Below, in pieces: positions 1-64,000 of a stretch of 64,000 bases of DNA. The notes beneath the pieces are model-generated. The model did not search any database and was not told the origin of the DNA. It worked only from the letters and a program-made list of their open reading frames with translations. The position numbers were made by a program, and so were the translations under genes. This DNA comes from Nitrospirota bacterium. Lineage in GTDB: Bacteria; Nitrospirota; UBA9217. Location of the stretch: positions 128,001 through 192,000 of the forward strand of contig CAVUHW010000020.1 in NCBI GenBank assembly GCA_963741205.1, in the 5' to 3' direction. Each line of letters starts with the position of its first letter. The first letter of the stretch is position 1.

Positions 1-299
1 TCCTTCATCTCATCAGGTTCGATGACCATGAGTTTTCTACCCTGTGCGGCGAGAGCGGCCTCGACGTATTCGATGCCGAACCTCATTAACCTGTCCCTAT
101 GCTCTACGATGACGGTGCTTACACCGGGATTTCTCAGTATGCGAAGCATGGCGCGGCGATGTCCGTTCAGGCCGGAACCTACCTCTTTGACCACCTCGAC
201 AACGCGCAGTTGCCGGCTTGCCGCATACTCGCTGAGCCTGGCTATCTGACGGTCCAAATCGGCCTTCTGATCGGCGCCAGACACCCGGGCATAGAGTGC
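1..299 (-). mobile_element. tnpA: IS607-family serine transposase (TnpA) fragment, 5'-truncated, runs off window edge
   Basis: Manual translation of the minus strand: ALYARVSGADQKADLDRQ...EVGSGLNGHR...VEHRDRLMRFG. These are IS607 resolvase-domain motifs. There is no start codon or N-terminal HTH; the frame begins about 8 nt after the upstream gene's stop. Confidence 0.85.
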
Positions 300-307
300 T
301 TTGAACG

Positions 308-1696
308 CTAACCCTCCCCCTTGTCCTCCAGCTGATAGTCCTTGATCTTCGTGAGGAGCGTCTTGTAGCTTACCTGGAGGACCTCGGCCGCCCGGGTCTT
401 GTTTCCGCCGGTCTGTTTGAGCGCCTGCCTGATGCGTCGCGATTCGGCGATGCGCGTGGCCGCCGCGGCAACGTCCTGAAGGGGGCCGTCCATGGGCACG
501 TGTTCGCATAGCGCGTCGATGATGCTCGACTCGCTGATGCCCAGGTCCTGGGCGCGGATGGCCCCGCCGTCCGCGTAGATCACGGCGCGCTCGATCACGT
601 TCTCCAGCTCGCGGACGTTGCCCTTCCAGGGTGATTTCATCAGGATTTCCATTGCTTCGTCGGAGATCGCAAGCGGGCCTTTCCGTACCTCGGCCGAATA
701 CTTGTTCAAAAAGTTCTGGGCCAGCGCCGGGATGTCCTCCCGCCGCTCCCTGAGCGGAGGGATCGTGATGGGAAACACATTCAGGCGGTAGAACAGGTCC
801 TCCCGGAACATCTTGACGCTGACCGCCTTCTCGATATCCTTGTTCGTGGCGGCCACGACCCGTACGTCAATCTTGATCGGCTTGCCGCCGCCTACGCGCT
901 CGATCACCTGCTCCTGCAGCACGCGCAGCATCTTTGCCTGCAGAGACATGTCCATATCGCCGATCTCGTCAAGGAAAACCGTGCCCTTGTCCGCAAGTTC
1001 GAGTTTGCCGAGTTTCCGCGCGTCCGCTCCCGTGAACGCGCCGCGCTCGTAGCCGAAGAGCTCGCTTTCCAAGAGTTCCCGGGGGATCGCCGCGGAATTT
1101 ATCGCGATAAACGGTGCGTCCTTGCGCTGAGAGAGGTAGTGGATGGCTCGGGCGAAAAGCTCCTTGCCCGTCCCGCTCTCGCCGTGGATCATTACGGTGG
1201 CGTTCGTCGGCGCGACCTTCTGGATCTTCGAGGTGATCTCCTGCATCTGTGAGCTCTTGCCGATGATCTTGGGCATGCCCAGTTTCTCGGCAAACTCTTC
1301 CCTGAGCAGGATGTTCTCGGCCGCGAGACGCGTCGCGTCGAGCGACCTCTTGATGAGCACCAGCAGATGGTCGGTGTCGAAAGGTTTGGTCAGAAAATCG
1401 TAGGCCCCGTCCTTCACGGCTTTTACCGCGGTCTCGATGGTGCCGAATGCGGTCATGACGATCACCGGCAGAAGGGGGTTATCCTGTTTCACCGCCCTGA
1501 GAACCTCGAAGCCGTCCTTCTTTGGCAGCTTCAGGTCCGTCAGCACCACTCCGATGCGCTCGTCCGCGAGTTTCTTGATGCCCTCGGCGCCGTCCCTGGC
1601 CGGAATCACCCGATAGCCCTCGCCTTCCAGGGTCTGCTTGAGCATGTCCAGCATGCTTTCTTTATCTTCGACGACTAAGATGGTATCCATTTTCAA
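308..1696 (-). CDS. Sigma-54-dependent response regulator (NtrC/PilR-like)
   Basis: Receiver domain, Walker A GESGTGKE, GAFTGA motif, C-terminal Fis-type HTH. Confidence 0.93.
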   Translation of the reverse strand: MKMDTILVVEDKESMLDMLKQTLEGEGYRVIPARDGAEGIKKLADERIGVVLTDLKLPKKDGFEVLRAVKQDNPLLPVIVMTAFGTIETAVKAVKDGAYDFLTKPFDTDHLLVLIKRSLDATRLAAENILLREEFAEKLGMPKIIGKSSQMQEITSKIQKVAPTNATVMIHGESGTGKELFARAIHYLSQRKDAPFIAINSAAIPRELLESELFGYERGAFTGADARKLGKLELADKGTVFLDEIGDMDMSLQAKMLRVLQEQVIERVGGGKPIKIDVRVVAATNKDIEKAVSVKMFREDLFYRLNVFPITIPPLRERREDIPALAQNFLNKYSAEVRKGPLAISDEAMEILMKSPWKGNVRELENVIERAVIYADGGAIRAQDLGISESSIIDALCEHVPMDGPLQDVAAAATRIAESRRIRQALKQTGGNKTRAAEVLQVSYKTLLTKIKDYQLEDKGEG

Positions 1697-1720
1697 ATAT
1701 CCCCATTATACCGTAAATAC

Positions 1721-2984
1721 TCATCCTCCCGGCACAATCACCGTAAACGTCGTCCCTTGTCCTACTTTACTCTCGACTTCTATCCTTCCCCCGTGGGAAG
1801 TAATGACTTTATGCGCCAGAGCCAGGCCCATGCCGACGCCTTTGTCCTTGGTCGTATAAAAAGGGAGAAATATCTTTTTAACAATATCCGGGGGAATGCC
1901 CGTCCCGGTATCCCTGATCACGACGAACAGGTCATGATTCCTTCTCCCGGCCTCCAGAAAAACGCTTCCTCCGTCGGGCATGGACTCGAGAGCGTTCTGG
2001 ATGAGGTTGGTAAATGCCTGTCTCATCAGCACTTCGTCGAGGGAGGCCTCGAAATCATCGATCTTTACCGTCGTCTCAATCGGCTTGTCCGACGTCGCCG
2101 CTTGCAGGGCGCTCGCCAGACAGCCTTCCAGCAGTTCTTTGACCTTCACCGCCCCGCGGTTCAGCGACGTAGGACGGGCAAAGGTCAGAAGGTCGCCGAT
2201 GATGCGGTTCATGCCGTTGATTTCGTCCGCAATTTTCCGCGCCACATCCTGGCCCGAAGAATCGGTCTTTTTGGCGAGCAGGCTGAGATATCCGGATATG
2301 ACCGCCATCGGGTTCCGCAGCTCATGGGCTATGCCGGCGGACATCTCGCCCAGAGCCGTGAGGCGTTCCCTGAGTTCCATCTGTTCCTGCAGCCGCTTCA
2401 CTTCCGTAAGGTCGGTAAACGAGAGGATGACGCCGATCGCCGCATCGTGCCGGTCGGTGAGAACGGCCGTGTTGTAGCCGAGCCACAGGCCGCCGCCGCT
2501 GCGCTCGAGCATTGCCTCCATGCGGGCCGACGGGATATGTCCTTCGAGCGTGTTGCGGACCGCACCGGCAGATCTCACCGTCGCCGAACAGGTCCTTACA
2601 GGTCTTGCCTACGACCTCGTCCTTGTTCATGCATAATGTTTCCTCGGCGGCGCGATTGATCGTCGTCAGCCTGAACCCCACGTCAAAGGTCATCACCCCG
2701 CTGGTGGCGCATTGAAGGATGTTCTCGTTGTAGCTCTCGACGTTTTCCGCCCGCTGTTCCGCGAGCGCCTTGAGCCGCTCGAGTTCTTTTTCCTTTTCTT
2801 TGAGCTCTTTGGTGACTTCGTGAAAGGCGTTGATGATGAATGATGCGTCCGTTGTTTTCTCACGCTCCTCTTTTGCCACGCCGAGTTCACGGCGGTAGCG
2901 CCGCGCGAAGCCCCAGAGCAGAAAGACCGCGATGACAACAGTCAGTAGCCCGGGCGCCAGTATGAGCAGGGTATGGCCGGTCAT
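1721..2984 (-). CDS. PAS-domain sensor histidine kinase (frameshift ~2570)
   Basis: N-terminal TM helix MTGHTLLILAPG (start 2984) plus PAS domain in one frame. H-box AHELRNP, N-box and DTGTG/GVGMGL boxes lie in ORF 1721..2578. Confidence 0.85.
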
Positions 2985-3809
2985 AAGCGGATCAGGCCAA
3001 GATACCACGAGATGATATCGGACCCGTAGAACGCGGTCATCAATGGTGCCGGCGGCGAGAAAAGGTCCAAAGGGGATCACCTTCTCCATTTTGTGGCGTT
3101 TCACGGTGATGAGCAGAATGCCGACGAGGGACCCGGAGAGTGCGCCGAGCATGATCGTGAGGAGGGCGCCCTTCCATCCGAGGAAACTGCCGACCATGCC
3201 CATCAACTTGACGTCGCCGCCGCCCATGGCTTCGACGTGACGGAGCTTCTCCCATATCCATCCGATCGAGAGGAGCGGGGCGCCGCCGAGGAAGAGCCCG
3301 ATACAGGAATTGAGAAACCCCGTAAGGTACGGCCCTGCATGGGGCAAGAGACTCCCGAGATGAAACGGCAGCGGGTCGGAGAGGGGATGCATAAAAAACG
3401 GAGCAAGGGTCAACCCGAGAAGCATCCCCGGAAGGGTTATGACATCGGGGATGATCTGATGATCCAGGTCGATAAACGTGATTACGATGAGCGACGAGCA
3501 AAACGCCATCATGAGGAACGCTTCCCCCCCGGTCTGGAATTCACGCACGATCCAGACATACAGGAGGCCGTTCATGAGCTCGACGAGCGGATAGCGCCAC
3601 GAAATCGGTTCGCCGCAGCTCCGGCATTTGCCCCGAAGCAGGAGAAAGCTGATGATCGGGATATTGTCGTAAAATCGAATGGGGGCCCTGCAGCCCGGGC
3701 AGTGAGAGGGCGGCTTGACTATGGAGCGGCCGCGTGGCAGGCGCGCGATGCAGACGTTCAAAAAACTTCCGATGACAAGACCGAACGCAAAAGCAGCGGC
3801 GGTGATCAT
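2981..3809 (-). CDS. pilD: Prepilin peptidase (frameshift ~3045)
   Basis: GSFLNVCI, SHCPGC, GKCRSC, MGGGDVKL and IPFGPFL motifs. The shifted frame gives LMTAFYGSDIISWYLGLIRL*. Confidence 0.92.
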
Positions 3810-4175
3810 GGGAGGGTGTCCTCCGTCTGCTTAGCCGCGGTCTTGAAATCGGCGCGGATGTTTTTCAATTCCGCCATCAGTCCCTCGAGCTCTTCCTCCC
3901 GGTCCGCGAGGTCGGTCAGAGCAAAGCCGATGACCTCATCCTTCAGCAGTTGTTCCGTGGCTTTCGGCAGCTGCATCCTGTTTTTTGAGGTCCATGACTT
4001 TCCGGCCGATCTGGCGATGCAGTTCGTCGATTCCGGCCTGCACCTCGTCGATCCTGATTCGCAGCCGGACAATGGCGAGTTCCGCCTTTGCCCATTCAGA
4101 AAAAATGGCGGCCGCGACAGCGAGCTTCCTGGTCCCCTTTTCCATGTTCAGGACGGCTTTTTCCCAGATGGTCAT
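3806..4175 (-). CDS. Small coiled-coil hypothetical protein (frameshift ~3975)
   Basis: ORFs 3936..4175 and 3806..4072 join into one helical protein whose stop overlaps the pilD start. Confidence 0.6.
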
Positions 4176-4199
4176 GAATAATCATCCTCATTCGTGAGC

Positions 4200-4265
4200 T
4201 GTCTTCCCCGCGGGAGCGGGAATCCCTTGAGGGAAAATGGATTCGGGGCTAAGCCCGGCATGACA
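4200..4265. repeat. GTCATTCCCG...GGAATCC/GGATTC...GGAATGAC-type palindromic repeat
   Basis: tgtcttccccgcgggagcgggaatcc ... ggattcgggg...ccggcatgaca; same family as other copies in the window. Confidence 0.6.
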
Positions 4266-4327
4266 TCAATCGGCGCAACTCTGCGGTTTCAAACTCGCCC
4301 CTACTCTATCAGAATACCTGAAAAATA

Positions 4328-6845
4328 TCAACCGACGCTGATCAGCCCCAGCCTGCCCTCCCACTTCCTGCGCAGCAGTTCTCGAAGCTGCGGATGAAGG
4401 GCGAGTTGGGGGTCCCGTTCCAGGAGCTCGAAGGCCTCCTCCCGGGCCTGTTCGAGCAGTTCCGCGTCGCGGATGATATTTGCCGCGCGAAGGTCCGGCA
4501 GGCCGGACTGGCGTGTGCCGAAAAACTCGCCGGGACCGCGCAGGCGCAGGTCCTCTTCGGCGATCTTGAACCCATCGGTGGTGCGGGCGAAGGCGGAGAG
4601 CCGTTCCCTGGCCTCCTCCGCGAACATCCGGGGTCCCATGAGGATGCAGTACGATTGATGGCTTCCCCTGCCCACCCGGCCGCGCAGCTGGTGGAGCTGG
4701 GCGAGCCCAAAACGCTCCGGATGCTCGATGACCATGACCGTTGCGTTCGGTACATCGACACCGACTTCGATCACCGTGGTTGAAACCAGAAGGTGCGTCG
4801 CGCCCGCTTTAAAGGCGGCCATGACCGCCTCTTTCTCGTCGGCCTTCATCCTGCCGTGTAAGAGCCCGATCTTCCAGTCCGGGAAGATGTCCCTTTGCAG
4901 ATGAGATGCCATTTCGGTCGCAGCCTTCAGATCGCTCTTCTCCGTCTCTTCCACGAGGGGATAGACCACGAAGACCTGGCGTCCCTTCTTGAGCTCGCTC
5001 TCGAGGAACTGGTACGCTTCCCCTCGCTTGCTCTCGAAAAAGAGCCGGGTGATAACCGGCGTGCGGCCCTTCGGCATTTCGTCGATCACCGAGACATCGA
5101 GGTCGCCGTAAACCGTAAGGGCAAGGGTGCGGGGAATGGGCGTCGCGGTCATTACCAGCACATCGGGTTCATAGCCTTTGGAGGTAAGGGTGGAGCGCTG
5201 CATGACGCCGAAGCGATGCTGTTCGTCGATCACGGCGAGGCCGAGCCGTTTGAATTTCACCTGTTCTTCGATGAGCGCATGGGTGCCGACCACGAGCAGA
5301 AGCGTCGCCGGACGCGATCTCGGCGACCACGGCCTCCTTGTCCTTTTTTTTGCGGCCGCCGGTGAGAGACCGCACGGCGACGCCCAGCGGCTGGGCCATG
5401 CTGCCCATGTTTTTATAATGCTGCTCGGCGAGGATCTCCGTCGGCGCCATAACGCAGACCTGATAACCGTTTTCGACGGCCAGGAGTGCAGCGAAGAGGG
5501 CGACGACGGTCTTGCCGCTTCCCACGTCCCCCTGGACCAGCCGGTTCATCGGCCTCTCCCTGGTCATGTCTCGCTTGATTTCGGCAATTACGCGTTCCTG
5601 TGCGGCGGTCAATTGGTAGGGCAGGTTTTTTCTCAACTCCGAATCGAGCCTGTTCATCGGCTTGAACCGTATCCCCTTCTTTTCCGTTGACAGTCCCCTC
5701 TTTCTGAGCGCGAGCCCCAGTTCCAGCACGAAGAGCTCTTCAAAGCTTAAGCGCCGGTGCGCAGCGCTCGTTCCGCGGTTCAATATTGCAAGGTCTTTTT
5801 CCTTCGTAGGGAAATGGGCTTCGAAAAAAGCTTCCGGAAGGGGCATGAGGGAATATTTTTTCACGATAGGGCCGGGCAGCATATCCTGCGCAGCGGCCCC
5901 GAACGTATCGAGGACGGTCTTGATCATGCTGCGAAGGTAACGCACGGAAAGTCCCGCCGTGGTTCGGTAAATCGGGACGGTCCTTCCGGTGTGGATCAGG
6001 TTGTCCGCCTCGTTGTCCTCCATGATCTCGTAGTCGGGGTTGTCGATCTGCGGCAATCCCCCCTTGTAGGGATTGGCCTTTACGATCCCCGATAGGATGA
6101 CCTTCTGGCCGGGCTTGAACATCTTCTTCATGAAGGGCTGGTTGAACCAGGAGCCCACCAGCATGCCGCTCCTGTCCGTGATGAGAAGCTCGAAGATTTT
6201 CACCCGCTGCCGTTTCGTCTGGACGACCTCGGCGGACACGACCTCTCCGGAGACCGTCTCGTAGGAGCCGTAAGCAAGTCTGCCGATCTTCTTCAGGTTT
6301 CCCCGGTCTTCGTAGCGCCAGGGAAGATAGGTGAGCGCATCTTCAACGGTGGAGATGCCGAGCTTCCCGAACAGTTCCGCGCGCTTCGGTCCGACGCCCT
6401 TGCAGTATTGGATGGGAGTATCGAGGTGAAGAAAGCCCCTGTCACTCTCCCCTTGCTCCCCTCCTATCGAGGGACGGGAAACGTCTTGCACCCTCTCCCC
6501 TTGGGGGAGAGGGCTGGGGTGAGGGGGATTTCCCGGCGATGAAGTCAATTCGCTGTGGTCGGCCGAAGGGATTAGAGCATATTCCAGCGCGTCAATCACT
6601 GCCGACGCCTTGAGGATGCGGTCTTTTTTCTTTTCCGGTGTGAGGCTGTCGAACCCGGAGAACAGCTCCTCAATTTCCGAAACCTCGGGACGCTCTTTCG
6701 CGACGCGCTTGAGTTCCTCCGCCTGCACCTGCATGAACGGTTCAAGGGCAGCAAGGCTCTTCAGGTGCGCAAAGTTGTCCCGGCTTGCAAAAGCCAGCGG
6801 TTTTTTCATCCTGTCGAGGATGATTTTGAGCTCGTCCATTGACAT
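4328..6845 (-). CDS. recG: ATP-dependent DNA helicase RecG (frameshift ~5300)
   Basis: [36 protein letters not shown] and QLRGRVGRG motifs; wedge/OB domain. Confidence 0.95.
6442..6530. repeat. Palindromic repeat inserted in frame in recG ([11 protein letters not shown] type)
   Basis: Hairpin CCCTCTCCCC-ttg-GGGGAGAGGG at 6491-6513. Related intergenic copies at ~6903-6945 and 57135-57186. Confidence 0.7.
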
Positions 6846-6966
6846 CGCCACGGACAATATTAGATTATTTTGAGGGATTTGTCGAGGGAAAGAAGGTCGT
6901 ATCTCCCGCTCACCTTCTCCCCTCGGGAAGAAGATAGAGAGCCCGTCACCGAATACTTTTATCGTA

Positions 6967-7810
6967 TTGGAAGCACTTTGGCAGTCATACAAGTCATGGT
7001 TCGCTCTCCGTAAGAAAGGCGACCTGAACGCCAAACCGCCAGGGTTCAGACGAAAAACGGATCTATCGGCGGTCACCTTCAAGCAAAACGCCGTTAAATG
7101 GAACCCGCGGACTAAAACAGCACGTTTCAGCATCCCGAAGGACGTTTACGACAAGCAGTTTCTGTATCTCAAAATCCTGCTGCCTGAAGGCATCCGGCTC
7201 ACCGAAGATAACATCCAGATTGCCCGTCTAATCCATCACAATGGTAGTTGGACGGTCCATTTCGTATACAATATCACGCTCCCCGCACTGAAAGGAGCCG
7301 GGGAGACAATGGCCATTGACCTTGGCATGAAGCATCTTGCCGCGTCAGCCTGCACAGACAAGACCACAGCGCTTTGGTCAGGCGGCGTAATGGCGTCTCT
7401 TGAGAGGCATTTTGACAAACAGAAGTCAAAGACCGCCAGAGTAGGTCAAGAAAGACGGGCTCTGAACAGAAAGCGCTCCGTCAGCGCACACCTGCCACAG
7501 ACAAACCGTCGCGAGCAGACGCTCGCGGGTCCACGACACGTGGGGGACAAGGAATAGAGAGGAAAAACGGGGAGAAGCGGGAAAGAAGCACAAAGGCGTT
7601 GAAGAGAACAAGATGTCACGAAAGGAGAGGGGGGGAAGAGAGGAGGCAAGAGAGAGAGGCGAGAGGGCGAGCACAGGCGGACCGAGGGCCGTTGCAAGCA
7701 GTGCGGATCCGTGATCAAGCGGTGCGGCGCGACGACTCAAAGGTCCCGGGCGGCCGGGGGGCGCGGCCGCCGCGCGTGGGGGGGGTGATGGAGGGAGCGT
7801 AGGATTGACA
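6967..7810 (+). pseudogene. tnpB: IS200/IS605-family TnpB remnant; 3' half garbled
   Basis: KPPGFRRK and RuvC-I AIDLG motifs. A zinc-ribbon remnant CKQCGSVI lies at 7693-7716 inside the purine-rich degraded stretch. The N-terminus is missing. Confidence 0.75.
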
Positions 7811-7815
7811 GGTAG

Positions 7816-9069
7816 CTACTTGTTTTTCACCGCTGGTCCTGAACCAGTCGTAGCGGCAAGATAGTTTGCGGTAAAAATGTAATCGTCCAGATAGTCCCGT
7901 TTCCCATCCTTATTCAGGTCGAATTTCGGGGCCGTGGCAGTGCCGCGCTCCTTGAGGAAGAGGATAAAATCAGCTTCAGTCACGGTCCCTGACTTACCGA
8001 GGTCGATATCCACCTTCGGCGCGACCGTGAGCGGATATACGATAACGATATCGGCCTGCGGTATCGTGATGCTGGCGGCATACGCGCCTTTCTCCGGCAT
8101 GAGTTCTGCGACCCAGGTGTTGGTATAATCAGGATCGCTCTTCAGGTTGAGGAGCCGCGCGCCCATGATGGCCATATCGGACGAAGACTTGCTCCCGGGC
8201 GTGGTTATGAATATCGCCTTGACGGGGTTTGTGCCTGTTGAAAGAACAACCGGAGGCTCCTGCCGGATGCCGATCACGCCATCCTGATCAAAGAGCGAAA
8301 TAAGGGCCTTGACGGTCTTCTCTCCCTTATACTCGCGGAAACGTTCGAGGACGCTCTTGGGGGCGTAGACCTTCTTCTGCCGCGTCATGGCGCCTTGCTC
8401 CGAAGTGCCCTCGAACTTCTTCGCCACATCAGTCGGTTCTTTTCGCTGTTCGCGATCTCCTTCTGGTGATGCGGTCTGCTGTGGATTTTCAGAACCCACA
8501 GAAGTGTTCGGTGTCGCGGCGCCTTCAACCGCTCCTCCGGGTGGTGGGATTATGAGCGGGACCACGACGGGGGAGGTCGGCGATTGAGGGGCGCCTGCCT
8601 GAGCGCCCGAGCTCTGGAGGGCGCCGGAAGTATCCCCTGCCGTTTCAGGCGGATTCGTGACCTGGCCCGTAGCGGGTAGCGGTTTCCCGTCAACGTTTGA
8701 AACGCGGACATTTAGAGAATTGATCTTTCCCGCGCCGCTCCCTCTCCGGTCAAAGGATATGGTGGCAATGACGCCGGACCCCTGAATCGGCGTGATGCGG
8801 ATGATGGCCGCGCGCACAATTCCCGGCGTATTGGGGTTTACGGCCACCATCGCGCCGGAAACAAGGCTTCCCAGCACGACTCGGGGATTGGCAAGCGATG
8901 ATGTGTCATAGGCTATGGTGACGTCGATGGCACCCGCGCCTTCCAAATCGATGCCCTGAAGCAGAAACACGCCGTTTCCCGAAGGAGACAGCGCGAAGGT
9001 GGAGGCGAACGCCGGGAATGTGCAGGTCACCAGCAGAAAAAAGGAAACAATAATTATTCTCGTTTTCAT
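7816..9069 (-). CDS. Secreted cohesin-domain-like protein with dockerin/EF-hand-like C-terminus
   Basis: Signal peptide; cohesin-like beta domain (IDVTIAYDTSSL); P/S/T linker; DLGKSGTVTEADF and DLNKDGKRDYLDD Ca-loop-like repeats. Confidence 0.65.
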   Translation of the reverse strand: MKTRIIIVSFFLLVTCTFPAFASTFALSPSGNGVFLLQGIDLEGAGAIDVTIAYDTSSLANPRVVLGSLVSGAMVAVNPNTPGIVRAAIIRITPIQGSGVIATISFDRRGSGAGKINSLNVRVSNVDGKPLPATGQVTNPPETAGDTSGALQSSGAQAGAPQSPTSPVVVPLIIPPPGGAVEGAATPNTSVGSENPQQTASPEGDREQRKEPTDVAKKFEGTSEQGAMTRQKKVYAPKSVLERFREYKGEKTVKALISLFDQDGVIGIRQEPPVVLSTGTNPVKAIFITTPGSKSSSDMAIMGARLLNLKSDPDYTNTWVAELMPEKGAYAASITIPQADIVIVYPLTVAPKVDIDLGKSGTVTEADFILFLKERGTATAPKFDLNKDGKRDYLDDYIFTANYLAATTGSGPAVKNK

Positions 9070-9224
9070 AATCCCTCTTACGGCGATTGATCCGAAGACT
9101 CGACGGGAACATGCCGATTTTTTAAAGTATAATCAGCGGGTCATAAAGAAAATTTACCTCAAAGAAGCCCGGAAAGCAAGGGAAGCTTGCCTCGTGGCAC
9201 ATAATCATGTCCCCCATCTTATTT

Positions 9225-10454
9225 TTACTCGTACCGCAGAGCATCGATGGGATTTAAGAGCGACGCCTTGTAGGCGGGATAGAAGCCGAAGAAGATGCCG
9301 ATGAAACCCGAAAAGCCGAATGCCAGGAGGACAGAAAGGAACGACACGACGGTGGGCCAGCCCGACATGGAGGAAAGAATCATGGCGGTGGACACGCCGA
9401 CAATGATGCCGATGACGCCCCCGATCAGAGACAGGGTAAGCGCCTCGATGATGAACTGGAGCCGGATGTCCCAGGTCTTTGCGCCTATGGCCATGCGGAT
9501 TCCGATCTCCCGGGTGCGCTCGGTCACGGATACGAGCATGATGTTCATGATCCCGATCCCGCCGACCAGAAGCGATACCGACGCGATGGCCCCGAGCAGG
9601 AGGGTCATGACCTTCGTGGACTGCTCCGCCGCCTGCATGATCTGGGTCAGGTTACGCACCGTAAAATCGTTGTCCTGTTTCTGGCCGATGTGGTGCCGCT
9701 GCCTGAGCAGCTCGTTGATCTGTCTCTCGGCTGCCGGCAAGGTCCTCGGCGCTCTTTGCCTTGACCATGATGATCCGGACCATGCCGGGAAACTGGGTCC
9801 CGAAGAGTTTCTTCTGCGCCGTGGTCACGGGGATGAGAATCGTATCGTCCTGGTCCTGGCCCTGTGCGGACTGCCCTTTTCTCGCGAGCACGCCGATCAC
9901 GGTAAAGGGAACGTTCTTGATCCTGATCGTCTGGCCGACGGGATTCTGATCGCCGAAAAGATTGTCCACCACGGTCTGGCCCAGAAGGGCCACTTTGGTT
10001 GCGCTCTTCACATCCTGCGTAGTAAAAGGCCGGCCGGAAGTCAGATCCCAGTCCCGAACGGCCATGACGCCCGGCGACGTACCGACGACGCCCGTTGACC
10101 AGTTCAGATGGCCGTACACGACCTGGGCCACGCCATTGTGGATCGGCGCTACGTCGGATACCGCGGGGCATTCCTTCTGGATCGCCTCCGCATCGCCCAT
10201 GGAGAGCGTGGGTTGCGTTCCCGCCCCCATTCTCGCGCCGCCGGAGGTCGTGGCCCCGGGCAGAATAATCAGGAGGTTGCTTCCCATGGTCGAGATCTGT
10301 TCGGCGATCTTTTGGCTGGCCCCGGTGCCCACGGCGACCATGGCGATCACGGCGCCGACGCCGATGATGATGCCGAGCATGGTAAGGGCCGAACGCATCT
10401 TGTTCACCCGCAGGGCGCGAAAGGAATCTTGAAAGTTGAAGGGATGTTGATCAT
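9225..10454 (-). CDS. MacB-type ABC permease (frameshifts)
   Basis: RSALTMLGIIIGV and GGIGIMNIMLVSVTERTREIGIR motifs; split across ORFs 9652..10407 and 9225..9740. Confidence 0.9.
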
Positions 10455-11143
10455 TTTTTCACCGCTTCGTCGCTCACGATATGTCCGTCCAGGAACCGTA
10501 TGATCCGCTTGCTGAACGCCGCGATATCGGGCTCATGCGTCACCAGAATAACCGTGATATGGGATTCCCGGTTCAGCCTCACAAAAAGCTCCATGATCTC
10601 GACGCTCGTCTTGGTATCGAGATTGCCCGTGGGCTCGTCGGCAAGGATGATCGGCGCATCGTTCACGAGCGCCCGCGCGATCGCGACCCGCTGCTGCTGC
10701 CCGCCGGAGAGCTGGTTCGGGTGGTGGCCTTCCCTGCCCTCGAGCCCCACGCTCTTGAGGGCCGCCCGGGCGCGATCGCGCCGTTCCCGCGCGCGAAAGC
10801 CCGTTGTAGAGCATGGGAAGCTCCACGTTTTCGAGGGCCGATGTCCGGGACAGGAGATTGAATCCCTGGAACACGAAGCCGAGCTTTTTGTTCCTGATCT
10901 CGGCAAGCTCGTCCCGGGAAAGCGCGTGCCCGTATCGACACCGTCGAGCAGATAGTTGCCCTCGGTCGGCGTATCGAGGCACCCGAGCACGTTCATGAAC
11001 GTCGATTTACCCGACCCCGACTGCCCCATGATGGCCACGAACTCCCCTTTCTCGATGGTCGTCGAAATCCCGTCAAGGGCCCGGACCTCGATGTCGCCGA
11101 GCTGATACACCTTACTGAGCTTCCGTGCTTCGATGAGCGCCAT
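10451..11143 (-). CDS. ABC transporter ATP-binding protein (LolD/MacB-like; compensating frameshifts)
   Basis: [17 protein letters not shown] and [11 protein letters not shown] motifs. Confidence 0.9.
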
Positions 11144-11144
11144 G

Positions 11145-12317
11145 CTAGAACATCCTCGGTCCCGACGGGGCCTGCTGCCTGCTGCCCTTCTTCAGCATCT
11201 CGACGATAAGCTGCTGGCCTTCCTTCAGGTCGCCGGACACGATCTCGGTATAGGCGCCGTCGCTGATGCCGGGGGTGATGTTGACCCGTTTCGGTTTTCC
11301 GTTCTCGAGCACCCAGACCGCGGGCCCTTTCTTTTCACCGGCGCTGGCTGCCGCGCCGGCGGGACGCTCGGAGAACCGGAACCGAAGCGCCGCATTCGTG
11401 ACCCTGAGACATCATTTCGCGTCATGATGATGATCGACACATTGGCGGTCATGCCGGGCATGAGTCTGAGGTCGCGGTTGTTCACCTGGATCACGACATC
11501 GTAGGTGACCACGTTCTGAACTGTGATGGGGGCCTGCCTGATCTGCCAGACCTTTCCCTTGAAAACGTGAATCAGGATAGGCATCCACGCTGAACTCCAC
11601 GTCCTGGCCGACCTTTACAACGCCGATGTCCGATTCGGCCACGTTCGTGTCGATCTGCATTTTCGTAAGGTCCTGGGCGATCGTAAACAGCGTAGGCGTC
11701 TGGAAACTCGCGGCAACCGTCTGGCCCACGTCCACGTTCCTTGAGATGACCACTCCGTCTACGGGAGAAACGATCTTCGTATAAGCGAGGTTCTGCTTCG
11801 CCAAATCAAGGGAGGCCTTTGCCTGTTCGATCTGCGCCTTGGCCAAATTCACCTGGGCCTTCGCGGACTCGTAATTCGTCTCGGCTGTATCCAAGTCGCT
11901 CCTCGGAACGAGGTTCTTGGAATACAGCTCTTTGTTCCGGTCGAAGGTCCTCTTCGCGTCCACGAGGGCGGTGTCGGACTTGTCCAGGTTGGCCTGCGCC
12001 GAGTGCAGGTTTGCCTCGGCCTGCTGCACCTGGGCCTCGAACGTGGAAGGATCGATCTGCGCGATGAGCTGCCCTTTCTTCACACGGGAGTTGAAATCGA
12101 CATACAGGGTCTTGATCGTACCCGATACCTGGGTGCCGACGAGCACAGTCGTTACCGCATTGACGGTCCCCGTCGCCGTCACGGCCGCCTGGATGTCGCC
12201 GCGCGTGACCGGTTCGGTCCGATAGGACGGCGTATCACCTTTGCATCCGGCAATGAGGACTGCGAGGATGGTTGCGATGATTACGCTTCGTTTAGTGGTC
12301 CCTGTACGTCTCGTCAT
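11145..12317 (-). CDS. MacA-like periplasmic adaptor (frameshifts)
   Basis: Lipobox IAGC, VGTQVSG, coiled-coil hairpin and GQTVAASFQTPTLF. Confidence 0.88.
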
Positions 12318-12450
12318 AATAACGTCCTTTGTCTGCTTTTAATTTCACGAACCCGTGCAAGAAACACCGACGCCCCATGGCCAATACTGAATAAAAGCAA
12401 TAATTAAAATTCGACGCAGCTCGAAAAATCAATAACGACGCAACCATGAA

Positions 12451-15400
12451 TTATTTTCCCGGATCTGGAGCTGCCTCCCTGGTCCTGAAGATCGCGAGCT
12501 TGCCGAAACGCCGCTGGAACGTGTCCAGGTACGTGTAGATGACCGGCGTGATGTACAGGGTCAAAAGCTGCGAAAACACAAGGCCGCCGACCACGGCGAG
12601 CCCGAGGGGCCTGCGCGCCTCTGCGCCCGCGCCCAGCCCCAGCGCGATCGGGAGCGTGCCCATGAGGGCGGCCATCGTGGTCATCATGATGGGACGGAAC
12701 CTGACGAGAGCGCCCTCAAAGATCGCCTCCGCCGGGCCTTTCCCTTCCTTTCGCTCCGCTTCGAGCGCGAAATCGATCATCATGATGGCGTTCTTTTTCA
12801 CGATGCCGATGAGCATGATGACGCCCACGTACCCGTAGATGTTCAGCTCCTTGCCGAAGAGCATAAGGGTCAGAAGCGCTCCGACGCCGGCGGCGGGCAG
12901 TCCGGAGAGGATCGTGAGAGGATGGATAAAGCTCTCGTACAGGATGCCCAGCACGATGTAGATGACCAGGACCGCCATGATCAAGAGGAGAAACAGGTTC
13001 TGCGTGGACGACTGGAACGCCTGCGCGGTCCCCTGAAAACTCGTCGTGACCGAGGCCGGCAGCGTGTCCCGGGCGGCCTTGTCCACGAGGGAAACAGCCT
13101 CGCTCAAGGAAACGCCCGGCCTCAGGTTGAAGGAGAGGGTCACGGCCGGGAGCTGGCCCAGGTGATTGACGAGGAGCGGTCCCGTGCCCACCGTCGGCTT
13201 GGTGACCACATTGAGCGGCACCAGTTTGCCGGAGGATGAACGCACGTACAGCATGGTCAAGCGAGGCCGGATCCGTCTGATACTCCGGCAGGAGTTCCAT
13301 GATGACCTGGTACTGGTTGGTCGGAGCGAGGATCGTGGATATCTGCGGCGCGCTGTAGGCCGTGCTCAAGGCGATTTCGATCTGTTCCGCCGTGACGCCG
13401 AGCGCGGACGCCTTGTCGCGGTCTATCTCGAGGTTCACCTGCGGATTTTTTATCTGCAGGTCGCTGTTCACGTCCTGGAGCTGCGGGATCGTCCGAAGCT
13501 TTGCTTCGAGGACAGGGGCGACGTCTGTAGAGCTCGTCCGTGTCCGGGCTCTGGAGCGTGTACTGGTACTGGCTCTTGGTGAGCGTGCCGCCGATTCTGG
13601 ATCGGCGGCAGGTTCTGCAGGAAAATCCTGATGCCGATGACGCCTGCCGTCTTTTTCCGGAGCGACTGGATGATCTCGTCAGCGGAAATTTTCCGCTCGG
13701 AACGGGGTTTCAGCCTCATGAAGATCCGGCCGGTGTTTCCGGCGGCGTTCGGACCGCCGGCGCCGATCGCTCGACATGAACGCCTCGACATTCGGGTCCT
13801 GGGCGATGATGTCGACGAGCTGCTGCTGGTGCTTCGCCATGTCGGGAAAGGATATCCCCTGCTGCGCCTCGGTAAAGGCGAATATCTGGCCCGTGTCTTC
13901 CGTCGGAAGAAACCCCTTCGGCATGATGATGAACAGGAATATCGTCGCGACGAAGAGCGCCACGGTCACGGCCAGGGTCACCCTGCGATGCTTGAGCACC
14001 CAGGTGAGGCTCGTCTTGTACCCGTTCCGCATGCCGTCGAAGAACCGCTCCAGGGCCATGTAGAGCCGGCCGTGCCGCTCCTCGACCGTGAGGACGCAGA
14101 AACCGGCTCGCCAGCATGGGCGTGAGTGTCAAGGACACGACGCCGGAGACGAGAATGGACTACGCTGATCACGACGGCGAATTCGTGGAGGAGTCGGCCG
14201 AGGATGCCTCCCATGAAGAGCACGGGGATGAAGACCGCGACCAGGGAGACGGTCATGGACAGGATGGTAAAGCCGATCTCCTTCGACCCGTAAAGCGCAG
14301 CCTGAAGCACGGGCTCTCCGTGCTCCATGTGGCGGACGATGTTCTCGAGCATCACGATGGCGTCGTCGACCACAAACCCCACGGCGAGGATCATCGCCAT
14401 GAGCGAAAGGTTGTCAACGCTGTATCCAAGCACGTACATGGCCGTGAACGTGCCGATGATCGACATGGGGAGCGCCAGGCTCGGGATGATCGTTGCCGAG
14501 AGGTTGCGCAGAAACAGGAAGATGACCATGACCACGAGCACAATGGCCAGGAGCAGCGTAAGCTTGACATCATCTGACTGATTCCCGTATGGACACGGAC
14601 CGGTCAAGAGAACATCGAGATTCACCGACGCCGGCAATTGTGCGCGGAAGACGGGCAGGAGCGCCTTGATGGAGTTCACCACCTCGACCGTGTTCGTGCC
14701 GGGCTGGCGCTGGATCGCCAATATGATCGCACGAGGGTTTGACTTTGCGGTAACGTACCAGCTTGCGATCTTGTCGTTTTCCACACTGTCGACCACCATG
14801 CCGAGTTCCCGGAGCCGCACGGGGTTGCCGCTGCGGTAGGCTACGATAAGAGGGCGATATGCGGCCGCGTCCATGAGCTGGCCGCTTGCCTCGATGGTGA
14901 ACGACTTGGTAGCCCCCTGAAGGGTCCCGGTCGGCAGGTTCACGTTCGCCTCGGGAAACCGCAATCGCCACTTCATCGATCCCTATCCCCCGCGAGGCCA
15001 GGGCCCGGGGATCGAGCCGGGCGCGGACGGCGTACTTCTGCGAGCCGAACACCTGCACCTGTGCCACGCCGCTGATCATGGAAATGCGCTGGGCCATCGC
15101 GGTCTCCGCGTATTCATCGACCGCGGAGAGCGGGAGCGTGGGAGAACTGAGCGCGACGATAGATGATCGGCTGGTCAGCGGGATTGACCTTCTGGTAGCT
15201 GGGCGGCGTGGGCATGGACGGCGGGAGCAGTTTCGCGGACTTGGCGATCATGGCGGACACGTCCTCGGCCGCCGCGTCGATGTTCCTGCTCAGGTTGAAC
15301 TGGAGCGTGATCTGCGCGACGCCTTGTCCGCTCACGGAGGTCATGTTGTCGAGTCCCGCGATAGTCGAGAACTGACGCTCCAGCGGCGTAGCCACGGCAG

Positions 15401-15582
15401 AGGCCATGGTCTCCGGGCTCGCCCCGGGAAGACTGGCGTTCACCAGCACGGTCGGGAAATCCACGTTCGGGAGGTCGCTGACCGGCAGCATCCGGTATGC
15501 CATGATGCCGAAGAGCAGAATTGCGGACATGACCAAGGTCGTCATGACCGGCCTGTTTTATGAAGGGTTCCGAGATATGCAT
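12451..15582 (-). CDS. RND efflux permease (MdtB/MdtC-like), multiple frameshifts
   Basis: LPNVDFPT, GFVVDDAIVMLENI, GIVKKNAIMMIDFA and RFRPIMMTT motifs across successive ORF fragments. Confidence 0.9.
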
Positions 15583-15589
15583 AGATTAC

Positions 15590-15720
15590 TTCAAGCTCCA
15601 AATCTCAGGCGACAAAACCCGACAAATACCAAGCATCGATGACCAAGATGTCAAAGCAATCGGAATTTATTATTTGGAACTGGCGCTTATTTGGTATTTG
15701 TCATCTGTGATTTAGTATTT
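15590..15720. repeat. Degenerate inverted heptamer-type repeat
   Basis: ccaaatctc..caaataccaagc faces tttggaactgg..tttggtatttg, forming an imperfect intergenic palindrome. Confidence 0.4.
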
Positions 15721-16858
15721 CCCTCGCCGGGTTTCGGATTTCCCCCGTTTTCCCCTTTCACTTCAACCGTGCCCCGGGAATCAAATTCAGTTGTCCGTCA
15801 ACAACCACTTTTTCTCCCGCCGATACCCCCTGGCTGACCACGGCGAGGTCGCCGAACGAACGCGAGACGGTCACCTGACGCGATTCAACCGTGAAGTCCG
15901 GTTTTACCACGAAGACATACTGCCCCTGCTGGCCTGTCTGAAGCGCCGCGGACGGCATGACCACGGCGTTCCGCTGCGTGGTGAGCATAAGAAGCACGTT
16001 CACAAACTGGCCGGGCCAGAGCCGTTTGTCCCTGTTCTCGAAGGTGCCCTTGAGCTGAATCGTCCCGGTCGAAGTATCCACGGAATTATTGATGAACGTA
16101 AGCACTCCCGTGGCCGGGCGTTTTTCATCGCCCGGGATAACCGCCTCCACCTGCAAGGATCCCTCTGCATTGTATTTCTTGATGTCCGCGAGGTTCTGTT
16201 CAGGCACGGAAAAAGTAATATATATGGGGACGACCTTATTGATGGTCACCATCACGAGGTCATTCGCTTTAATAATATTGCCCTTGTTGACCAGGACGCT
16301 CCCGACGCGGCCGTCGATGGGAGACTTAATCGTGCAGAAGGAATATTGAAGTTTTAAGCCCTCCACATTAGCCTTGTCCGCAAGGACCGCGGCCGCCAGG
16401 GCATCGGCGTTTGCGTGGAACTGGTCGTATTGATCTTTGGAAACGTAGTCTTTTTGAGACCAGAATTGCATATCTCTTGGCTTGCTCTTCCGCGTTTATT
16501 GCCTGGGCCACGTCCCGCGCGAGCTGGGCCTCAGCCTGCTTGATGGCCATCTCGTAGGGACGAGGATCTATTTGAAAGAGCAGGTCGCCCTGCTTTACAT
16601 CCTGGCCTTCCCTGAAATGAACATCGATCACCTCCCCGCCAACCTGGGCCTTCACCGATACGGTGTTGAATGCCTCGACATTGCCGATGGCATTGATCTG
16701 GACCGGGACGTTCATCTGAATCACGTCGCCCGTTTTTACCGGCACTACTGCGCTGCGGAGTCTGCTTCGCCTTGCCGTCGGAACAGCCGCCGATGAACGT
16801 CGAATATCAGGAATATAACGATGAATGTCCTTTTACCGGCCAATGATCCGTATTTCAT
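15712..16858 (-). CDS. RND periplasmic adaptor (MFP), frameshifts
   Basis: Start MKYGSLAGKR, then lipoprotein-like GGCSDG, LLFQIDPRPY, IKSPIDGRVG, NSVDTSTGTI and LWPGQFV. Confidence 0.85.
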
Positions 16859-16974
16859 ATCACTCCTGCTGCCTTTCTTTTTCTTGATATCTTCCGCGCG
16901 CATTCATGATGCTCCCTTGCCTTCATGTCCGCATCGACATGCGGCACCGGTCCTCCATCGGACACCGTTCCCCA

Positions 16975-18370
16975 TTACCGCGCTCCCATCGCCTTCTCGA
17001 TGGTTGCCTGGGCGATCTTGTAATTGGACAGGGCGGTGGTATAGTTCGCCTCGGCCGTAACATAGGTGGCGAATGCATCGGAGACCTCAATCGGGCTTCC
17101 CACGCCAGCCGCGTATCTGCCGTTCGAAAGATCCAGGTTCTCTTTGGACTGCTCAGCCGCGAGTTTAGCCGTTGAAATGCTGGCCCACGCTGCCTGCCAG
17201 ATTCAGATAGGCCTGTCGGACGTCGAACATGATCTGCTGTCGTAAAGACTCTTCATTAGCTTTCAGAATGTAAAGATTTGCTTTTGCCTCGGCCACTTGA
17301 TGGCTGGTCAGGAATCCGTTGAACAACGGCACGGTCAGGAGCACACCAGCGCTCCAACTGCGTTCCAGCGATGAGGCGGACTCTCCGGTCCAGTTATAGT
17401 TTGCGTTTCCCGACAGGACCGGGTAATAATCCGACCTTGCAAGACTGATATTCATCTCTGCTGCCTGCCTTTTTGCGGTGATAGATTTGTAGTCAGGCCT
17501 GTTTTCGAGGGCGCGCTGTGCAGCTTCTTCCACGGTTATCGTATATTTCTCGAAGGTCAGTTGATCCTCTATGGTGTAAGTACCCAACGGCGCATCAGGT
17601 ACCCCCATGGCATTTTTCAGGGTAACCCACGCGATTTTAAAGGCATTCTCGGCATTGATGAGGCTTAGCTGCGCATTGCTCAGGTCCACTTCCGCCTTGA
17701 TGACGTCGATTCTCGCCTTCGTTCCGACATCGTAAAAGCCCTGCGCCTGGTCAAGGTGCAGTTGAAACTGTTTTATGACGTCCGCCGCGACGTCGCGGTT
17801 CCTCCTGGCCTGGAGGACGCCGTAGTAGGCCTGCTTTACGCTCAGGATGACCGTATCCTGCGTCGAATCCAGATCCGAGCGGGAAGCCTCGAGATTATAC
17901 TTCGAAACATCGACCTGTGAGGAAGTCTTTCCGAAGTCGAGGATTTTCTGGTTGAGCGTCACACTGCCTGAATACTGATCGAATGACTGGGAAGTACTGG
18001 AAGTTGCCGGCGCGATCGGGAAGGGATTGATCCTGCTATAGCCCGCCGAGGCGCTGAGCTGCGGGTAATAGCTGGAGCGCGCTTCACCCACCCTGTTCGA
18101 GTTGACATCAACCCCGTATCGTGCGGCGAGAATGACCGGGTTCTTCTGGAGCGCGATTTCGATGCACCGGTTGAGCGTCAATTTCTCGACCGCTGTGACG
18201 GCTCCGCCTCCGGAGCCATCATTTTTTTCGGCCTGTCCCGGCTCGGGAGTTGATACGTGAGTCTGCGCCGGCTCTTCCGCGTAGAGGTGATGAAGTGGAG
18301 CGGCCCCGAGCAACAGGATGGACAAGGCTGCCGCCTGTCCCCATTTTTTCGATCGATCAATTGCCTGCAT
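16975..18370 (-). CDS. TolC-family outer membrane protein (frameshift ~17195)
   Basis: OEP repeats (YYPQLSASAGY, YYPVLSG). The shifted frame continues RYAAGVGSPIEVSDA...IEKAMGAR*. Confidence 0.88.
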
Positions 18371-18402
18371 ACCGGTCTCCCTTGAACTGCGTTTACTGTC
18401 TG

Positions 18403-18993
18403 CTATTTAATAGTGCCATGTATAAAGATGCTAATCACTTCCTGAACATACTTTTCCATGTTTTGTTTTTTCATACCGCCCGTCCGCATGATCTCTTCCT
18501 GTCTGAAATAGGAAATGAAAATCGCTAAATAGACGCGCGCGACTATTTCCGGAGAGATGTCTTTTCTTAGATTTCCCCGCTCCTGCAATGTTCTGATAAA
18601 GTTAGCCAGTATTGCCCGGACTTCTTCAGTGAACTTATTATAGACTTCCCTGATTTTCACGGGATAACTGGTCACCTCCTGGTACATGATCTTGATCATG
18701 GCCTTTCGTTCTTTCAAGGTCAGAAGAAGCCGCGTAGCAATCAATGTCAGCGCTTCTTCGATGGGAAGCCCTTCCAACTCCGGCAGGAGTTCCTTCAGCT
18801 TCGGTAAAAAAGTATAAGTCTTCAAGACTTCTTCAAATAATAACTCCTTGGACCCGAAGTTCCTGAAAAGAGTGATCTCGGTTACACCGGCCTCCTTGGC
18901 TATTTCTCTCGTAGTGGTGCCGAGATACCCTTTCTCGGAGATGAGCTTAAGGGTCGCCTGCAACAGTAATTCTTTGGTATTCGAAGTTCTCAT
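18403..18993 (-). CDS. TetR/AcrR-family regulator
   Basis: N-terminal HTH GYLGTTTREIAKEAGVTEITLFRNFGSKE. Confidence 0.93.
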   Translation of the reverse strand: MRTSNTKELLLQATLKLISEKGYLGTTTREIAKEAGVTEITLFRNFGSKELLFEEVLKTYTFLPKLKELLPELEGLPIEEALTLIATRLLLTLKERKAMIKIMYQEVTSYPVKIREVYNKFTEEVRAILANFIRTLQERGNLRKDISPEIVARVYLAIFISYFRQEEIMRTGGMKKQNMEKYVQEVISIFIHGTIK

Positions 18994-19004
18994 CGTTTTC
19001 AGAT

Positions 19005-19048
19005 TGTAAGTATGTACTTACATTACAGGAAGCGCTGAGGCATGTCAA
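19005..19048 (-). promoter_or_regulatory. Sigma-70 promoter with overlapping TetR-type operator
   Basis: TTGACA (19043-48), 17 bp, TAATGT on the minus strand. Perfect inverted repeat TGTAAGTA-tg-TACTTACA at 19005-19022. Confidence 0.7.
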
Positions 19049-19160
19049 GAGATTTCACCGCCGATGGTGTATTTTCCCCTTGCGCGGGCCGGCCGCTTGT
19101 GGTATGGTAGCGCCTGCATTTCACCTAATATAATTTACTCACATAACGGAGGATATCACT

Positions 19161-19355
19161 GTGGCAGGCACATGTCAGATATGCGGCAAAGGCAAGCTCA
19201 GCGGCAACCAGGTTAGCCATTCGAACAACAAGACCAAAAAGATGTCAAAACCGAACCTGCAGTTCGTGAAGGCCGTAGGACCCCACGGTTCTCATATACG
19301 CATGCACGTATGCACCCGCTGCATACGCTCGGGCAAGGTAAAAAAAGTCAGCTGA
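19161..19355 (+). CDS. rpmB: 50S ribosomal protein L28
   Basis: [22 protein letters not shown] and VCTRCIRS; GGAGG SD. Confidence 0.95.
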
Positions 19356-19382
19356 CGGTCTCATCAGGAACCATCATTCCAT

Positions 19383-19413
19383 CCCCTGCCGTTTCAAACG
19401 GCGGGGATTTTTT
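19383..19413 (+). terminator. Rho-independent terminator
   Basis: cccctgccgttt-c-aaacggcgggg followed by a T run. Confidence 0.7.
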
Positions 19414-19613
19414 CCCTCCATCGTCATCCTATCGTGAAACATCAAGGCCCGGTCCAATTTCAGTTCGAAGAATATTCTAAAAGGCGTCGACGGAATGAAA
19501 ACTTACGGTCAACAAAACAGACGTGCGGTTTTCTGGTCCTCGCGACAGAACGAAAGTCCTCAACAATACACTAAATTACAGAATAAGAAGTAATGTAAAA
19601 TTAGAATTTGAAG

Positions 19614-19642
19614 TTGACACGATGGAACGAGTGGACTATCAT
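19614..19642 (+). promoter_or_regulatory. Sigma-70 promoter of the beta-propeller operon
   Basis: TTGACA, 17 bp, TATCAT. Confidence 0.6.
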
Positions 19643-19830
19643 TATTTTGGTCAAACAATAACTGATTTAACATGTCATCGCGCTGATTCTAATTCCCCTG
19701 CTTTGCAGAGAAGGAGGTGGACCGCAATATCAGCATTAGTAACAATTAGTGAGAGTGACCCATCAGGTCAAGGAACGACGCATCATCCGGGGACGTTGTG
19801 TTTTTCAACTTTAAACATTTGGGAGGAGCT

Positions 19831-20977
19831 ATGAGTTTTCTGAAAAAAAGTGTCGTAGTCGGTTTGATTGTTCTGGGTATTGTCGCCCTGCTCGTGGGCG
19901 TATCCGTCCGCGCAACGGTTGATGCTGCGGATGTAGCTGTTATCAACGTGAAGGAAGTGCCTGCGGCAAAGCTGCCGACGTTCGACGCAACGGCATACAT
20001 CGCCGGCCACGGCGGCCACCTGGCGATCCTTGACATGAGGACGATGAAGTCTCCGACTGACATTGAAAAAGACCGGATCGTTCTCACGGAGGCCGGCTCC
20101 GAGATGGAAGGCAAGGTTGCCGGGATAAGCTTCGAGGAAACCAAGAAGGCGGGCGGTTCTCACGGCCAGGAACTCCTCACGGAAAAGGGACAGAAGGTTC
20201 TCGTTGCCGGCACCCTGTCCGGCAATGTCTATAAAGTCGAGCTCGACAAGAACGGCAGAGCGGCGAAAAAGGAAGGTCCGTTCAAGGTCGGCGAGAAGTT
20301 CTGCGGCGCCATCGCCGGTCCGGACGGCAATATTTACTTTGAAGACATGACGAACGGCAGCGTCTATGTTTGGGATGCCAAGACGCTGAAGACCGTGGAA
20401 AAAATGCCCGTCGGCATGGCCGTCTGCGGCATTCAGTGGACCAAGAACAACAAGAAGGCTTACATAACCGATATGCCGACCGGCATCGTCTATGTCTACG
20501 ACTGGTCAGGCAAGGAAAAGAAGAAAATCGCCGAGATCAAGGACCCGACGATGACCTTCATCCATCAGGCAAGGATGACGAATGATGGCAAGCAGCTCTG
20601 GGTGAGCTCGCCGAATGAATTTGAACTCGATCCCGAGTCCAGCAAGGAAGGCCATGGGCCGCTTCGCGGAGGGAGCCATCCGAGCCAGGTCGTCATCATC
20701 GACACTGCCACGGACAAGATCGTGAAACGCCTCGTTTTGCCCGACTACGGTCAGCCCTCACGATTTTGCGTTCAGCAAGGACGGGAAATATGCATTCTTG
20801 TCCTCCCGTTCTTACGGTTCGGATGACAGCACCCTGAACATCCTGGACATGAAGACCGACAATCTCATCGGCAAGGTCTCTCTTTGCGCCAGCTGCCACA
20901 AACCGGCGGGTGTTGAAGTCAAGATTGACAAGGGCTCTCCGCTGCTCTGCGGCATTACCTTAGATTGGCATAAGTAG
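19831..20977 (+). CDS. Secreted YncE/YVTN-like beta-propeller with one C-terminal CxxCH heme motif (frameshift ~20755)
   Basis: Signal/TM N-terminus and propeller blades (VYVWDAKT, VVIIDTATDKIVK). The shifted frame gives PHDFAFSKDGK...SLCASCHK...LLCGITLDWHK*. Confidence 0.75.
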
Positions 20978-21004
20978 TCCGCATTCACTACATTCGATTT
21001 CCTT

Positions 21005-21040
21005 AAGAGGGCAGGGTTCTCCCCTGCCCTCTCTTGTTTC
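21005..21040 (+). terminator. Terminator-like hairpin
   Basis: gagggcaggg-ttctc-ccctgccctc followed by a T-rich tail. Confidence 0.6.
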
Positions 21041-21102
21041 TTTACTTGCCCGCATCATTTCTGGTATAATCCATCATCCATTAAGGATTTATCGCGAAAC
21101 GT

Positions 21103-22299
21103 ATGAACATCCCCTTTGTGGCCCTCAGAAATCTCAAAAGAAAATTGACGCGGACGTGGCTTTTATTCGCCATCGTCGCGGTTGTATCGTGCACGCTGTT
21201 CTCCGCAACGCTCTTCCTGAAAAGCATCAACAACGCGCTCAGAATCGGCACCTACCGTCTGGGCGCCGACATCCTGGTCGTCCCCGAAGGCGCGGAAGCC
21301 AAGGCAAAATCGGCGCTGCTCTCCGGCGAACCGACCCATTTCCTGATGGACCGCAAGGTTCTCGACCTCGTCAAAGCGGTAAGCGGCGTCAAGAATGCGA
21401 CCCCGCAGCTTTTCATCAAGCCAACCAGCTTCACCTGCTGCTTCAACGTCGATGTTTTTCTCGTCGCCTTCGATCCGGACTCCGACTTTACGGTAAAGCC
21501 CTGGCTCGAAAAACATTTGAACCGGCGGCTCGGCGTCAACGAGATCATCACCGGCCGCACGGTCCCGGTCATCGCGGGAGACCGTATACCTTTTTTCGGC
21601 ACGACGTTCACCATCGCGGGGACCATGGAACCGACGGGAATGGACTTTTTCGACCGCGCCGTTTTCATGAGTCTGGACGCAGCGTATCGGATGGCGGAGG
21701 ATTCCAAGACCAGGGCGATCCAGCCTCTTGACATAGGCAAAGACCAGATATCGACCGTGCTGGTCCAGGTCAACGATGACATTACCCCCGACCGGGTCGC
21801 CATCCGCATCGAACACGATATCGCCGGGGTAAAGGCCCTCGTCTCGGACACCGTCATCAGCACGGTGCGGAAGCAGCTCGCGGGCCTGATCAAGGCGATC
21901 CTGGCCATCAGCGTCATCCTGTGGTTCATCGTCCTCCTCATCATGGCATTCGCTTTTTATATGATCGTGAATGAACGTCGCCGGGAAATCGGCCTTCTGC
22001 GCGCGATGGGCGCGAACAGGGGCCATATCGCCTCCATCTTCCTGGTCGAAGCGAGCCTGCTTTCGGCCGCGGGCGGCGTGGCCGGCGTCGCCCTCGGATA
22101 CGGGCTGTTGTTCAGTTTCAAGAACCTCATGCTCCACTATCTCAAACTGCCTTATCTTTTCCCCAGCACGCCGGAACTGATGATCCTGACGATCGGCGCC
22201 CTCATCATTTCCCTGGCTACCGGCCTCGTCGCTGCCTTGCTGCCGTCGCTTGCCGTTTTGACCGTTGAACCCTACGATGCCATACGGAGCGCCGAATGA
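21103..22299 (+). CDS. FtsX/MacB-like ABC permease with periplasmic CC motif
   Basis: RLGADILVVP, FTCCFN and NERRREIGLLRAMGA; 4 TM. Confidence 0.88.
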   Translation: MNIPFVALRNLKRKLTRTWLLFAIVAVVSCTLFSATLFLKSINNALRIGTYRLGADILVVPEGAEAKAKSALLSGEPTHFLMDRKVLDLVKAVSGVKNATPQLFIKPTSFTCCFNVDVFLVAFDPDSDFTVKPWLEKHLNRRLGVNEIITGRTVPVIAGDRIPFFGTTFTIAGTMEPTGMDFFDRAVFMSLDAAYRMAEDSKTRAIQPLDIGKDQISTVLVQVNDDITPDRVAIRIEHDIAGVKALVSDTVISTVRKQLAGLIKAILAISVILWFIVLLIMAFAFYMIVNERRREIGLLRAMGANRGHIASIFLVEASLLSAAGGVAGVALGYGLLFSFKNLMLHYLKLPYLFPSTPELMILTIGALIISLATGLVAALLPSLAVLTVEPYDAIRSAE

Positions 22300-22889
22300 A
22301 TTTTCTTCTGACGGTCGTTATGACGACGCTGTTGCTTCTTTCATGCACCCAGAAAAAAGAGGAGCCGCCCGCCCAGCAGACGGTTTCCCCAGAGCGGATC
22401 CAGTTGGACGAGCTTAAAGAGCGAACCGTAAAAAATCCGAAGGATGTGGACGCCTGGAGCCGTCTGGCGAGCATCTACGAGAGCGCCCAGATGTACAAGG
22501 AGGCCGTGAACGCCCTGAAGAATGTTATCGAACTCGATCCCAAGCGGGGCTACACCTACCTGAGGCTGGGGAGCGCCTACAACAGACTCGCGCAATATGA
22601 GGACGCGATAAAAATTTTACGCGCCGGGGAAAAATATTCTCCGCAGAATCCGGTCCTGTATAATAATCTGGGAGTGACGTACGGCATGGTCGGGAAAACA
22701 AAGGAAGAAATCGCCGCCCTCGAAAAGGCCATCTCCCTGCGACCTCACTACTCAACGGCCCGCATAAACCTCGGCCTGGTATTCCTGAAACAGGGAAAGC
22801 GCCAGGAAGCACTGAACCAATATAACGAAATCAAGAAGTACGACGAGGGCGGGGCTGAAACCCTTAAAAAGGAAATCGACAAAAGGTAG
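22296..22889 (+). CDS. TPR-repeat lipoprotein
   Basis: Lipobox LLSC and tandem TPR helices. Confidence 0.85.
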   Translation: MNFLLTVVMTTLLLLSCTQKKEEPPAQQTVSPERIQLDELKERTVKNPKDVDAWSRLASIYESAQMYKEAVNALKNVIELDPKRGYTYLRLGSAYNRLAQYEDAIKILRAGEKYSPQNPVLYNNLGVTYGMVGKTKEEIAALEKAISLRPHYSTARINLGLVFLKQGKRQEALNQYNEIKKYDEGGAETLKKEIDKR

Positions 22890-22899
22890 GGACCGCTTT

Positions 22900-23304
22900 A
22901 TGAAATTGAGAAGCTTGTTCTTCATTTACGCGATGTTCTGTTTCGCCCTGATGATTTCCACGGCTTCTGCGGCTGACATCAACTGCGCCCAGTGCGGAAT
23001 GACCGTGGACCTGGACTCGAAGTTCACCTCAAGGATCGTGGTCAAGGACACGACCCTGTACTTCTGCGATATCGGCGACTTTTTCACCTACCTGAACCGG
23101 AAAAAACCGGCTGCGGTCAAAACCGAGGTCAGGGATTACCCGAGCGGTGAATGGATCGATGCGAAAGCCGCCAGCTACGTCCATTCCGAAAAGAAATTCA
23201 AGACGCCCATGGGTTGGGGCATTGCGGCATTCAGGGAAAAGTCACGGGCAGCGGAATTCGGGGATGTTATGGCGTTCGATGCCGCGGCGAAGAAGGTGCA
23301 CTGA
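22900..23304 (+). CDS. NosL-family periplasmic copper-binding protein
   Basis: CAQCGM, YFCDIGD, WIDAKAA and TPMGWGIAAF. Confidence 0.85.
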   Translation: MKLRSLFFIYAMFCFALMISTASAADINCAQCGMTVDLDSKFTSRIVVKDTTLYFCDIGDFFTYLNRKKPAAVKTEVRDYPSGEWIDAKAASYVHSEKKFKTPMGWGIAAFREKSRAAEFGDVMAFDAAAKKVH

Positions 23305-23373
23305 GCCGACGGTCATCCGTGCCAGGGAATTCGTCCGGGGCACAGGGGTATTTTTGGAGAGAGACACGTTCTC

Positions 23374-23778
23374 ATGAAAAAGCTGGTCGCCTTCTCGTCG
23401 CTTGCCTGCGGTCTACTCTTGATCCTCATTCCGCGTTTCATCCTGCCCACGTGTGAATACGAAGGTTACCCACGCATGCATTGTTCGGACGCGGCCCATG
23501 CGGAATTTATTGCCGGCGCGCTGCTCATGCTGATGGGGTGCGGGACGCTCTTCCTGAAAACGGAAACGACGACCATGCTCGCCTCTCTGGCTGCCGGTTT
23601 GCTTTTTGTCGTCGCCTACTGGATTCCCGATATGACCGGGTATTGTCAAAGCCCGCGCATGCCGTGTAACTACGGGACGGTCCCGGGGGTGCGCTTCGTC
23701 TCGGTTACCGGCTTCATGATAATGGCCGTCGCACTGGCCGGCCTCGCAAGATCCCGCGGAAGGAAAAAGAACGCATGA
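23374..23778 (+). CDS. DUF4418-like Cys-rich membrane protein
   Basis: PTC..MHC and GYC.SPRMPC motifs between TM helices. Confidence 0.7.
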   Translation: MKKLVAFSSLACGLLLILIPRFILPTCEYEGYPRMHCSDAAHAEFIAGALLMLMGCGTLFLKTETTTMLASLAAGLLFVVAYWIPDMTGYCQSPRMPCNYGTVPGVRFVSVTGFMIMAVALAGLARSRGRKKNA

Positions 23779-24437
23779 TCGAACTTAAGGGACTATCGAA
23801 GACATACACCATATCGGGAAAAACCATCAAGGCGGTGCAAAGCGTCGATTTGACCGTTGCGCAGGGAGAATTTGTATCGATCGTCGGCCACTCGGGAAGC
23901 GGCAAGAGCACTTTCCTGAGCCTCATCGGCGGCATTGCGCGGCCCGACACCGGGACGGTCACCGTGGATGGTGTGAACATCTGGGGATACGACGACAAAA
24001 CCCTGTCGAGGCTCCGGAACGAAAAGTACGGCTTCGTCTACCAGTTCGCCAGCCTCATTCCGACGCTGACCGCGTGCGAAAACGTCCTTCTGCCCACCGT
24101 GTTCGGCGGAAAGAAGACACGTGCGGACGCGGAAAACCTGCTCCAGCTTGTTGGACTCGGCGACAAGATGGGTCGCTACCCCGCCGAACTTTCGGGCGGC
24201 GAACAGCAGCGCGTTGCCATCGCCCGCGCCTTTATCAACGATCCCGAAATCATCCTTGCCGACGAACCCACCGGAGACCTTGATGAGGAGACGGAAGCGG
24301 AAATCATGGCATTCTTCGAGAAGATCAACCGGGAGAAAAACGTTACGATGGTCATGGTGACCCACAGCTCGGAGCTCGCCCTCCGCGCCCCGTCCCGGCT
24401 CAGGATGAAGCAGGGAGTCCTTGAAAAGCTGAACTGA
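23775..24437 (+). CDS. ABC transporter ATP-binding protein
   Basis: GHSGSGKS, LSGGEQQRV and ADEPTGDLD. Confidence 0.93.
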   Translation: MIELKGLSKTYTISGKTIKAVQSVDLTVAQGEFVSIVGHSGSGKSTFLSLIGGIARPDTGTVTVDGVNIWGYDDKTLSRLRNEKYGFVYQFASLIPTLTACENVLLPTVFGGKKTRADAENLLQLVGLGDKMGRYPAELSGGEQQRVAIARAFINDPEIILADEPTGDLDEETEAEIMAFFEKINREKNVTMVMVTHSSELALRAPSRLRMKQGVLEKLN

Positions 24438-24485
24438 CCTGACGTTCCCCGCGGACGGGCGAGCGCTTTCATACGCGCACAAAAT

Positions 24486-24517
24486 AAAAACGGCGGCCTT
24501 TCCGGCCGCCGTTTTTC
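24486..24517. terminator. Bidirectional terminator
   Basis: aaaaacggcggcc-tttcc-ggccgccgttttt between convergent operons. Confidence 0.8.
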
Positions 24518-24551
24518 TGTTACCCGATCGATGAGGTTGCTCCCCCTTCGC

Positions 24552-25258
24552 CTACTTTTTCTTTTTATCCCCGTAGAGATAGTCATATTCCGCCGGATGA
24601 TGATGTTTGAGCTGATCGATCGACATCTTGCCGGTGAGCCACATCCAGTTCATGGGGAACACCTCGGACCGGAGGTGCTCGTTATAGAAGTGGAAGATGA
24701 GGATGAATACGATGGCTAGCAGCGCCTCGTCGCTGTGCATGGCGAACAGGACATCCCAGATCCACTGGACCGTCGACATCGGGAAGAGCGCTGATACCGT
24801 CACCGGGAAGGCGAGGAAAAAACCGGACGCTCCGATGATGAACATGCCCCAATACACCGCCCAGTAGTCGAACTTCTGCATGTAGTTGAACTTTCCGAAG
24901 TACGGCTTCTCTTTCCGAAGGCCGAAAAAGTACATGAAAATTATGAACCACGTCCACAACGTCCTTGGGCATGGGAACGAGGCTCAGCCGGAACCCGCCC
25001 TTGCGCGCCTGGTTGATGAGATAGAACTGGTGGTAGATGAAGTCGAGCAGCATGGTAATGCCCGCGATGCGGTGAATGAGCCCCGCGCTCTTTGCGCCGC
25101 CCCAGAAACGGATCCAGGCGCTGGCCGGGATCCTGGTAGGCATACTTGAGCCCCCAGCCCGTGAACGACAGGAGCAGAAAAGTCGTAAACATGATGACGT
25201 GCTGAATCCTCGCGGAGAGGTCGAATCTCTCGATTTCCTTCGGGATAGTATTATTCAT
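24552..25258 (-). CDS. Di-heme cytochrome b (FdnI/CbcB-like), frameshifts
   Basis: RIQH, IHRIAG, KFNYMQKFDYWAVYWG, MHSDEALLA and FHFYNEH. Confidence 0.85.
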
Positions 25259-26147
25259 GCTTGTCCCCCTTTCTGAAAAGCCGGTCGCGAATGTCCGCGA
25301 TGATATCTAAAAGAACATGGATGCAGATAAATGCGAACACGCTCATGGTGAGAACGATAAGCGCAATCTCGGTAAAGTGAGCGATCGGATGGAGCGGTTT
25401 ATGCGTGATTGCAGCGACGAACTTGGCCGTCGCTCCGCTGTGGCATTTTCCGCAGGTCGCTATCTTATTCTCGCCGACGACCGGCGAGGCAGGGTCCTTG
25501 TCGCTCTTGATATCATGAGCGCCGTGGCAGTTCACGCAGGACGGAGCGTTGGTGTGGCCGACCTTCAGCTTCCTTCCGTGGAAGCTCTCAAGATAGCGCT
25601 CCATGACGAGCGGCGAGAACCCGTATTTTTCGGCCATGTGCTTCTCTTCATGGCAGGTCCCGCAGGTCTTGACGACATTGAAATGATTGACTGCCGACTC
25701 CTTGCTCGTCTTCGGCTGGATGTAATGAGGCGAACCGTGACAGCTCGTACAGACCGGGCCATCGGTTGATTTTTTCACGATGACGTTCTTTCCATGCACG
25801 CTGCCCTTGTAGGCCTCATAGAGGTCCGGATGGCATTGGGCGCATGCCGCCTGCGCTATGGGGTCGATTTTGCTCTTCGAAGAAATTAACGCCGCGAGTT
25901 CCTGCGTGGCCTTATCGGCCTTGCCCGAAAGGTCCTGGTGCTGCGCCCCTTTCAAGGTCATGTGGCATTGGACGCAATCAAACGCGCCGTGGACCGACTT
26001 GGTGTACTTCTCCTGGTTCACATTGACGGACCCTTCCATCGATCCGTGGCATCCGAGACAAGTCGCCGCGTCGGGCGCTGCGCCTGCTGCAGGGACCAGA
26101 ACAAGCGTGAGCAACAACAACAGTGCTGTGTTAAGCCATTTCCTCAT
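25251..26147 (-). CDS. Heptaheme c-type cytochrome with C-terminal membrane anchor (CbcA-like)
   Basis: Signal peptide, 7 CxxCH motifs (CLGCH, CVQCH, CAQCH, CTSCH, CGTCH, CVNCH, CGKCH) and a C-terminal TM helix with His. Confidence 0.9.
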   Translation of the reverse strand: MRKWLNTALLLLLTLVLVPAAGAAPDAATCLGCHGSMEGSVNVNQEKYTKSVHGAFDCVQCHMTLKGAQHQDLSGKADKATQELAALISSKSKIDPIAQAACAQCHPDLYEAYKGSVHGKNVIVKKSTDGPVCTSCHGSPHYIQPKTSKESAVNHFNVVKTCGTCHEEKHMAEKYGFSPLVMERYLESFHGRKLKVGHTNAPSCVNCHGAHDIKSDKDPASPVVGENKIATCGKCHSGATAKFVAAITHKPLHPIAHFTEIALIVLTMSVFAFICIHVLLDIIADIRDRLFRKGDKHE

Positions 26148-26406
26148 ACCTTCTCCTTTCAGTCTATCGTGTGTAAAAAAATGTGTAGGGACAAACTGGT
26201 TTGCTTCGGTGCATCTGACCCCGTCCAGCCCCGCGAGCGGGACAAAACCGAGCGAAAATCCCGGACAGGATAGCAGGATTAAATTGAGATCACAAGCATT
26301 AATTTTAGGTATGTGCGGGATAAATCCTGTGCACTGTTCGTTGTTAAGCGAATCCCCAGGAACGGTGCATTATAGGCAACTATCCGATAATCCGGTGCTT
26401 ATTCAA

Positions 26407-26422
26407 TGCACGTTATATGCCA
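26407..26422 (-). promoter_or_regulatory. Sigma-54 (-24/-12) promoter
   Basis: TGGCATATAACGTGCA on the minus strand, with GG-N10-GC spacing. Confidence 0.65.
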
Positions 26423-26528
26423 CGGATAAGACATTGATTTTTTAATATACAAAGCCCTCCTTTTTTCGCATAATTGAGAATTTCTCCGTATTTCTGTCAC
26501 CTTTGCGAAGAAACAGCGGTTGATTTCA

Positions 26529-27273
26529 TCAGGGATATGAAACCCCTACAAGGTAAAGTCCTTGCGGCGGCGCGGTCCTGCCTGCTTTGGTCCGGTCACA
26601 GGACGCGAGCATGCGCTCAACATCTTTGGGACTGAACCTGCCCAGACCGACCTCTACAAGGGTTCCCGTAATATTTCGTACCATATACTGCAAAAAAGCG
26701 TCAGCCTCGATCGATAGGTCGATGAAATCACCTGTTTTTCTAACGGCCGCCGACTTGATTGTTCGGACCGGCGTTCTGGCGCCGCAGCCCGATCCGCGAA
26801 AGGCCGAGAAATCATGTTTCCCCACGAGAAAGGCGACCGCCCTTTTCATGCGCGCGACGTTCAACGGACGATTCACGTGCCACGCATGATTTCGATAGAG
26901 TGCCGTCGGCTCCCTTCTGTTCAAAATACGGTATCGGTATGTCTTGGAGACGGCGCTGTAGCGGGCGTGAAAATCCGGAGGGACTTCCCGGGACTCCAGC
27001 ACCCGGATGTCGTGTGGAAGAAGGTGGTTCAACGCCGGCGCCCATGCCTGCAGGGGGTATTTCGCTGAAAGTCCGGAAATTTGCCGCGTGTCCGAACGCA
27101 TGCACGCCGGCATCAGTTCTCCCCGATGAATAGGTCTTGGTGTCCTCCCGGGAAAGAGTTCGCAAGGCCTCTTCAAGCGTGTCCTGGACCGTGGGTGTTC
27201 CGCTCGCGGCCTGCGACTGCCAGCCGTGGTAATTCGTGCCGTCGTATTCGAGGATGAGCTTGATGTTTTTCAT
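26529..27273 (-). CDS. truA: tRNA pseudouridine(38-40) synthase (frameshift ~27050)
   Basis: YDGTNYHGWQ, SGRTDAGVHA, FHARYS and FLQYMVRNI. Confidence 0.95.
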
Positions 27274-27278
27274 GCGAC

Positions 27279-27362
27279 GAAGTCAGGAGTCAGGAGCCAG
27301 GAGTCAGGAGAAATGCAGATTGATAATTACCGCTCCTGAATTCTGACTTCTGACTCCTGGCT
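27279..27362. repeat. Inverted tandem heptamer repeat (AGTCAGG/AGCCAGG)
   Basis: agtcagg-agtcagg-agccagg-agtcagg faces tctgact-tctgact-cctggct. Confidence 0.75.
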
Positions 27363-28061
27363 ACTCTCCTAGGTACGCCTTCTTGATTCCCGGGTCTTGC
27401 GCCAGTTGCGATGCCTGCCCCTGCATCACGATCCTACCGGTTTCCAGCACATAGGCGCGATGCGCAAGCCGGAGGGCCGCCTTTGCGTTTTGTTCGACCA
27501 GGAGCACGGTTGTGCCCCGTTCGTTGATTTCCCTGATAATGGTAAATATCCTGCTCACGATGATCGGGGCCAGGCCAAGAGACGGTTCGTCGAGCAGCAG
27601 CAGGTTCGGCCTCGACATAAGGGCCCTGGCGATGGCGAGCATCTGCTGTTCCCCTCCCGAGAGAGTGCCGCCAAGCTGTCCGGCCCTCCCGGCGAGAACA
27701 GGGAACATGGTAAATGCCCGCCCCATGTCCTCGTCCAACTCCTTCCTGTCCCGGGAAAAACCGCCCATTTCCAGATTTTCCCGCACAGTCATACGAGGAA
27801 AGATCCGTCTTCCTTCGGGCGCCTGGGAGATCCCTCTCCTGACGATCTCGTGCGCGGGTCTGCCTGAAATCCGGGCTCCCTCATAATCAATCGTCCCGGC
27901 CCGGAGTCGCGCTATGCCTGATACGGACATCAGGGTCGTAGACTTGCCGGCGCCGTTCGCCCCGATCAGAGCGACGATCTCCCCCTTTTTACGGACAGGG
28001 TTATCCCCTTGACCGCGTCGATCATGCCGTATGACACGGTCACGTCCCGGAGCTCAAGCAT
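27361..28061 (-). CDS. livF: Branched-chain amino acid ABC ATPase (frameshift ~27980)
   Basis: MLELRDV start, GANGAGKST, PEGRRIF, LSGGEQQML and DEPSLGLAP. Confidence 0.9.
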
Positions 28062-28823
28062 GAGCGCTCTCCTTGCCGAGATAGGCCTCGATGACGGCAG
28101 GTTGTTCTGGATATCTTTGGGCAGCCCTTCAGCGATCTTGACGCCGTGGTCTATCACCAGCACCCGGTCCGAGATGCCCATGACGACCTTCATGTCATGC
28201 TCGATCAGCAGGATCGCCACCCCGTTGTCCCGGATCTTGCGGATCAGCGCCATCAACTCCTGTGTTTCCTGGGGATTCATTCCCGCAGCCGGCTCATCGA
28301 GGAGGAGCAGGTGGGGCTCCGTGCCCAGGGCGCGGGCAATTTCCAGCCGCCTCTGATCCCCGTACGAAAGGTTCGCCGCCAAGACGCCGGACTTGTCCTC
28401 AAGACCGACGAATTTAAGAATATCCATGGCACGGAATCCCATGTCGCGTTCTTCCCGCTTAACCTTCTCCGGCCTGAATATGGCGCCGAACACGCCGGCG
28501 CTGGTGCGACAGTGGGCGGCCACCATGACGTTCTCCATGCTGCTCATTCCGCCGAACAGGCGTATATTCTGAAAAGTGCGTGCGATTCCCAAGGCGGTAA
28601 TGTCGTGGGGCATCATGCCGGTAATGTCCCTGTCATGAAATATGGCGGCTCCCTTCGTGGGCTGATACATTCCGGTGATGCAGTTAAAAAAAGTGGTCTT
28701 GCCCGCGCCGTTCGGGCCGATGATGCTCACGATCCTCTCGCGCTCGACCCGCATATCGATGCCGTCGAGCGCAGTGAGCCCGCCGAAGTGTTTGGACAGG
28801 TTTTTCGTTTCTAGCAGCAACAT
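28054..28823 (-). CDS. livG: Branched-chain amino acid ABC ATPase (frameshift near C-terminus)
   Basis: GPNGAGKTT, ARTFQNIRLF, LSYGDQRRLEIARA and IEHDM. Confidence 0.9.
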
Positions 28824-28931
28824 CGAAGAATCTTTCCGGACGCAGATTTACACAGACGGACGCGGATTTGAGTTTCATCATTCCAAATCCGATATTTCAG
28901 CGTCAGTCTGCGTCCAATTTCTTGCTTTTGA

Positions 28932-30089
28932 TCACTTTGGACTTGTCTTGAGCGCTCCCAGCAGCCCCTGCGGCTTGAATACCATCATGAGAACAAGGGC
29001 CGCACCGAAGGCCAGCATCCGGTAGTCCTGGAATTCCCGGAATACCTCCGGGAGCGTGATCAACAGGAACGCGCCCAGAATGATGCCCGGGATGCTGCCC
29101 ATCCCGCCGAGGACGACCATGCAAAGGATCAGGACCGATTCGGAAAAAGTAAAGCTTTCGGGCGATACAAAGGCCATCTTTGCGGCAAAGAAAACTCCGG
29201 TTGCGCCCGCCCAGGCCGAACCGATGACAAAGGCCATCAGTTTGAGCCGGAACGTATTGATCCCCATCGCTTCCGCGGCAATCTCGTCCTCGCGGATCGC
29301 GATCCAGGCCCGTCCGATGCGCGACGCCATCAGCCGGTGCATGGCAAAAACGGTAACAGCAGCCATGAAGAGGATCAGGTAATAAAAGTCGAGCGTGCTG
29401 TTCATCGTATAGCCGGCAAGCGCCGGCCTGCCGATCTTTGATATGCCGTTCGGCCCTCCGGTCACGCTGTCCCAGTTGTTGAAGACGATGCGGGTGATTT
29501 CTCCGAGCCCGAGGGTGACAATGGCAAAGTAATCACCGCGGAGCCGCAAGGTCGGCAATCCGACGACCACGGAAAAGAAGGCCGCCGTCAGGGCGCCGGC
29601 GAGAATGCCGGGCCAGAAGGAAACCCCGAAGACCGTCGAGAGGATAGCATAGGTATACGCCCCGATCGCGTAAAATGCAACGTATCCGAGATTGAGAAGC
29701 CCCGCCTGCCCGACCACGATATTCAGGCCCAGTGCGAGAACGACATACATGCACGTAAGCGTCATGATGTCCCGGTAGTAATTGTTGAGAAAAAGGGGCA
29801 GCAGAATCAGGAAAAGGAGCGCAACGGCGAGACCGGCGGCGGATTGAACGAGGGAAGCAAATGAGGTAGCAGTGACAGGCAGGCGGGAAAGCCGGTTAAA
29901 CAGGGCTTTGCGGACATTCGCGACAGGTTCTGTTTTAGCAAGGCGCCACAGCGCAACAAAGAGACCGGCGACCGCGGCGATTCGGAGCGCGTTTCCCGCC
30001 CCGGTAAGCGGAAGCGCGAGCAGTCCCGCCCAGACGGGGAGCCAAAGCATCCCGGAATTTTTTTTTATCGCCGACAGAAAATCGCCCAT
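28932..30089 (-). CDS. livM: Branched-chain amino acid ABC permease
   Basis: GLNIVVGQAGLLNLG, LRLRGDYFAIVTLG and AIREDEIAAEAMG. Confidence 0.92.
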   Translation of the reverse strand: MGDFLSAIKKNSGMLWLPVWAGLLALPLTGAGNALRIAAVAGLFVALWRLAKTEPVANVRKALFNRLSRLPVTATSFASLVQSAAGLAVALLFLILLPLFLNNYYRDIMTLTCMYVVLALGLNIVVGQAGLLNLGYVAFYAIGAYTYAILSTVFGVSFWPGILAGALTAAFFSVVVGLPTLRLRGDYFAIVTLGLGEITRIVFNNWDSVTGGPNGISKIGRPALAGYTMNSTLDFYYLILFMAAVTVFAMHRLMASRIGRAWIAIREDEIAAEAMGINTFRLKLMAFVIGSAWAGATGVFFAAKMAFVSPESFTFSESVLILCMVVLGGMGSIPGIILGAFLLITLPEVFREFQDYRMLAFGAALVLMMVFKPQGLLGALKTSPK

Positions 30090-30176
30090 GATGGGCAGTG
30101 ATTATCTCACAAAAAAAATATTAATTCAAGGCGGCATTGCAGGCCTGTCAGGCCGGCGGGATCTGATGTTCTTCAA

Positions 30177-31649
30177 TTATGATATCCCGGCGCGAGCGCG
30201 ACGGCGCTCCTCGCCAAGGTTCCTGTAGCGGTCCGGCCAAAACGGCGACAGATACTCCGAAAAGAAATTGCCGGTCCGCCTTCTGGGCAGTCCCATGTCG
30301 CCGAGGAGATCGTCGAGGTAATGCGCCACGAACGGTCCGATGTAATACCCCTCACCTCTACCCGGAAAAGCCTCAGAAGCCCATCGAAGGACCTTTGAAA
30401 TCTCACGCTCCATGTCGGCGGCGCTGCAAAGGGCCAACTCGCCCCGGAAGCATTGGGAGAGCCAATGGGCTGCGACCTCCGAGGTCAACTGACACGCCGT
30501 GGATGAGGCGTAGCCGACAAACCCGAGATTGCGCTGCCGCGGGGGAAGGATGTGCCGGTAGAGGCGAAGCTGACCGTTCTTCTGGATCTGACCGAGCAGA
30601 CCGGGATCGAGAAAGGAAAGGTTCAGACGCCAGCCGGTCGCGAAAACGACCACATCCGCTTGGACGGTCTCCCCGGTGTCGAGTTCGATCTCGTCCGCGT
30701 CCGTGAAGCGCGAGATACCCGCCCGCTTGAGGACCAGTTTTCCCGGGTCCAGAACTCCGTACAACTCGCCCCCTACGCCGAGGTATTCGAACCCTTCGGG
30801 GAGCCGTGTATCCGGCGTAAGCACGGGGGGCATCTTGAGCAGTCTGCGGAGGAGACGACCATACCCTCGCCACCAGGCGCTGACCAGCGCCCTTGCCGGT
30901 CCGTGCAGGACCGCCTCGCAGCGGCTCAAACGGTGATAGCGGAGGAAGGACTCCGCGAGACGGGTCATGACCATCCGATCGAAACGGATGCGTCCGAAAA
31001 AATAACGCGGGGCCATCCAGTGCGGCGCTCTGAATACCAGCGTGCACGAGCGGCCATGCCCCGCGGCCCACGTTGCGCAATCCAGTGCCGACTTGCCCGC
31101 GCCGACTATTACCACGCGCTTTCCCGCCACCAACGCCGGATCGACAAGCCGGCTCGAATGAAGCACAGCCCCTTCAAAAAGCTCCCGGCCGGTTATCTGC
31201 GGAATCTTCGGCTCCGAAAAGACCCCGTTGCAGACCACGACAAAGTCGAAATGAAGCGTTTCCGCGGTTGCGCCTCCGACTGTCCGGATTATGACTTCGA
31301 ACATCCGCGCAGAGACGCTCGTGACCGATACGACCTCGGTGGAAAAACGAACGAGGGACCGCAGTCCGAAATGGTCTGCGTATGATCCCAGGTACGAGCG
31401 AACCTGCTCGGCTGCCGGAAAATCATCTGCCGTTTCCGGGTAGGGATAGTCCGAGAACGCGTAGGTCTCGCGCGGGTTATTGGCGCGCAGCCCGGGATAC
31501 GTGCGGGACGCTGCCCAGACCCCCCCAAGCTCAGCCTGCTTTTCGAACACGACGACCTCGAACCCGTCTTCCTTCAGGACCTTGGATGTCACGAGTCCCG
31601 CGATACCCGCACCAATCACGCACACGCGCCTGCCGGAATCCCTGTCCAT
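30177..31649 (-). CDS. Flavin-containing monooxygenase (class B)
   Basis: GAGIAG, FEGAVLHSS fingerprint, GAGKSALD and VVFATG; likely start MDRDSG at 31649. Confidence 0.88.
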   Translation of the reverse strand: MDRDSGRRVCVIGAGIAGLVTSKVLKEDGFEVVVFEKQAELGGVWAASRTYPGLRANNPRETYAFSDYPYPETADDFPAAEQVRSYLGSYADHFGLRSLVRFSTEVVSVTSVSARMFEVIIRTVGGATAETLHFDFVVVCNGVFSEPKIPQITGRELFEGAVLHSSRLVDPALVAGKRVVIVGAGKSALDCATWAAGHGRSCTLVFRAPHWMAPRYFFGRIRFDRMVMTRLAESFLRYHRLSRCEAVLHGPARALVSAWWRGYGRLLRRLLKMPPVLTPDTRLPEGFEYLGVGGELYGVLDPGKLVLKRAGISRFTDADEIELDTGETVQADVVVFATGWRLNLSFLDPGLLGQIQKNGQLRLYRHILPPRQRNLGFVGYASSTACQLTSEVAAHWLSQCFRGELALCSAADMEREISKVLRWASEAFPGRGEGYYIGPFVAHYLDDLLGDMGLPRRRTGNFFSEYLSPFWPDRYRNLGEERRRARAGIS

Positions 31650-31840
31650 GGATAACGCTCCTTCGCTCCGTTCACGACTGCATGCTTCGCCTGGTATCAA
31701 TTATAGAATATGCGAGTCCCCTTTTTTGGGGAAGCGCCGCATTCCAGAATCCTGTTTGACAACACCACCCTTTGCGGTTAACATGTCACAAGACTCATAA
31801 ATACAAGGGATCTCATAACGATGCGAAAATTGTCAACATC

Positions 31841-33294
31841 ATGCTGAAAAAAATCACCACCACCCTCATCCTCCTCTTCTGGTTCGCCATGATGGGCCTC
31901 CTCCTTGAGCGAACGTACTTCCGTCCCTCCGCGGTCATCGCCCTTGATGCGGTCACGGAAGAAGGGGTCCGCGCGACGGACGAGTGGTTCGGCATCTACC
32001 AGAAGGGCGCAAAGATCGGCTACGCCTACACGAGCGTCAGGCCCGAAGCCGATACATACCACCTCTACGAGGAATCGGAGCTCGACATCCTCGCCCTCGG
32101 GTCCGTGCAGCGGGTGAAAACGGTCATCAACAGTTATACGACCAGGAACTTCCTTCTCAAGTATTTCGATTTTTCCCTGCAGTCAGAGGCTACCACGATG
32201 AAGATCAAGGGCGCCGTGGTGGGCAAGAAGCTTATTCTGGACATCACGACCGGTGGCCAGACCCGCACGGAGAGAATTCCTCTGGCCTCTCCCCCCTATC
32301 TGTCGCCGAACGTCAAGCCGGCCATTCTTCTCGCCGGCCTGGAAACAGGCAAGAAATATCGCTTCCCAATTTTTAATCCTGCGACCATGAGCACCGAGGA
32401 TGCCGATATCACCGTCGAGTCCAGGGAGCGCATCAAGATCGGATCCACGGAACAAAATGTTTACAGACTCAAGGAGTCCTTCCAGGGGATGGAGACAACG
32501 TCATGGGTAAACCAGGACGGTGAAACGCTCAAGGAAGAAAGCGCCCTCGGCTATGTCCTGCTGAAGGAACCGATGGCCCAGGCAAAAAAACGGGACAAAG
32601 GCGGGCCGGTCATCGACATCATAACGCTAACGATGATACCTTCAGATCCGATCAAGGGACTCGTCAAAGGTAAACTACCTCCGTGCCAGACTGAAAGGCG
32701 TCGCCCTCACGGGCTTCCAACTGGAGGGTGACCGCCAGGCTCTCACGGGGGACGTGATCGAAATCAAAGGAGACGACGTCCCCGTTGACTACCGCCTTCC
32801 CTATTCCGGCAAGGAAATGGCAGATTACCTGCATGCCGAACGCTCTGATCCAGAGCGATGATAAAAAGATCGTCGACCAATCGTTCAAGATACTCTCCGG
32901 TGAGAAAAATGCCCGTGAAGCAGCGAGAAAGTTGAACGACTGGGTCTATACCGTCATCGAGAAAAAGCCGGTGGTAAGCATCCCCAGCGCCCTCGAAGTC
33001 CTGAAGCAGCGTGAGGGCGACTGCAACGAGCATACGGCGTTGTACACCGCCCTTGCCCGCGCGGCAGGCATTCCAACTCGCATGGCAGCCGGGATCGTAT
33101 ACCTCGGCGACGGGTTTTATTATCACGCCTGGCCGGAAATATGGATCGGTAAATGGATAGCAGTGGATCCGACCTTCAACCAGTTTCCCGCTGACGCCAC
33201 CCACATCAGGTTCGTGACCGGGAACCTCGACCGGCAGTCGGACATAATCAGGCTGGTCGGGAAATTGAAGGTGGAGGTGCTGGAGTATCGGTGA
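31841..33294 (+). CDS. Membrane-anchored transglutaminase-like domain protein (frameshifts ~32660-32820)
   Basis: N-terminal TM helix; catalytic triad motifs GDCNEH, YHAWPE and VDPT. Confidence 0.82.
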
Positions 33295-33337
33295 AATGCG
33301 GAATGCGGATTTCTGAATGCGGAATATCTCCCTTATA

Positions 33338-33452
33338 TGTCATTCCCGAATGGTTCTATCGGGAATCCATTTTGAATCTAGTCTTTATAAGCCAATGGAT
33401 TCCCGCTCCCCGATTGAATCATTCGAGGACAAGTTTCGCAGCGGGAATGACA
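33338..33452. repeat. GTCATTCCCG...GGAATGAC palindromic repeat
   Basis: tgtcattcccg..cgggaatcca ... tggattcccg..gcgggaatgaca. Confidence 0.75.
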
Positions 33453-33474
33453 ACCTGAACAGATACAAAAATAC

Positions 33475-34203
33475 ATGATCAAACTCATCAACCTCACGAA
33501 AAAATACGGCAAGCTTACCGCGGTGAACGGCATAAACCTGGAGGTTGCCGAAGGCGAAGTGTTCGGGTTTCTCGGTCCGAACGGAGCGGGCAAGACCACG
33601 ACCATCAGGATGATGGCGGGCCTGCTCCAGCCGACGAGCGGCAGCGCGCTGATCGGCGGGTTCGACGTGCAGAAAGAGCCTCTCAAGGCCAAATGCATCA
33701 CCGGGTTCATCCCGGACAGGCCCTATCTGTACGAGAAACTCACGGCAACGGAATTTATGTTCTTCGTGGCCAGGCTTTATGAAATGAACGATTCGAAGAA
33801 GCGCATCGCCGAGCTTCTCGATCTCTTCGGCCTCCCCGACTGGAAGGACGAACTCATCGAGAACTTTTCGCACGGCATGAAGCAGCGCCTCGTCATGGCC
33901 TCGGCCCTGCTCCATCATCCGAAGGTCCTCGTGGTGGACGAACCCATGGTCGGCCTGGACCCCCGGGGCGCGCGTCTCGTAAAGGATATTTTCAAGGACC
34001 TCGCGTCGAAAGGCGTGACCGTATTCATGTCCACGCACACCCTCGAAATCGTCGAGCAGATGTGCACGCGGGTCGCCATCATCAACAAGGGCGACATCAT
34101 AGCGGAAGGAAGCGTCGAAGACCTGGGCCGCATGGCCCGCATGCAGGGAAGCCACCTGGAGCCGATTTTCCTCAAGCTGACCGGCGGGGATGAGGCCATG
34201 TGA
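33475..34203 (+). CDS. ABC transporter ATP-binding protein
   Basis: GPNGAGKTT, FSHGMKQRL and VDEPMVGLDP. Confidence 0.93.
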   Translation: MIKLINLTKKYGKLTAVNGINLEVAEGEVFGFLGPNGAGKTTTIRMMAGLLQPTSGSALIGGFDVQKEPLKAKCITGFIPDRPYLYEKLTATEFMFFVARLYEMNDSKKRIAELLDLFGLPDWKDELIENFSHGMKQRLVMASALLHHPKVLVVDEPMVGLDPRGARLVKDIFKDLASKGVTVFMSTHTLEIVEQMCTRVAIINKGDIIAEGSVEDLGRMARMQGSHLEPIFLKLTGGDEAM

Positions 34204-34396
34204 ACAAGACCCGTACGTATCCATCTGCTTCAGCATCATGACTCGGGAGAGAGCAGGCCTTTTGTTACAATTGAAATTCTCTCTGTATTCTCGGGTCGCA
34301 AAGTGGTATAATATTTACAACTTTATTTTGTTTTTTCTTGCCGGCATTTTCAAATTGCATATTCGGGAACTCGTTCATTCCGGCTGAGGGTATAAA

Positions 34397-35107
34397 ATGA
34401 AAAAGATCAGCATGATAACGGGGGCGATGGTTTTTTGCCTTCTGATTGTTTCGGGCTGCAGTAATGGTGGTAGCACCAGTACGCCATCTCCCGACACTCT
34501 CTCTCCTACGGTGGCTACAGATGCCAAAGCTGTGGCTTTAAGCCCGGATAGTCTTCAGTTAACTTGGGGAGCGGCAAGCGACAACATCGGAGTCACCAAA
34601 TATGAAATCTATGTCGGAGGCGTCTTATTGACATCCGTTGAAACAACGACATTTTTGTATAAAGGTTTGACGCCGGGAACTGAGTATTGCTGCACGGTGA
34701 TCGCGGTTGACGCGGCAGGCAATGAGTCCGCGGCAAGCGATCCACCGGCCTGCGCCACCACGCCCGCGGTAAATGATATCACATTGCCAACCGTGACTTC
34801 TACCACCCCCACAGATAATGCGGGAAATGTGGCAGTGGATGCGGTCATAACCGTGGTATTCTCGGAACCTATGTCGGAACCTACAGTCACAGCCCTCTCT
34901 AATTTTTCCTGTATTGCCAGCGGAGGCGGGGCCATTTCAGATTCAGTATCCTACGACTTCAACACCAATACGGCGACGTTCACGCCTTCTCTAGCCCTGG
35001 TATCTTCCACAATTTACACGTGCAGGGTTTCTAAAAATGTAACAGATACCTCGGGGCACGGGATGTCGGTAGATTATGTTTGGAGTTTCAGGACTGTGGG
35101 GCCGTAA
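34397..35107 (+). CDS. Lipoprotein with fibronectin-III and Ig-like (Big_5) domains
   Basis: Lipobox VSGC; LTWGAASDNIGVTKYEIY...LTPGTEY..AVDAAGNES; VVFSEPM..ATFTP..YVWSF. Confidence 0.8.
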   Translation: MKKISMITGAMVFCLLIVSGCSNGGSTSTPSPDTLSPTVATDAKAVALSPDSLQLTWGAASDNIGVTKYEIYVGGVLLTSVETTTFLYKGLTPGTEYCCTVIAVDAAGNESAASDPPACATTPAVNDITLPTVTSTTPTDNAGNVAVDAVITVVFSEPMSEPTVTALSNFSCIASGGGAISDSVSYDFNTNTATFTPSLALVSSTIYTCRVSKNVTDTSGHGMSVDYVWSFRTVGP

Positions 35108-35132
35108 CCGGATTATTTTCATTGTCCTTAAC

Positions 35133-35165
35133 AGCCACCGGGTAAATCCTGGTGGCTTTTTTTTT
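35133..35165 (+). terminator. Rho-independent terminator
   Basis: agccaccggg-taaat-cctggtggct followed by a T run. Confidence 0.75.
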
Positions 35166-35197
35166 AGACAAGGGATCTAAAGTTGTCGGTGTACTAA

Positions 35198-35329
35198 CAG
35201 GCCGCTGAAAAAGTCGCTATCCGACAAATAACGCACCCTAAAGGGTGCGGCTACCTTATAGGTTATCAAAGCGTTGCGTTTTGGTAGCCGAAGGCTTTAG
35301 CCTGCGCGAAATAGTTTTTCAACAGCCTG
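35198..35329. mobile_element. MITE with IS5/IS1182-like ends carrying a GTAG-type REP pair
   Basis: TIRs caggccgctgaaaaa / tttttcaacagcctg flanked by a CTAA direct repeat. Inner REPs at 35232-35255 and 35283-35306. Confidence 0.7.
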
Positions 35330-35513
35330 CTAAACAAAAATCCCGTTCTTCTGCAGAACAAGATTTCAAAATCTGCATCCGCACTAAGCGTTGGGCGGTT
35401 TCCCAAGCGTCAAAAAACTATTATGCTAGCCCCGCCATCGTGTATAATACTCGCATGTTCCTGCTTCTGACCCCGCGCGCCCGTCACATGCAGCGAACAA
35501 ACAGGAGGTCCGC

Positions 35514-36413
35514 GTGGAGCGGCACGAGAGGTTCGGAAACGCTGAAAGGGTCATTCAGATAGGCTTCTGGGTCAACGCGGTTCTTATGACGATGAAGCTT
35601 CTCGCAGGCTACTTCGGCAAGTCGGAAGCGGTTTTTGCCGACGGCTTGGAGAGCGCCGCGGATTTCATCGCTCTAGGGTCGAGCATGATCGCTCTGCGCA
35701 TCGGCAGCAGGCCCTTCGACGAGGCGCATCCCTACGGTCATGGTCGGGCCGAGAGCATCGCCGCGGTCGTTGTGTCGCTTGTTATTTTCGCCACAGGCGG
35801 CTGGATCCTCGTCCGGTCCGTTCACGTTATCATCGACGGGGCTTACAATATTCCGGCAGCGATGGCAGTCGCTGCGGCATTCCTGACGATCATCATTAAA
35901 GAGGCCCTGTACCGCTATTCTTTCACGATTGGGAACAGACTGGGAAGTCCCGCCATTCTTGCCGTGGCTAAGGACCACCGGAAGGACGCTATCACGTCGG
36001 TCAGCACTCTCGTGGGCGTCACTGGCGCCTTTTTCGGCTTCGCCGTACTCGACCCTATTGCGGCTGGTATCACCTCGATATTTATATTCCACATCGGGTA
36101 TGAAACATTTATGGGAGCGGCCCACGACCTGATGGACGGCAAGCCCGCCGACGATTGCGTGGAGGGAATAGGGGAACTCGCCCAAAAGGTAGCCGGTGTC
36201 GAACATGTTCATGAAATTCGCTGCCGTCGTTCGGGCCAATTTTTGATCGTTGACTTAAAGCTCGACATGGACCCGGAGATGACTGTACGGAAATCCCATG
36301 CAATCGCCACCACCGTAAAGGAACGTATTTTTGAAAGCTATCCGAATGTCGGAGATGTTATGATCCACGTCAATCCCCACGAAGACGACCATCAGGATCT
36401 CATCCGCCTGTAA
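35514..36413 (+). CDS. Cation diffusion facilitator family transporter
   Basis: HPYGHGRAE, DHRKD, LDP and DVMIHVNP; AGGAGG SD. Confidence 0.92.
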   Translation: MERHERFGNAERVIQIGFWVNAVLMTMKLLAGYFGKSEAVFADGLESAADFIALGSSMIALRIGSRPFDEAHPYGHGRAESIAAVVVSLVIFATGGWILVRSVHVIIDGAYNIPAAMAVAAAFLTIIIKEALYRYSFTIGNRLGSPAILAVAKDHRKDAITSVSTLVGVTGAFFGFAVLDPIAAGITSIFIFHIGYETFMGAAHDLMDGKPADDCVEGIGELAQKVAGVEHVHEIRCRRSGQFLIVDLKLDMDPEMTVRKSHAIATTVKERIFESYPNVGDVMIHVNPHEDDHQDLIRL

Positions 36414-36485
36414 AGCCCGTGGCAACATGTCTTTGGCCCACTGCTCCCTGATAACAGCCCCACCCGGATCGCTCACTCTGGCCCT

Positions 36486-36897
36486 ATGAAGCTTTTCGAG
36501 AATATCATCATCGCAGACTTCAGGTCCCGGCCCAACCACTTTGTCGTAGAGTGCAGGGTCGATGGCCGGAACGTCCGCGCCTACCTTCCGACTCCCGGCA
36601 GTCTCTGGGAACTCCTCTTTCCCGGAGCCCGTCTCTTTCTTACGGTAATTCCTCCTTCTCCTTAAAGGAGCCTGAAGTATATGACAGTCGCCGCGGAGCG
36701 GAACGGGAGGCCAATCATGCTCCATACCCATTACAATCATACCGTTGCCCGCCGTCTCATGGAGCAGAACCGGATACCGGGTCTTGAAGGAGCGGTGATT
36801 ATAAAAGCAGAGCACACTGTCGGACACAGCAGGTTCGACTTCCTGCTCAGGAAAGACAACCGCGATATCCTCCTCGAAGTCAAGTCCTGTACGCTTA
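36486..36897 (+). pseudogene. sfsA: SfsA N-terminal part, interrupted by tnpB element
   Basis: FRSRPNHF, AYLPTPGSLWELL, SRFDFLL and LLEVKSCTL, then an abrupt break. Confidence 0.85.
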
Positions 36898-38253
36898 TGA
36901 ACTACCCGCCACTGAGCCAATTACATGGTTGCAGTGGGGGTTTCACGGATCATAGAAGCATGCAGTCCCTGAGTAGTTCCCAAGGCCTGTCTTATCTGCT
37001 TCTCCCCGCGCGTGACTTCGGCCGGTTCCCGGCCTAGTGTTTCCTTCTTCCTTAGCCGCATGGCGCGTTTCCTATGCTTTACGGTGATTTCGCCAGATAC
37101 GAGCATTTCTATGCCGCGCTTCTTGATAACGAGAGACGCATTGGTATCGGCGTTTTCCGTAAAGCCACAGCTCTGGCAATCGAACACCGCCTGTGACTGG
37201 CGATTGTCCGGGTGAGTGTGCGAACACTTCGAACACTCCTGTGAGGTGCCGTGCGGCGGTATGGCGATAACGAGCTTGTTGCGTCGTGAGGCTTTGTACG
37301 TCGTAAAGAGTTTTACCTTGCCCCACGCTGATTCGAGTATGGACTTGTTGAGACCGGCCTTGGCCTTTGCCCCGTTCGGAATATACGTCCCGCCGGCCGA
37401 CTTCTTAGGTTTTGGCGCTCTGGTCATGTTCTTGACCTTGAGGTCCTCGAAGACGAACACCTCCGCGGGTGAATCCACGAGCTTGCGGCTGGCCTTATGC
37501 GCGAAATCATGCCTCACATTGGCAGCATACGCCTGGCACCGGGCTGATTTCGCTGCTGATTGCTTAAAGCGGCCGGATCCTTTGATCCGCCTCGCCAATT
37601 GCCTCTGATATCTCTTCTTCCGGGCATCCTTTTTTGCCAGACGCTCTTTTTGGATGCCGGAGAAGTCATGCACCGAGCCGTCGCTTGTTGCCAGCGGGAT
37701 TACAACCCCTCGGTCCATTCCCAGGGTAACGGTATTAAGACTCTCTGAAGACATGCCGCCGTAAAGCTCGAGAAGTTCCTGCTCGCTCAAAACTGTGCCT
37801 TGCTTCTCATAGGAGAAGGAGACATACCATTTCCCGGACTCCCGGGAAATGGTGATGGCCGCCGGAATCTCGTACTCGTCGTGAGCCTTGAACTTAAGTT
37901 CGCCCAGATCGACCGACTTTGTGCCAAGCATCAGCCGGTGCTCATATATTGTTTTGTCCTGCCGCTGTTTTGAGCCTCCAGTAGGAACGAACCTGAATAG
38001 CTCGCTGGTAATCCAGACGGACTGCCGCCCCGCCTTCTTTTTATAAGCAGGGCGACCAGCCAGTCCTGTCAGGTACCTCTTGTAGGAGCCCATGAACCTG
38101 GTTGCGCCGTTTCTTAGCACCTGTGACGGCACATCGTAGAGCTTGCTATATTGTAGAAAGTAGCTAAGCCCAATAAAAAAGGCTATACTCACTTTCTTGA
38201 TTTGGAACCAGCTGGGGAGTTGGTAAATCCAAACCATAGAAAGGAGCATAGCC

Positions 38254-39526
38254 GTGAAAAGGATTAAACCAAAAAAGACCAGAGCGGTCAATCAAAATGT
38301 TCTTATCGCCACCGTTGACGGAGGCAAGGACACTCATTACGGATATTACCGCTGTCCTGATGGCACCGACTGCAAAGCGTTCGACTTTTGGAACAATGGA
38401 CGCGGCTTTCAAGAGTTTTGGGAGCGTATCTCGTCGGCAGCCAAGAACCCATGGTCTTGAAGAAATAATCGTTGGCTTTGAATCCACCGGGCCATACATG
38501 GAACCCTTGACGCAGTTTCTGAGAAGCAAGAAGGGCGTCCGGCTGGTGCAGGTCAACCCGATGCACACGAAGCGGCTGAAGGAGCTTTCGGGCAATTCGC
38601 CGCTCAAGACCGACCGGAAGGACCCGAAGGTCATTGCAGACATCATCGAACTTGGCCATGCTCTGACCGTGGTGATCCCCGAGGGAGCCGGCGGCAGAGC
38701 TTCGAAGGCTCACTCAGGGCAAGAGAACGAACGATTGAAAGCCGTACGAGGTTGTTTAATCAGCTGCAGAGTCTCCTGGTGATCAGCTTTCCCGAGTTTT
38801 TGCAGGTGATGAAGGATGTGAAGACCGCGAGCGCCCAGCACCTTTTGCGGCATTATCCGACGCCGCAGGACATTGTGGCTCTCGGAGAATCCGCCCTGGC
38901 TGCTTTACTCCGAAAAGTCAGCCGGGGGAAGCTTAGAGAAGACCGTGCCAGAGCGCTTTTTGAGGCCGCAAGCGAATCGGTCGGCCTTAAGGATGGTCGC
39001 AGAGCAGCATGCTCCTTGAGATCGAACTGATGCTTGATACCATAGCCACCTATGAGCGTTTTATCGAAGGTTTTGAGACTGAGATGTTGCGGCATCTGGA
39101 ACAGATTCCGTACAGCCGACGTGATTCTTTCGCTTAAAGGGATCGGCACGGTCACTGCAGCGGGGCTGATCGGCGAAGTAGGAGATTTCAGCAAGTTCGC
39201 CACCATCTCCGAGGTGATGAAACTTGCCGGGCTTGATCTGTATGAAGTCAGCTCGGGGAAACACCGGGGCAAACTTCGTATCTCCAAGCGAGGCAGGCCG
39301 CTTATGCGAAAGCTTCTGTACTTCGCGGCTCTTGAGCACTGTCCGGAAGGGCGGCGTGATGCATGAGTGGTATCAGCGCGCCCTGGGCCGGGGCATGATT
39401 AAGACCAAGGCCTTGGTGGCGGTCAGCCGGAAGCTTTTGGGAATTATTTTTGCTTTGGTACGTGATCATAGTGTTTACGTAGAGAACTATGCGAAACAAA
39501 AACCGATTTTACAGGAGGCTGCTTAA
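38254..39526 (+). CDS. IS110 DEDD recombinase/transposase (several frameshifts)
   Basis: VDGGK, FESTG, VNP, KTDRKD, GIG, SSG and ISKRG motifs. Confidence 0.9.
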
Positions 39527-39543
39527 ACTAAGACGATCGTTGC

Positions 39544-39694
39544 GTGTAAGCGGGGAGATTATCGTTCGCTTCATCTAAGGCGGCTATGCCGACCTTCTCA
39601 TAAAGCCTACATAACTCCCCGCTTGCACCTTATTTCCAATAAAGCAAGATCAGGGCTCTGTAGAGACCCTTTAAACCAGAGTTGGAAAAGGTGC
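39544..39694 (+). ncRNA. Putative bridge/seek RNA (two stem-loops with internal loops)
   Basis: Stems gtgtaagcggggag/ctccccgcttgcac and gcacctt-a-tttccaa/ttggaaa-aggtgc. Loop 2 carries AGCAAG and AAACCAG, matching the donor junction. Confidence 0.7.
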
Positions 39695-40272
39695 CGCACT
39701 CAAAGATCAATATCTCTTAAAAAGCAATGCCTCTAAAAAAAGTACTTGACAAAAACAAACCAGAAACGGAGTGAGATCCTTGTCCTTAAACTGGGCGTAT
39801 TGCTGATCAATCGGCGGCTGTAGTCCGGTCAGCGACAGTGAATGATTCCGGAAAGTACGGAAATAACGCTCTTCGGCAACCTTGGCGTTGTAGATAAACC
39901 GCTGGCAGCCCATCCACTGCGCGAGAATATCGGACTGCTCCGTTGTCGGGTAGCAACGGAATTTTATGCCGCTTGAAATCGCCACATCTCTAATATAGGT
40001 GATGAATCCTGATAGTGCAACTGAATAATACGCTGTAGCCATCGGTACTATATTATAAGATTGCATATCGTTTCGTAGCACAGACAACGCACCAATCCAC
40101 ATCCAAAACAGTCCGCTTGACCCCCTCCTGACGCTTCGCCCCTAGCAGGGGGAATGCGCGGACTTTGTTCAGGATGGGCAGGCTTGAGGAGAAACTGGCG
40201 GAAGGCCTCGGCTGATTCGCACAACGTTAAAATGTTATTCGGCGCGCCCCGCCCATCGTGTATAATACCCGC

Positions 40273-41962
40273 ATGTTCCTGCTTCTGACCCCGCGTTATC
40301 ACGCCGTAAAAAACCGTCTCACCCGCCTGGCCCCCGGCGACGGGCTCAAGACAATCGTCCTTACGCTCCTCGGCCTTGCGTTCTGGGCCTTCATGTTCGG
40401 CGTGTCGTACCGCGTGCTCTCTTACTTCAGGACCATCGAGGGCTTGGGCGACCTCCTGGCGCTCCGTCTCCTTTCGATGATCCTCTTGACCTTCTTCTCC
40501 ATCCTCGTGTTCAGCAATATTGTCACGGCTCCTTTCGACGTTTTATCTTTCGGGTGAACTGGAGATCCTGCTCTCCGCGCCGGTCAGGACCGAAAGCATC
40601 TACCGGGCCAAGTATATCGAAACCATCATGGATTCATCATGGATGACGCTCATCTATGGTCTGCCGGTCTTCATCGCCTACGGGGCGGCATTCAAGGCGC
40701 CTTTCCTGTATTATCTCGGCCTCATTCTCACCATCGTCCCCTTTCTGTTCATCCCTGCGGCCCTTGGGACCGTCGTGACCATGCTGCTCGTCAATGCCTT
40801 CCCGGCCCGGCGGGCAAAGGACATCATCGTGCTTCTGGGACTTTTGTTCTTCGTGGTCTTGTATATTTTATTTCGCGTGCTGCAGCCGGAAAAACTCGTT
40901 GACCCCGACGCATTTCCCTCGCTCGTGCAGTATCTCACGGCCATGCGTACGCCGGTTTCTCCGCTTCTGCCGAGTTCGTGGGCGTCCGAGGTGCTCGCCC
41001 CCCTTCTGCGAAGGACAAACGGAGACGCGATATTTTATCTTCTGATGCTCTGGAGCACGGGCCTCGCCGGCATTGTCATCGGCGAATGGGCCTGCCTCAG
41101 GATTTACTATGCCGGCTGGTCCAGGTCTCAGGAAGGCAAAAAGGCCCGGATCTCACGCTCGCGGATGGCCGACCTGTTCTTCACAGCCGTGTCCCTGCCC
41201 TTTCGCGGGAAGATGCGTGCCATTGTGTTGAAGGACGTGAAGCTGTTCTTCCGGGACACATCCCAGTGGTCGCAGCTTTTTCTCATCTTCGCCCTGACGG
41301 TGGTCTATATATACAGTTTCAAACTCCTGCCCCTGGAACGCGCCCAGATGCCGAGCTTCTATCTGCAAAACCTCATTTCCTTCCTGAATCTCGGCATGGT
41401 GGGTTTCGTAATCTCCGCCGTATCGGTCCGTTTCGTCTTCCCCGCAGTGAGCCTCGAAGGCGCCTCGTTCTGGATCATCCGTTCCGCGCCGCTTTCCCTC
41501 AAGGATTTTCTCTGGGCAAAGTTCTGGAGCAGTCTTCTGCCGCTCCTCGTGCTCGCGGAAGTCCTGATTGTCTTGTCGAACTCCCTGCTGCAAGTAACTC
41601 CCTTTATGATGGCCCTTGGCGTCGTCACCGTCTTCATGATGACCTTCGGCATTACGTCGCTCGGCATAGGTCTCGGCGCCGTATTCCCCAGGTTCAAGCA
41701 TGACAATGTCGCCCAGATCCCGACAGGTTTCGGAGGCATCGTGTACATGCTGGTGACCATGATATTCATCGGCGTCGTCATCATCTTTGAAGCCTGGCCT
41801 GTGTATAGGATATTCATGGCCCAGACCACGGGCAGACCCATATCCGTCATGGGCTGGGTGGCGATCCTTGGTTCATTCATGATCGTCATCACCGTCAATA
41901 TTATGGCGCTTATTTTACCCATGAAGATCGGGTTTAAACGGCTTTCGGAGCATGAAGTATAG
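40273..41962 (+). CDS. Putative ABC exporter permease (frameshift ~40530)
   Basis: Multi-TM protein; ELEILLSAPV, KDVKLFFRD and SLEGASFWIIRSAP; probable partner of ATPase 33475. Confidence 0.85.
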
Positions 41963-42196
41963 TTTTAAGCCCACCACAATATATTGTATATACCACGCAA
42001 TACAATACCTTACCTTGTTATTTTTCCCTTTACAAACCACCCTTCTTATGATATAAAAACGGCTAAATAACAGTTATAAAAATATATTCCAAAGACACGA
42101 TTCCAAGTGCTTTAGAAATTGGTTATTGAGTTTAGAACATTATTTCGGATTTGGAATTTACCTTACTCTTTACTTGTTTTTCTAAAAAGGAGGCCT

Positions 42197-45100
42197 ATGC
42201 AGCTCAAAACCCTCGAAATGATCGGCTTCAAATCCTTCTGTGACAAGACAATGATCACGTTTCAACCGGGCGTCACGGCAGTGGTGGGTCCGAACGGCTG
42301 CGGTAAGAGCAACATCTCCGACGCCATCCGCTGGGTCCTCGGAGAGCAGAGCGCCAAGCACCTCCGCGGCGACAAGATGGAAGACGTCATCTTCAACGGA
42401 AGCGAGAGCCGCAAACCCCTGGGCATGGCGGACGTGACGCTCCGGCTCACCAACGTCGGCGGCGGCATATCCTCCGAATTCGGACAGTACGAGGAAATAG
42501 AGATCACCCGCCGGCTCTTTCGCTCCGGCGAGAGCGAATACCTCATCAACAAGATACCCTGCCGCCTCAAGGACATCCGCGACCTCATGACGGATGCCGG
42601 CGTCGGCGCCAAGATCCACGCCATCATCGAACAGGACAAGGTCGACCAGATCCTTTCCTCCAAGCCGCAGGATCGCCGCTTCCTGTTCGAGGAAGTCGCC
42701 GGCGTCATGAAATACAAGGCCCGCCGCCAGGAGGCGCTCTCCAAACTCGAATCAACCCAGCAGAACCAGCTCCGCATCAACGATATCATCACCGAAGTTA
42801 AACGACAGGTCAATTCCCTGGACCGTCAGGCAAAGAAGGCAGAGCGTTACCAGAAGCTGCGTAGCGAGATGAAAGACCTCGATTTCCGGCTCGCCTCGGC
42901 GGAGTACTCGAACCTGGGGATCGAGTGGACTGCGGCGTCGGAGGAATTCAAAAAGGCCGAAGACGAAATAACGGAACTGCACGCCGCCCTCGGCACCATC
43001 GAGTCGTCCATCGAGGAAGCGCGCGCCGACGCCCTTGCCGCGGAGCATGAGCTCTCGGCGCTCCAGCGCCACATTCATGAGACCGAGACCGCGCTCAGCC
43101 GGGCCGAACACAAGGTCGAGATGTCCAAAAGCCAGATCGCCGCGTTAAGCGAGCAGCGCGGCCGCGACCTCTCCGACATCGAATACCTGAAAACGGAGAT
43201 CGCCCGTTCCACGCAGCAGCGCGAGCTGCACGAACGGGAAGCAGGCGCTCTCGGTGAAGAGATCGCGGCGCAGAATGCCCTCCTCGGAGAAAAGACCGCC
43301 GTGCTGGATGCAATGGCCGGAGAGCTCAGGGAAAAGGAACGCTCCCTGAGAGGACACGAGGAACGGCATCTTCAGCGCCATGAACGAATCCGCGGCTGAA
43401 AAAACAAAGATTGCCAACCTGCAGTCACGGATCGCGCAGATAGACGAGCTGGATGCCCGTGGGGCGCAGGAAGTCCGGGATCTTGCCCTGAAACTGCGGG
43501 AACTTTCGGAGCGGCTCGCGCAGAAAGAACAGGAACGCGGGGAAATAGCCGCCAGGCGCGCGGCCGCCCTGGAAGAGCGCGCCGTCGTCGCGGCGCGGCT
43601 GACGGAGTCCCTCGAGAAAAAGAAGTCGCTGGAAGCGGACCTGGCTTCAACCCGAAACAAGCTCGCGGGCCAGAGCTCCCGTCTCCGCTCCCTGATCGAG
43701 CTGGAGCAGCGCCTCGACGGTTACCAAAAGGGCGTGCGTACGGTCATGTCCGCGCGCAAAGAGGCCGCGGCCGGCGAACGCATCGGGACCATCCACGGGC
43801 TCGTGGCGGACATGATCGAGACCGAACCCCGGTATGAAACGGCGATCGAGGCTGTTCTGGGCGACCGGCTCCAGTACGTCGTCGTAGACTCGCAGACCGA
43901 TTCGCTCAAGGCCATCGACTTCCTCAAGACGCAGAGCGGCGGACGGAGCACCTTCGTCCCGATGACGCCGCGCGAGATGAGGTCCGAGCCCTTCATCAAG
44001 AACGGGCGCGCCGGTGTCATCGGTTCGGCGCTCAGCATCGTGCGCTGCAACGACCAGTACAGCAGCGTGGCCCAGTATCTCCTGGGCGACGTGGTCGTCG
44101 TCGACACCATGGACACCGCGCTCTATCTGTGGAACAAAGACGGGTTCAACAAGACCGTCGTCACGCTCTCCGGCGATATCCTCGACCCCGGGGGCGCCGT
44201 TACCGGGGGCGCCGTAGACGGGGGCGGGTCGGGCATGCTCACCAAGCGCCGCGAGATAAAGGATCTGGAGCATGAAGTGGCGGAATTGACGACACTCGCC
44301 GCGGGACTCGACGCCGAGCTGGCCGACCTGGACGAAGCCATCGAATCGGACCGGCAGATCGAGGCCGGGCTGTCCCAGCAGATTCACCTCGATGAAATCG
44401 AGCTCGTCAACCGCGACAAGGACGGCTCATCGCTGAAGGAGGAGATCGTCCGCTCGACCGACCGGTCGCAGACGGTCGAGGCCGAGGCCTCCGAACGGGC
44501 CTCGAAGCGACAGGAGCTGGATGCGGAGATCGGACGGTCCGCCGAAACACTCCGCGGTCTCGAAGCGGGCCACGCAAACGCCCAGGAAACCATCGATGCG
44601 CTGCAGGCGGAGCTTTCGCGGCGCAGGGAACATCTCGAATCGGCCCGCGCCGAGATCACCGAGATCCGCATGACCCTTGCCGCGCTCCAGGAAAAACAGG
44701 CCGCGGCTATGCGAAACGTCTCGAGCTTCTTGAAAGCCGAAACAGAACTGGTCGAGCGGCTGGTGAAACGCGATGCCGAAATCGAGAGCATTGCCGGGAA
44801 GCTCGCCGAGCTCGAGGCTTCCATCAGAGAAGCGGAGAGCGAGATCAAGGGACGCATCGAGGTCCTCGACGCCGGACGCAAGGTCCTCATCTCGAAACAG
44901 GAGGCGCATGGAGCGAAGGCCGAAATCGTCCAGGCCGCCGAGGAACAGGCCCGGGAAAAGAGGCACGGCCTCGAAACGGCCCAGAAGCGTCTCTCCGCAA
45001 GCGAAGTCCGGCGCACGGAACTCCGCATGAAGATCGAGCACCTGAAGGACCGGATCTGGACCGCCTACCATTCCGAATTGGAATCGGTCGTCCGGGAGCT

Positions 45101-45779
45101 CGGCCGGTTCGAAATCAACATGGAAGAGGCGACGCTCCGGGTCGATGAATTGCGCGAGAAGATCGACCAGATGGGGCCGATCAACGTCGATGCTCTCCAG
45201 GAATACAACGAGCTGAAGGAGCGGTTCGACCTTCTCTCTTCGCAGCAGAACGACATCAACGAGGCCATCGGCAACCTCAAGGCGACCATCTCAAAGCTCG
45301 ACGGAGAGACCGTAGATCTTTTCAGCGAGGCCTTCAGCGCCATACAGGAGAAGTTCAAGGAAGTCTTCTCCCTCCTCTTCGAAGGCGGCAGGGCCGAGCT
45401 CGTGCTCCTCGACCCGTCGAACATCCTCGAGTCCGGGATCGAGATCATAGCGCAGCCCCGGGGCAAGAAGTTCCAGAGCATCACCCTGCTGTCAGGCGGT
45501 GAGCGGGCGCTCACGGCCATCGCGCTCCTGTTCGCGGCCTTCCTGGTGAAGCCCTCCCCCTTCTGCATGCTCGACGAGGTCGACGCCCCCCTGGACGAGG
45601 CGAATGTCACGCGCTTCACGCGCCTCATCCGCGAGATGAGCAGCCGCTCCCAGTTCATCACGATCACGCACAACAAGCGGACCATGGAGATGGCCGACGC
45701 GCTCTATGGCATCACTATGGAAGAACCAGGCTGCTCACGGGTCATTTCGGCCATGCTTCGTGAGCCGGCGATGGCTTAA
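42197..45779 (+). CDS. smc: Chromosome segregation protein SMC (frameshift ~43360)
   Basis: [14 protein letters not shown], hinge, LLSGGE and LDEVDAPLD. Confidence 0.96.
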
Positions 45780-45808
45780 TAACAGTCCGCAGTTCAGAAA
45801 GGCTGAAC

Positions 45809-46481
45809 ATGTGCGGAAGGTTTGAAATCCACAGCGCGCTCGATATCATTGCGAAGATATTCCAGATCGATGTGACGAACGTCGAAATTCAACCGAACTA
45901 CAATGTCGCGCCGAGCCAGGACGTTGCTATAGTTCTCCATGACGGGAAGAAGAAGCGCCTCGTCGCCTGCCGGTGGGGCTTCGTACCCTCCCGGTCAAAG
46001 GAACTCAAAATCGGCTATTCAACGATCAACGCCCGCGCAGAAACAATTACCACAAACCCCACGTTCAGGGACGCATTTCGAAGCCAGCATTGTCTCGTGG
46101 TAGCGGACGGTTTTTTTGAATGGAAAAAAGAGGGGCGCTTGAAGAAGCCCTACTATATCAGGGCCAGGTCCGACAAGACCCTTTGGCTTTGCCGGATTAT
46201 ATAATTATTGGACGTCCCCGGAAGGCGAAGAGTTTTGTACAACGACAATCATTACGACCAATGCGAACGAACTGCTCCTGCCGATACACGACCGAATGCC
46301 GGTCATCACTCCTGAAGATAGCTATGACCTCTGGCTCGATCCGTCCCTTCATGGAAAGGAAGCGCTTCTTTCCATCCTTAAACCCTTTCCTTCTGATCAA
46401 ATGGAATGCTATCCCGTGACGCCCAAGGTTAATTCTTTCAAATACAATGATCCGGAAAACATAAAACCGCTGGAATGCTGA
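45809..46481 (+). CDS. SOS response-associated peptidase (SRAP/YedK), frameshift ~46180
   Basis: MCGRF, YNVAPSQ, INARAET, GFFEW and HDRMPVI. Confidence 0.92.
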
Positions 46482-46492
46482 TTTTATGATTT

Positions 46493-47654
46493 TCAATTTG
46501 CATTGGTTGCGGCCTCTGGCCGCGCTATGATCTGCTCCCTGCCGATCGAGTCCGGAGATACTGTTGCCGTGTCATAGATGCTGACCGGCACCCAGGGACT
46601 CCCCAATTTCGACCGTACTTCCTCTTCCTTCCCTTCTGCACAGACGATCGCCCGGACAACGCCGTCCTGTTTCACGACCAGGACCTTGTCGGGAACATCC
46701 GCGGTCTTTTCCAGAAAGGGTTCTTCCCAGCGCCGCAGTTCTTCCTGGAGAGCCTTATCCAGGGTCGTCCTGATCGTCAGGCCTCCGCGGTACAACTCGG
46801 TTTCATCGTAAAGGGACAGGAGCGTCTGCTCCAGCGCCCGCTGATAGCAGGCCCGTCCGTTCCCGCCGGAGAGCGCGGTGAAATCAAACCTGCCGCTTCC
46901 TTCCCGCCTGAGCGTGATCGGAGCCTCGCGGGCCGCGGCATACTCTTCATCGGTCAGGATCCGTGGCCTGATGCATGTTGAAAAGCACCTGCTGCTGGCG
47001 GCGACTGACCTTGTTCATCCTCTTGTAGGGGTTATAATAGTGGGGGTTCGCTATCATTCCGGCGAGAAGCGCCGCCTCCGCCGGCGTCACTTCCGTCGCG
47101 TGTTTGTCCAGGTAGTACCTGCACGCCGCCTCGATGCCGTTCACCTCGTCTCCCCATTCGATTTCGTTCAAATAGATTTCGAGGATCCTGCGTTTTGAAA
47201 GAATTTCCTCTGCCTTCCGGGCCAGCACATACTCGCGTACCTTGCGGGTGACGGTCTTCTCCTTTGACAGGAGCACGTTCTTGATCATCTGCTGCGTAAT
47301 CGTACTTCCACCGCGGGCGAACTTCTTTCTCTGAACGTCGACGACCAGGGCATCCCACGTGGCCTGGTAGTTCACGCCGTGATGTCCAAAAAAAGTGTCG
47401 TCTTCGGCAATGACGACCGCCTGGATCACGACCTTGGGAAGGGCCGCGATCGGCGTCCAGACGCGGAACTTCCGGTCATAGTAGTGCGTCAGAACGCCGC
47501 CGTCCTTGTCGAGCACCTCGGCGGCAGCAGCGGGGCGGTATCGTTTGAGGACGGAGACATCGGGAAGATTATTGAGGGCGGAGTAGAACCACAGAAAAAT
47601 CGCGAGGATGGAGACCGCGAGGATCAGGAGTCCCGCAAAGAAAAGCTTTTTCAT
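46493..47654 (-). CDS. Peptidoglycan transglycosylase (GT51) without transpeptidase domain (frameshift ~46965)
   Basis: AEDDTFFGHHG, GGSTITQQ, RKVRE and LEIYLN. Confidence 0.85.
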
Positions 47655-47663
47655 GGCTCGATG

Positions 47664-47822
47664 CTATTTTTTCTCCTCGTCGTGTTTTTTTGCATGGTGA
47701 TCATCCCTTCTACAGAAGGGCCCCGGATTTTCGCCTCACCCCCAGCCGAGGCCGAGATTGAACCGGGACACGGCGAGCACGAGAAGAACGAGGATTATTG
47801 CTGTTACAACCGCATCTGACAT
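47664..47822 (-). CDS. Candidate 52-aa membrane selenoprotein (in-frame TGA at codon 29)
   Basis: GGAG SD; MSDAVVTAIILVLLVLAVSRFNLGLGWG-U-GENPGPFCRRDDHHAKKHDEEKK*; hairpin CCCTTC-TGTA-GAAGGG downstream of the TGA. Confidence 0.5.
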
Positions 47823-47986
47823 GGCACGCTCCACTCTAATGTTCGCTGGCACTTTGCCGTGGCCAGTTATGAGTGCCTGCCTAGAGGACCGCGAGCCACA
47901 GGTCCATGCTTCATATCAAAATGGATTGCTCAGACATTGCGGGAATGACATCCTTTTACTATGTTTTTGCAATGGCTTATTTGCTG

Positions 47987-48547
47987 CTACCGCTCCGCGA
48001 TGAGGCCCCTCAAGACCCGGGGTGCGTCGGGATCGCGCCAGTCCCGGGGACCGATGATCTTGTAGCGGACCACACCCTGACGGTCCAGAATATAGGTTTC
48101 GGGCAACTTATAGGTCCCGTACGAACTCGCGATCGACCCGCCGGGATCCATGAGAACCGGAAGCTCGATGCCGTTCTTCCGCAGAAAATCCTTCACCGCT
48201 GCTTCGCCGCCTTCGTCGACGCTCACCGCGAGCATCTCGAAGTCGCTGCCGGGAAGCTCGCGGTTAAGCTGCGCCAGCGTCGGCAGCTCTTCCACGCACG
48301 GCGGACACCAGGTGGCCCAGAAGTGGACCATCACGATCTTGCCGCGTGTGTCCGAAAGGCCGACGGAGCGGCCGTCGGTAGAGGGGAGCCTGAACTCGGG
48401 CGCCCGGTCGCCGGTTGCGATGATCTTCTTCGGGGCCTTTCTGTCCTTGACCACGTAACCCGCGACGGCAACCGCGACGGCGATGACCAGGACGGCAAGT
48501 AATAGTATTTGTTTCGTGCCGCCGCCTTGTGCGTCTCTTGGCGCCAT
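47987..48547 (-). CDS. TlpA/ResA-family thiol:disulfide oxidoreductase
   Basis: TM anchor, FWATWCPPC and PETYILD. Confidence 0.92.
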   Translation of the reverse strand: MAPRDAQGGGTKQILLLAVLVIAVAVAVAGYVVKDRKAPKKIIATGDRAPEFRLPSTDGRSVGLSDTRGKIVMVHFWATWCPPCVEELPTLAQLNRELPGSDFEMLAVSVDEGGEAAVKDFLRKNGIELPVLMDPGGSIASSYGTYKLPETYILDRQGVVRYKIIGPRDWRDPDAPRVLRGLIAER

Positions 48548-48935
48548 CTCTCGTTGGGCCTCTCTCTTTTTTGCGCAACCGAAGTTTTCTACTGTCTGAC
48601 GAATGATATTATACGGTTTATCATGGACGGTATCAAGGAGAAAATCGGGATGCGTTTTTCGATAATACGCCGGGAGCTACATTGGCCATGGTTTCTACGA
48701 AAGCAAACTTTTTTGCATAAACGACTCTGTGAAAACGCTCAAAACCCCTCACTGTCATACCCGTCCCGCTTTAAAGCGGGGAGGCTCCAGCGGGTGTATG
48801 GGTCTTTTAGAACCTGCTTCAGAATGGATTCACCCCGACCTCTCGCGGGAACGACGAGAAAGTACACTGCGTGCCTTGCTACACTATGGATTTTTATTTG
48901 AAATATCAGGCCGGTCTGATATAATACGGACTGCC

Positions 48936-50757
48936 ATGATTCATGAAATAAAATTACACGGCCAGGCCAACGAAACACTGGACTATTTCGTCACCATCAC
49001 GGGCGCGGACCTGAGCAGCAGGTACTGCTACGAGTCGCTCCCCGAAGGCGACCGGTTCTTTTCCGGCAGGAACGAGTTCGTCATCACGCCGACGGGCATC
49101 GCCTACATGGGGACCGGCGGCGGTCTCTGCGAGTACATGTTCGGCGTGGACTTGCCGCTCAAGGACCTCTTGAGGAAGGACGTCTCGAACCGGCTGGTCA
49201 TGTACGGCGCCTACTACGACAAGGCCGACAATATCATTTTTTCGAACAACACCGCGGGCAAGGAGTCCTTCGACCATGTCTTCCTCACCGGCAACGCGGT
49301 CTCGAACTACTACTTCTTCGTCCATACCTCACGGCGCGGGGAAATCGGGGACATCCAACGAGATCTCCTCAGGAACATCGGCAAGCAGTTGAAGCGAAGC
49401 ACGACCGTCGGCGCCGCCCAGGACACCCGTCTCTGCCGCGAGATCTTCGAAGCCCTGGACGACCCCAAGGCCCTCGTTTTCCTCTTTCGCCTTCTGAACC
49501 GCCACAACGAGGAGTATTTCAATACCTTCAACCGGTTTTATTCGGCGCACAAAGCGCTGACCGCCGAGGCGCATGCGGAACTGGACAAGCTGGCGCTCAA
49601 ATATAACATCATCCCCTACCAGCAGGAACGCATCAAGATCGACGGGATGTACAAACTTCACGAGAACAAGAAAATCGTCGACGAATACAAGGACATCCTC
49701 ATCTCCGTGACGGAAAAAGGCGAGGTGAACCCTTCCGAACTGGCAAAGCTCTCCCGTCTGCGCACGCTCTCCCTGCGCCTCAACATCCCCCACAACCTCT
49801 TCGACACGCTGGACGAACTTCTCCTGAAGGACATGAGCATCGTCGAGGTTGAAGAGCCCGACTATGTCCGGGAAACTCGGGCGATCTTCGAGGGCCTGTT
49901 CCTCCAGACCGACAAGATCAAAGGGCACATCTCTACGGAAGACCTCGTCAAGCTCCTCCTGGCCAAGCAGAAATCGACCCTGGTCCGCGACCAGGCCTTT
50001 GAGGGGCTGCTGCTTGGACACGGTCCGCGCCTGCGACGAGCACGCCCGCGACCGGAACGACATGAGCGTACTGGAGGTCATGAGCTCCATCCTCACGTAT
50101 TTCGACCGATACGACAGCACGGCGACGGCGATCAACAACCTCGCCTTCATGGAAAATTCGACGCTGACCGAAGGCAACATCAGGAGCATCTTCGGCAACA
50201 AGGAGGTCTTCGATCAGATCGGCCCCGACCTGTTCCGCGTGCTGTTCATCGCCTCCCTGCGCGACAACCGCTACCTGACCCGTTACGGCCGGAAAAAAGT
50301 CGACCTGCTGTATCAGGGGCTGCGGCAGATCAAATCGGGCGATACCACGTATCGCGAGCTTGCGGCCGCCATCACGAAGATCAATAACGACGACAAGATG
50401 TATATGTCCATCCATCGCTACATCAAGGACCGGTTCCGGAGCATCTACGCCGAGCTGAACTCGAAGGAGGACCAGGAGATCTTCATCCAGGACCTGAACC
50501 GGGAGCTCCAGTCCAAAGGGCTCGTCACCGGGCCGGTCCCGCACGGCGTATTCCATGAAATCATCCTGGATATCAGGAAGGAGTCGTTTTACCTCAACAA
50601 TCTCCTGCCGCACATCATCGTGTCACGGGACAATCACGTGCGCGAGGATTTCCTGATGAACAGCGGACTCGACCGGTTCTATGTCGAGGAGCTCGAAAAA
50701 GACTACTTTGACATGAATCAGATCGAACAGAACATACTCGATGAGATCAGAAAGTGA
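48936..50757 (+). CDS. TIGR04442-like conserved hypothetical protein (frameshift ~50015)
   Basis: MIHEIKLHG, GTGGGLCEYMFG, NRLVMYGA, QQERIKID and REDFLMNSGLDRFYVEELE resemble this family (from memory). Confidence 0.7.
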
Positions 50758-51951
50758 CCATGTTCAGGACGCTGGACCGCTACATATTCCGCGAAATGGC
50801 GCCGCCTTTCTTCCTCAGCATGGCGGTATTGCTGCTCGTGCTTTTCCTCCAGAAACTATTCCGGATTTCGGACCTCCTGATGTCGAAGGAGGTCAGCTTC
50901 GCGGCGACGGCGAAGGTGCTGATCTTCATCATGCCGGGGTTTCTGGTCATCACCATCCCCATGTCGCTTCTGGTGGCCGCGCTCACGGCCTTTTCGCGGA
51001 TGAGCGCCGATTCCGAAGATGACCGCCATGAAGGCGTCCCGCATCAGCCTCTACCAGATGATACGGCCCGTGTTCCTCTTTGCCCTCCTCTGCTTCGCCG
51101 CGACCGCCGCGACCTCGCTCGTCCTCGTCCCCAGCGCCAATACCGCGCTCAAGATCTATCTCTTCAATCTGGTCAAGTCGAGTGCCACGGTGGGCGTCGA
51201 GCCGGGCGTCTTCAGCAGCTCCTTCAACGGCATGGTGATGTACGTGGAAAAAATGGACCCGCACAACAACATGGAAGGCGTATTCATTTCCGATGAACGC
51301 ACCGCCGCGGAGCACTACACGATCGTCGCCCAACGCGGCAAGCTCATCGCGGACCCCCGGTCTCTGAACATTACGCTCGCCCTGCAGAACGGCTCCATTC
51401 ATACCGCCCCGAAAAACGACGAGGCCTACCCGCTCATGCACTTTACCGGGGCCAAGCTCTTTATCGACATCAACAGCTCCCTCGCCGGGAAGGACGCCCC
51501 CGGCAAGAGCTACGAAGACATGAGCAGCCCTGACCTGATCCAGGACATCGACAAAACGCGCGGGCAGGGGAAGCCGGTCTTCTCCCAGGAAACGGAGCTG
51601 CACAAGAGGCTCTCTATCCCCTTTGCCTGCCTCCTCTTCGGACTCATCGGCGCGCCCCTCGGCATCCGGCGGAGCCGTTCGGGCAAATCCGCGGGCATCG
51701 CCATCGCCCTGCTGGTATTTCTCATTTATTATATCATCCTGGGCGGGGCGACGAACCTCGCCGAGACCGGCACGTTCCCGCCGTACCTGGCATACTGGAT
51801 CCCGAATGTCGTCCTCACGCTGGCTGCGCTGTTTTTCGTTTACAAGAAGGGGCAGGAAGTAAACCTGAGGATCGGGTATGCGATCGCCAAGCGCTACTAT
51901 CAATTGAAGGAGCGGATTCTGAGCAAGCCCAACGCGCCGAAACCGCGGTGA
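50754..51951 (+). CDS. lptF: LPS export permease LptF (frameshift ~51017)
   Basis: LDRYIFRE, MSADSE.TAMKAS and ELHKRLSIPFA; upstream of lptG. Confidence 0.88.
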
Positions 51952-51970
51952 GGGAACGGGACCAAATACC

Positions 51971-53056
51971 ATGACCCTGCTGAGCCGGTACATATTCAAG
52001 GAATTCATCACCCTCGTCGCGGGCGTCCTCCTCGGCATCCTCGTCGTTTACCTGTGCGTGGAGTTTCTCCAGAAGGCCGACAAACTCATCAAATTCCATG
52101 CCACCGTCTCGCAGGTCGGCCGGTACTTTCTCTTCAGCATCCCCAGCATGATCTCGATGTCGCTGCCCATGGCGACCCTGATCGGCGCGCTCCTGTCGCT
52201 CGGCGGCCTCTCGCGCCACAACGAGATCATCGCCATGCGCGCGAGCGGCGTGAGCCTGGGAAGAATCATCGCCCCCATGCTCGCCGGGGGGCTCGTCATC
52301 TCCGCATGCGGCTTCCTCAACAACGAGTTCATCATGCCCAAGTATACTTCGCTCGCCAACTATATCCGCAACGTCGAGATCGAGAAAAAACAGCAGCGGG
52401 TCATGTTCCAGCAGCAGAAACTGTGGCTCCGCGGGCCGGACAACAGCATCGCCAACATCGAGCTGGTCTCTCCGAATCGCAACGAAATGCTCGGTCTGAA
52501 CATCTATAAGCTGAATCCCGATTTTTCGGTGCGGGAACGGATCACGGCCGGCAGCCTCTTGTGGCAAGACGGCGCATGGAGGCTGCAGCACAGCCGCACC
52601 TATGCGCAGGAGGGAGATTCCGTGCGGACCCGCCCTTCCGACGGAGAAATATTCAACATCGTGGACAGTCCCAACGACCTGGGAATGATCGTCAAAAACT
52701 CCGAGGAAATGAACTTTCGCGAGATGTGGGACTATGTCAAGAGGATCAAGTCGAGCGGGTACAAGGCCGGCATGTATGAAGTCGAGCTGCACGACAAAAT
52801 CTCGTACCCCTTTTCCAGCCTGCTCATGGTGCTGATTTCCATTCCCTTCTCGATCCACAAGGTCCGCAGCGGCGGCGCCGCCAAGGGGTTTGCCTTTGCC
52901 GTCATGATCGCCTTCTTCTATTGGACACTCATGAGTGTCGGCGGGTCGCTCGGCCGCTCGGGCGCCGTTTCCGCCATTGTCGCGGCGTGGTTCGCGAACA
53001 TTTTTTTCGGCGGCGTCGCCATCATCGTATTGTTCCGCATGCAGCGGGCGGCGTAA
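51971..53056 (+). CDS. lptG: LPS export permease LptG
   Basis: LSRHNEIIAMRASGVS, KISYPFS and AAWFAN. Confidence 0.9.
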   Translation: MTLLSRYIFKEFITLVAGVLLGILVVYLCVEFLQKADKLIKFHATVSQVGRYFLFSIPSMISMSLPMATLIGALLSLGGLSRHNEIIAMRASGVSLGRIIAPMLAGGLVISACGFLNNEFIMPKYTSLANYIRNVEIEKKQQRVMFQQQKLWLRGPDNSIANIELVSPNRNEMLGLNIYKLNPDFSVRERITAGSLLWQDGAWRLQHSRTYAQEGDSVRTRPSDGEIFNIVDSPNDLGMIVKNSEEMNFREMWDYVKRIKSSGYKAGMYEVELHDKISYPFSSLLMVLISIPFSIHKVRSGGAAKGFAFAVMIAFFYWTLMSVGGSLGRSGAVSAIVAAWFANIFFGGVAIIVLFRMQRAA

Positions 53057-53105
53057 ATAACCGGCTCGTGGCCTTACGAAGGTCTTCAGAAATATAGCGT
53101 CTTTT

Positions 53106-53183
53106 TGTCATTCCGCGGAAGCAGGAATCCGATCTTTGTATTGAAAAGCCAATGGATTCCGGTGTCAAGTTCCCGGAATGACA
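53106..53183. repeat. GTCATTCC...GGAATGAC palindromic repeat
   Basis: tgtcattccgcggaagcaggaatcc ... ggattccgg...ccggaatgaca. Confidence 0.75.
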
Positions 53184-53213
53184 CCAAAAGAAAGAGATTT
53201 CTCTTTTAACGTC

Positions 53214-53888
53214 ATGGCGAAACGCTTCGTAAAAATAGTGCTCGGCCTTGCGCTCGTTCCGGTTTGTCTGGGTTTTACCCGGCAGCTGGCCGCGACGGTT
53301 TTTTCCGTGGCGTACAAACCTGATGCGCCCTATGTCTTTCTGGCCGGCGGGCTGTCCTATCTGGTCGTTCACCTGCTCTTCAAGAAGCCTATTTTCACCT
53401 ATGTCATCGGGCACGAGTTTACCCACGCCCTCTTCGCCATGCTCTTCGGCGGGTCGGTAAAGTCCCTGCAGGCCGGAGAACGGGGCGGCCGGGTGACCGT
53501 CACCAAGTCGAATTTCGTAATAACCCTGGCGCCTTATTTTTTCCCCCTCTACACGGTCATCGCCATGGGATGCTACGGCGCCGCGCGCGCCTGGAGCGCC
53601 GGCCGGGCCGCGACGAACACGATCATTTTTTTCAGCGGCGCCGCGTTTACGTTTCATCTGGCGCTGACGTTCATGTTCCTGCGGACCGATCAAACAGACA
53701 TCAACGAGCAGGGCGCAATCTTCTCCTATCCGCTCATCTACCTGTTCAACATAGTCTTTGCGGGGCTTCTCATCGGTATTTATCTTGCCGAAGATATGGA
53801 TTACCTGAGGTTCTTCGCCGGCGGGATATTCAAGAGCGCGGACATGATCATGATGCTCGTAAATAAGGCGCATGGGTTGATGCGGTAA
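53214..53888 (+). CDS. M50B-like membrane metallopeptidase
   Basis: HEFTH motif, LAPYF and TD motif among TM helices. Confidence 0.7.
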   Translation: MAKRFVKIVLGLALVPVCLGFTRQLAATVFSVAYKPDAPYVFLAGGLSYLVVHLLFKKPIFTYVIGHEFTHALFAMLFGGSVKSLQAGERGGRVTVTKSNFVITLAPYFFPLYTVIAMGCYGAARAWSAGRAATNTIIFFSGAAFTFHLALTFMFLRTDQTDINEQGAIFSYPLIYLFNIVFAGLLIGIYLAEDMDYLRFFAGGIFKSADMIMMLVNKAHGLMR

Positions 53889-54033
53889 CGGTTACGAAAA
53901 ACGTAGCGTAAACGTGGTGAGGTCAGGTTCGCGGTACAAGGTGGCTACGATGTCTGAGCTTTGATACGCTCGTTCACATAGCCGGAACCTTGAACCGCTC
54001 ACATGACAACCTGAGCAGTTACGAAAGGCAAGC

Positions 54034-54648
54034 ATGCTTCTGGTAGGACTGACGGGCGGAATAGCCAGCGGGAAGAGCCTCGTAGCGCGCGTCTTCAAGG
54101 ACCTCGGCGCCCGCCTGATCGACGCAGACCGGATCGTCCATGAGCTCCTGGAGACGAACCGGGAGACGCAGGAGGATGTGGTCGGCCATTTTGGAAGCAG
54201 CATTCTCTCGCCGGACGGAAGCATCGACCGGCGGAAACTGGGCGAGCTCGTCTTCGATGATGAGGAGAAGAGGGCATGGCTCAACAACTGCCTGCACCCG
54301 AAGGTCTTCGACGCCTTCCAGTCGCAGATCCGGCAGATGCTCGGCCGTCCTCCCGATACGGTCGTCATCCTCGACGCCGCACTCCTCATCGAGACGGCTT
54401 ACCATCGGAAGATGGACCGGGTCGTCGTAGTCTACGCGGAACCCGAGCAGCAGATTGACCGGCTTATGAAACGCGATAACTTTACCCGGGAGCAGGCCCT
54501 CGTCCGGATACGAAGCCAGATGCCCCTTGCGGAAAAACGCGGTCACGCGGATTACGTCATCGACAATACGGGGGCCCGCGAGCGCACGGAGCGTCAAGCC
54601 CGCGAGGTCTATTCCAAGCTCAAGCAGGAAGCGGAGAGAAAAGCGTGA
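54034..54648 (+). CDS. coaE: Dephospho-CoA kinase
   Basis: GLTGGIASGKS, IDAD, IDRRKLG and ADYVIDN. Confidence 0.95.
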   Translation: MLLVGLTGGIASGKSLVARVFKDLGARLIDADRIVHELLETNRETQEDVVGHFGSSILSPDGSIDRRKLGELVFDDEEKRAWLNNCLHPKVFDAFQSQIRQMLGRPPDTVVILDAALLIETAYHRKMDRVVVVYAEPEQQIDRLMKRDNFTREQALVRIRSQMPLAEKRGHADYVIDNTGARERTERQAREVYSKLKQEAERKA

Positions 54649-55112
54649 AATCCGGCGCTCTCACTATCATCCCCATGACGCGCTCGCATATTCGGGCCTG
54701 CGATGCTATTGCCGCGGTTTCAGAACCGTGGCAGACCTTGAACGAGCGAATCGACTTTCTGAAATACATCAGGTTAAAGCAGGCTTTTGTCTGCTTGCTT
54801 GGGGACGAACCCGCCGGTTTTGTTATCTTCACGCCGGAGCCGGTTTTCGCGAGAGGCGGTTACCTTCGCGCGATCGGCGTTGATGCCGCAATGCGCAGGC
54901 GCGGCATCGGCAGGATGCTCCTCGATTTTGCCGAAGGGATGACGGCCAGACGTTCACCCAACCTTTATCTGTGCGTTTCATCGTTTAACCGCAAGGCCCG
55001 GGCATTTTACAAAAGTCTGGGCTATACTCGGGTCGGGAAACTCCCCGGCTTGATTATTCCGGGCGCCTCAGAGTATATTTTTTGGAAAAGGCTCAAGAAC
55101 AAAAAGGCATAA
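54645..55112 (+). CDS. GNAT acetyltransferase
   Basis: RRRGIG motif A and N.KARAFYKSLGY. Confidence 0.88.
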   Translation: MKSGALTIIPMTRSHIRACDAIAAVSEPWQTLNERIDFLKYIRLKQAFVCLLGDEPAGFVIFTPEPVFARGGYLRAIGVDAAMRRRGIGRMLLDFAEGMTARRSPNLYLCVSSFNRKARAFYKSLGYTRVGKLPGLIIPGASEYIFWKRLKNKKA

Positions 55113-55326
55113 CGTAAACAAAACAGTGTTTTGTATTGATTAAGGCGGAGTGATAAATATAAGGGCCAGTTTGACACCAATATTCTTAAAATCATGTTGC
55201 AAATTTCAACAACCAATGGCTCAATCAATTATTGGCGCTCAAATCACCCTCTGCGCGTCAAGCAGGTTGTCTGAAAAATTCGCTTTTTTGTGGATTCGAA
55301 CATAAATTTTGATATAATGACGGCTT

Positions 55327-56001
55327 ATGATAAAAAACTTAAAAAAGATAGACCTGTTCAAAAATCTTTCAGACAAGGAACTCAAGGAGCTGGAGCCCTA
55401 CCTCATCACGACAACGTTAAAAAAGAAAGGGGATATTTTTTCGGAAGGCGACCAGCCGGAATGGTTTTATATCGTTTCAAAAGGAAAAGTGAAGATCACG
55501 AAGCTCTCCCATGAGGGCAAGGAGATCATTCTGGAGATCATCTCTCCGCCGGACATCTTCGGAGGAGTCGCAGTCCTTCGGAACTTCCCCTACCCTGCAA
55601 ATGCCGTTGCCATGGAGGACAGCGAGATAATCAAAATATCCCGTAAAAACCTCATGCGCTTGGTGGACCGCTTCCCGAACCTCATGTACTGCATCGCTCT
55701 CCAGCTGGGAGACCGGATGAAGAGCTCCTATGACTCGCTCAAGAACATCGCCCTCGAACGCGTCGAGGCGCGAATTGCCGCGCTGCTTCTGAAACTCGCC
55801 GGCAAGATAGGTATTGAAACAAATGAAGGGCTCCTCATCGATATGAGGCTTACCAAGCAGGATGTGGCCGACATGGTGGGCACTACGGTCGAGACCTCCA
55901 TCCGCACCTTCAGCAAGTTCAAGAAACAGGGGTTTCTGACGGACAAGAATGGCAAGATCGTCCTCAAGGACCGGGAAGGACTGGAGGAGCTTTCGTCGTG
56001 A
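55327..56001 (+). CDS. Crp/Fnr-family regulator (HcpR/DNR-like)
   Basis: cNMP-binding domain (YPANAVA) and HTH VETSIR; lacks the FNR Cys cluster. Confidence 0.9.
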   Translation: MIKNLKKIDLFKNLSDKELKELEPYLITTTLKKKGDIFSEGDQPEWFYIVSKGKVKITKLSHEGKEIILEIISPPDIFGGVAVLRNFPYPANAVAMEDSEIIKISRKNLMRLVDRFPNLMYCIALQLGDRMKSSYDSLKNIALERVEARIAALLLKLAGKIGIETNEGLLIDMRLTKQDVADMVGTTVETSIRTFSKFKKQGFLTDKNGKIVLKDREGLEELSS

Positions 56002-56050
56002 CAACACTTTAGTAATGGTCTCATAACAATAATTCGAATAGCAAATAGTT

Positions 56051-56141
56051 TGTCATCCCCGAATGCCTCTATCGGGGATCCATCCTGACGTTTAAAATAG
56101 ACAAAAATGGATTCCCGCTCAAAAACGTTGCGGGAATGACA
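56051..56141. repeat. GTCAT...GGAATGAC palindromic repeat
   Basis: tgtcatccccg..cggggatcca ... tggattcccg..cgggaatgaca. Confidence 0.75.
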
Positions 56142-56169
56142 ATTTATAATGTGATCATCTTGTCGTTCG

Positions 56170-56583
56170 TTAATGAGGCTGCTCTACCTTCGTGAGCAGG
56201 GTCATCAGCATATTGTAGAAAAAAAGAAAGATGGCCAATGCCTGGATTGCCCCTGATAGTACGGTAAGCGTACGGAACATCCCGGTCGGGCTGTAGATAT
56301 TCAGCACATAGAACAGGAGCATCGACACGAGAGATATGTTCGCGAGATAGAATTGCGCCTCTCCTATCTTGTTGCTGTACAGCGGCCTCCCCATGAACCT
56401 AGGTAGGATGTGATAACCCACGCCGTAGATCATCATCGAGACCCAGCCCAGCATGTTCAGGTGCGAATGAACGAACTTCAAGGCCATTGCGTTCTGGCTC
56501 CCCAGCATAACGACGCCGAGCAGTGCCGCGATTCCCAGATATACGACGCTCATCACGATAAACCCTTTTACGAACCTGTCCAT
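56170..56583 (-). CDS. 4-TM membrane protein with heme-copper-oxidase-subunit-I-like His motif
   Basis: HSHLNMLGWVSMMIYGVGYHILPRF. Confidence 0.75.
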   Translation of the reverse strand: MDRFVKGFIVMSVVYLGIAALLGVVMLGSQNAMALKFVHSHLNMLGWVSMMIYGVGYHILPRFMGRPLYSNKIGEAQFYLANISLVSMLLFYVLNIYSPTGMFRTLTVLSGAIQALAIFLFFYNMLMTLLTKVEQPH

Positions 56584-56617
56584 AACGATACACCTCCCGA
56601 AGTTTTATTGTAGTCTT

Positions 56618-56721
56618 AGTATAGAGCATCCCGCGGCAGCGCGCTATGATGTGCCTCATAATCAGTCGAGAATAGTAGTATGACGCAGGTCATAGCGGTC
56701 ATGATCAAAACCTGATAGAGT
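56618..56721. promoter_or_regulatory. Two Crp/Fnr-type boxes driving divergent class II promoters
   Basis: TATGA-N6-TCATA at 56645-56660 and 56679-56694. -10 elements TATACT (minus, 56618-23) and TAGAGT (56716-21). Confidence 0.7.
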
Positions 56722-56751
56722 ATATCCAACAAACTACCTAAGGAGGCCACT

Positions 56752-56964
56752 ATGATCGCGGAAAAAAAGAAAGTAACGAAAGATACCATCATCGGTGACG
56801 TCATCAAGATGAGCCCAGCCGCAAAAGCGGTGATCCAGAAATACTTCGGCAACGGGTGTTTCACCTGTGCGGGCATCAACATGGAGTCCATATCCTTCGG
56901 CTCCATGATGCACAACATGGACCCGAACAAAATCGTTGACGAGATAAACGCACTGGAGGGATAA
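56752..56964 (+). CDS. DUF1858-like small protein
   Basis: TKDTIIGDVI, CFTC, ESI and H; AGGAGG SD. Confidence 0.8.
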   Translation: MIAEKKKVTKDTIIGDVIKMSPAAKAVIQKYFGNGCFTCAGINMESISFGSMMHNMDPNKIVDEINALEG

Positions 56965-56965
56965 G

Positions 56966-57103
56966 ATGGCGGGCAAAGAGCTGAAATGTTTTGTGTGCGG
57001 GACCGATGACAAATCGAGGGTGTATCTGCCCTGCTACCATGAGGGAAAAGAAAAGGTCGTCTGCACCCGATGTCTGCCCATGCTAATCCACGGAGCGCAC
57101 TGA
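56966..57103 (+). CDS. 45-aa CxxC/CxxC zinc-ribbon-like protein (missing from ORF track)
   Basis: MAGKELKCFVCG...VCTRCLPMLIHGAH*; GGAGG SD; starts 1 nt after the previous stop. Confidence 0.75.
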   Translation: MAGKELKCFVCGTDDKSRVYLPCYHEGKEKVVCTRCLPMLIHGAH

Positions 57104-57134
57104 TACTTGTTTATGACACGACCGTAAAGGACCC

Positions 57135-57186
57135 ATCCCCCTTCCCGCCCTCTCCCTTCAAGGGAAGGGTGAGGGTGGGGATGGGT
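57135..57186. repeat. Palindromic repeat related to the recG insert
   Basis: ccctctcccttcaagggaagggtgagggtggggatggg. Confidence 0.6.
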
Positions 57187-57231
57187 TAAAAAAGCATGGA
57201 ATTTCACGGCCGACGCTGGTAAACTGTCTTC

Positions 57232-57935
57232 ATGAAAAACGAGTTGGCAATAATCCTCGTCAGCGGCGGCATGGACAGCTGTGTTACGGCAGCGCTCGCG
57301 AATGAAGAGTTTCGTCTTGCCTTTCTCCACGTAAACTACGGCCAGAGGACCGAGGCGCGTGAGCTGAAGGCGTTCAACGACGTAGCGGATTTTTATCAGG
57401 CTGACAAGCGGCTCATCGTCAGCCTGGAGCACCTCAAGGTAATCGGAGGCTCAGCCCTCACGGACGACAACAATCCCCGTCCCTGAAATCGGCTTTGCTT
57501 CCCAATCCGACGATCCACAATCCGCATATCCGACAATTCCCGATCACCTACGTCCCCTTCCGGAATGCGCACCTCCTCTCCATAGCCACTTCCTGGGCGG
57601 AGGTCATTGGCGCCGTGAAGATATTCATCGGCGCGGTGGAAGAAGACAGTTCAGGCTATCCCGACTGCCGGGAGACGTTCTATCAGGCCTTCAATAAAGT
57701 CATAGAAATGGGCACGAGGCCGGAAACGCGAATCGAGATCGTAACACCACTCATCCACTTGAAAAAGTCCGAAATCGTGAAGCGCGGCGTTGCGCTCGGC
57801 GCCCCGCTCAACCTCACCTGGAGCTGTTACCAGCGCAGCGAAAAAGCGTGCGGCAGGTGCGAGAGCTGCGCCCTGCGATTGAAGGGGTTCCGAGAAGCCG
57901 ACGTGAATGACCCCATCCTCTACGAAAAACTATAA
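57232..57935 (+). CDS. queC: 7-cyano-7-deazaguanine synthase (frameshifts ~57470-57545)
   Basis: SGGMDS, YGQR, TYVPFRN, GYPDCR and TWSCY..CGRCESC. Confidence 0.95.
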
Positions 57936-57981
57936 ACTCGTGCAGATGTTGCTTCTCGAAATGCATTGACACCGCACCGAA

Positions 57982-58932
57982 TCAGCGCGATAGCGCCATG
58001 GCCCGCCGCGTCTCCACGTACCGCGCAGCGGCAAGCGCTGCTATGCATCCGTCGGCCGTTGCAACCACAATCTGGTTGGCGAACTTTTGGCGCAAGTCTC
58101 CGGCCACGAAGATACCCGGGATGTTTGTCTCGCATTTCTCGTCCGTGATGACGAAACCCCGTTCGTTCATTCGGATCGCCGGTGGGATCAGCAGGTTATT
58201 CGGGTCATACCCGATAAAGATGAATATACCGTCCGTCGGCAGCGTCCGCTTTTCCCCGCTTTCGATGTTCTCAAGTGACACGGAGTCGACCATCAAACCG
58301 TCCCCCCGGATCTCCGTCACTATTGTATTCCAGATAACGTTGATACGCGGTTCGTTCATGAGACGATTGACCAGCATTTTCGCTGCCCGCAGCTCGTTTC
58401 TTCGATGAATGAGATATATTTTCTTAGCCAGACTCGACAGATACAGGGCCTCTTCCACGGCGGTGTCTCCCCCTCCGACTACCACGACAGTCTTGTCCCT
58501 GAAGAAAAAACCGTCGCATGTGCCGCAATAAGAGACGCCGGTCCCGAGGTATTTCGTTTCACCGGGAATCCCGAGCTTTCGAGCTGCCCCCCCCAAAGCG
58601 AGGATCAGGGCCACGGTCTGGAGCTCATCGCCGTCGGAAAGCAGCACCGTGTGAAAATCCGCTCCTGCTGATATCATGGATACCCCCTGGGGTCTGACGT
58701 GCAGGTCGTAGGACCTTGCATGATGGATCAGTTTCTCCGTCAGGTCGAACCCGGTTATCCCCTCCATACCGGGGTAGTTATCCACGTCTTTCGATATGGC
58801 GATCTGGCCGCCGATCAATCCCCTCTCAAAAAGAATCGTTTTCATTGCGGCCCTTTTTGCATAGAGCCCCGCGGCGAGTCCCGCGGGCCCGCCTCCCACG
58901 ATGATTACATCATAGGTATCCTTCACGTCCAT
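57982..58932 (-). CDS. trxB: Thioredoxin reductase
   Basis: GGGPAG, GVSYCGTCDG, GGGDTAVEEA and HRR. Confidence 0.93.
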   Translation of the reverse strand: MDVKDTYDVIIVGGGPAGLAAGLYAKRAAMKTILFERGLIGGQIAISKDVDNYPGMEGITGFDLTEKLIHHARSYDLHVRPQGVSMISAGADFHTVLLSDGDELQTVALILALGGAARKLGIPGETKYLGTGVSYCGTCDGFFFRDKTVVVVGGGDTAVEEALYLSSLAKKIYLIHRRNELRAAKMLVNRLMNEPRINVIWNTIVTEIRGDGLMVDSVSLENIESGEKRTLPTDGIFIFIGYDPNNLLIPPAIRMNERGFVITDEKCETNIPGIFVAGDLRQKFANQIVVATADGCIAALAAARYVETRRAMALSR

Positions 58933-59067
58933 ACCGCTCCTCCCCGGAATCGTTCCCGCATGCGGGTCTTTCCTTCTTGCTTCCTACTTTATAGTATATC
59001 GCGTTTTAATCGAGCTATAATCAAAGAGAAAATCATCAAACTTCAATCAGGCAGAGGACGACTACCG

Positions 59068-60228
59068 ATGAACATCTATCTGGACAATAACTCCACTACT
59101 CCACTCGCTCCCGAGGTCCTGGAGGCCATGCTGCCCTATCTCAACGAAAAATATGGCAATGCTTCCTCCATCCACACCGCCGGACGAGAAGCTAAAAAGG
59201 CCCTGGAGGAATCACGGGAAACCATCGCTCGCATCGTGGGGGCCACGAACCCGGAATGCATCTGTTTCACCGGGTCGGGATCGGAGGCTGACAACATGGC
59301 GATCAGGGGGGTTACCGGCGCCCTACGGCGCAAGGGGAACCACATTGTCACTTCGGCGGTGGAGCATCCAGCGGTCCTCAGTCCCTGCAAATTTCTGGAA
59401 GAGGAAGGCGCCCGGGTGACCTATGTAAAACCCGATGGAAACGGGCTGATCAGGGCTGACGTGGTCGCTGAGGCCTTGCGGGACGACACCGTTTTGATTT
59501 CCATCATGCATGCCAACAACGAAACAGGTACGATCAACCCCATCCCGGATATCGGCAGAATCGCGAGGGAACGAAACATCCTTTTCCATACGGACGCTGT
59601 ACAGAGCTTCTGCAAGGTCCCCTTCGCGGTTGATGAGCTCAGGGCCGATTTGCTATCGGTTTCGGCCCACAAGATCAACGGGCCCAAGGGAGTAGGCGCC
59701 CTGTACATCCGGGAAGGTGTGACCATTAAACCCCTGGTCTATGGCGGACATCAGGAGGTAAACCGGCGGGCAGGCACCGAGAACGTAGCAGGTATCGTGG
59801 GCATGGCAAAGGCAGCCCAACTCGGGATGGCGGGTTTGGAAAAGGAGGCCGCACGAATGCAGGCGCTCAGGGACAAACTGGAGAAAGGATTGCTGCAAAA
59901 GGTACCTCATACCCGGCTGAACGGCCATCCAACGATGAGGCTGCCCCATACCTTGAATCTCTCCTTTCCGTTTGTAGAATCCGAGTCCCTACTCCTCGAA
60001 TTGGACCTCAAGGGGGTGGAGGTGTCGTCAGGCTCGGCATGCACATCCGGGACGGGAGAACCTTCTCATGTGCTTTTGGCCATGGGGATTCCTCATGAGA
60101 TATGCCGCGGCGCCCTTCGCTTCTCTCTGGGAAGGGAGAACACGGAAACGGAGATCGATTATGTCCTCAAGGTGTTGCCTGAAATCGTTCATCGGATACG
60201 GGCGATGTCTCCTCTCTCTGCATCATAG
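59068..60228 (+). CDS. Cysteine desulfurase (IscS/NifS group I)
   Basis: YLDNNSTT, HTDAVQ, SAHKINGPKG and SSGSACTS; start MNIYLD. Confidence 0.93.
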   Translation: MNIYLDNNSTTPLAPEVLEAMLPYLNEKYGNASSIHTAGREAKKALEESRETIARIVGATNPECICFTGSGSEADNMAIRGVTGALRRKGNHIVTSAVEHPAVLSPCKFLEEEGARVTYVKPDGNGLIRADVVAEALRDDTVLISIMHANNETGTINPIPDIGRIARERNILFHTDAVQSFCKVPFAVDELRADLLSVSAHKINGPKGVGALYIREGVTIKPLVYGGHQEVNRRAGTENVAGIVGMAKAAQLGMAGLEKEAARMQALRDKLEKGLLQKVPHTRLNGHPTMRLPHTLNLSFPFVESESLLLELDLKGVEVSSGSACTSGTGEPSHVLLAMGIPHEICRGALRFSLGRENTETEIDYVLKVLPEIVHRIRAMSPLSAS

Positions 60229-60386
60229 TGTAATATCCATCAACTTCCCCCTTCTGAGCATAGAAAAAGGACAGACGCAAGGCGGTCTGTGATTGCGGGC
60301 ATGCAGGCGCCGCTCGCCGCGAAAACCTGGTTTCCAGCAGTCGATTAGACCGGAACTGATATTTTTTTCGCGTTTACGAACGGATT

Positions 60387-61553
60387 TTACCTGGCTTCTT
60401 CGGATCTTCTCTTCCCGGATCGCCTCTCTTTTCCGGTTCTTCGCTCGGGTCCCTTGCGACCGGGGTCACGTAACCTTCTTCGATCGGCGAATGATCTTCG
60501 ATCAATCCGTGACCTGCGTTCTTTCTGCAGAAGGTCAAAAAGGTAGTCGAGCATCTCTTTCCGCTTTTCCAGGAGGAGGTCTTTGTGGGTCGTTTCGGCC
60601 AAGGCCGGCGCCGTCTTCAACTCGAAGCGATAATCCGATATGAGTGAGATGAGAACCTCTTCAATCCGTGTGAAGAACCCTGCGTCATTGTCCGTACCCT
60701 TGTCCTTGTTGTTTTTCACCTTATCCAGAAGGGCATCGAGCTCGCGAGAGGTTTTTTTCGCGTGGTCGTGAATGGATTCGTACAACCCTGTCAGGGCGTA
60801 TACATCTTCCCTGATAAAACTGGAAATTTCCTTCGACGCTTCCGCGACATCTTTTTGTAAAGTCTCTTGATATTGCTTCGGGATTGGACCACGGGGCAGG
60901 ACGTCCCTGAGACGCTCCCTGAAGTGTTCCTTGACCTCCTCGATCAGGCGCCTTTCTAAGCTCTTCCCGATCTGGACGTTCACGAGGACGACGATCGACG
61001 TTTCGCAGAGTTTTTCGATCTTGCCCAGATTGTCCCTGATATACTGGGCGATGTTGGCCAGTTCCCCAGCCAAGGCGACGCGTCGTTTCGTAAGCGCCTC
61101 AAGCGTGCTTTTGCGGTCCCTGACCATGACCCGAAGCCTGGTCAGCTTGGCCGCCTCATCCCTTTTTTTCGGGTTAAGCCTGCTCATTTCCGCTGCAGCG
61201 GTCGTGATGAACACCCTCGGTTTCTTGAAATCGAGGGTCGCAAGCGAGTGCGCGTGATATTTATATTGCTCCACCGCGGACTTGAGGGCGGGGTCAACAA
61301 AACAGGAATGGCGGAGCACGAAATAAAACATTTTTTCGCGGAAATTCGGCGTCTCTTCGACTCTGTGGAGGCGCTGCTCGAACGCCCTGAGCCTTTGAAT
61401 CAATTCGCCGTACGCTGCAGTGTCGTGCCCTTGTGGTTCTTTTCGGCCCACCTTTTTCGGACTCCGAAGAAATGAGTCAAGATCCTCCTGTGTCGGTGAG
61501 AGTTCAGTGGTCGCGCCGAATCGAAGGCCAAATATGGATCTATCTATAGTCAT
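60387..61553 (-). CDS. Helical hypothetical protein with C-terminal (E/D)RR repeats
   Basis: 388-aa ORF; tail ERRSRIDRRSFADRR...ERRTGKERRS. Confidence 0.65.
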   Translation of the reverse strand: MTIDRSIFGLRFGATTELSPTQEDLDSFLRSPKKVGRKEPQGHDTAAYGELIQRLRAFEQRLHRVEETPNFREKMFYFVLRHSCFVDPALKSAVEQYKYHAHSLATLDFKKPRVFITTAAAEMSRLNPKKRDEAAKLTRLRVMVRDRKSTLEALTKRRVALAGELANIAQYIRDNLGKIEKLCETSIVVLVNVQIGKSLERRLIEEVKEHFRERLRDVLPRGPIPKQYQETLQKDVAEASKEISSFIREDVYALTGLYESIHDHAKKTSRELDALLDKVKNNKDKGTDNDAGFFTRIEEVLISLISDYRFELKTAPALAETTHKDLLLEKRKEMLDYLFDLLQKERRSRIDRRSFADRRRLRDPGRKGPERRTGKERRSGKRRSEEAR

Positions 61554-61591
61554 GGCAATAGTCCAAATAATTAGGATGGGACGACGCGACC

Positions 61592-61939
61592 CTATTTCAG
61601 CGTCTGCTCCTGACTACCGGGATCCACAAGCGGGAATCCGGATTTTTTCCAACCCTCCACTCCCCCGCCGAGGACCTTGACGTTACGAAACCCTTTTTCC
61701 AGGTATTCTGCTGCCCGACGGGCAGCACTCGCCTCCTTTGGTCAGCCTCAATAGAAAATGATTTCCTGCTCCCTGGACAGGGACGGGGCCCTGTTCTTAA
61801 ACTCGGCATACGAGGTGCCGCCTTCAAGATGCATTCTCTCGAACTTCTCCTCGTCGTCATAAGCGCAGACGAAAATGGCGGCGCCGGACAGGACCCTTTT
61901 TCTCGCTTCTTCCGGAGGGATTCTTTCAGGTTCGATCAT
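61592..61939 (-). CDS. Rhodanese-domain selenoprotein with two in-frame TGA (UGU motif), 115 aa
   Basis: EIIFY-TGA-G-TGA-PKEASAARRAAEYLEKGFRNVKVLGGGVEGWKKSGFP; hairpin at 61709-61727. Confidence 0.8.
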
Positions 61940-62020
61940 AGTTTATCTCCTCCATGCTTGTCAGAACTCCATAACACCAGTATAACACAGGAGCCCTCGC
62001 CGCTGCTATCGAGTCGCCTG

Positions 62021-63271
62021 CTACTGTAGGAAGCTCATCACTACGAGCATGGCCGTAAGCAGGACGAGGATCATCACGGTGAACCACGTGACGATATTCA
62101 TCCGTTTCGAATTGACGTACTCGCCCATGATCTCACGGTTGTTCACGAGCTTGAGCATGATGATGAGCACAAACGGCAGCAGGATGCCGTTGATCGTCTG
62201 GGAAAGGAACATGATCGAGATCAGCGGCACGTTCGGGATCAGGATGACCCCGGCGCCAATTACGATAAAGGCGGTATAGAAACCGAGGAACTGCGGCGCT
62301 TCCTTGAAGTTCTTGTTGAGCCCAGACTCCCAGCCGAAGGCCTCGGACAATCCGTAGGCCGTGGCCAGCGGCAAAACAAAGGCCGCGAGAAACGAAGCGT
62401 TCAAAAGACCCACGGCAAAGAGTTGTGACGCGAAGTTTCCCGCCAGAGGTTCGAGGGCCCGGGCCGCGTCCTCGGCGGAATCCACGATCACCCCCGCAGG
62501 ATGCAGAATGGTGCCCGTGGCCAGGACGATGAAAAAAGCGATGAACACGGTCATGATCGAGCCGGCGTAGACGTCGAACTTGGCGAAACCGTACTCCTCG
62601 ATCCTAACGCCCTTGTCTACCACGGCGGACTGGAGATAGAACTGCATGTACGGCGTGATCGTGGTCCCCACCATCGTGATAAAAAGGAGAAGATAGTCCT
62701 TGTCCATCCTCACGTGCGGCAGCGCTATCTGCCGTGCGACCTCTTTCCAGGGCGGATTCGACATCACCCCGGAAATCACGTAGGTCAGATAGATGAGGCT
62801 GATGGCGATGAGGAAGCGCTCGACCTGCTTGAAGTTCCCCTTGACGACCACCAGCCAGACGATGAAGGCGGAAACCGGCACGGACACGTATTTCGTGACA
62901 CCGAAAAGCTCCATGCTCGCGGCGATGCCCGCGAACTCGGCGATGGTGACGGTCAGATTGGCGAAGACGAAGAGCGCCATGATGCCGAGGGTTACCTTGA
63001 CGCCGAACTGCTCCCGGACAAGGTCGCCGAAGCCCTTGCCGGTCACCACTCCCATCCTCGACGACATTTCCTGGACCACCGCAAGGGCGACGGTGACGAG
63101 CAGCAGCGCCCAGAGCAGGCCGTAGCCTTCGCGGGCGCCCACAATGGAATAGGTCGCGATGCCGCCCGCGTCATTGCCGGCGTTTCCCGCGATGAATCCC
63201 GGGCCGATGACGCTTAAGATCGCGATCAGCCGGGCCCCCTTCAGCGTCTTGATTTGATCGAGTAACTTCAC
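62021..63271 (-). CDS. NRAMP-family divalent cation transporter (DAGG variant)
   Basis: GPG...GNDAGGIATYS, QEM..RMGVVTGKG and GTTITPYMQF. Confidence 0.9.
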   Translation of the reverse strand: MKLLDQIKTLKGARLIAILSVIGPGFIAGNAGNDAGGIATYSIVGAREGYGLLWALLLVTVALAVVQEMSSRMGVVTGKGFGDLVREQFGVKVTLGIMALFVFANLTVTIAEFAGIAASMELFGVTKYVSVPVSAFIVWLVVVKGNFKQVERFLIAISLIYLTYVISGVMSNPPWKEVARQIALPHVRMDKDYLLLFITMVGTTITPYMQFYLQSAVVDKGVRIEEYGFAKFDVYAGSIMTVFIAFFIVLATGTILHPAGVIVDSAEDAARALEPLAGNFASQLFAVGLLNASFLAAFVLPLATAYGLSEAFGWESGLNKNFKEAPQFLGFYTAFIVIGAGVILIPNVPLISIMFLSQTINGILLPFVLIIMLKLVNNREIMGEYVNSKRMNIVTWFTVMILVLLTAMLVVMSFLQ

Positions 63272-63549
63272 GTTTCAAAACCTCACAATATCTTCGCCGC
63301 ATTTGATATCGTTACTGCGAACCCTTTTCGTCACTCCCGTCCTTCCCGGCGTTTTGACAACAACCGGAAACGCCTTTGTCGGGAATCTATGATCCCAAAA
63401 TGATCAGGAGCAAAGACACACCCTGCACTCGCGCTATCGCACACCGAGCATTCGCGATGTAGCACTCATAACCGCTGGGCGCAGGCTGGATTCCGGCTTG
63501 AATCGTGACGGAATGATGGTCAACGGAAAGAAGTACCTGGCTCACTACG

Positions 63550-64000
63550 TTACAGCTTTCTTCGTTTCTTTCTCGATGCCGTGGGCAGGAGGAAATCGAC
63601 GACGTCGTCCACGGTCACAATGCCGTGAAGGACCATGTTTTCATCAACGACCGGTGCAGCGAGGAGATTGTATTTCGATATGAATTCCGCCACGTCCTTC
63701 TGACTTGCGTCCAGCGGGAGCGTCTTGACCGGCGCCGTCATGATGTCGCCGAGCAGGGTCTGCGCCGTGGCAAGAATGAGGTTTTTCAGGGACAGAATGC
63801 CCACGATCCGTTCGTTGCCGTCAACGATGAAAAGATAATAGACTGTTTCAACATCGGGCGCCTCAAGCCTCAACTCCGTGATCGCTTCCTCGACAGTCAT
63901 GTCCGGAGGAAAAGCCAGAAACTCGGTCGTCATGAGGCCGCCCGCCGTGTCTTCCTCGTGTTCCAGGAGCTCCTGCACATCCTCGGCCTCCTCCTTTTCC
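63550..64000 (-). CDS. MgtE N-terminal/CBS-domain protein (5' partial), no TM domain
   Basis: EDTAGGLMT, YYLFIVD and GIVTVDDV, then a stop after KKRRKL. Confidence 0.85.
   Translation of the reverse strand, partial: EKEEAEDVQELLEHEEDTAGGLMTTEFLAFPPDMTVEEAITELRLEAPDVETVYYLFIVDGNERIVGILSLKNLILATAQTLLGDIMTAPVKTLPLDASQKDVAEFISKYNLLAAPVVDENMVLHGIVTVDDVVDFLLPTASRKKRRKL

Follow-up and report, generated by a model that had tools for sequence, protein, structure and literature searches.

Within the window (the whole stretch of DNA that was analysed, 64,000 nt), a minus-strand TnpB gene was found to be interrupted by a plus-strand element of 1622 bp (38142–39763). The C-terminal 405 codons of TnpB, the target, occupy 36921–38139 (PF07282, 4.3e-18; PF01385, 1.3e-12; open frame of 405 aa), and the N-terminal part lies on the far side of the element at 39764–40102 (PF12323, 9.1e-11). 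An AG dinucleotide is present at both junctions, the left copy (38140–38141) standing between the left target flank and the left end, and the right copy at 39762–39763. The features in between are all on the plus strand: the left end with the 5' UTR (38142–38253), a recombinase gene that is disrupted as assembled (38254–39526), two stem-loops (39548–39624 and 39625–39694) and a right-end spacer (39695–39761). We read the locus with high confidence as an IS110-family RNA-guided element that carries a 3' bridge RNA, sits inside a TnpB gene and, as assembled, has a disrupted recombinase. The core of this reading, namely a putative IS110 element with a dinucleotide core, a junction promoter and a 3' bridge/seek RNA, is supported by more than 50 related insertions. 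From 5' to 3' the element consists of a short left end, a gene for a recombinase of ~420 aa, a same-strand bridge (seek) RNA of ~150 nt, a short spacer and the right end.

The empty form of the site was recovered from uninterrupted TnpB paralogues in the same genome, in which TnpB is multicopy (22 matches to the N-terminal part, 17 of them nearly full length). The element was absent from the site in 17 paralogue rows, several of which represent the same copy twice, and the paralogues with the same allele read CATCGTAG-AG-AAACGG, with a single AG. Contigs from two soil-metagenome runs joined 38139 and 39762 directly, so that 1622 bases were left out, with 2 letters ambiguous. The paralogue empty sites and the element-skipping contigs bear out the earlier note, which had described an AG core duplicated at both ends. 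An AG at either junction and a single AG in the empty site are the pattern of site-specific insertion at a common core dinucleotide; recombination at this common AG would place an AG at each junction without a true target duplication. TnpB, the host gene, is another RNA-guided transposon nuclease.

Related loci showed the same boundaries. In each of the 26 related loci whose left flank is visible, AG stands directly 5' of CTTGCT, and 27 left ends and 22 right ends share their terminal letters and lie next to AG, with unrelated flanks. Different boundaries in other copies had been named beforehand as a possible refutation; the ends proved constant across these 27 left and 22 right ends.

The left end contains the donor half-site CTTGCT (38142–47), a TG (38144–45) and a −10 box TATATT (38147–52), and an inverted-repeat search identified a hairpin (38181–38206/38228–38253) over the AAGGAG ribosome site (38241–46). 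All 27 loci that have a left end conserve the sequence CTTGCTATA. The right-end spacer contains the −35 box TTGACA (39746–51) and the donor half-site AAACC (39757–61), and TTGAC[AT] was found 10 nt ahead of AG in 22 of 22 loci whose right end was found by BLAST. Joining the right end, AG and the left end gives TTGACA, 17 nt and TGcTATATT, so a promoter rebuilt across the junction, as in IS110 elements, is predicted from sequence alone. The proposed TTGACA-17-TATATT promoter with an extended −10 TG was correct in its spacing and its TG, and TTGAC[AT]-17 nt-TATATT was shared by all 19 relatives in which both ends are present. From its homology to IS621 and ISEc11, an excision circle of the element would rebuild a sigma-70 promoter from the right end, AG and the left end, and this promoter would transcribe the recombinase and then the downstream RNA. 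The circle-junction joint was not seen in the metagenome contigs, a search that covered contigs only and in which several bins of the element had no cover. A repeat search of the element listed no terminal inverted pair. In an offset scan, the best sub-terminal register paired left-end positions 6–15 with the reverse complement of right-end positions 3–12. The match, counted by eye, is weak, ~10 bp and T[AT]TATTGYAG-like (6–9/10 in relatives and 6/10, degenerate, here), and its matching letters overlap the −10 box and may be under independent constraint.

The recombinase gene was assigned from PF01548, PF02371, tblastn and the frames of relatives. Its fragments matched PF01548 (2e-11) and PF02371 (1e-20) separately, the tblastn alignment of the recombinase ran over two frames with stops, and the SSG of the G-x7-SG motif lies in the 39052–39366 frame. 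Both domains of an IS110 recombinase are therefore represented, the N-terminal DEDD/RuvC-like domain and the C-terminal IS116/IS110/IS902 domain. The intact relative L013 scored 201.7 bits (cutoff 140) against NF033542 ('IS110 family RNA-guided transposase'), and it also matched the IS621 transposase in PDB with an E of 5e-9, in the C-terminal domain only. The best named plasmid relatives (ISBth13, ISEc20 and a Cytobacillus gene) were only 25–34% identical.

When folded, the 3' non-coding region gives two stem-loops that contain internal loops, at −63.1 kcal/mol (z −5.96), and none of 200 shuffles folded as well. Compensatory changes were present in 21 of 40 consensus pairs among 21 homologous RNAs, with 98.5% of cells paired; shuffles gave 6.1 covarying pairs on average, 0 of 500 reached 21, and slid partners gave 8 or fewer. 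This fold and its covariation agree with the long non-coding region 3' of the recombinase, with two internal-looped stem-loops, that the earlier note had described. The minus strand scored 29 bits against 165–170 with the RNA model which, together with the many G-U pairs, fixes the strand of the RNA. Rfam contained no family for the RNA region, and its sole match was a chance snoRNA outside the region (E 0.32). The covariance model R1 had no match in the ISEc20 locus (L057); in the own genome it found the two known copies only, so this genome holds no orphan bridge RNA. A sequencing-run search with the stretch returned 0 RNA runs and 20 DNA runs, with shares of at most 0.28.

Stem-loop 2 (39625–39694) is the predicted donor-binding loop and matches both ends. 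AGCAAG (39643–48) is complementary to CTTGCT on the left-end top strand, and AAACCAG (39673–79) is identical to the right end plus core, both at the positions first proposed for a donor match; the inverted-repeat search found 38139–53 to be complementary to 39637–51 at 13 of 15 positions. This combination indicates that loop 2 reads the donor junction. AAGCAAG was retained in 19 of 21 homologous RNAs and ACCAG in 21 of 21. Since the donor loop and the ends it matches are invariant in the family, the pairing rests on complementarity and position, not on covariation.

Stem-loop 1 (39548–39624) is the predicted target-binding loop, on the strength of its fold, its covariation and the covariation of guides with flanks. 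Its 5' guide TTCGCTT (39565–39571) is the reverse complement of the right flank and is followed by the core base C (39572), and its 3' guide CATAA (39599–39603) has the same sense as the left flank and is followed by AG (39604–05). Loop 1 thus combines a 7-nt guide complementary to the right flank with a 5-nt guide identical to the left flank, which indicates that the target is read on both strands. The target match proposed earlier, CATAAAG (39599–605) against the left flank CGTAGAG (38135–41), located the 3' guide correctly; its score of 5/7 was partial, since the 5' side carries a second guide. Over 45 non-redundant insertions, the mean guide match was 9.78/13 compared with 6.59 after shuffling (sd 0.25), and 0 of 5000 shuffles were as high. 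A permutation test on 21 guide pairs likewise showed that guides covary with flanks. Agreement per position was 0.64–0.96 at guide positions and 0.22 at the first non-guide position, and the 5' guide register was shifted by 1–2 nt in some relatives (L006-9, L011 and L013). The right-end 19-mer was present in 66 metagenome stretches, and guides were found by pattern in 34 of these, 30 of which had the left end. Among the other 32, model R1 found 3 with the whole RNA and 8 that start inside the RNA at a contig end; stretches without any R1 match were left out of the guide analysis. The structure, the guide covariation and the donor match together correspond to the structured RNA with target and donor loops of IS110 elements. 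The covariation proposed earlier as a check was therefore found for the target guides; the donor loop, with its invariant ends, offered no variation.

It is very improbable that the 3' structure is a mere terminator or mRNA-stability element and that the protein picks the target. Such a role would suit a structure directly 3' of the stop codon and the 0 RNA runs returned by the run search; against it, the two strands of the internal loop vary in step with the flanks on the left and right, both ends are matched by loop 2, and no U-tract terminator was found on the plus strand. The window site matched the 5' guide at 5/7 and the 3' side at 4/6, giving 9/13 (8/12 guide positions plus the core). 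The 4.27-Mb assembly contains 238 unoccupied better sites (1 perfect, on contig C8; 2 at 13/14, 22 at 12/14 and 213 at 11/14), and a near-cognate or off-target insertion is plausible because the perfect site and 237 other better sites are unoccupied. The earlier note's proposal that a weak match reflects an off-target insertion stands to that extent, but the weakness is not exceptional, since 9/13 falls inside the family range of 5–13 (median 11) and scores of 9 or less are seen in 17 of the 45 insertions. This range is one reason to consider instead that the insertion was on-target for a mismatch-tolerant guide, or that the guide drifted after insertion, which we regard as possible but somewhat short of an even chance. 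At least as good a match is present at only 0.36% of the genome's AG sites (1715/471274), and other guides of the family fit the window site no better (best 8/13). The guide differs from its closest relatives at four positions, of which 39570, 39571 and 39601 agree with the site and 39600 disagrees; three of the four are private (the eight relatives being alike), and 39571 varies among relatives. Within the 12 guide positions fall 3 of the 8 private substitutions of the copy. Set against on-target insertion or drift are the 238 better sites unoccupied in the same assembly and the TnpB paralogues, whose identical site sequence indicates that the target itself did not drift; with so few private substitutions overall, post-insertion drift of four guide positions is unlikely. 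The guides of the C14 copy were considered as the cause of the window insertion and rejected (4/13 fit). In a same-genus and a same-family genome (G013 and G021), close relatives lie at contig ends and no second site for the window guide was found; their flanks are of the canonical CGCGG/CGCAG-AG type and match the window 3' guide at 1–3 of 5 positions.

The state of the recombinase gene allows two further readings. Eight intact relatives have recombinase frames of 419–438 aa, and the frame of ~420 aa ascribed to this copy holds for them; here it is broken, the longest open frame in the element being 161 aa. Compared with these eight relatives, all without the extra letters, the 1273-nt coding region carries six private frameshifting insertions of 1–2 nt (+1 at ~38441, ~38686, ~38720, ~39120 and ~39331; +2 at ~39000). 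As assembled, the window copy cannot make its own recombinase, and it would be expected to be active only if the breaks were assembly errors. The frameshifts may come from either decay or assembly error. The chance that all six are errors in the assembly consensus, and that the cellular copy is intact and possibly active, is about even. All 8 private indels of the copy are insertions and 0 are deletions, and only 8 private substitutions (4 in the RNA) occur in 1595 columns that are invariant among the eight relatives, far too few, alongside 8 indels, for a long-dead gene. A +1 frameshift is likewise present in the other family member of this genome, and a TnpB copy from the end of contig C47 carries 7 private insertions, so insertion clusters are present elsewhere in the assembly. 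The flanking TnpB halves (1.56 kb) and a neighbouring 480-aa frame are open, however, and assembly errors would have to be confined to one place in the interior of a large contig. Metagenome contigs of ~95% identity lack one letter at 38447, 38688 and 38717, but as variants from another strain they do not settle the question. That the copy is a real pseudogene, recently inactivated by insertions and immobile unless a recombinase acts in trans, is an evenly balanced possibility. Its frames are broken six times, the genome's perfect predicted target stands empty, and only one copy of the element was found in its own genome, besides a 69% relative that is likewise frameshifted; yet insertions only, with almost no private substitutions, would be odd for a gene in natural decay, and the RNA stems and both ends are intact.

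The element was compared with described systems. The earlier note had found it unusual that a downstream RNA and a recombinase of ~420 aa should go together without clear sub-terminal inverted repeats, but section 6 and the Fig. 1b legend of Siddiquee et al. 2024 (PMC11187229) already describe IS110-type exceptions whose recombinase is long, whose non-coding region is 3' and whose sub-terminal repeats are weak or absent. The likeness to this group is by description, its members being unnamed in that account: a long transposase (395–455 aa in the IS110 subgroup), a 3' non-coding region, and a sub-terminal repeat that is absent or short and imperfect, as here. The element also resembles IS1111-type elements (ISEc11, ISKpn4 and ISPa11; PMC11187229) in that its longer non-coding region, with the RNA, follows the recombinase gene (left 112 nt, right 237 nt; RNA 39548–39694, after the gene, as had been noted), in a promoter predicted to be rebuilt at abutted circle ends and in the lack of a true target duplication. 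As in the IS1111-type seekRNA of section 9 of the same paper, the guide that pairs with the top strand precedes, in the 5' to 3' direction, the one that pairs with the bottom strand. In contrast, the IS1111 family as described there has transposases of 330–350 aa and clear sub-terminal inverted repeats (7–17 bp in the IS1111 group). The enzyme of intact relatives of the element has 418–421 aa, a length outside the IS1111 range, and the repeat is a weak ~10-bp match. Like IS621 as described by Durrant et al. 2024 (PMC11208160), the element has a DEDD recombinase, an RNA with one loop for the target and another for the donor, a dinucleotide core with one guide per strand in each loop (the AG of this element reads CT on the opposite strand) and a predicted sigma-70 promoter spanning the junction of right end, core and left end. 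According to the same account, IS621 carries its RNA in the left end, upstream of a gene for an enzyme of about 326–340 aa, whereas the RNA here is in the right end; off-target insertions with a few mismatches are known for IS621.

Bridge/seek RNAs, junction promoters and the 3' placement of the RNA have all been published already, and the element adds no new principle. The clade is found mostly in metagenome genomes of Nitrospirota, Scalindua and other Planctomycetota, and Desulfobacterota. As a tentative joint reading, which we hold at rather less than even confidence, it would represent a distinct IS110-type architecture (~420-aa recombinase, 3' bridge RNA and no long sub-terminal repeat) whose members normally home to short tandem arrays of 8–9-nt NCGCRRAG-like units, and the window would hold a naturally re-programmed lineage caught in a near-cognate TnpB site while a perfect 14-nt match elsewhere in the genome is unoccupied. 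The clade forms a large natural guide-target set, with 45 non-redundant insertions and clear covariation per position; its guides follow a simple plan, with 7 nt and the first core base for one side and 5 nt and AG for the opposite side, and intact recombinases from environmental, non-pathogenic bacteria are available. These properties indicate that the clade could be mined as a programmable recombinase orthologue, with the window copy as a natural example of a guide change and insertion at an imperfect site.

The boundaries of the element were assessed in the window, in the same genome and in metagenome contigs. A 1622-bp element lies within 38140–39763, with AG flanking both sides, and splits a minus-strand gene (36921–38139 and 39764–40102). 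Both halves matched TnpB domains in a domain search (PF12323 at 39707–40102; PF01385 and PF07282 at 36921–38291, minus strand). This gene is part of a TnpB-only (IS605 OrfB/Cas12f-like) element, and each flank gave 22 matches in the same genome, of which about 17 were almost full-length. These ~17 copies (87–98% identity) occur in the 4.27-Mb assembly on contigs C4, C15, C17, C18, C20, C26, C28, C30, C34, C47 and others; among 12 full-length C-terminal parts, the 405-aa frame was open in 6 and broken in 6. Uninterrupted paralogues (17 locus rows, several of them duplicates of one copy) revealed the empty site, which in those of the same allele is CACATCGTAG-AG-AAACGG, with one AG. Contigs of two soil-metagenome runs connected 38139 to 39762, omitting exactly 1622 bases, the two letters at the joint being compatible with either side. 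The paralogue empty sites and the independent metagenome contigs settle the boundaries and the shared core, confirming the AG that the earlier note had placed at both ends. Additionally, a contig of metagenome run X3 ending at 39768 carried a near-variant right end, differing at 7 of 126 letters, and another right flank, sharing just its first five letters (AAACG) with the window flank. This joint records another insertion, made by a near relative at a different site, on a contig without the guides.

Using as query the recombinase of L002, the genome's own 69% relative (contig C14), we obtained 34 loci from metagenome genomes of Nitrospirota, Scalindua and other Planctomycetota, Glassbacteria, Desulfobacterota and others. 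Their flanks were mutually unrelated, while the left ends found by BLAST began with AG and CTTGCTATA in 27 of 27 loci and the right ends finished with TTGAC(A/T)-N8-CC and AG in 22 of 22. Intact relatives encode recombinases of 416–421 aa. That of one locus, L013, passed the cutoff of 140 for NF033542 ('IS110 family RNA-guided transposase') with 201.7 bits and matched the IS621 transposase in the PDB over the C-terminal domain only (E 5e-9); plasmid-borne named relatives were at most 34% identical. Metagenome contigs were also scanned with the right-end 19-mer of the window, which gave 66 stretches. A pattern search located the RNA guides in 34 of these, and the left end too in 30 of the 34; the 30 full elements span 1603–1720 bp, the nearest being 87–89% identical to the window element. 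Element length ranges from 1564 to 1877 bp across the family. By eye (L002 and L006–L009), this variation is mostly that of a spacer between the RNA and the right-end -35 box (~45 nt in the window, ~180 nt in L002 at 3045–3225, longer in L006–L009); L076 and L081 are also among the length-variable elements.

The non-coding region 3' of the recombinase (39540–39702) folded into two stem-loops with large internal loops (-63.1 kcal/mol, z -5.96), a value equalled by 0 of 200 shuffles. An alignment of 21 distinct homologous RNAs gave a consensus of 40 pairs, with 98.5% of paired cells pairing and compensatory changes in 21 of the 40 pairs, a covariation reached by 0 of 500 shuffles. When the partners were slid by 1–3 columns, pairing fell to 34–53% and covarying pairs to 1–8. 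These results substantiate the claimed fold. A covariance model of the RNA scored 170 and 165 bits on the genome's two plus-strand copies and 29 bits on a minus strand, indicating that the RNA is read on the recombinase strand.

In loop 1, the target loop, the 3'-side strand is N5-AG immediately after CCTTC, N5 being the same as the left flank. On the 5' side, positions 2–8 after GATTAYC equal the right flank's first seven letters in reverse complement; next comes C, the core's first base on that strand, and after it mostly A. Among 21 guide pairs, the mean match was 4.12/6 on the 3' side, compared to 2.17 with permuted flanks, and 4.37/7 on the 5' side, compared to 2.66 (both 0 of 5000 permutations). 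With the metagenome elements included, 53 insertions had both guides and both flanks, and the 45 without identical combinations matched at a mean of 9.78/13 compared to 6.59 (sd 0.25; 0 of 5000), demonstrating the covariation of guides with targets that the earlier note had proposed to look for. Agreement was 0.64–0.96 at each guide position and fell to chance (0.22) at the sixth outward letter of the 3' side, which therefore lies outside the guide. As a complication, the 5' guide register was shifted by 1–2 nt in six loci (L006–L009, L011 and L013), and several insertions matched at just 5–7 of 13.

Loop 2, the candidate donor-binding loop, contains AGCAAG (39643–39648), complementary to the left end in a match that extends to 13 of 15 (38139–38153 against 39637–39651), and AAACCAG (39673–39679), which is identical to the right end plus core. 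Of the 21 homologous RNAs, 19 have AAGCAAG and all 21 have ACCAG. Since the element ends are invariant, covariation with the donor is impossible, and this half of the earlier proposal is suggested by complementarity and by a position equivalent to that of the target guides. Joining right end, AG and left end gives TTGACA (39746–39751), a 17-nt spacer and TG-c-TATATT (38144–38152), the junction promoter with extended -10 as described before; identical hexamers and spacing occurred in 19 of 19 loci having both ends. The promoter is thus conserved at the sequence level, while circle formation and promoter activity would follow by analogy with IS621 (PMC11208160) and ISEc11 (PMC11187229). The 5' UTR holds an imperfect inverted repeat with 26-nt arms of 73% complementarity (38181–38206 and 38228–38253), in which the AAGGAG ribosome site and the bases just ahead of the GTG start pair with sequence further upstream; relatives have the same arms (GGCTATACT...AGGAGCATAGCC), and the repeat could hold the recombinase untranslated.

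A recombinase frame of ~420 aa, claimed for the window copy, was not found there: the gene is broken into five short frames (38254–38460, 38297–38782, 38752–39030, 39052–39366 and 39224–39526). Compared with eight relatives of 87–89% identity, each with a 419–438-aa frame, it carries six private frameshifting insertions (+1 at ~38441, 38686, 38720, 39120 and 39331; +2 at ~39000). Two more, each +1, lie outside the frame (one at 39525, in the A-run where the stop codon lies, the other at 39719), so that all 8 private indels of the element are insertions, with no private deletion relative to the eight relatives. Private substitutions numbered 8 in 1595 columns uniform across these relatives, three of them in guide positions (39570, 39600, 39601) and one in stem-loop 2 (39687). 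Such a pattern does not look like long decay and may be an artefact of the assembly or the outcome of a process biased towards insertions. Metagenome contigs of ~95% identity are one letter shorter at each of 38447, 38688 and 38717. The genome's other family member has a single frameshift, also +1 (L002 position 1766), and one TnpB copy located where a contig ends (C47 near 18802) has 7 private insertions. Real recent inactivation and local consensus error are about equally probable as the source of the breaks; a general error rate is opposed by the flanking TnpB halves, which are open. The window copy is probably defective or mis-assembled.

The guides predict CATAA-AG-AAGCGAA, and the occupied site is CGTAG-AG-AAACGGA, a match at 8 of 12 guide positions plus the core, or 9/13 (4/6 plus 5/7). 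Guides of other family members reached at best 8/13 at this site, and the window guide at best 7/13 at other sampled targets. In the same genome, 1715 of 471274 AG positions (0.36%) matched at 10/14 or better, including 1 perfect site, 2 at 13, 22 at 12 and 213 at 11 of 14, none of which carries the element. The sole perfect site (contig C8 around 54923, minus strand) lies unoccupied inside an ordinary long open frame; with ~0.03 perfect sites expected by chance among the AG positions (a 1-in-4 chance at each of 12 guide positions; hand arithmetic), it is mildly surprising. The closest relatives have guides of the TCGCAA/TTCGCGC type and lie in short tandem arrays of 8–9-nt units, e.g. ACCGCGA-AG-GCGCGAAGGACGCGAAGG. 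Close relatives (L059–L123; e.g. L072, L087, L123) lie mostly within arrays of 2–4 units (NCGCRRAG, often then G) in apparently intergenic stretches, so that left and right guides read adjacent copies of one unit. The window guide departs from this type at 39570, 39571, 39600 and 39601, of which 39571 varies among relatives and the other three are private; 39570, 39571 and 39601 agree with the TnpB site and 39600 disagrees. The guide would first have been re-programmed and the element afterwards inserted at a near-cognate site, and the TnpB site resembles a pair of degenerate canonical repeat units. The off-target insertion suggested earlier is plausible from these sequences, the match falling below the family median of 11/13 while better sites are empty; however, scores of 9 or less occur in 17 of the 45 insertions. 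Off-target insertion with few mismatches is documented for IS621 (PMC11208160).

According to the two founding papers, PMC11208160 and PMC11187229, the RNA lies in the right end in the IS1111 group and in the left end in most IS110-group elements. The latter source gives IS1111 transposases as 330–350 aa with clear sub-terminal repeats and IS110-type transposases as 315–450 aa, some of these elements having a 3' non-coding region. The clade of the window element has a longer enzyme than IS1111 and a weak sub-terminal match of ~10 bp (left end 6–15 against the reverse complement of right end 3–12; by hand count, 6 of the 10 letters match in the window copy and 6–9 in relatives). The combination of a 3' RNA, no clear sub-terminal repeats and a ~420-aa enzyme is less unusual than claimed, as the clade, with its enzyme of 418–421 aa, appears to fit the IS110-type exception noted there. 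Its guide order (top-strand-complementary first) is that of ISEc11, ISPa11 and ISKpn4 as given in the same source. These results indicate that the earlier reading was correct in its core, the window element being an ordinary member of the IS110 family, from a clade that has received little study, whose copy here occupies an imperfect target.

Follow-up and report, generated by a model that had tools for sequence, protein, structure and literature searches.

A predicted rhodanese selenoprotein with two in-frame UGA codons and one candidate SECIS hairpin in a Nitrospirota bacterium

The window, meaning the entire 64,000-nucleotide stretch of Nitrospirota DNA under analysis, carries a small predicted rhodanese gene whose reading frame contains two TGA codons (Table 1). 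With translation table 11, the open reading frame terminates at codon 63. Read through both TGAs, the same frame yields MIEPER...EQEIIFY-U-G-U-PKEASAARRAAEYLEKGFRNVKVLGGGVEGWKKSGFPLVDPGSQEQTLK-TAG, within which the active-site stretch is ...EQEIIFY-U64-G-U66-PKEASAARRAAEYLEKGFRNVKVLGGGVEGWKKSGFPL..., with the codons UGA-GGC-UGA and then PKE. The neighbors of the gene in the window are a Nramp transporter and a 388-residue ORF without a Pfam match. The latter lies directly 3′ of the rhodanese gene (60387-61553, minus strand), with many charged residues and an Arg/Lys-rich C-terminus. A scan for promoters and terminators at the rhodanese locus returned weak consensus matches only. Apart from overlapping rhodanese frames, no neighbor family is widespread in the 1.5-kb flanks of the 27 orthologs described below, and the genomic context therefore offers no clue to the function or pathway of the rhodanese.

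Table 1. Predicted gene, codons of interest, and candidate signals at the rhodanese locus, in window coordinates
Feature	Position	Strand	Remarks
Rhodanese selenoprotein gene, predicted	61592..61939	minus	ATG 61939-61937, TAG 61594-61592; 115 residues, single domain
Shine-Dalgarno-like GGAGGAG	61947..61953	minus	7 nt 5′ of ATG, by direct reading
Codon 25 TGC, third Cys (VCAY)	61865..61867	minus	Cys25 invariant, 27/27 orthologs
First in-frame TGA, codon 64	61748..61750	minus	canonical rhodanese catalytic Cys position, by alignment
Second in-frame TGA, codon 66	61742..61744	minus	active-site loop, two residues in
Candidate SECIS hairpin, 8-bp stem and GUC loop	61709..61727	minus	within S-A-A-R-R-A-A codons; minimum-energy fold

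The predicted protein is a rhodanese by both profile and fold. Its score with the Pfam Rhodanese model PF00581 is 33.8 bits, where the gathering threshold is 22.2. A structure model built on the 27 orthologs has a mean pLDDT of 88.6, and the structures most similar to it are without exception rhodanese domains (E values down to 1.4e-6, TM 0.72-0.73), with GlpE (1gmx, TM 0.73) and BH2092 (3nhv, TM 0.72) at the top. GlpE, BH2092, and other solved single-domain rhodaneses share the fold predicted here, their active-site strand-loop-helix aligns with that of the model, and the active-site loop of BH2092 is equal in length. Codon 64 occupies the place of the catalytic Cys in alignments to solved chains, namely that of FYCGGGFR in 6mxv and of YCWGPACNG in 3o3w. 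Judged from these alignments, codon 64 is the catalytic, persulfide-carrying position of the rhodanese. A preliminary description of this DNA had placed a TGA at the rhodanese catalytic Cys, and the profile score together with the alignment to 6mxv and 3o3w bears this out.

The active site nevertheless departs from that of its solved relatives. Solved single-domain rhodaneses use one Cys, whereas the window protein carries two UGA positions. The rhodanese CX5R/T cradle is usually closed by a basic residue, and in the alignment the loop of the window protein exceeds that of 6mxv by two residues and has no basic residue at the cradle end. In the secondary structure of the model, the strand of residues 21-25 ends at Cys25, and the active-site strand is formed by residues 59-63. 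We take these two strands to be neighbors in the rhodanese strand order. On this view, Cys25 probably sits on the strand next to the active site, near U64 and U66.

Orthologs were sought with whole-genome searches that read through stop codons, covering 61 relatives, then 64 genomes of the whole order, and then a 401-genome sample of the phylum. At a threshold of E ≤ 1e-15, these searches gave 27 orthologs, the window's own gene included, and one degenerate paralog. Across the phylum sample, the position of codon 66 is TGA in all 27 orthologs and Cys in none, and the position of codon 64 is TGA in 12 and TGC or TGT (Cys) in 15. The degenerate paralog (L068, G002:C2:330099-330311) is a second rhodanese copy that reads FY-TGA-P-TAA-TKKASAAARVAEY, in which TAA replaces the invariant Sec codon; it is probably a pseudogene.

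A scan of a collection of species-representative genomes confirmed 241 relatives. Among the best 80 of these 241, a set that overlaps the 27 orthologs and is not independent of them, the second position is TGA in every gene (80/80), with 11 genes of UxU and 69 of CxU form. The nearest relatives among the same best 80 are labeled uncultured Nitrospirota, and the UxU genes comprise eight loci labeled Nitrospirota and three labeled Thermodesulfobacteriota or delta-proteobacterial. Members of the family in the genome collection are also labeled Thermodesulfobacteriota, anammox Planctomycetota, and a few others. The UxU motif had been described as rare, a characterization that, within this clade, does not survive its presence in 12 of the 27 orthologs of the phylum sample and in 11 of the best 80 of 241 relatives.

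The two forms are interspersed on the ortholog phylogeny. On a maximum-likelihood protein tree, in which U is treated as a gap, the UxU/CxU label needs six changes, at least three of which are forced by well-supported branches. Because of these forced changes, UxU would have arisen or reverted repeatedly, and a single inherited accident does not account for it. More distant paralogs carry the interchange further. Three loci carry YCTCPNEASSAR and three others YCT-TGA-PNEASSAR, and in three of these paralogs (L033, L034, L038) the position of the second UGA is Cys. Since Cys and TGA interchange in these paralogs, the second position included, both UGA positions are Cys-equivalent. The preliminary description had likewise assigned both TGAs to Cys positions, and the homologs agree, with Cys at the first position in 15 of the 27 orthologs and at the second in the three distant paralogs. 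The comparison of homologous sequences therefore supports both TGAs as sense codons at Cys-equivalent positions. A distant rhodanese paralog (L033-L037 and similar loci) lies inside open frames of ~330 residues and constitutes a second family with Cys/Sec interchange at +2.

Variation downstream of the two codons has the form expected of a translated gene. Among the orthologs, the mean column entropy 3′ of both UGAs is 0.67 at first codon positions, 0.57 at second, and 1.17 at third, and the frame in this region is therefore coding-like. C follows the second UGA in 61 of the 81 sequences, and G follows the first in all 12 UxU genes.

The candidate SECIS element is a hairpin, UGCUGCCC-GUC-GGGCAGCA, that forms part of the minimum-energy fold. 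Its stem starts 14 nt past the second UGA and 20 nt past the first. Bacterial SECIS elements have a UGA-to-loop spacing of about 16-37 nt (bSECISearch) and a G early in the apical loop. The hairpin of the window is a stem-loop of this kind just 3′ of the UGAs, with a G-first loop whose start lies 22 nt beyond the second UGA and 28 nt beyond the first. These spacings, like the positions of the two TGAs, had been given in the preliminary description and were reproduced on the sequence. The folding energy of the 66-nt stretch is unexceptional (z = -1.36), and the case for the hairpin is therefore one of conservation and not of energy.

Conservation of the hairpin is seen in both its placement and its pairing. 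CxU and UxU genes have the hairpin in the identical place, with a consensus 7-bp stem and a 5-nt loop, N-G-U-N-N; in the window, a closing C-G pair extends this to 8 bp with a GUC loop. The G of the loop is invariant (81/81 sequences). Stem cells are paired in 85.2% of cases in the set of 27 sequences and in 85.5% in the set of 81, compared with 21-61% for controls in which the 3′ partner is slid. Covariation in the stem exceeds 500 of 500 shuffles in both the 27- and 81-sequence sets, as well as all slid controls, with the qualification that the sequences are kin and the shuffle controls overstate the case. The informative pairs of the stem are the three that link one wobble position to another. 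The wobble-wobble pair 27-39 is UA in 48, CG in 18, UG in 4, GC in 2, and AU in 1 of the 81 sequences, and unpaired or other in 6. Pair 24-42 is UA in 26, CG in 13, and GC in 3 of the 81, and unpaired in 33. Because the stem falls within the conserved codons A-A-(R/G)-(R/Q)-A-A, where only the wobble pairs are free, part of the hairpin's conservation, and indeed much of it, is protein constraint. Mean folding energy is -12.5 kcal/mol in 12 UxU sequences (sd 2.8) and -10.1 kcal/mol in 69 CxU sequences (sd 2.4), these again being kin.

No second conserved hairpin was seen in the 72 nt aligned, so both UGAs, if recoded, share one element. The claim that a single SECIS recodes two UGAs is supported by comparison in two of its parts, namely that both TGAs are sense codons and that the hairpin is the sole candidate; its third part, Sec at both codons, is less secure and depends on which tRNA reads them.

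The source genome encodes the machinery for Sec insertion. The assembly is a draft in 50 contigs, 84% complete with 4.9% contamination, and selA, selB, selC, and selD are all present above their cut-offs, as the reading in the preliminary description requires. Genes for selA (531.1 bits) and selB (371.6 bits) are adjacent, selD scores 352.4 bits and has an in-frame TGA of its own, and the canonical selC (63.5 bits) has the anticodon UCA and discriminator G. The selA gene is split over two frames near C26:86275, with positions 1-369 in one and 374-454 in the other (loci L009 and L017; C26:85156-88560), and the frame of positions 1-369 continues open into selB. The break may reflect an indel in the assembly or a true interruption of the gene. 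The in-frame UGA of selD (SSCAG-U-ASKF; L019, C14:97717-98643) is followed by two hairpins, the second of which has a 7-bp stem and, as in the rhodanese, a GUC loop, 26 nt after the UGA; it is a single example.

A second selC-like tRNA is encoded in the same genome at G000:C30:27060-27152 (L002 1498-1592, minus strand). It scores 57.8 bits, is 95 nt long, and has the anticodon UCA, an 8-bp acceptor stem, a discriminator U, and an encoded CCA. The operational definition of tRNAReC in PMC13582414 asks for a discriminator U, an anticodon of UCA or GCA, and 80 nt or more, and this tRNA shows all three. With reference to Vargas-Rodriguez 2018, that paper describes tRNAReC as inserting Cys at UGAs that depend on a SECIS, and it finds tRNAReC to be enriched in genomes carrying UXXU hydrogenases. 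Adjoining the tRNA is the selenium-metabolism gene YedF (L002 721-1416; TIGR03527, 180.3 bits, cut-off 110). By analogy, the tRNAReC-like tRNA could sometimes insert Cys at one or both UGAs of the rhodanese gene. In 4 of the 26 relatives' genomes searched, no tRNA-Sec-family match was found at E ≤ 1e-8. In two UxU genomes that are 86% and 98% complete (L168 in G080 and L169 in G077, respectively), the only tRNA-Sec-family match at this threshold is of the U73 type, and a canonical G73 selC was not found in either with the query used.

The presence of two such tRNAs raises the alternative of dual decoding, in which, with both selC and the tRNAReC-like tRNA present, one or both UGAs would at times yield Cys, for instance when selenium is short. 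The product would be a mixture of CxC, CxU, UxC, and UxU, a reading that overlaps with that of Sec at both codons. It draws on the identity of the second tRNA, on the decoding of SECIS-dependent UGA as Cys and the link to UXXU hydrogenases given in PMC13582414, and on the proximity of the tRNA to YedF. U73-type selC-like tRNAs are also found in 7 of 12 UxU genomes versus 5 of 15 CxU genomes among those of the 27 orthologs, but this association is not significant (Fisher p = 0.26), nor is it when only UCA-type U73 tRNAs are counted (6/12 versus 2/15, Fisher p = 0.087), and only three independent pairs lie on supported branches, which is too few. Dual decoding is further opposed by the second position, which is TGA in all 107 genes (the 27 orthologs plus the best 80 of 241 relatives, two overlapping sets) and thereby speaks for selection that favors Sec as such at this position. 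Dual decoding at the window gene is on these grounds unlikely. The tRNA does, however, weaken the earlier assertion of Sec at both codons, since the genome's own tRNAReC-like tRNA could insert Cys.

A broader form of this idea can be stated for lineages that have both selC and a UCA-type tRNAReC. Flips between Cys and UGA codons would be cheap in such lineages, SelB would deliver either Cys or Sec to the UGAs depending on how much selenium is available, and one SECIS would give rise to four proteoforms. This proposal is speculative and rather improbable. If it were true, the recurrent C/U switching (at least three events) would be an evolutionary trace of selenium buffering.

A decaying gene would explain the locus differently, with translation stopping at the first UGA to leave a 63-residue fragment and the downstream frame persisting as a relic. 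The table 11 ORF does end at codon 63, and the paralog L068 is degenerate. Against this, 27/27 orthologs retain, 3′ of the UGAs, an open frame with coding-like variation and the C-terminal rhodanese motif, UxU occurs in 12 genomes on several branches, and a covarying hairpin is not expected to persist in a relic, which makes decay very improbable.

The letters themselves were compared with contigs from public sequencing runs. A contig from run X1, possibly the source sample, covers 61742-61750 with 0 differences, and one from run X9, of another study, covers the same positions with identical codons and 15 differences elsewhere; the depth of these contigs is only 2.5-3.1. The X9 contig is 94% alike, and that run was guessed to be RNA but is possibly DNA. 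No RNA run carrying the gene is listed among the public runs that match it. The two TGAs of the preliminary description are thus confirmed in both contigs, subject to this depth and to the possible origin of X1. Genome-wide reassignment of TGA is absent. TGA closes 33 of the window's stop-to-stop frames of at least 250 codons, TAA closes 15, and TAG closes 6, and TGA is therefore an ordinary stop here; several rhodanese orthologs also terminate with TGA. A sequencing or assembly error, for which one could cite the draft state of the assembly and the likely frame break in selA, or a reassigned TGA is scarcely credible when two independent contigs have the same letters, TGA is found at both positions in eleven further genomes, the window's long frames end in TGA more often than in any other stop, and homologs carry Cys at both positions and not Trp or Gly.

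The likely explanation of the locus is a U64-G-U66 rhodanese in which both UGAs are decoded as Sec through SelB with one shared hairpin, and in which the active site uses S-Se or Se-Se chemistry. We infer Sec at both sites, the reuse of one SECIS, and the chemistry of the loop from the comparisons above. The product would be a small cytoplasmic protein of the rhodanese fold, with two Sec residues two positions apart in the active-site loop, together with Cys25. During translation, SelB with Sec-tRNA(Sec) would bind the hairpin and decode UGA64. After two translocations, the stem would still be folded, 14 nt beyond the codon in the A site, and another SelB ternary complex could then use the same hairpin to decode UGA66. 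In the mature protein, residue 64 would take up sulfane sulfur or selenium in the manner of other rhodaneses. Residue 66, always Sec in this clade, is the probable partner nucleophile that attacks or bridges residue 64. The bridge would be S-Se in CxU proteins and Se-Se in UxU proteins, and may form during sulfur or selenium transfer or during redox cycling, with Cys25 as a possible third partner of residues 64 and 66.

The gene is a natural test case for the ability of a single bacterial SECIS to act on two UGAs 6 nt apart. If it does so here, the tolerated spacing between UGA and stem would therefore be at least 14-20 nt. Because CxU and UxU orthologs share the hairpin, the clade supplies matched natural controls. 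It is likewise a natural test case for tRNAs of the tRNAReC type as selenium-dependent Cys/Sec switches.

A single SECIS for two UGAs has a parallel in an unrelated protein. PMC13582414 (2026) describes UXXU-type Group 4 [NiFeSe] hydrogenases with two nearby UGAs 5′ of one conserved SECIS, proposes that this single SECIS serves both UGAs, and notes the co-occurrence of tRNAReC. The hydrogenases resemble the window gene in having one hairpin for two UGAs and a tRNAReC-like gene in the genome. They are unlike it in belonging to an unrelated protein family, in the motif (UxxU and not UxU), and in a function of metal ligation where the window protein has a sulfur-transfer loop.

Rhodanese selenoproteins are themselves established. 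The CxU rhodanese is a recognized predicted family, listed as "COG0607 form 2, CxU" (PMC9312934), and a further entry reads "form 3, NF041203, CxU, 1 Sec" (PMC13188914). Zhang and Gladyshev reported a UxU form of a rhodanese-related sulfurtransferase in 2007 from the metagenome of the Olavius algarvensis symbionts (PMC1976440). The UxU rhodanese is therefore not new; the window gene adds little in kind, and the UxU form recurs in related bacteria. The SECIS of the UxU form, its recurrence, and its distribution are not analyzed in PMC1976440, and a full-text literature search for the motif listed no further paper on a bacterial rhodanese. Orthologs of the window gene are present in genomes labeled Olavius Delta 1 and Delta 4 symbionts (L118 and L138). 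No UxU copy was found in these two genomes, each of which has a single CxU copy. The published 2007 protein and the window gene probably share one clade.

The reviews give one Sec for the CxU rhodanese, whereas the first position in the window is also TGA. The best NCBIfam match of the window protein is NF041203 (rhodanese_LYCAU), with 52.5 bits against a cut-off of 115 and over residues 45-104 only. Members of the family have one rhodanese domain, in which Sec comes two residues after a Cys at the canonical site, as in the CxU orthologs. Its motif is C-x-U, both in the model name and in the motif column of PMC13188914; the window protein has U-x-U, and 15 of the 27 orthologs have C-x-U, with equal spacing and the invariant Sec throughout and a difference in the first residue. 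Five further members of the clade, four CxU orthologs among them, score 48.9-69.9 bits against NF041203, all below 115. By these scores, the FY[C/U]xU proteins (~105 residues) are a sister clade outside NF041203 that is without a dedicated model. A second selenoprotein in which a rhodanese domain is listed with two Sec residues is TsoB (NF045694, UxxxxU), which resembles a rhodanese/DsbD fusion. It differs in spacing and architecture, with a model of 572 positions, to which the window protein scores 16.1 bits against a cut-off of 805.

The FY[C/U]xU clade exposes a gap in annotation. Because the whole clade scores below the cut-off, pipelines based on NF041203 probably cut these genes at the first UGA. 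One UxU ortholog of the clade (L063, G239:C35:3520-3837 and beyond) has no stop for at least 50 codons beyond the usual end, and from its sequence the rhodanese appears to be fused to a C-terminal extension.
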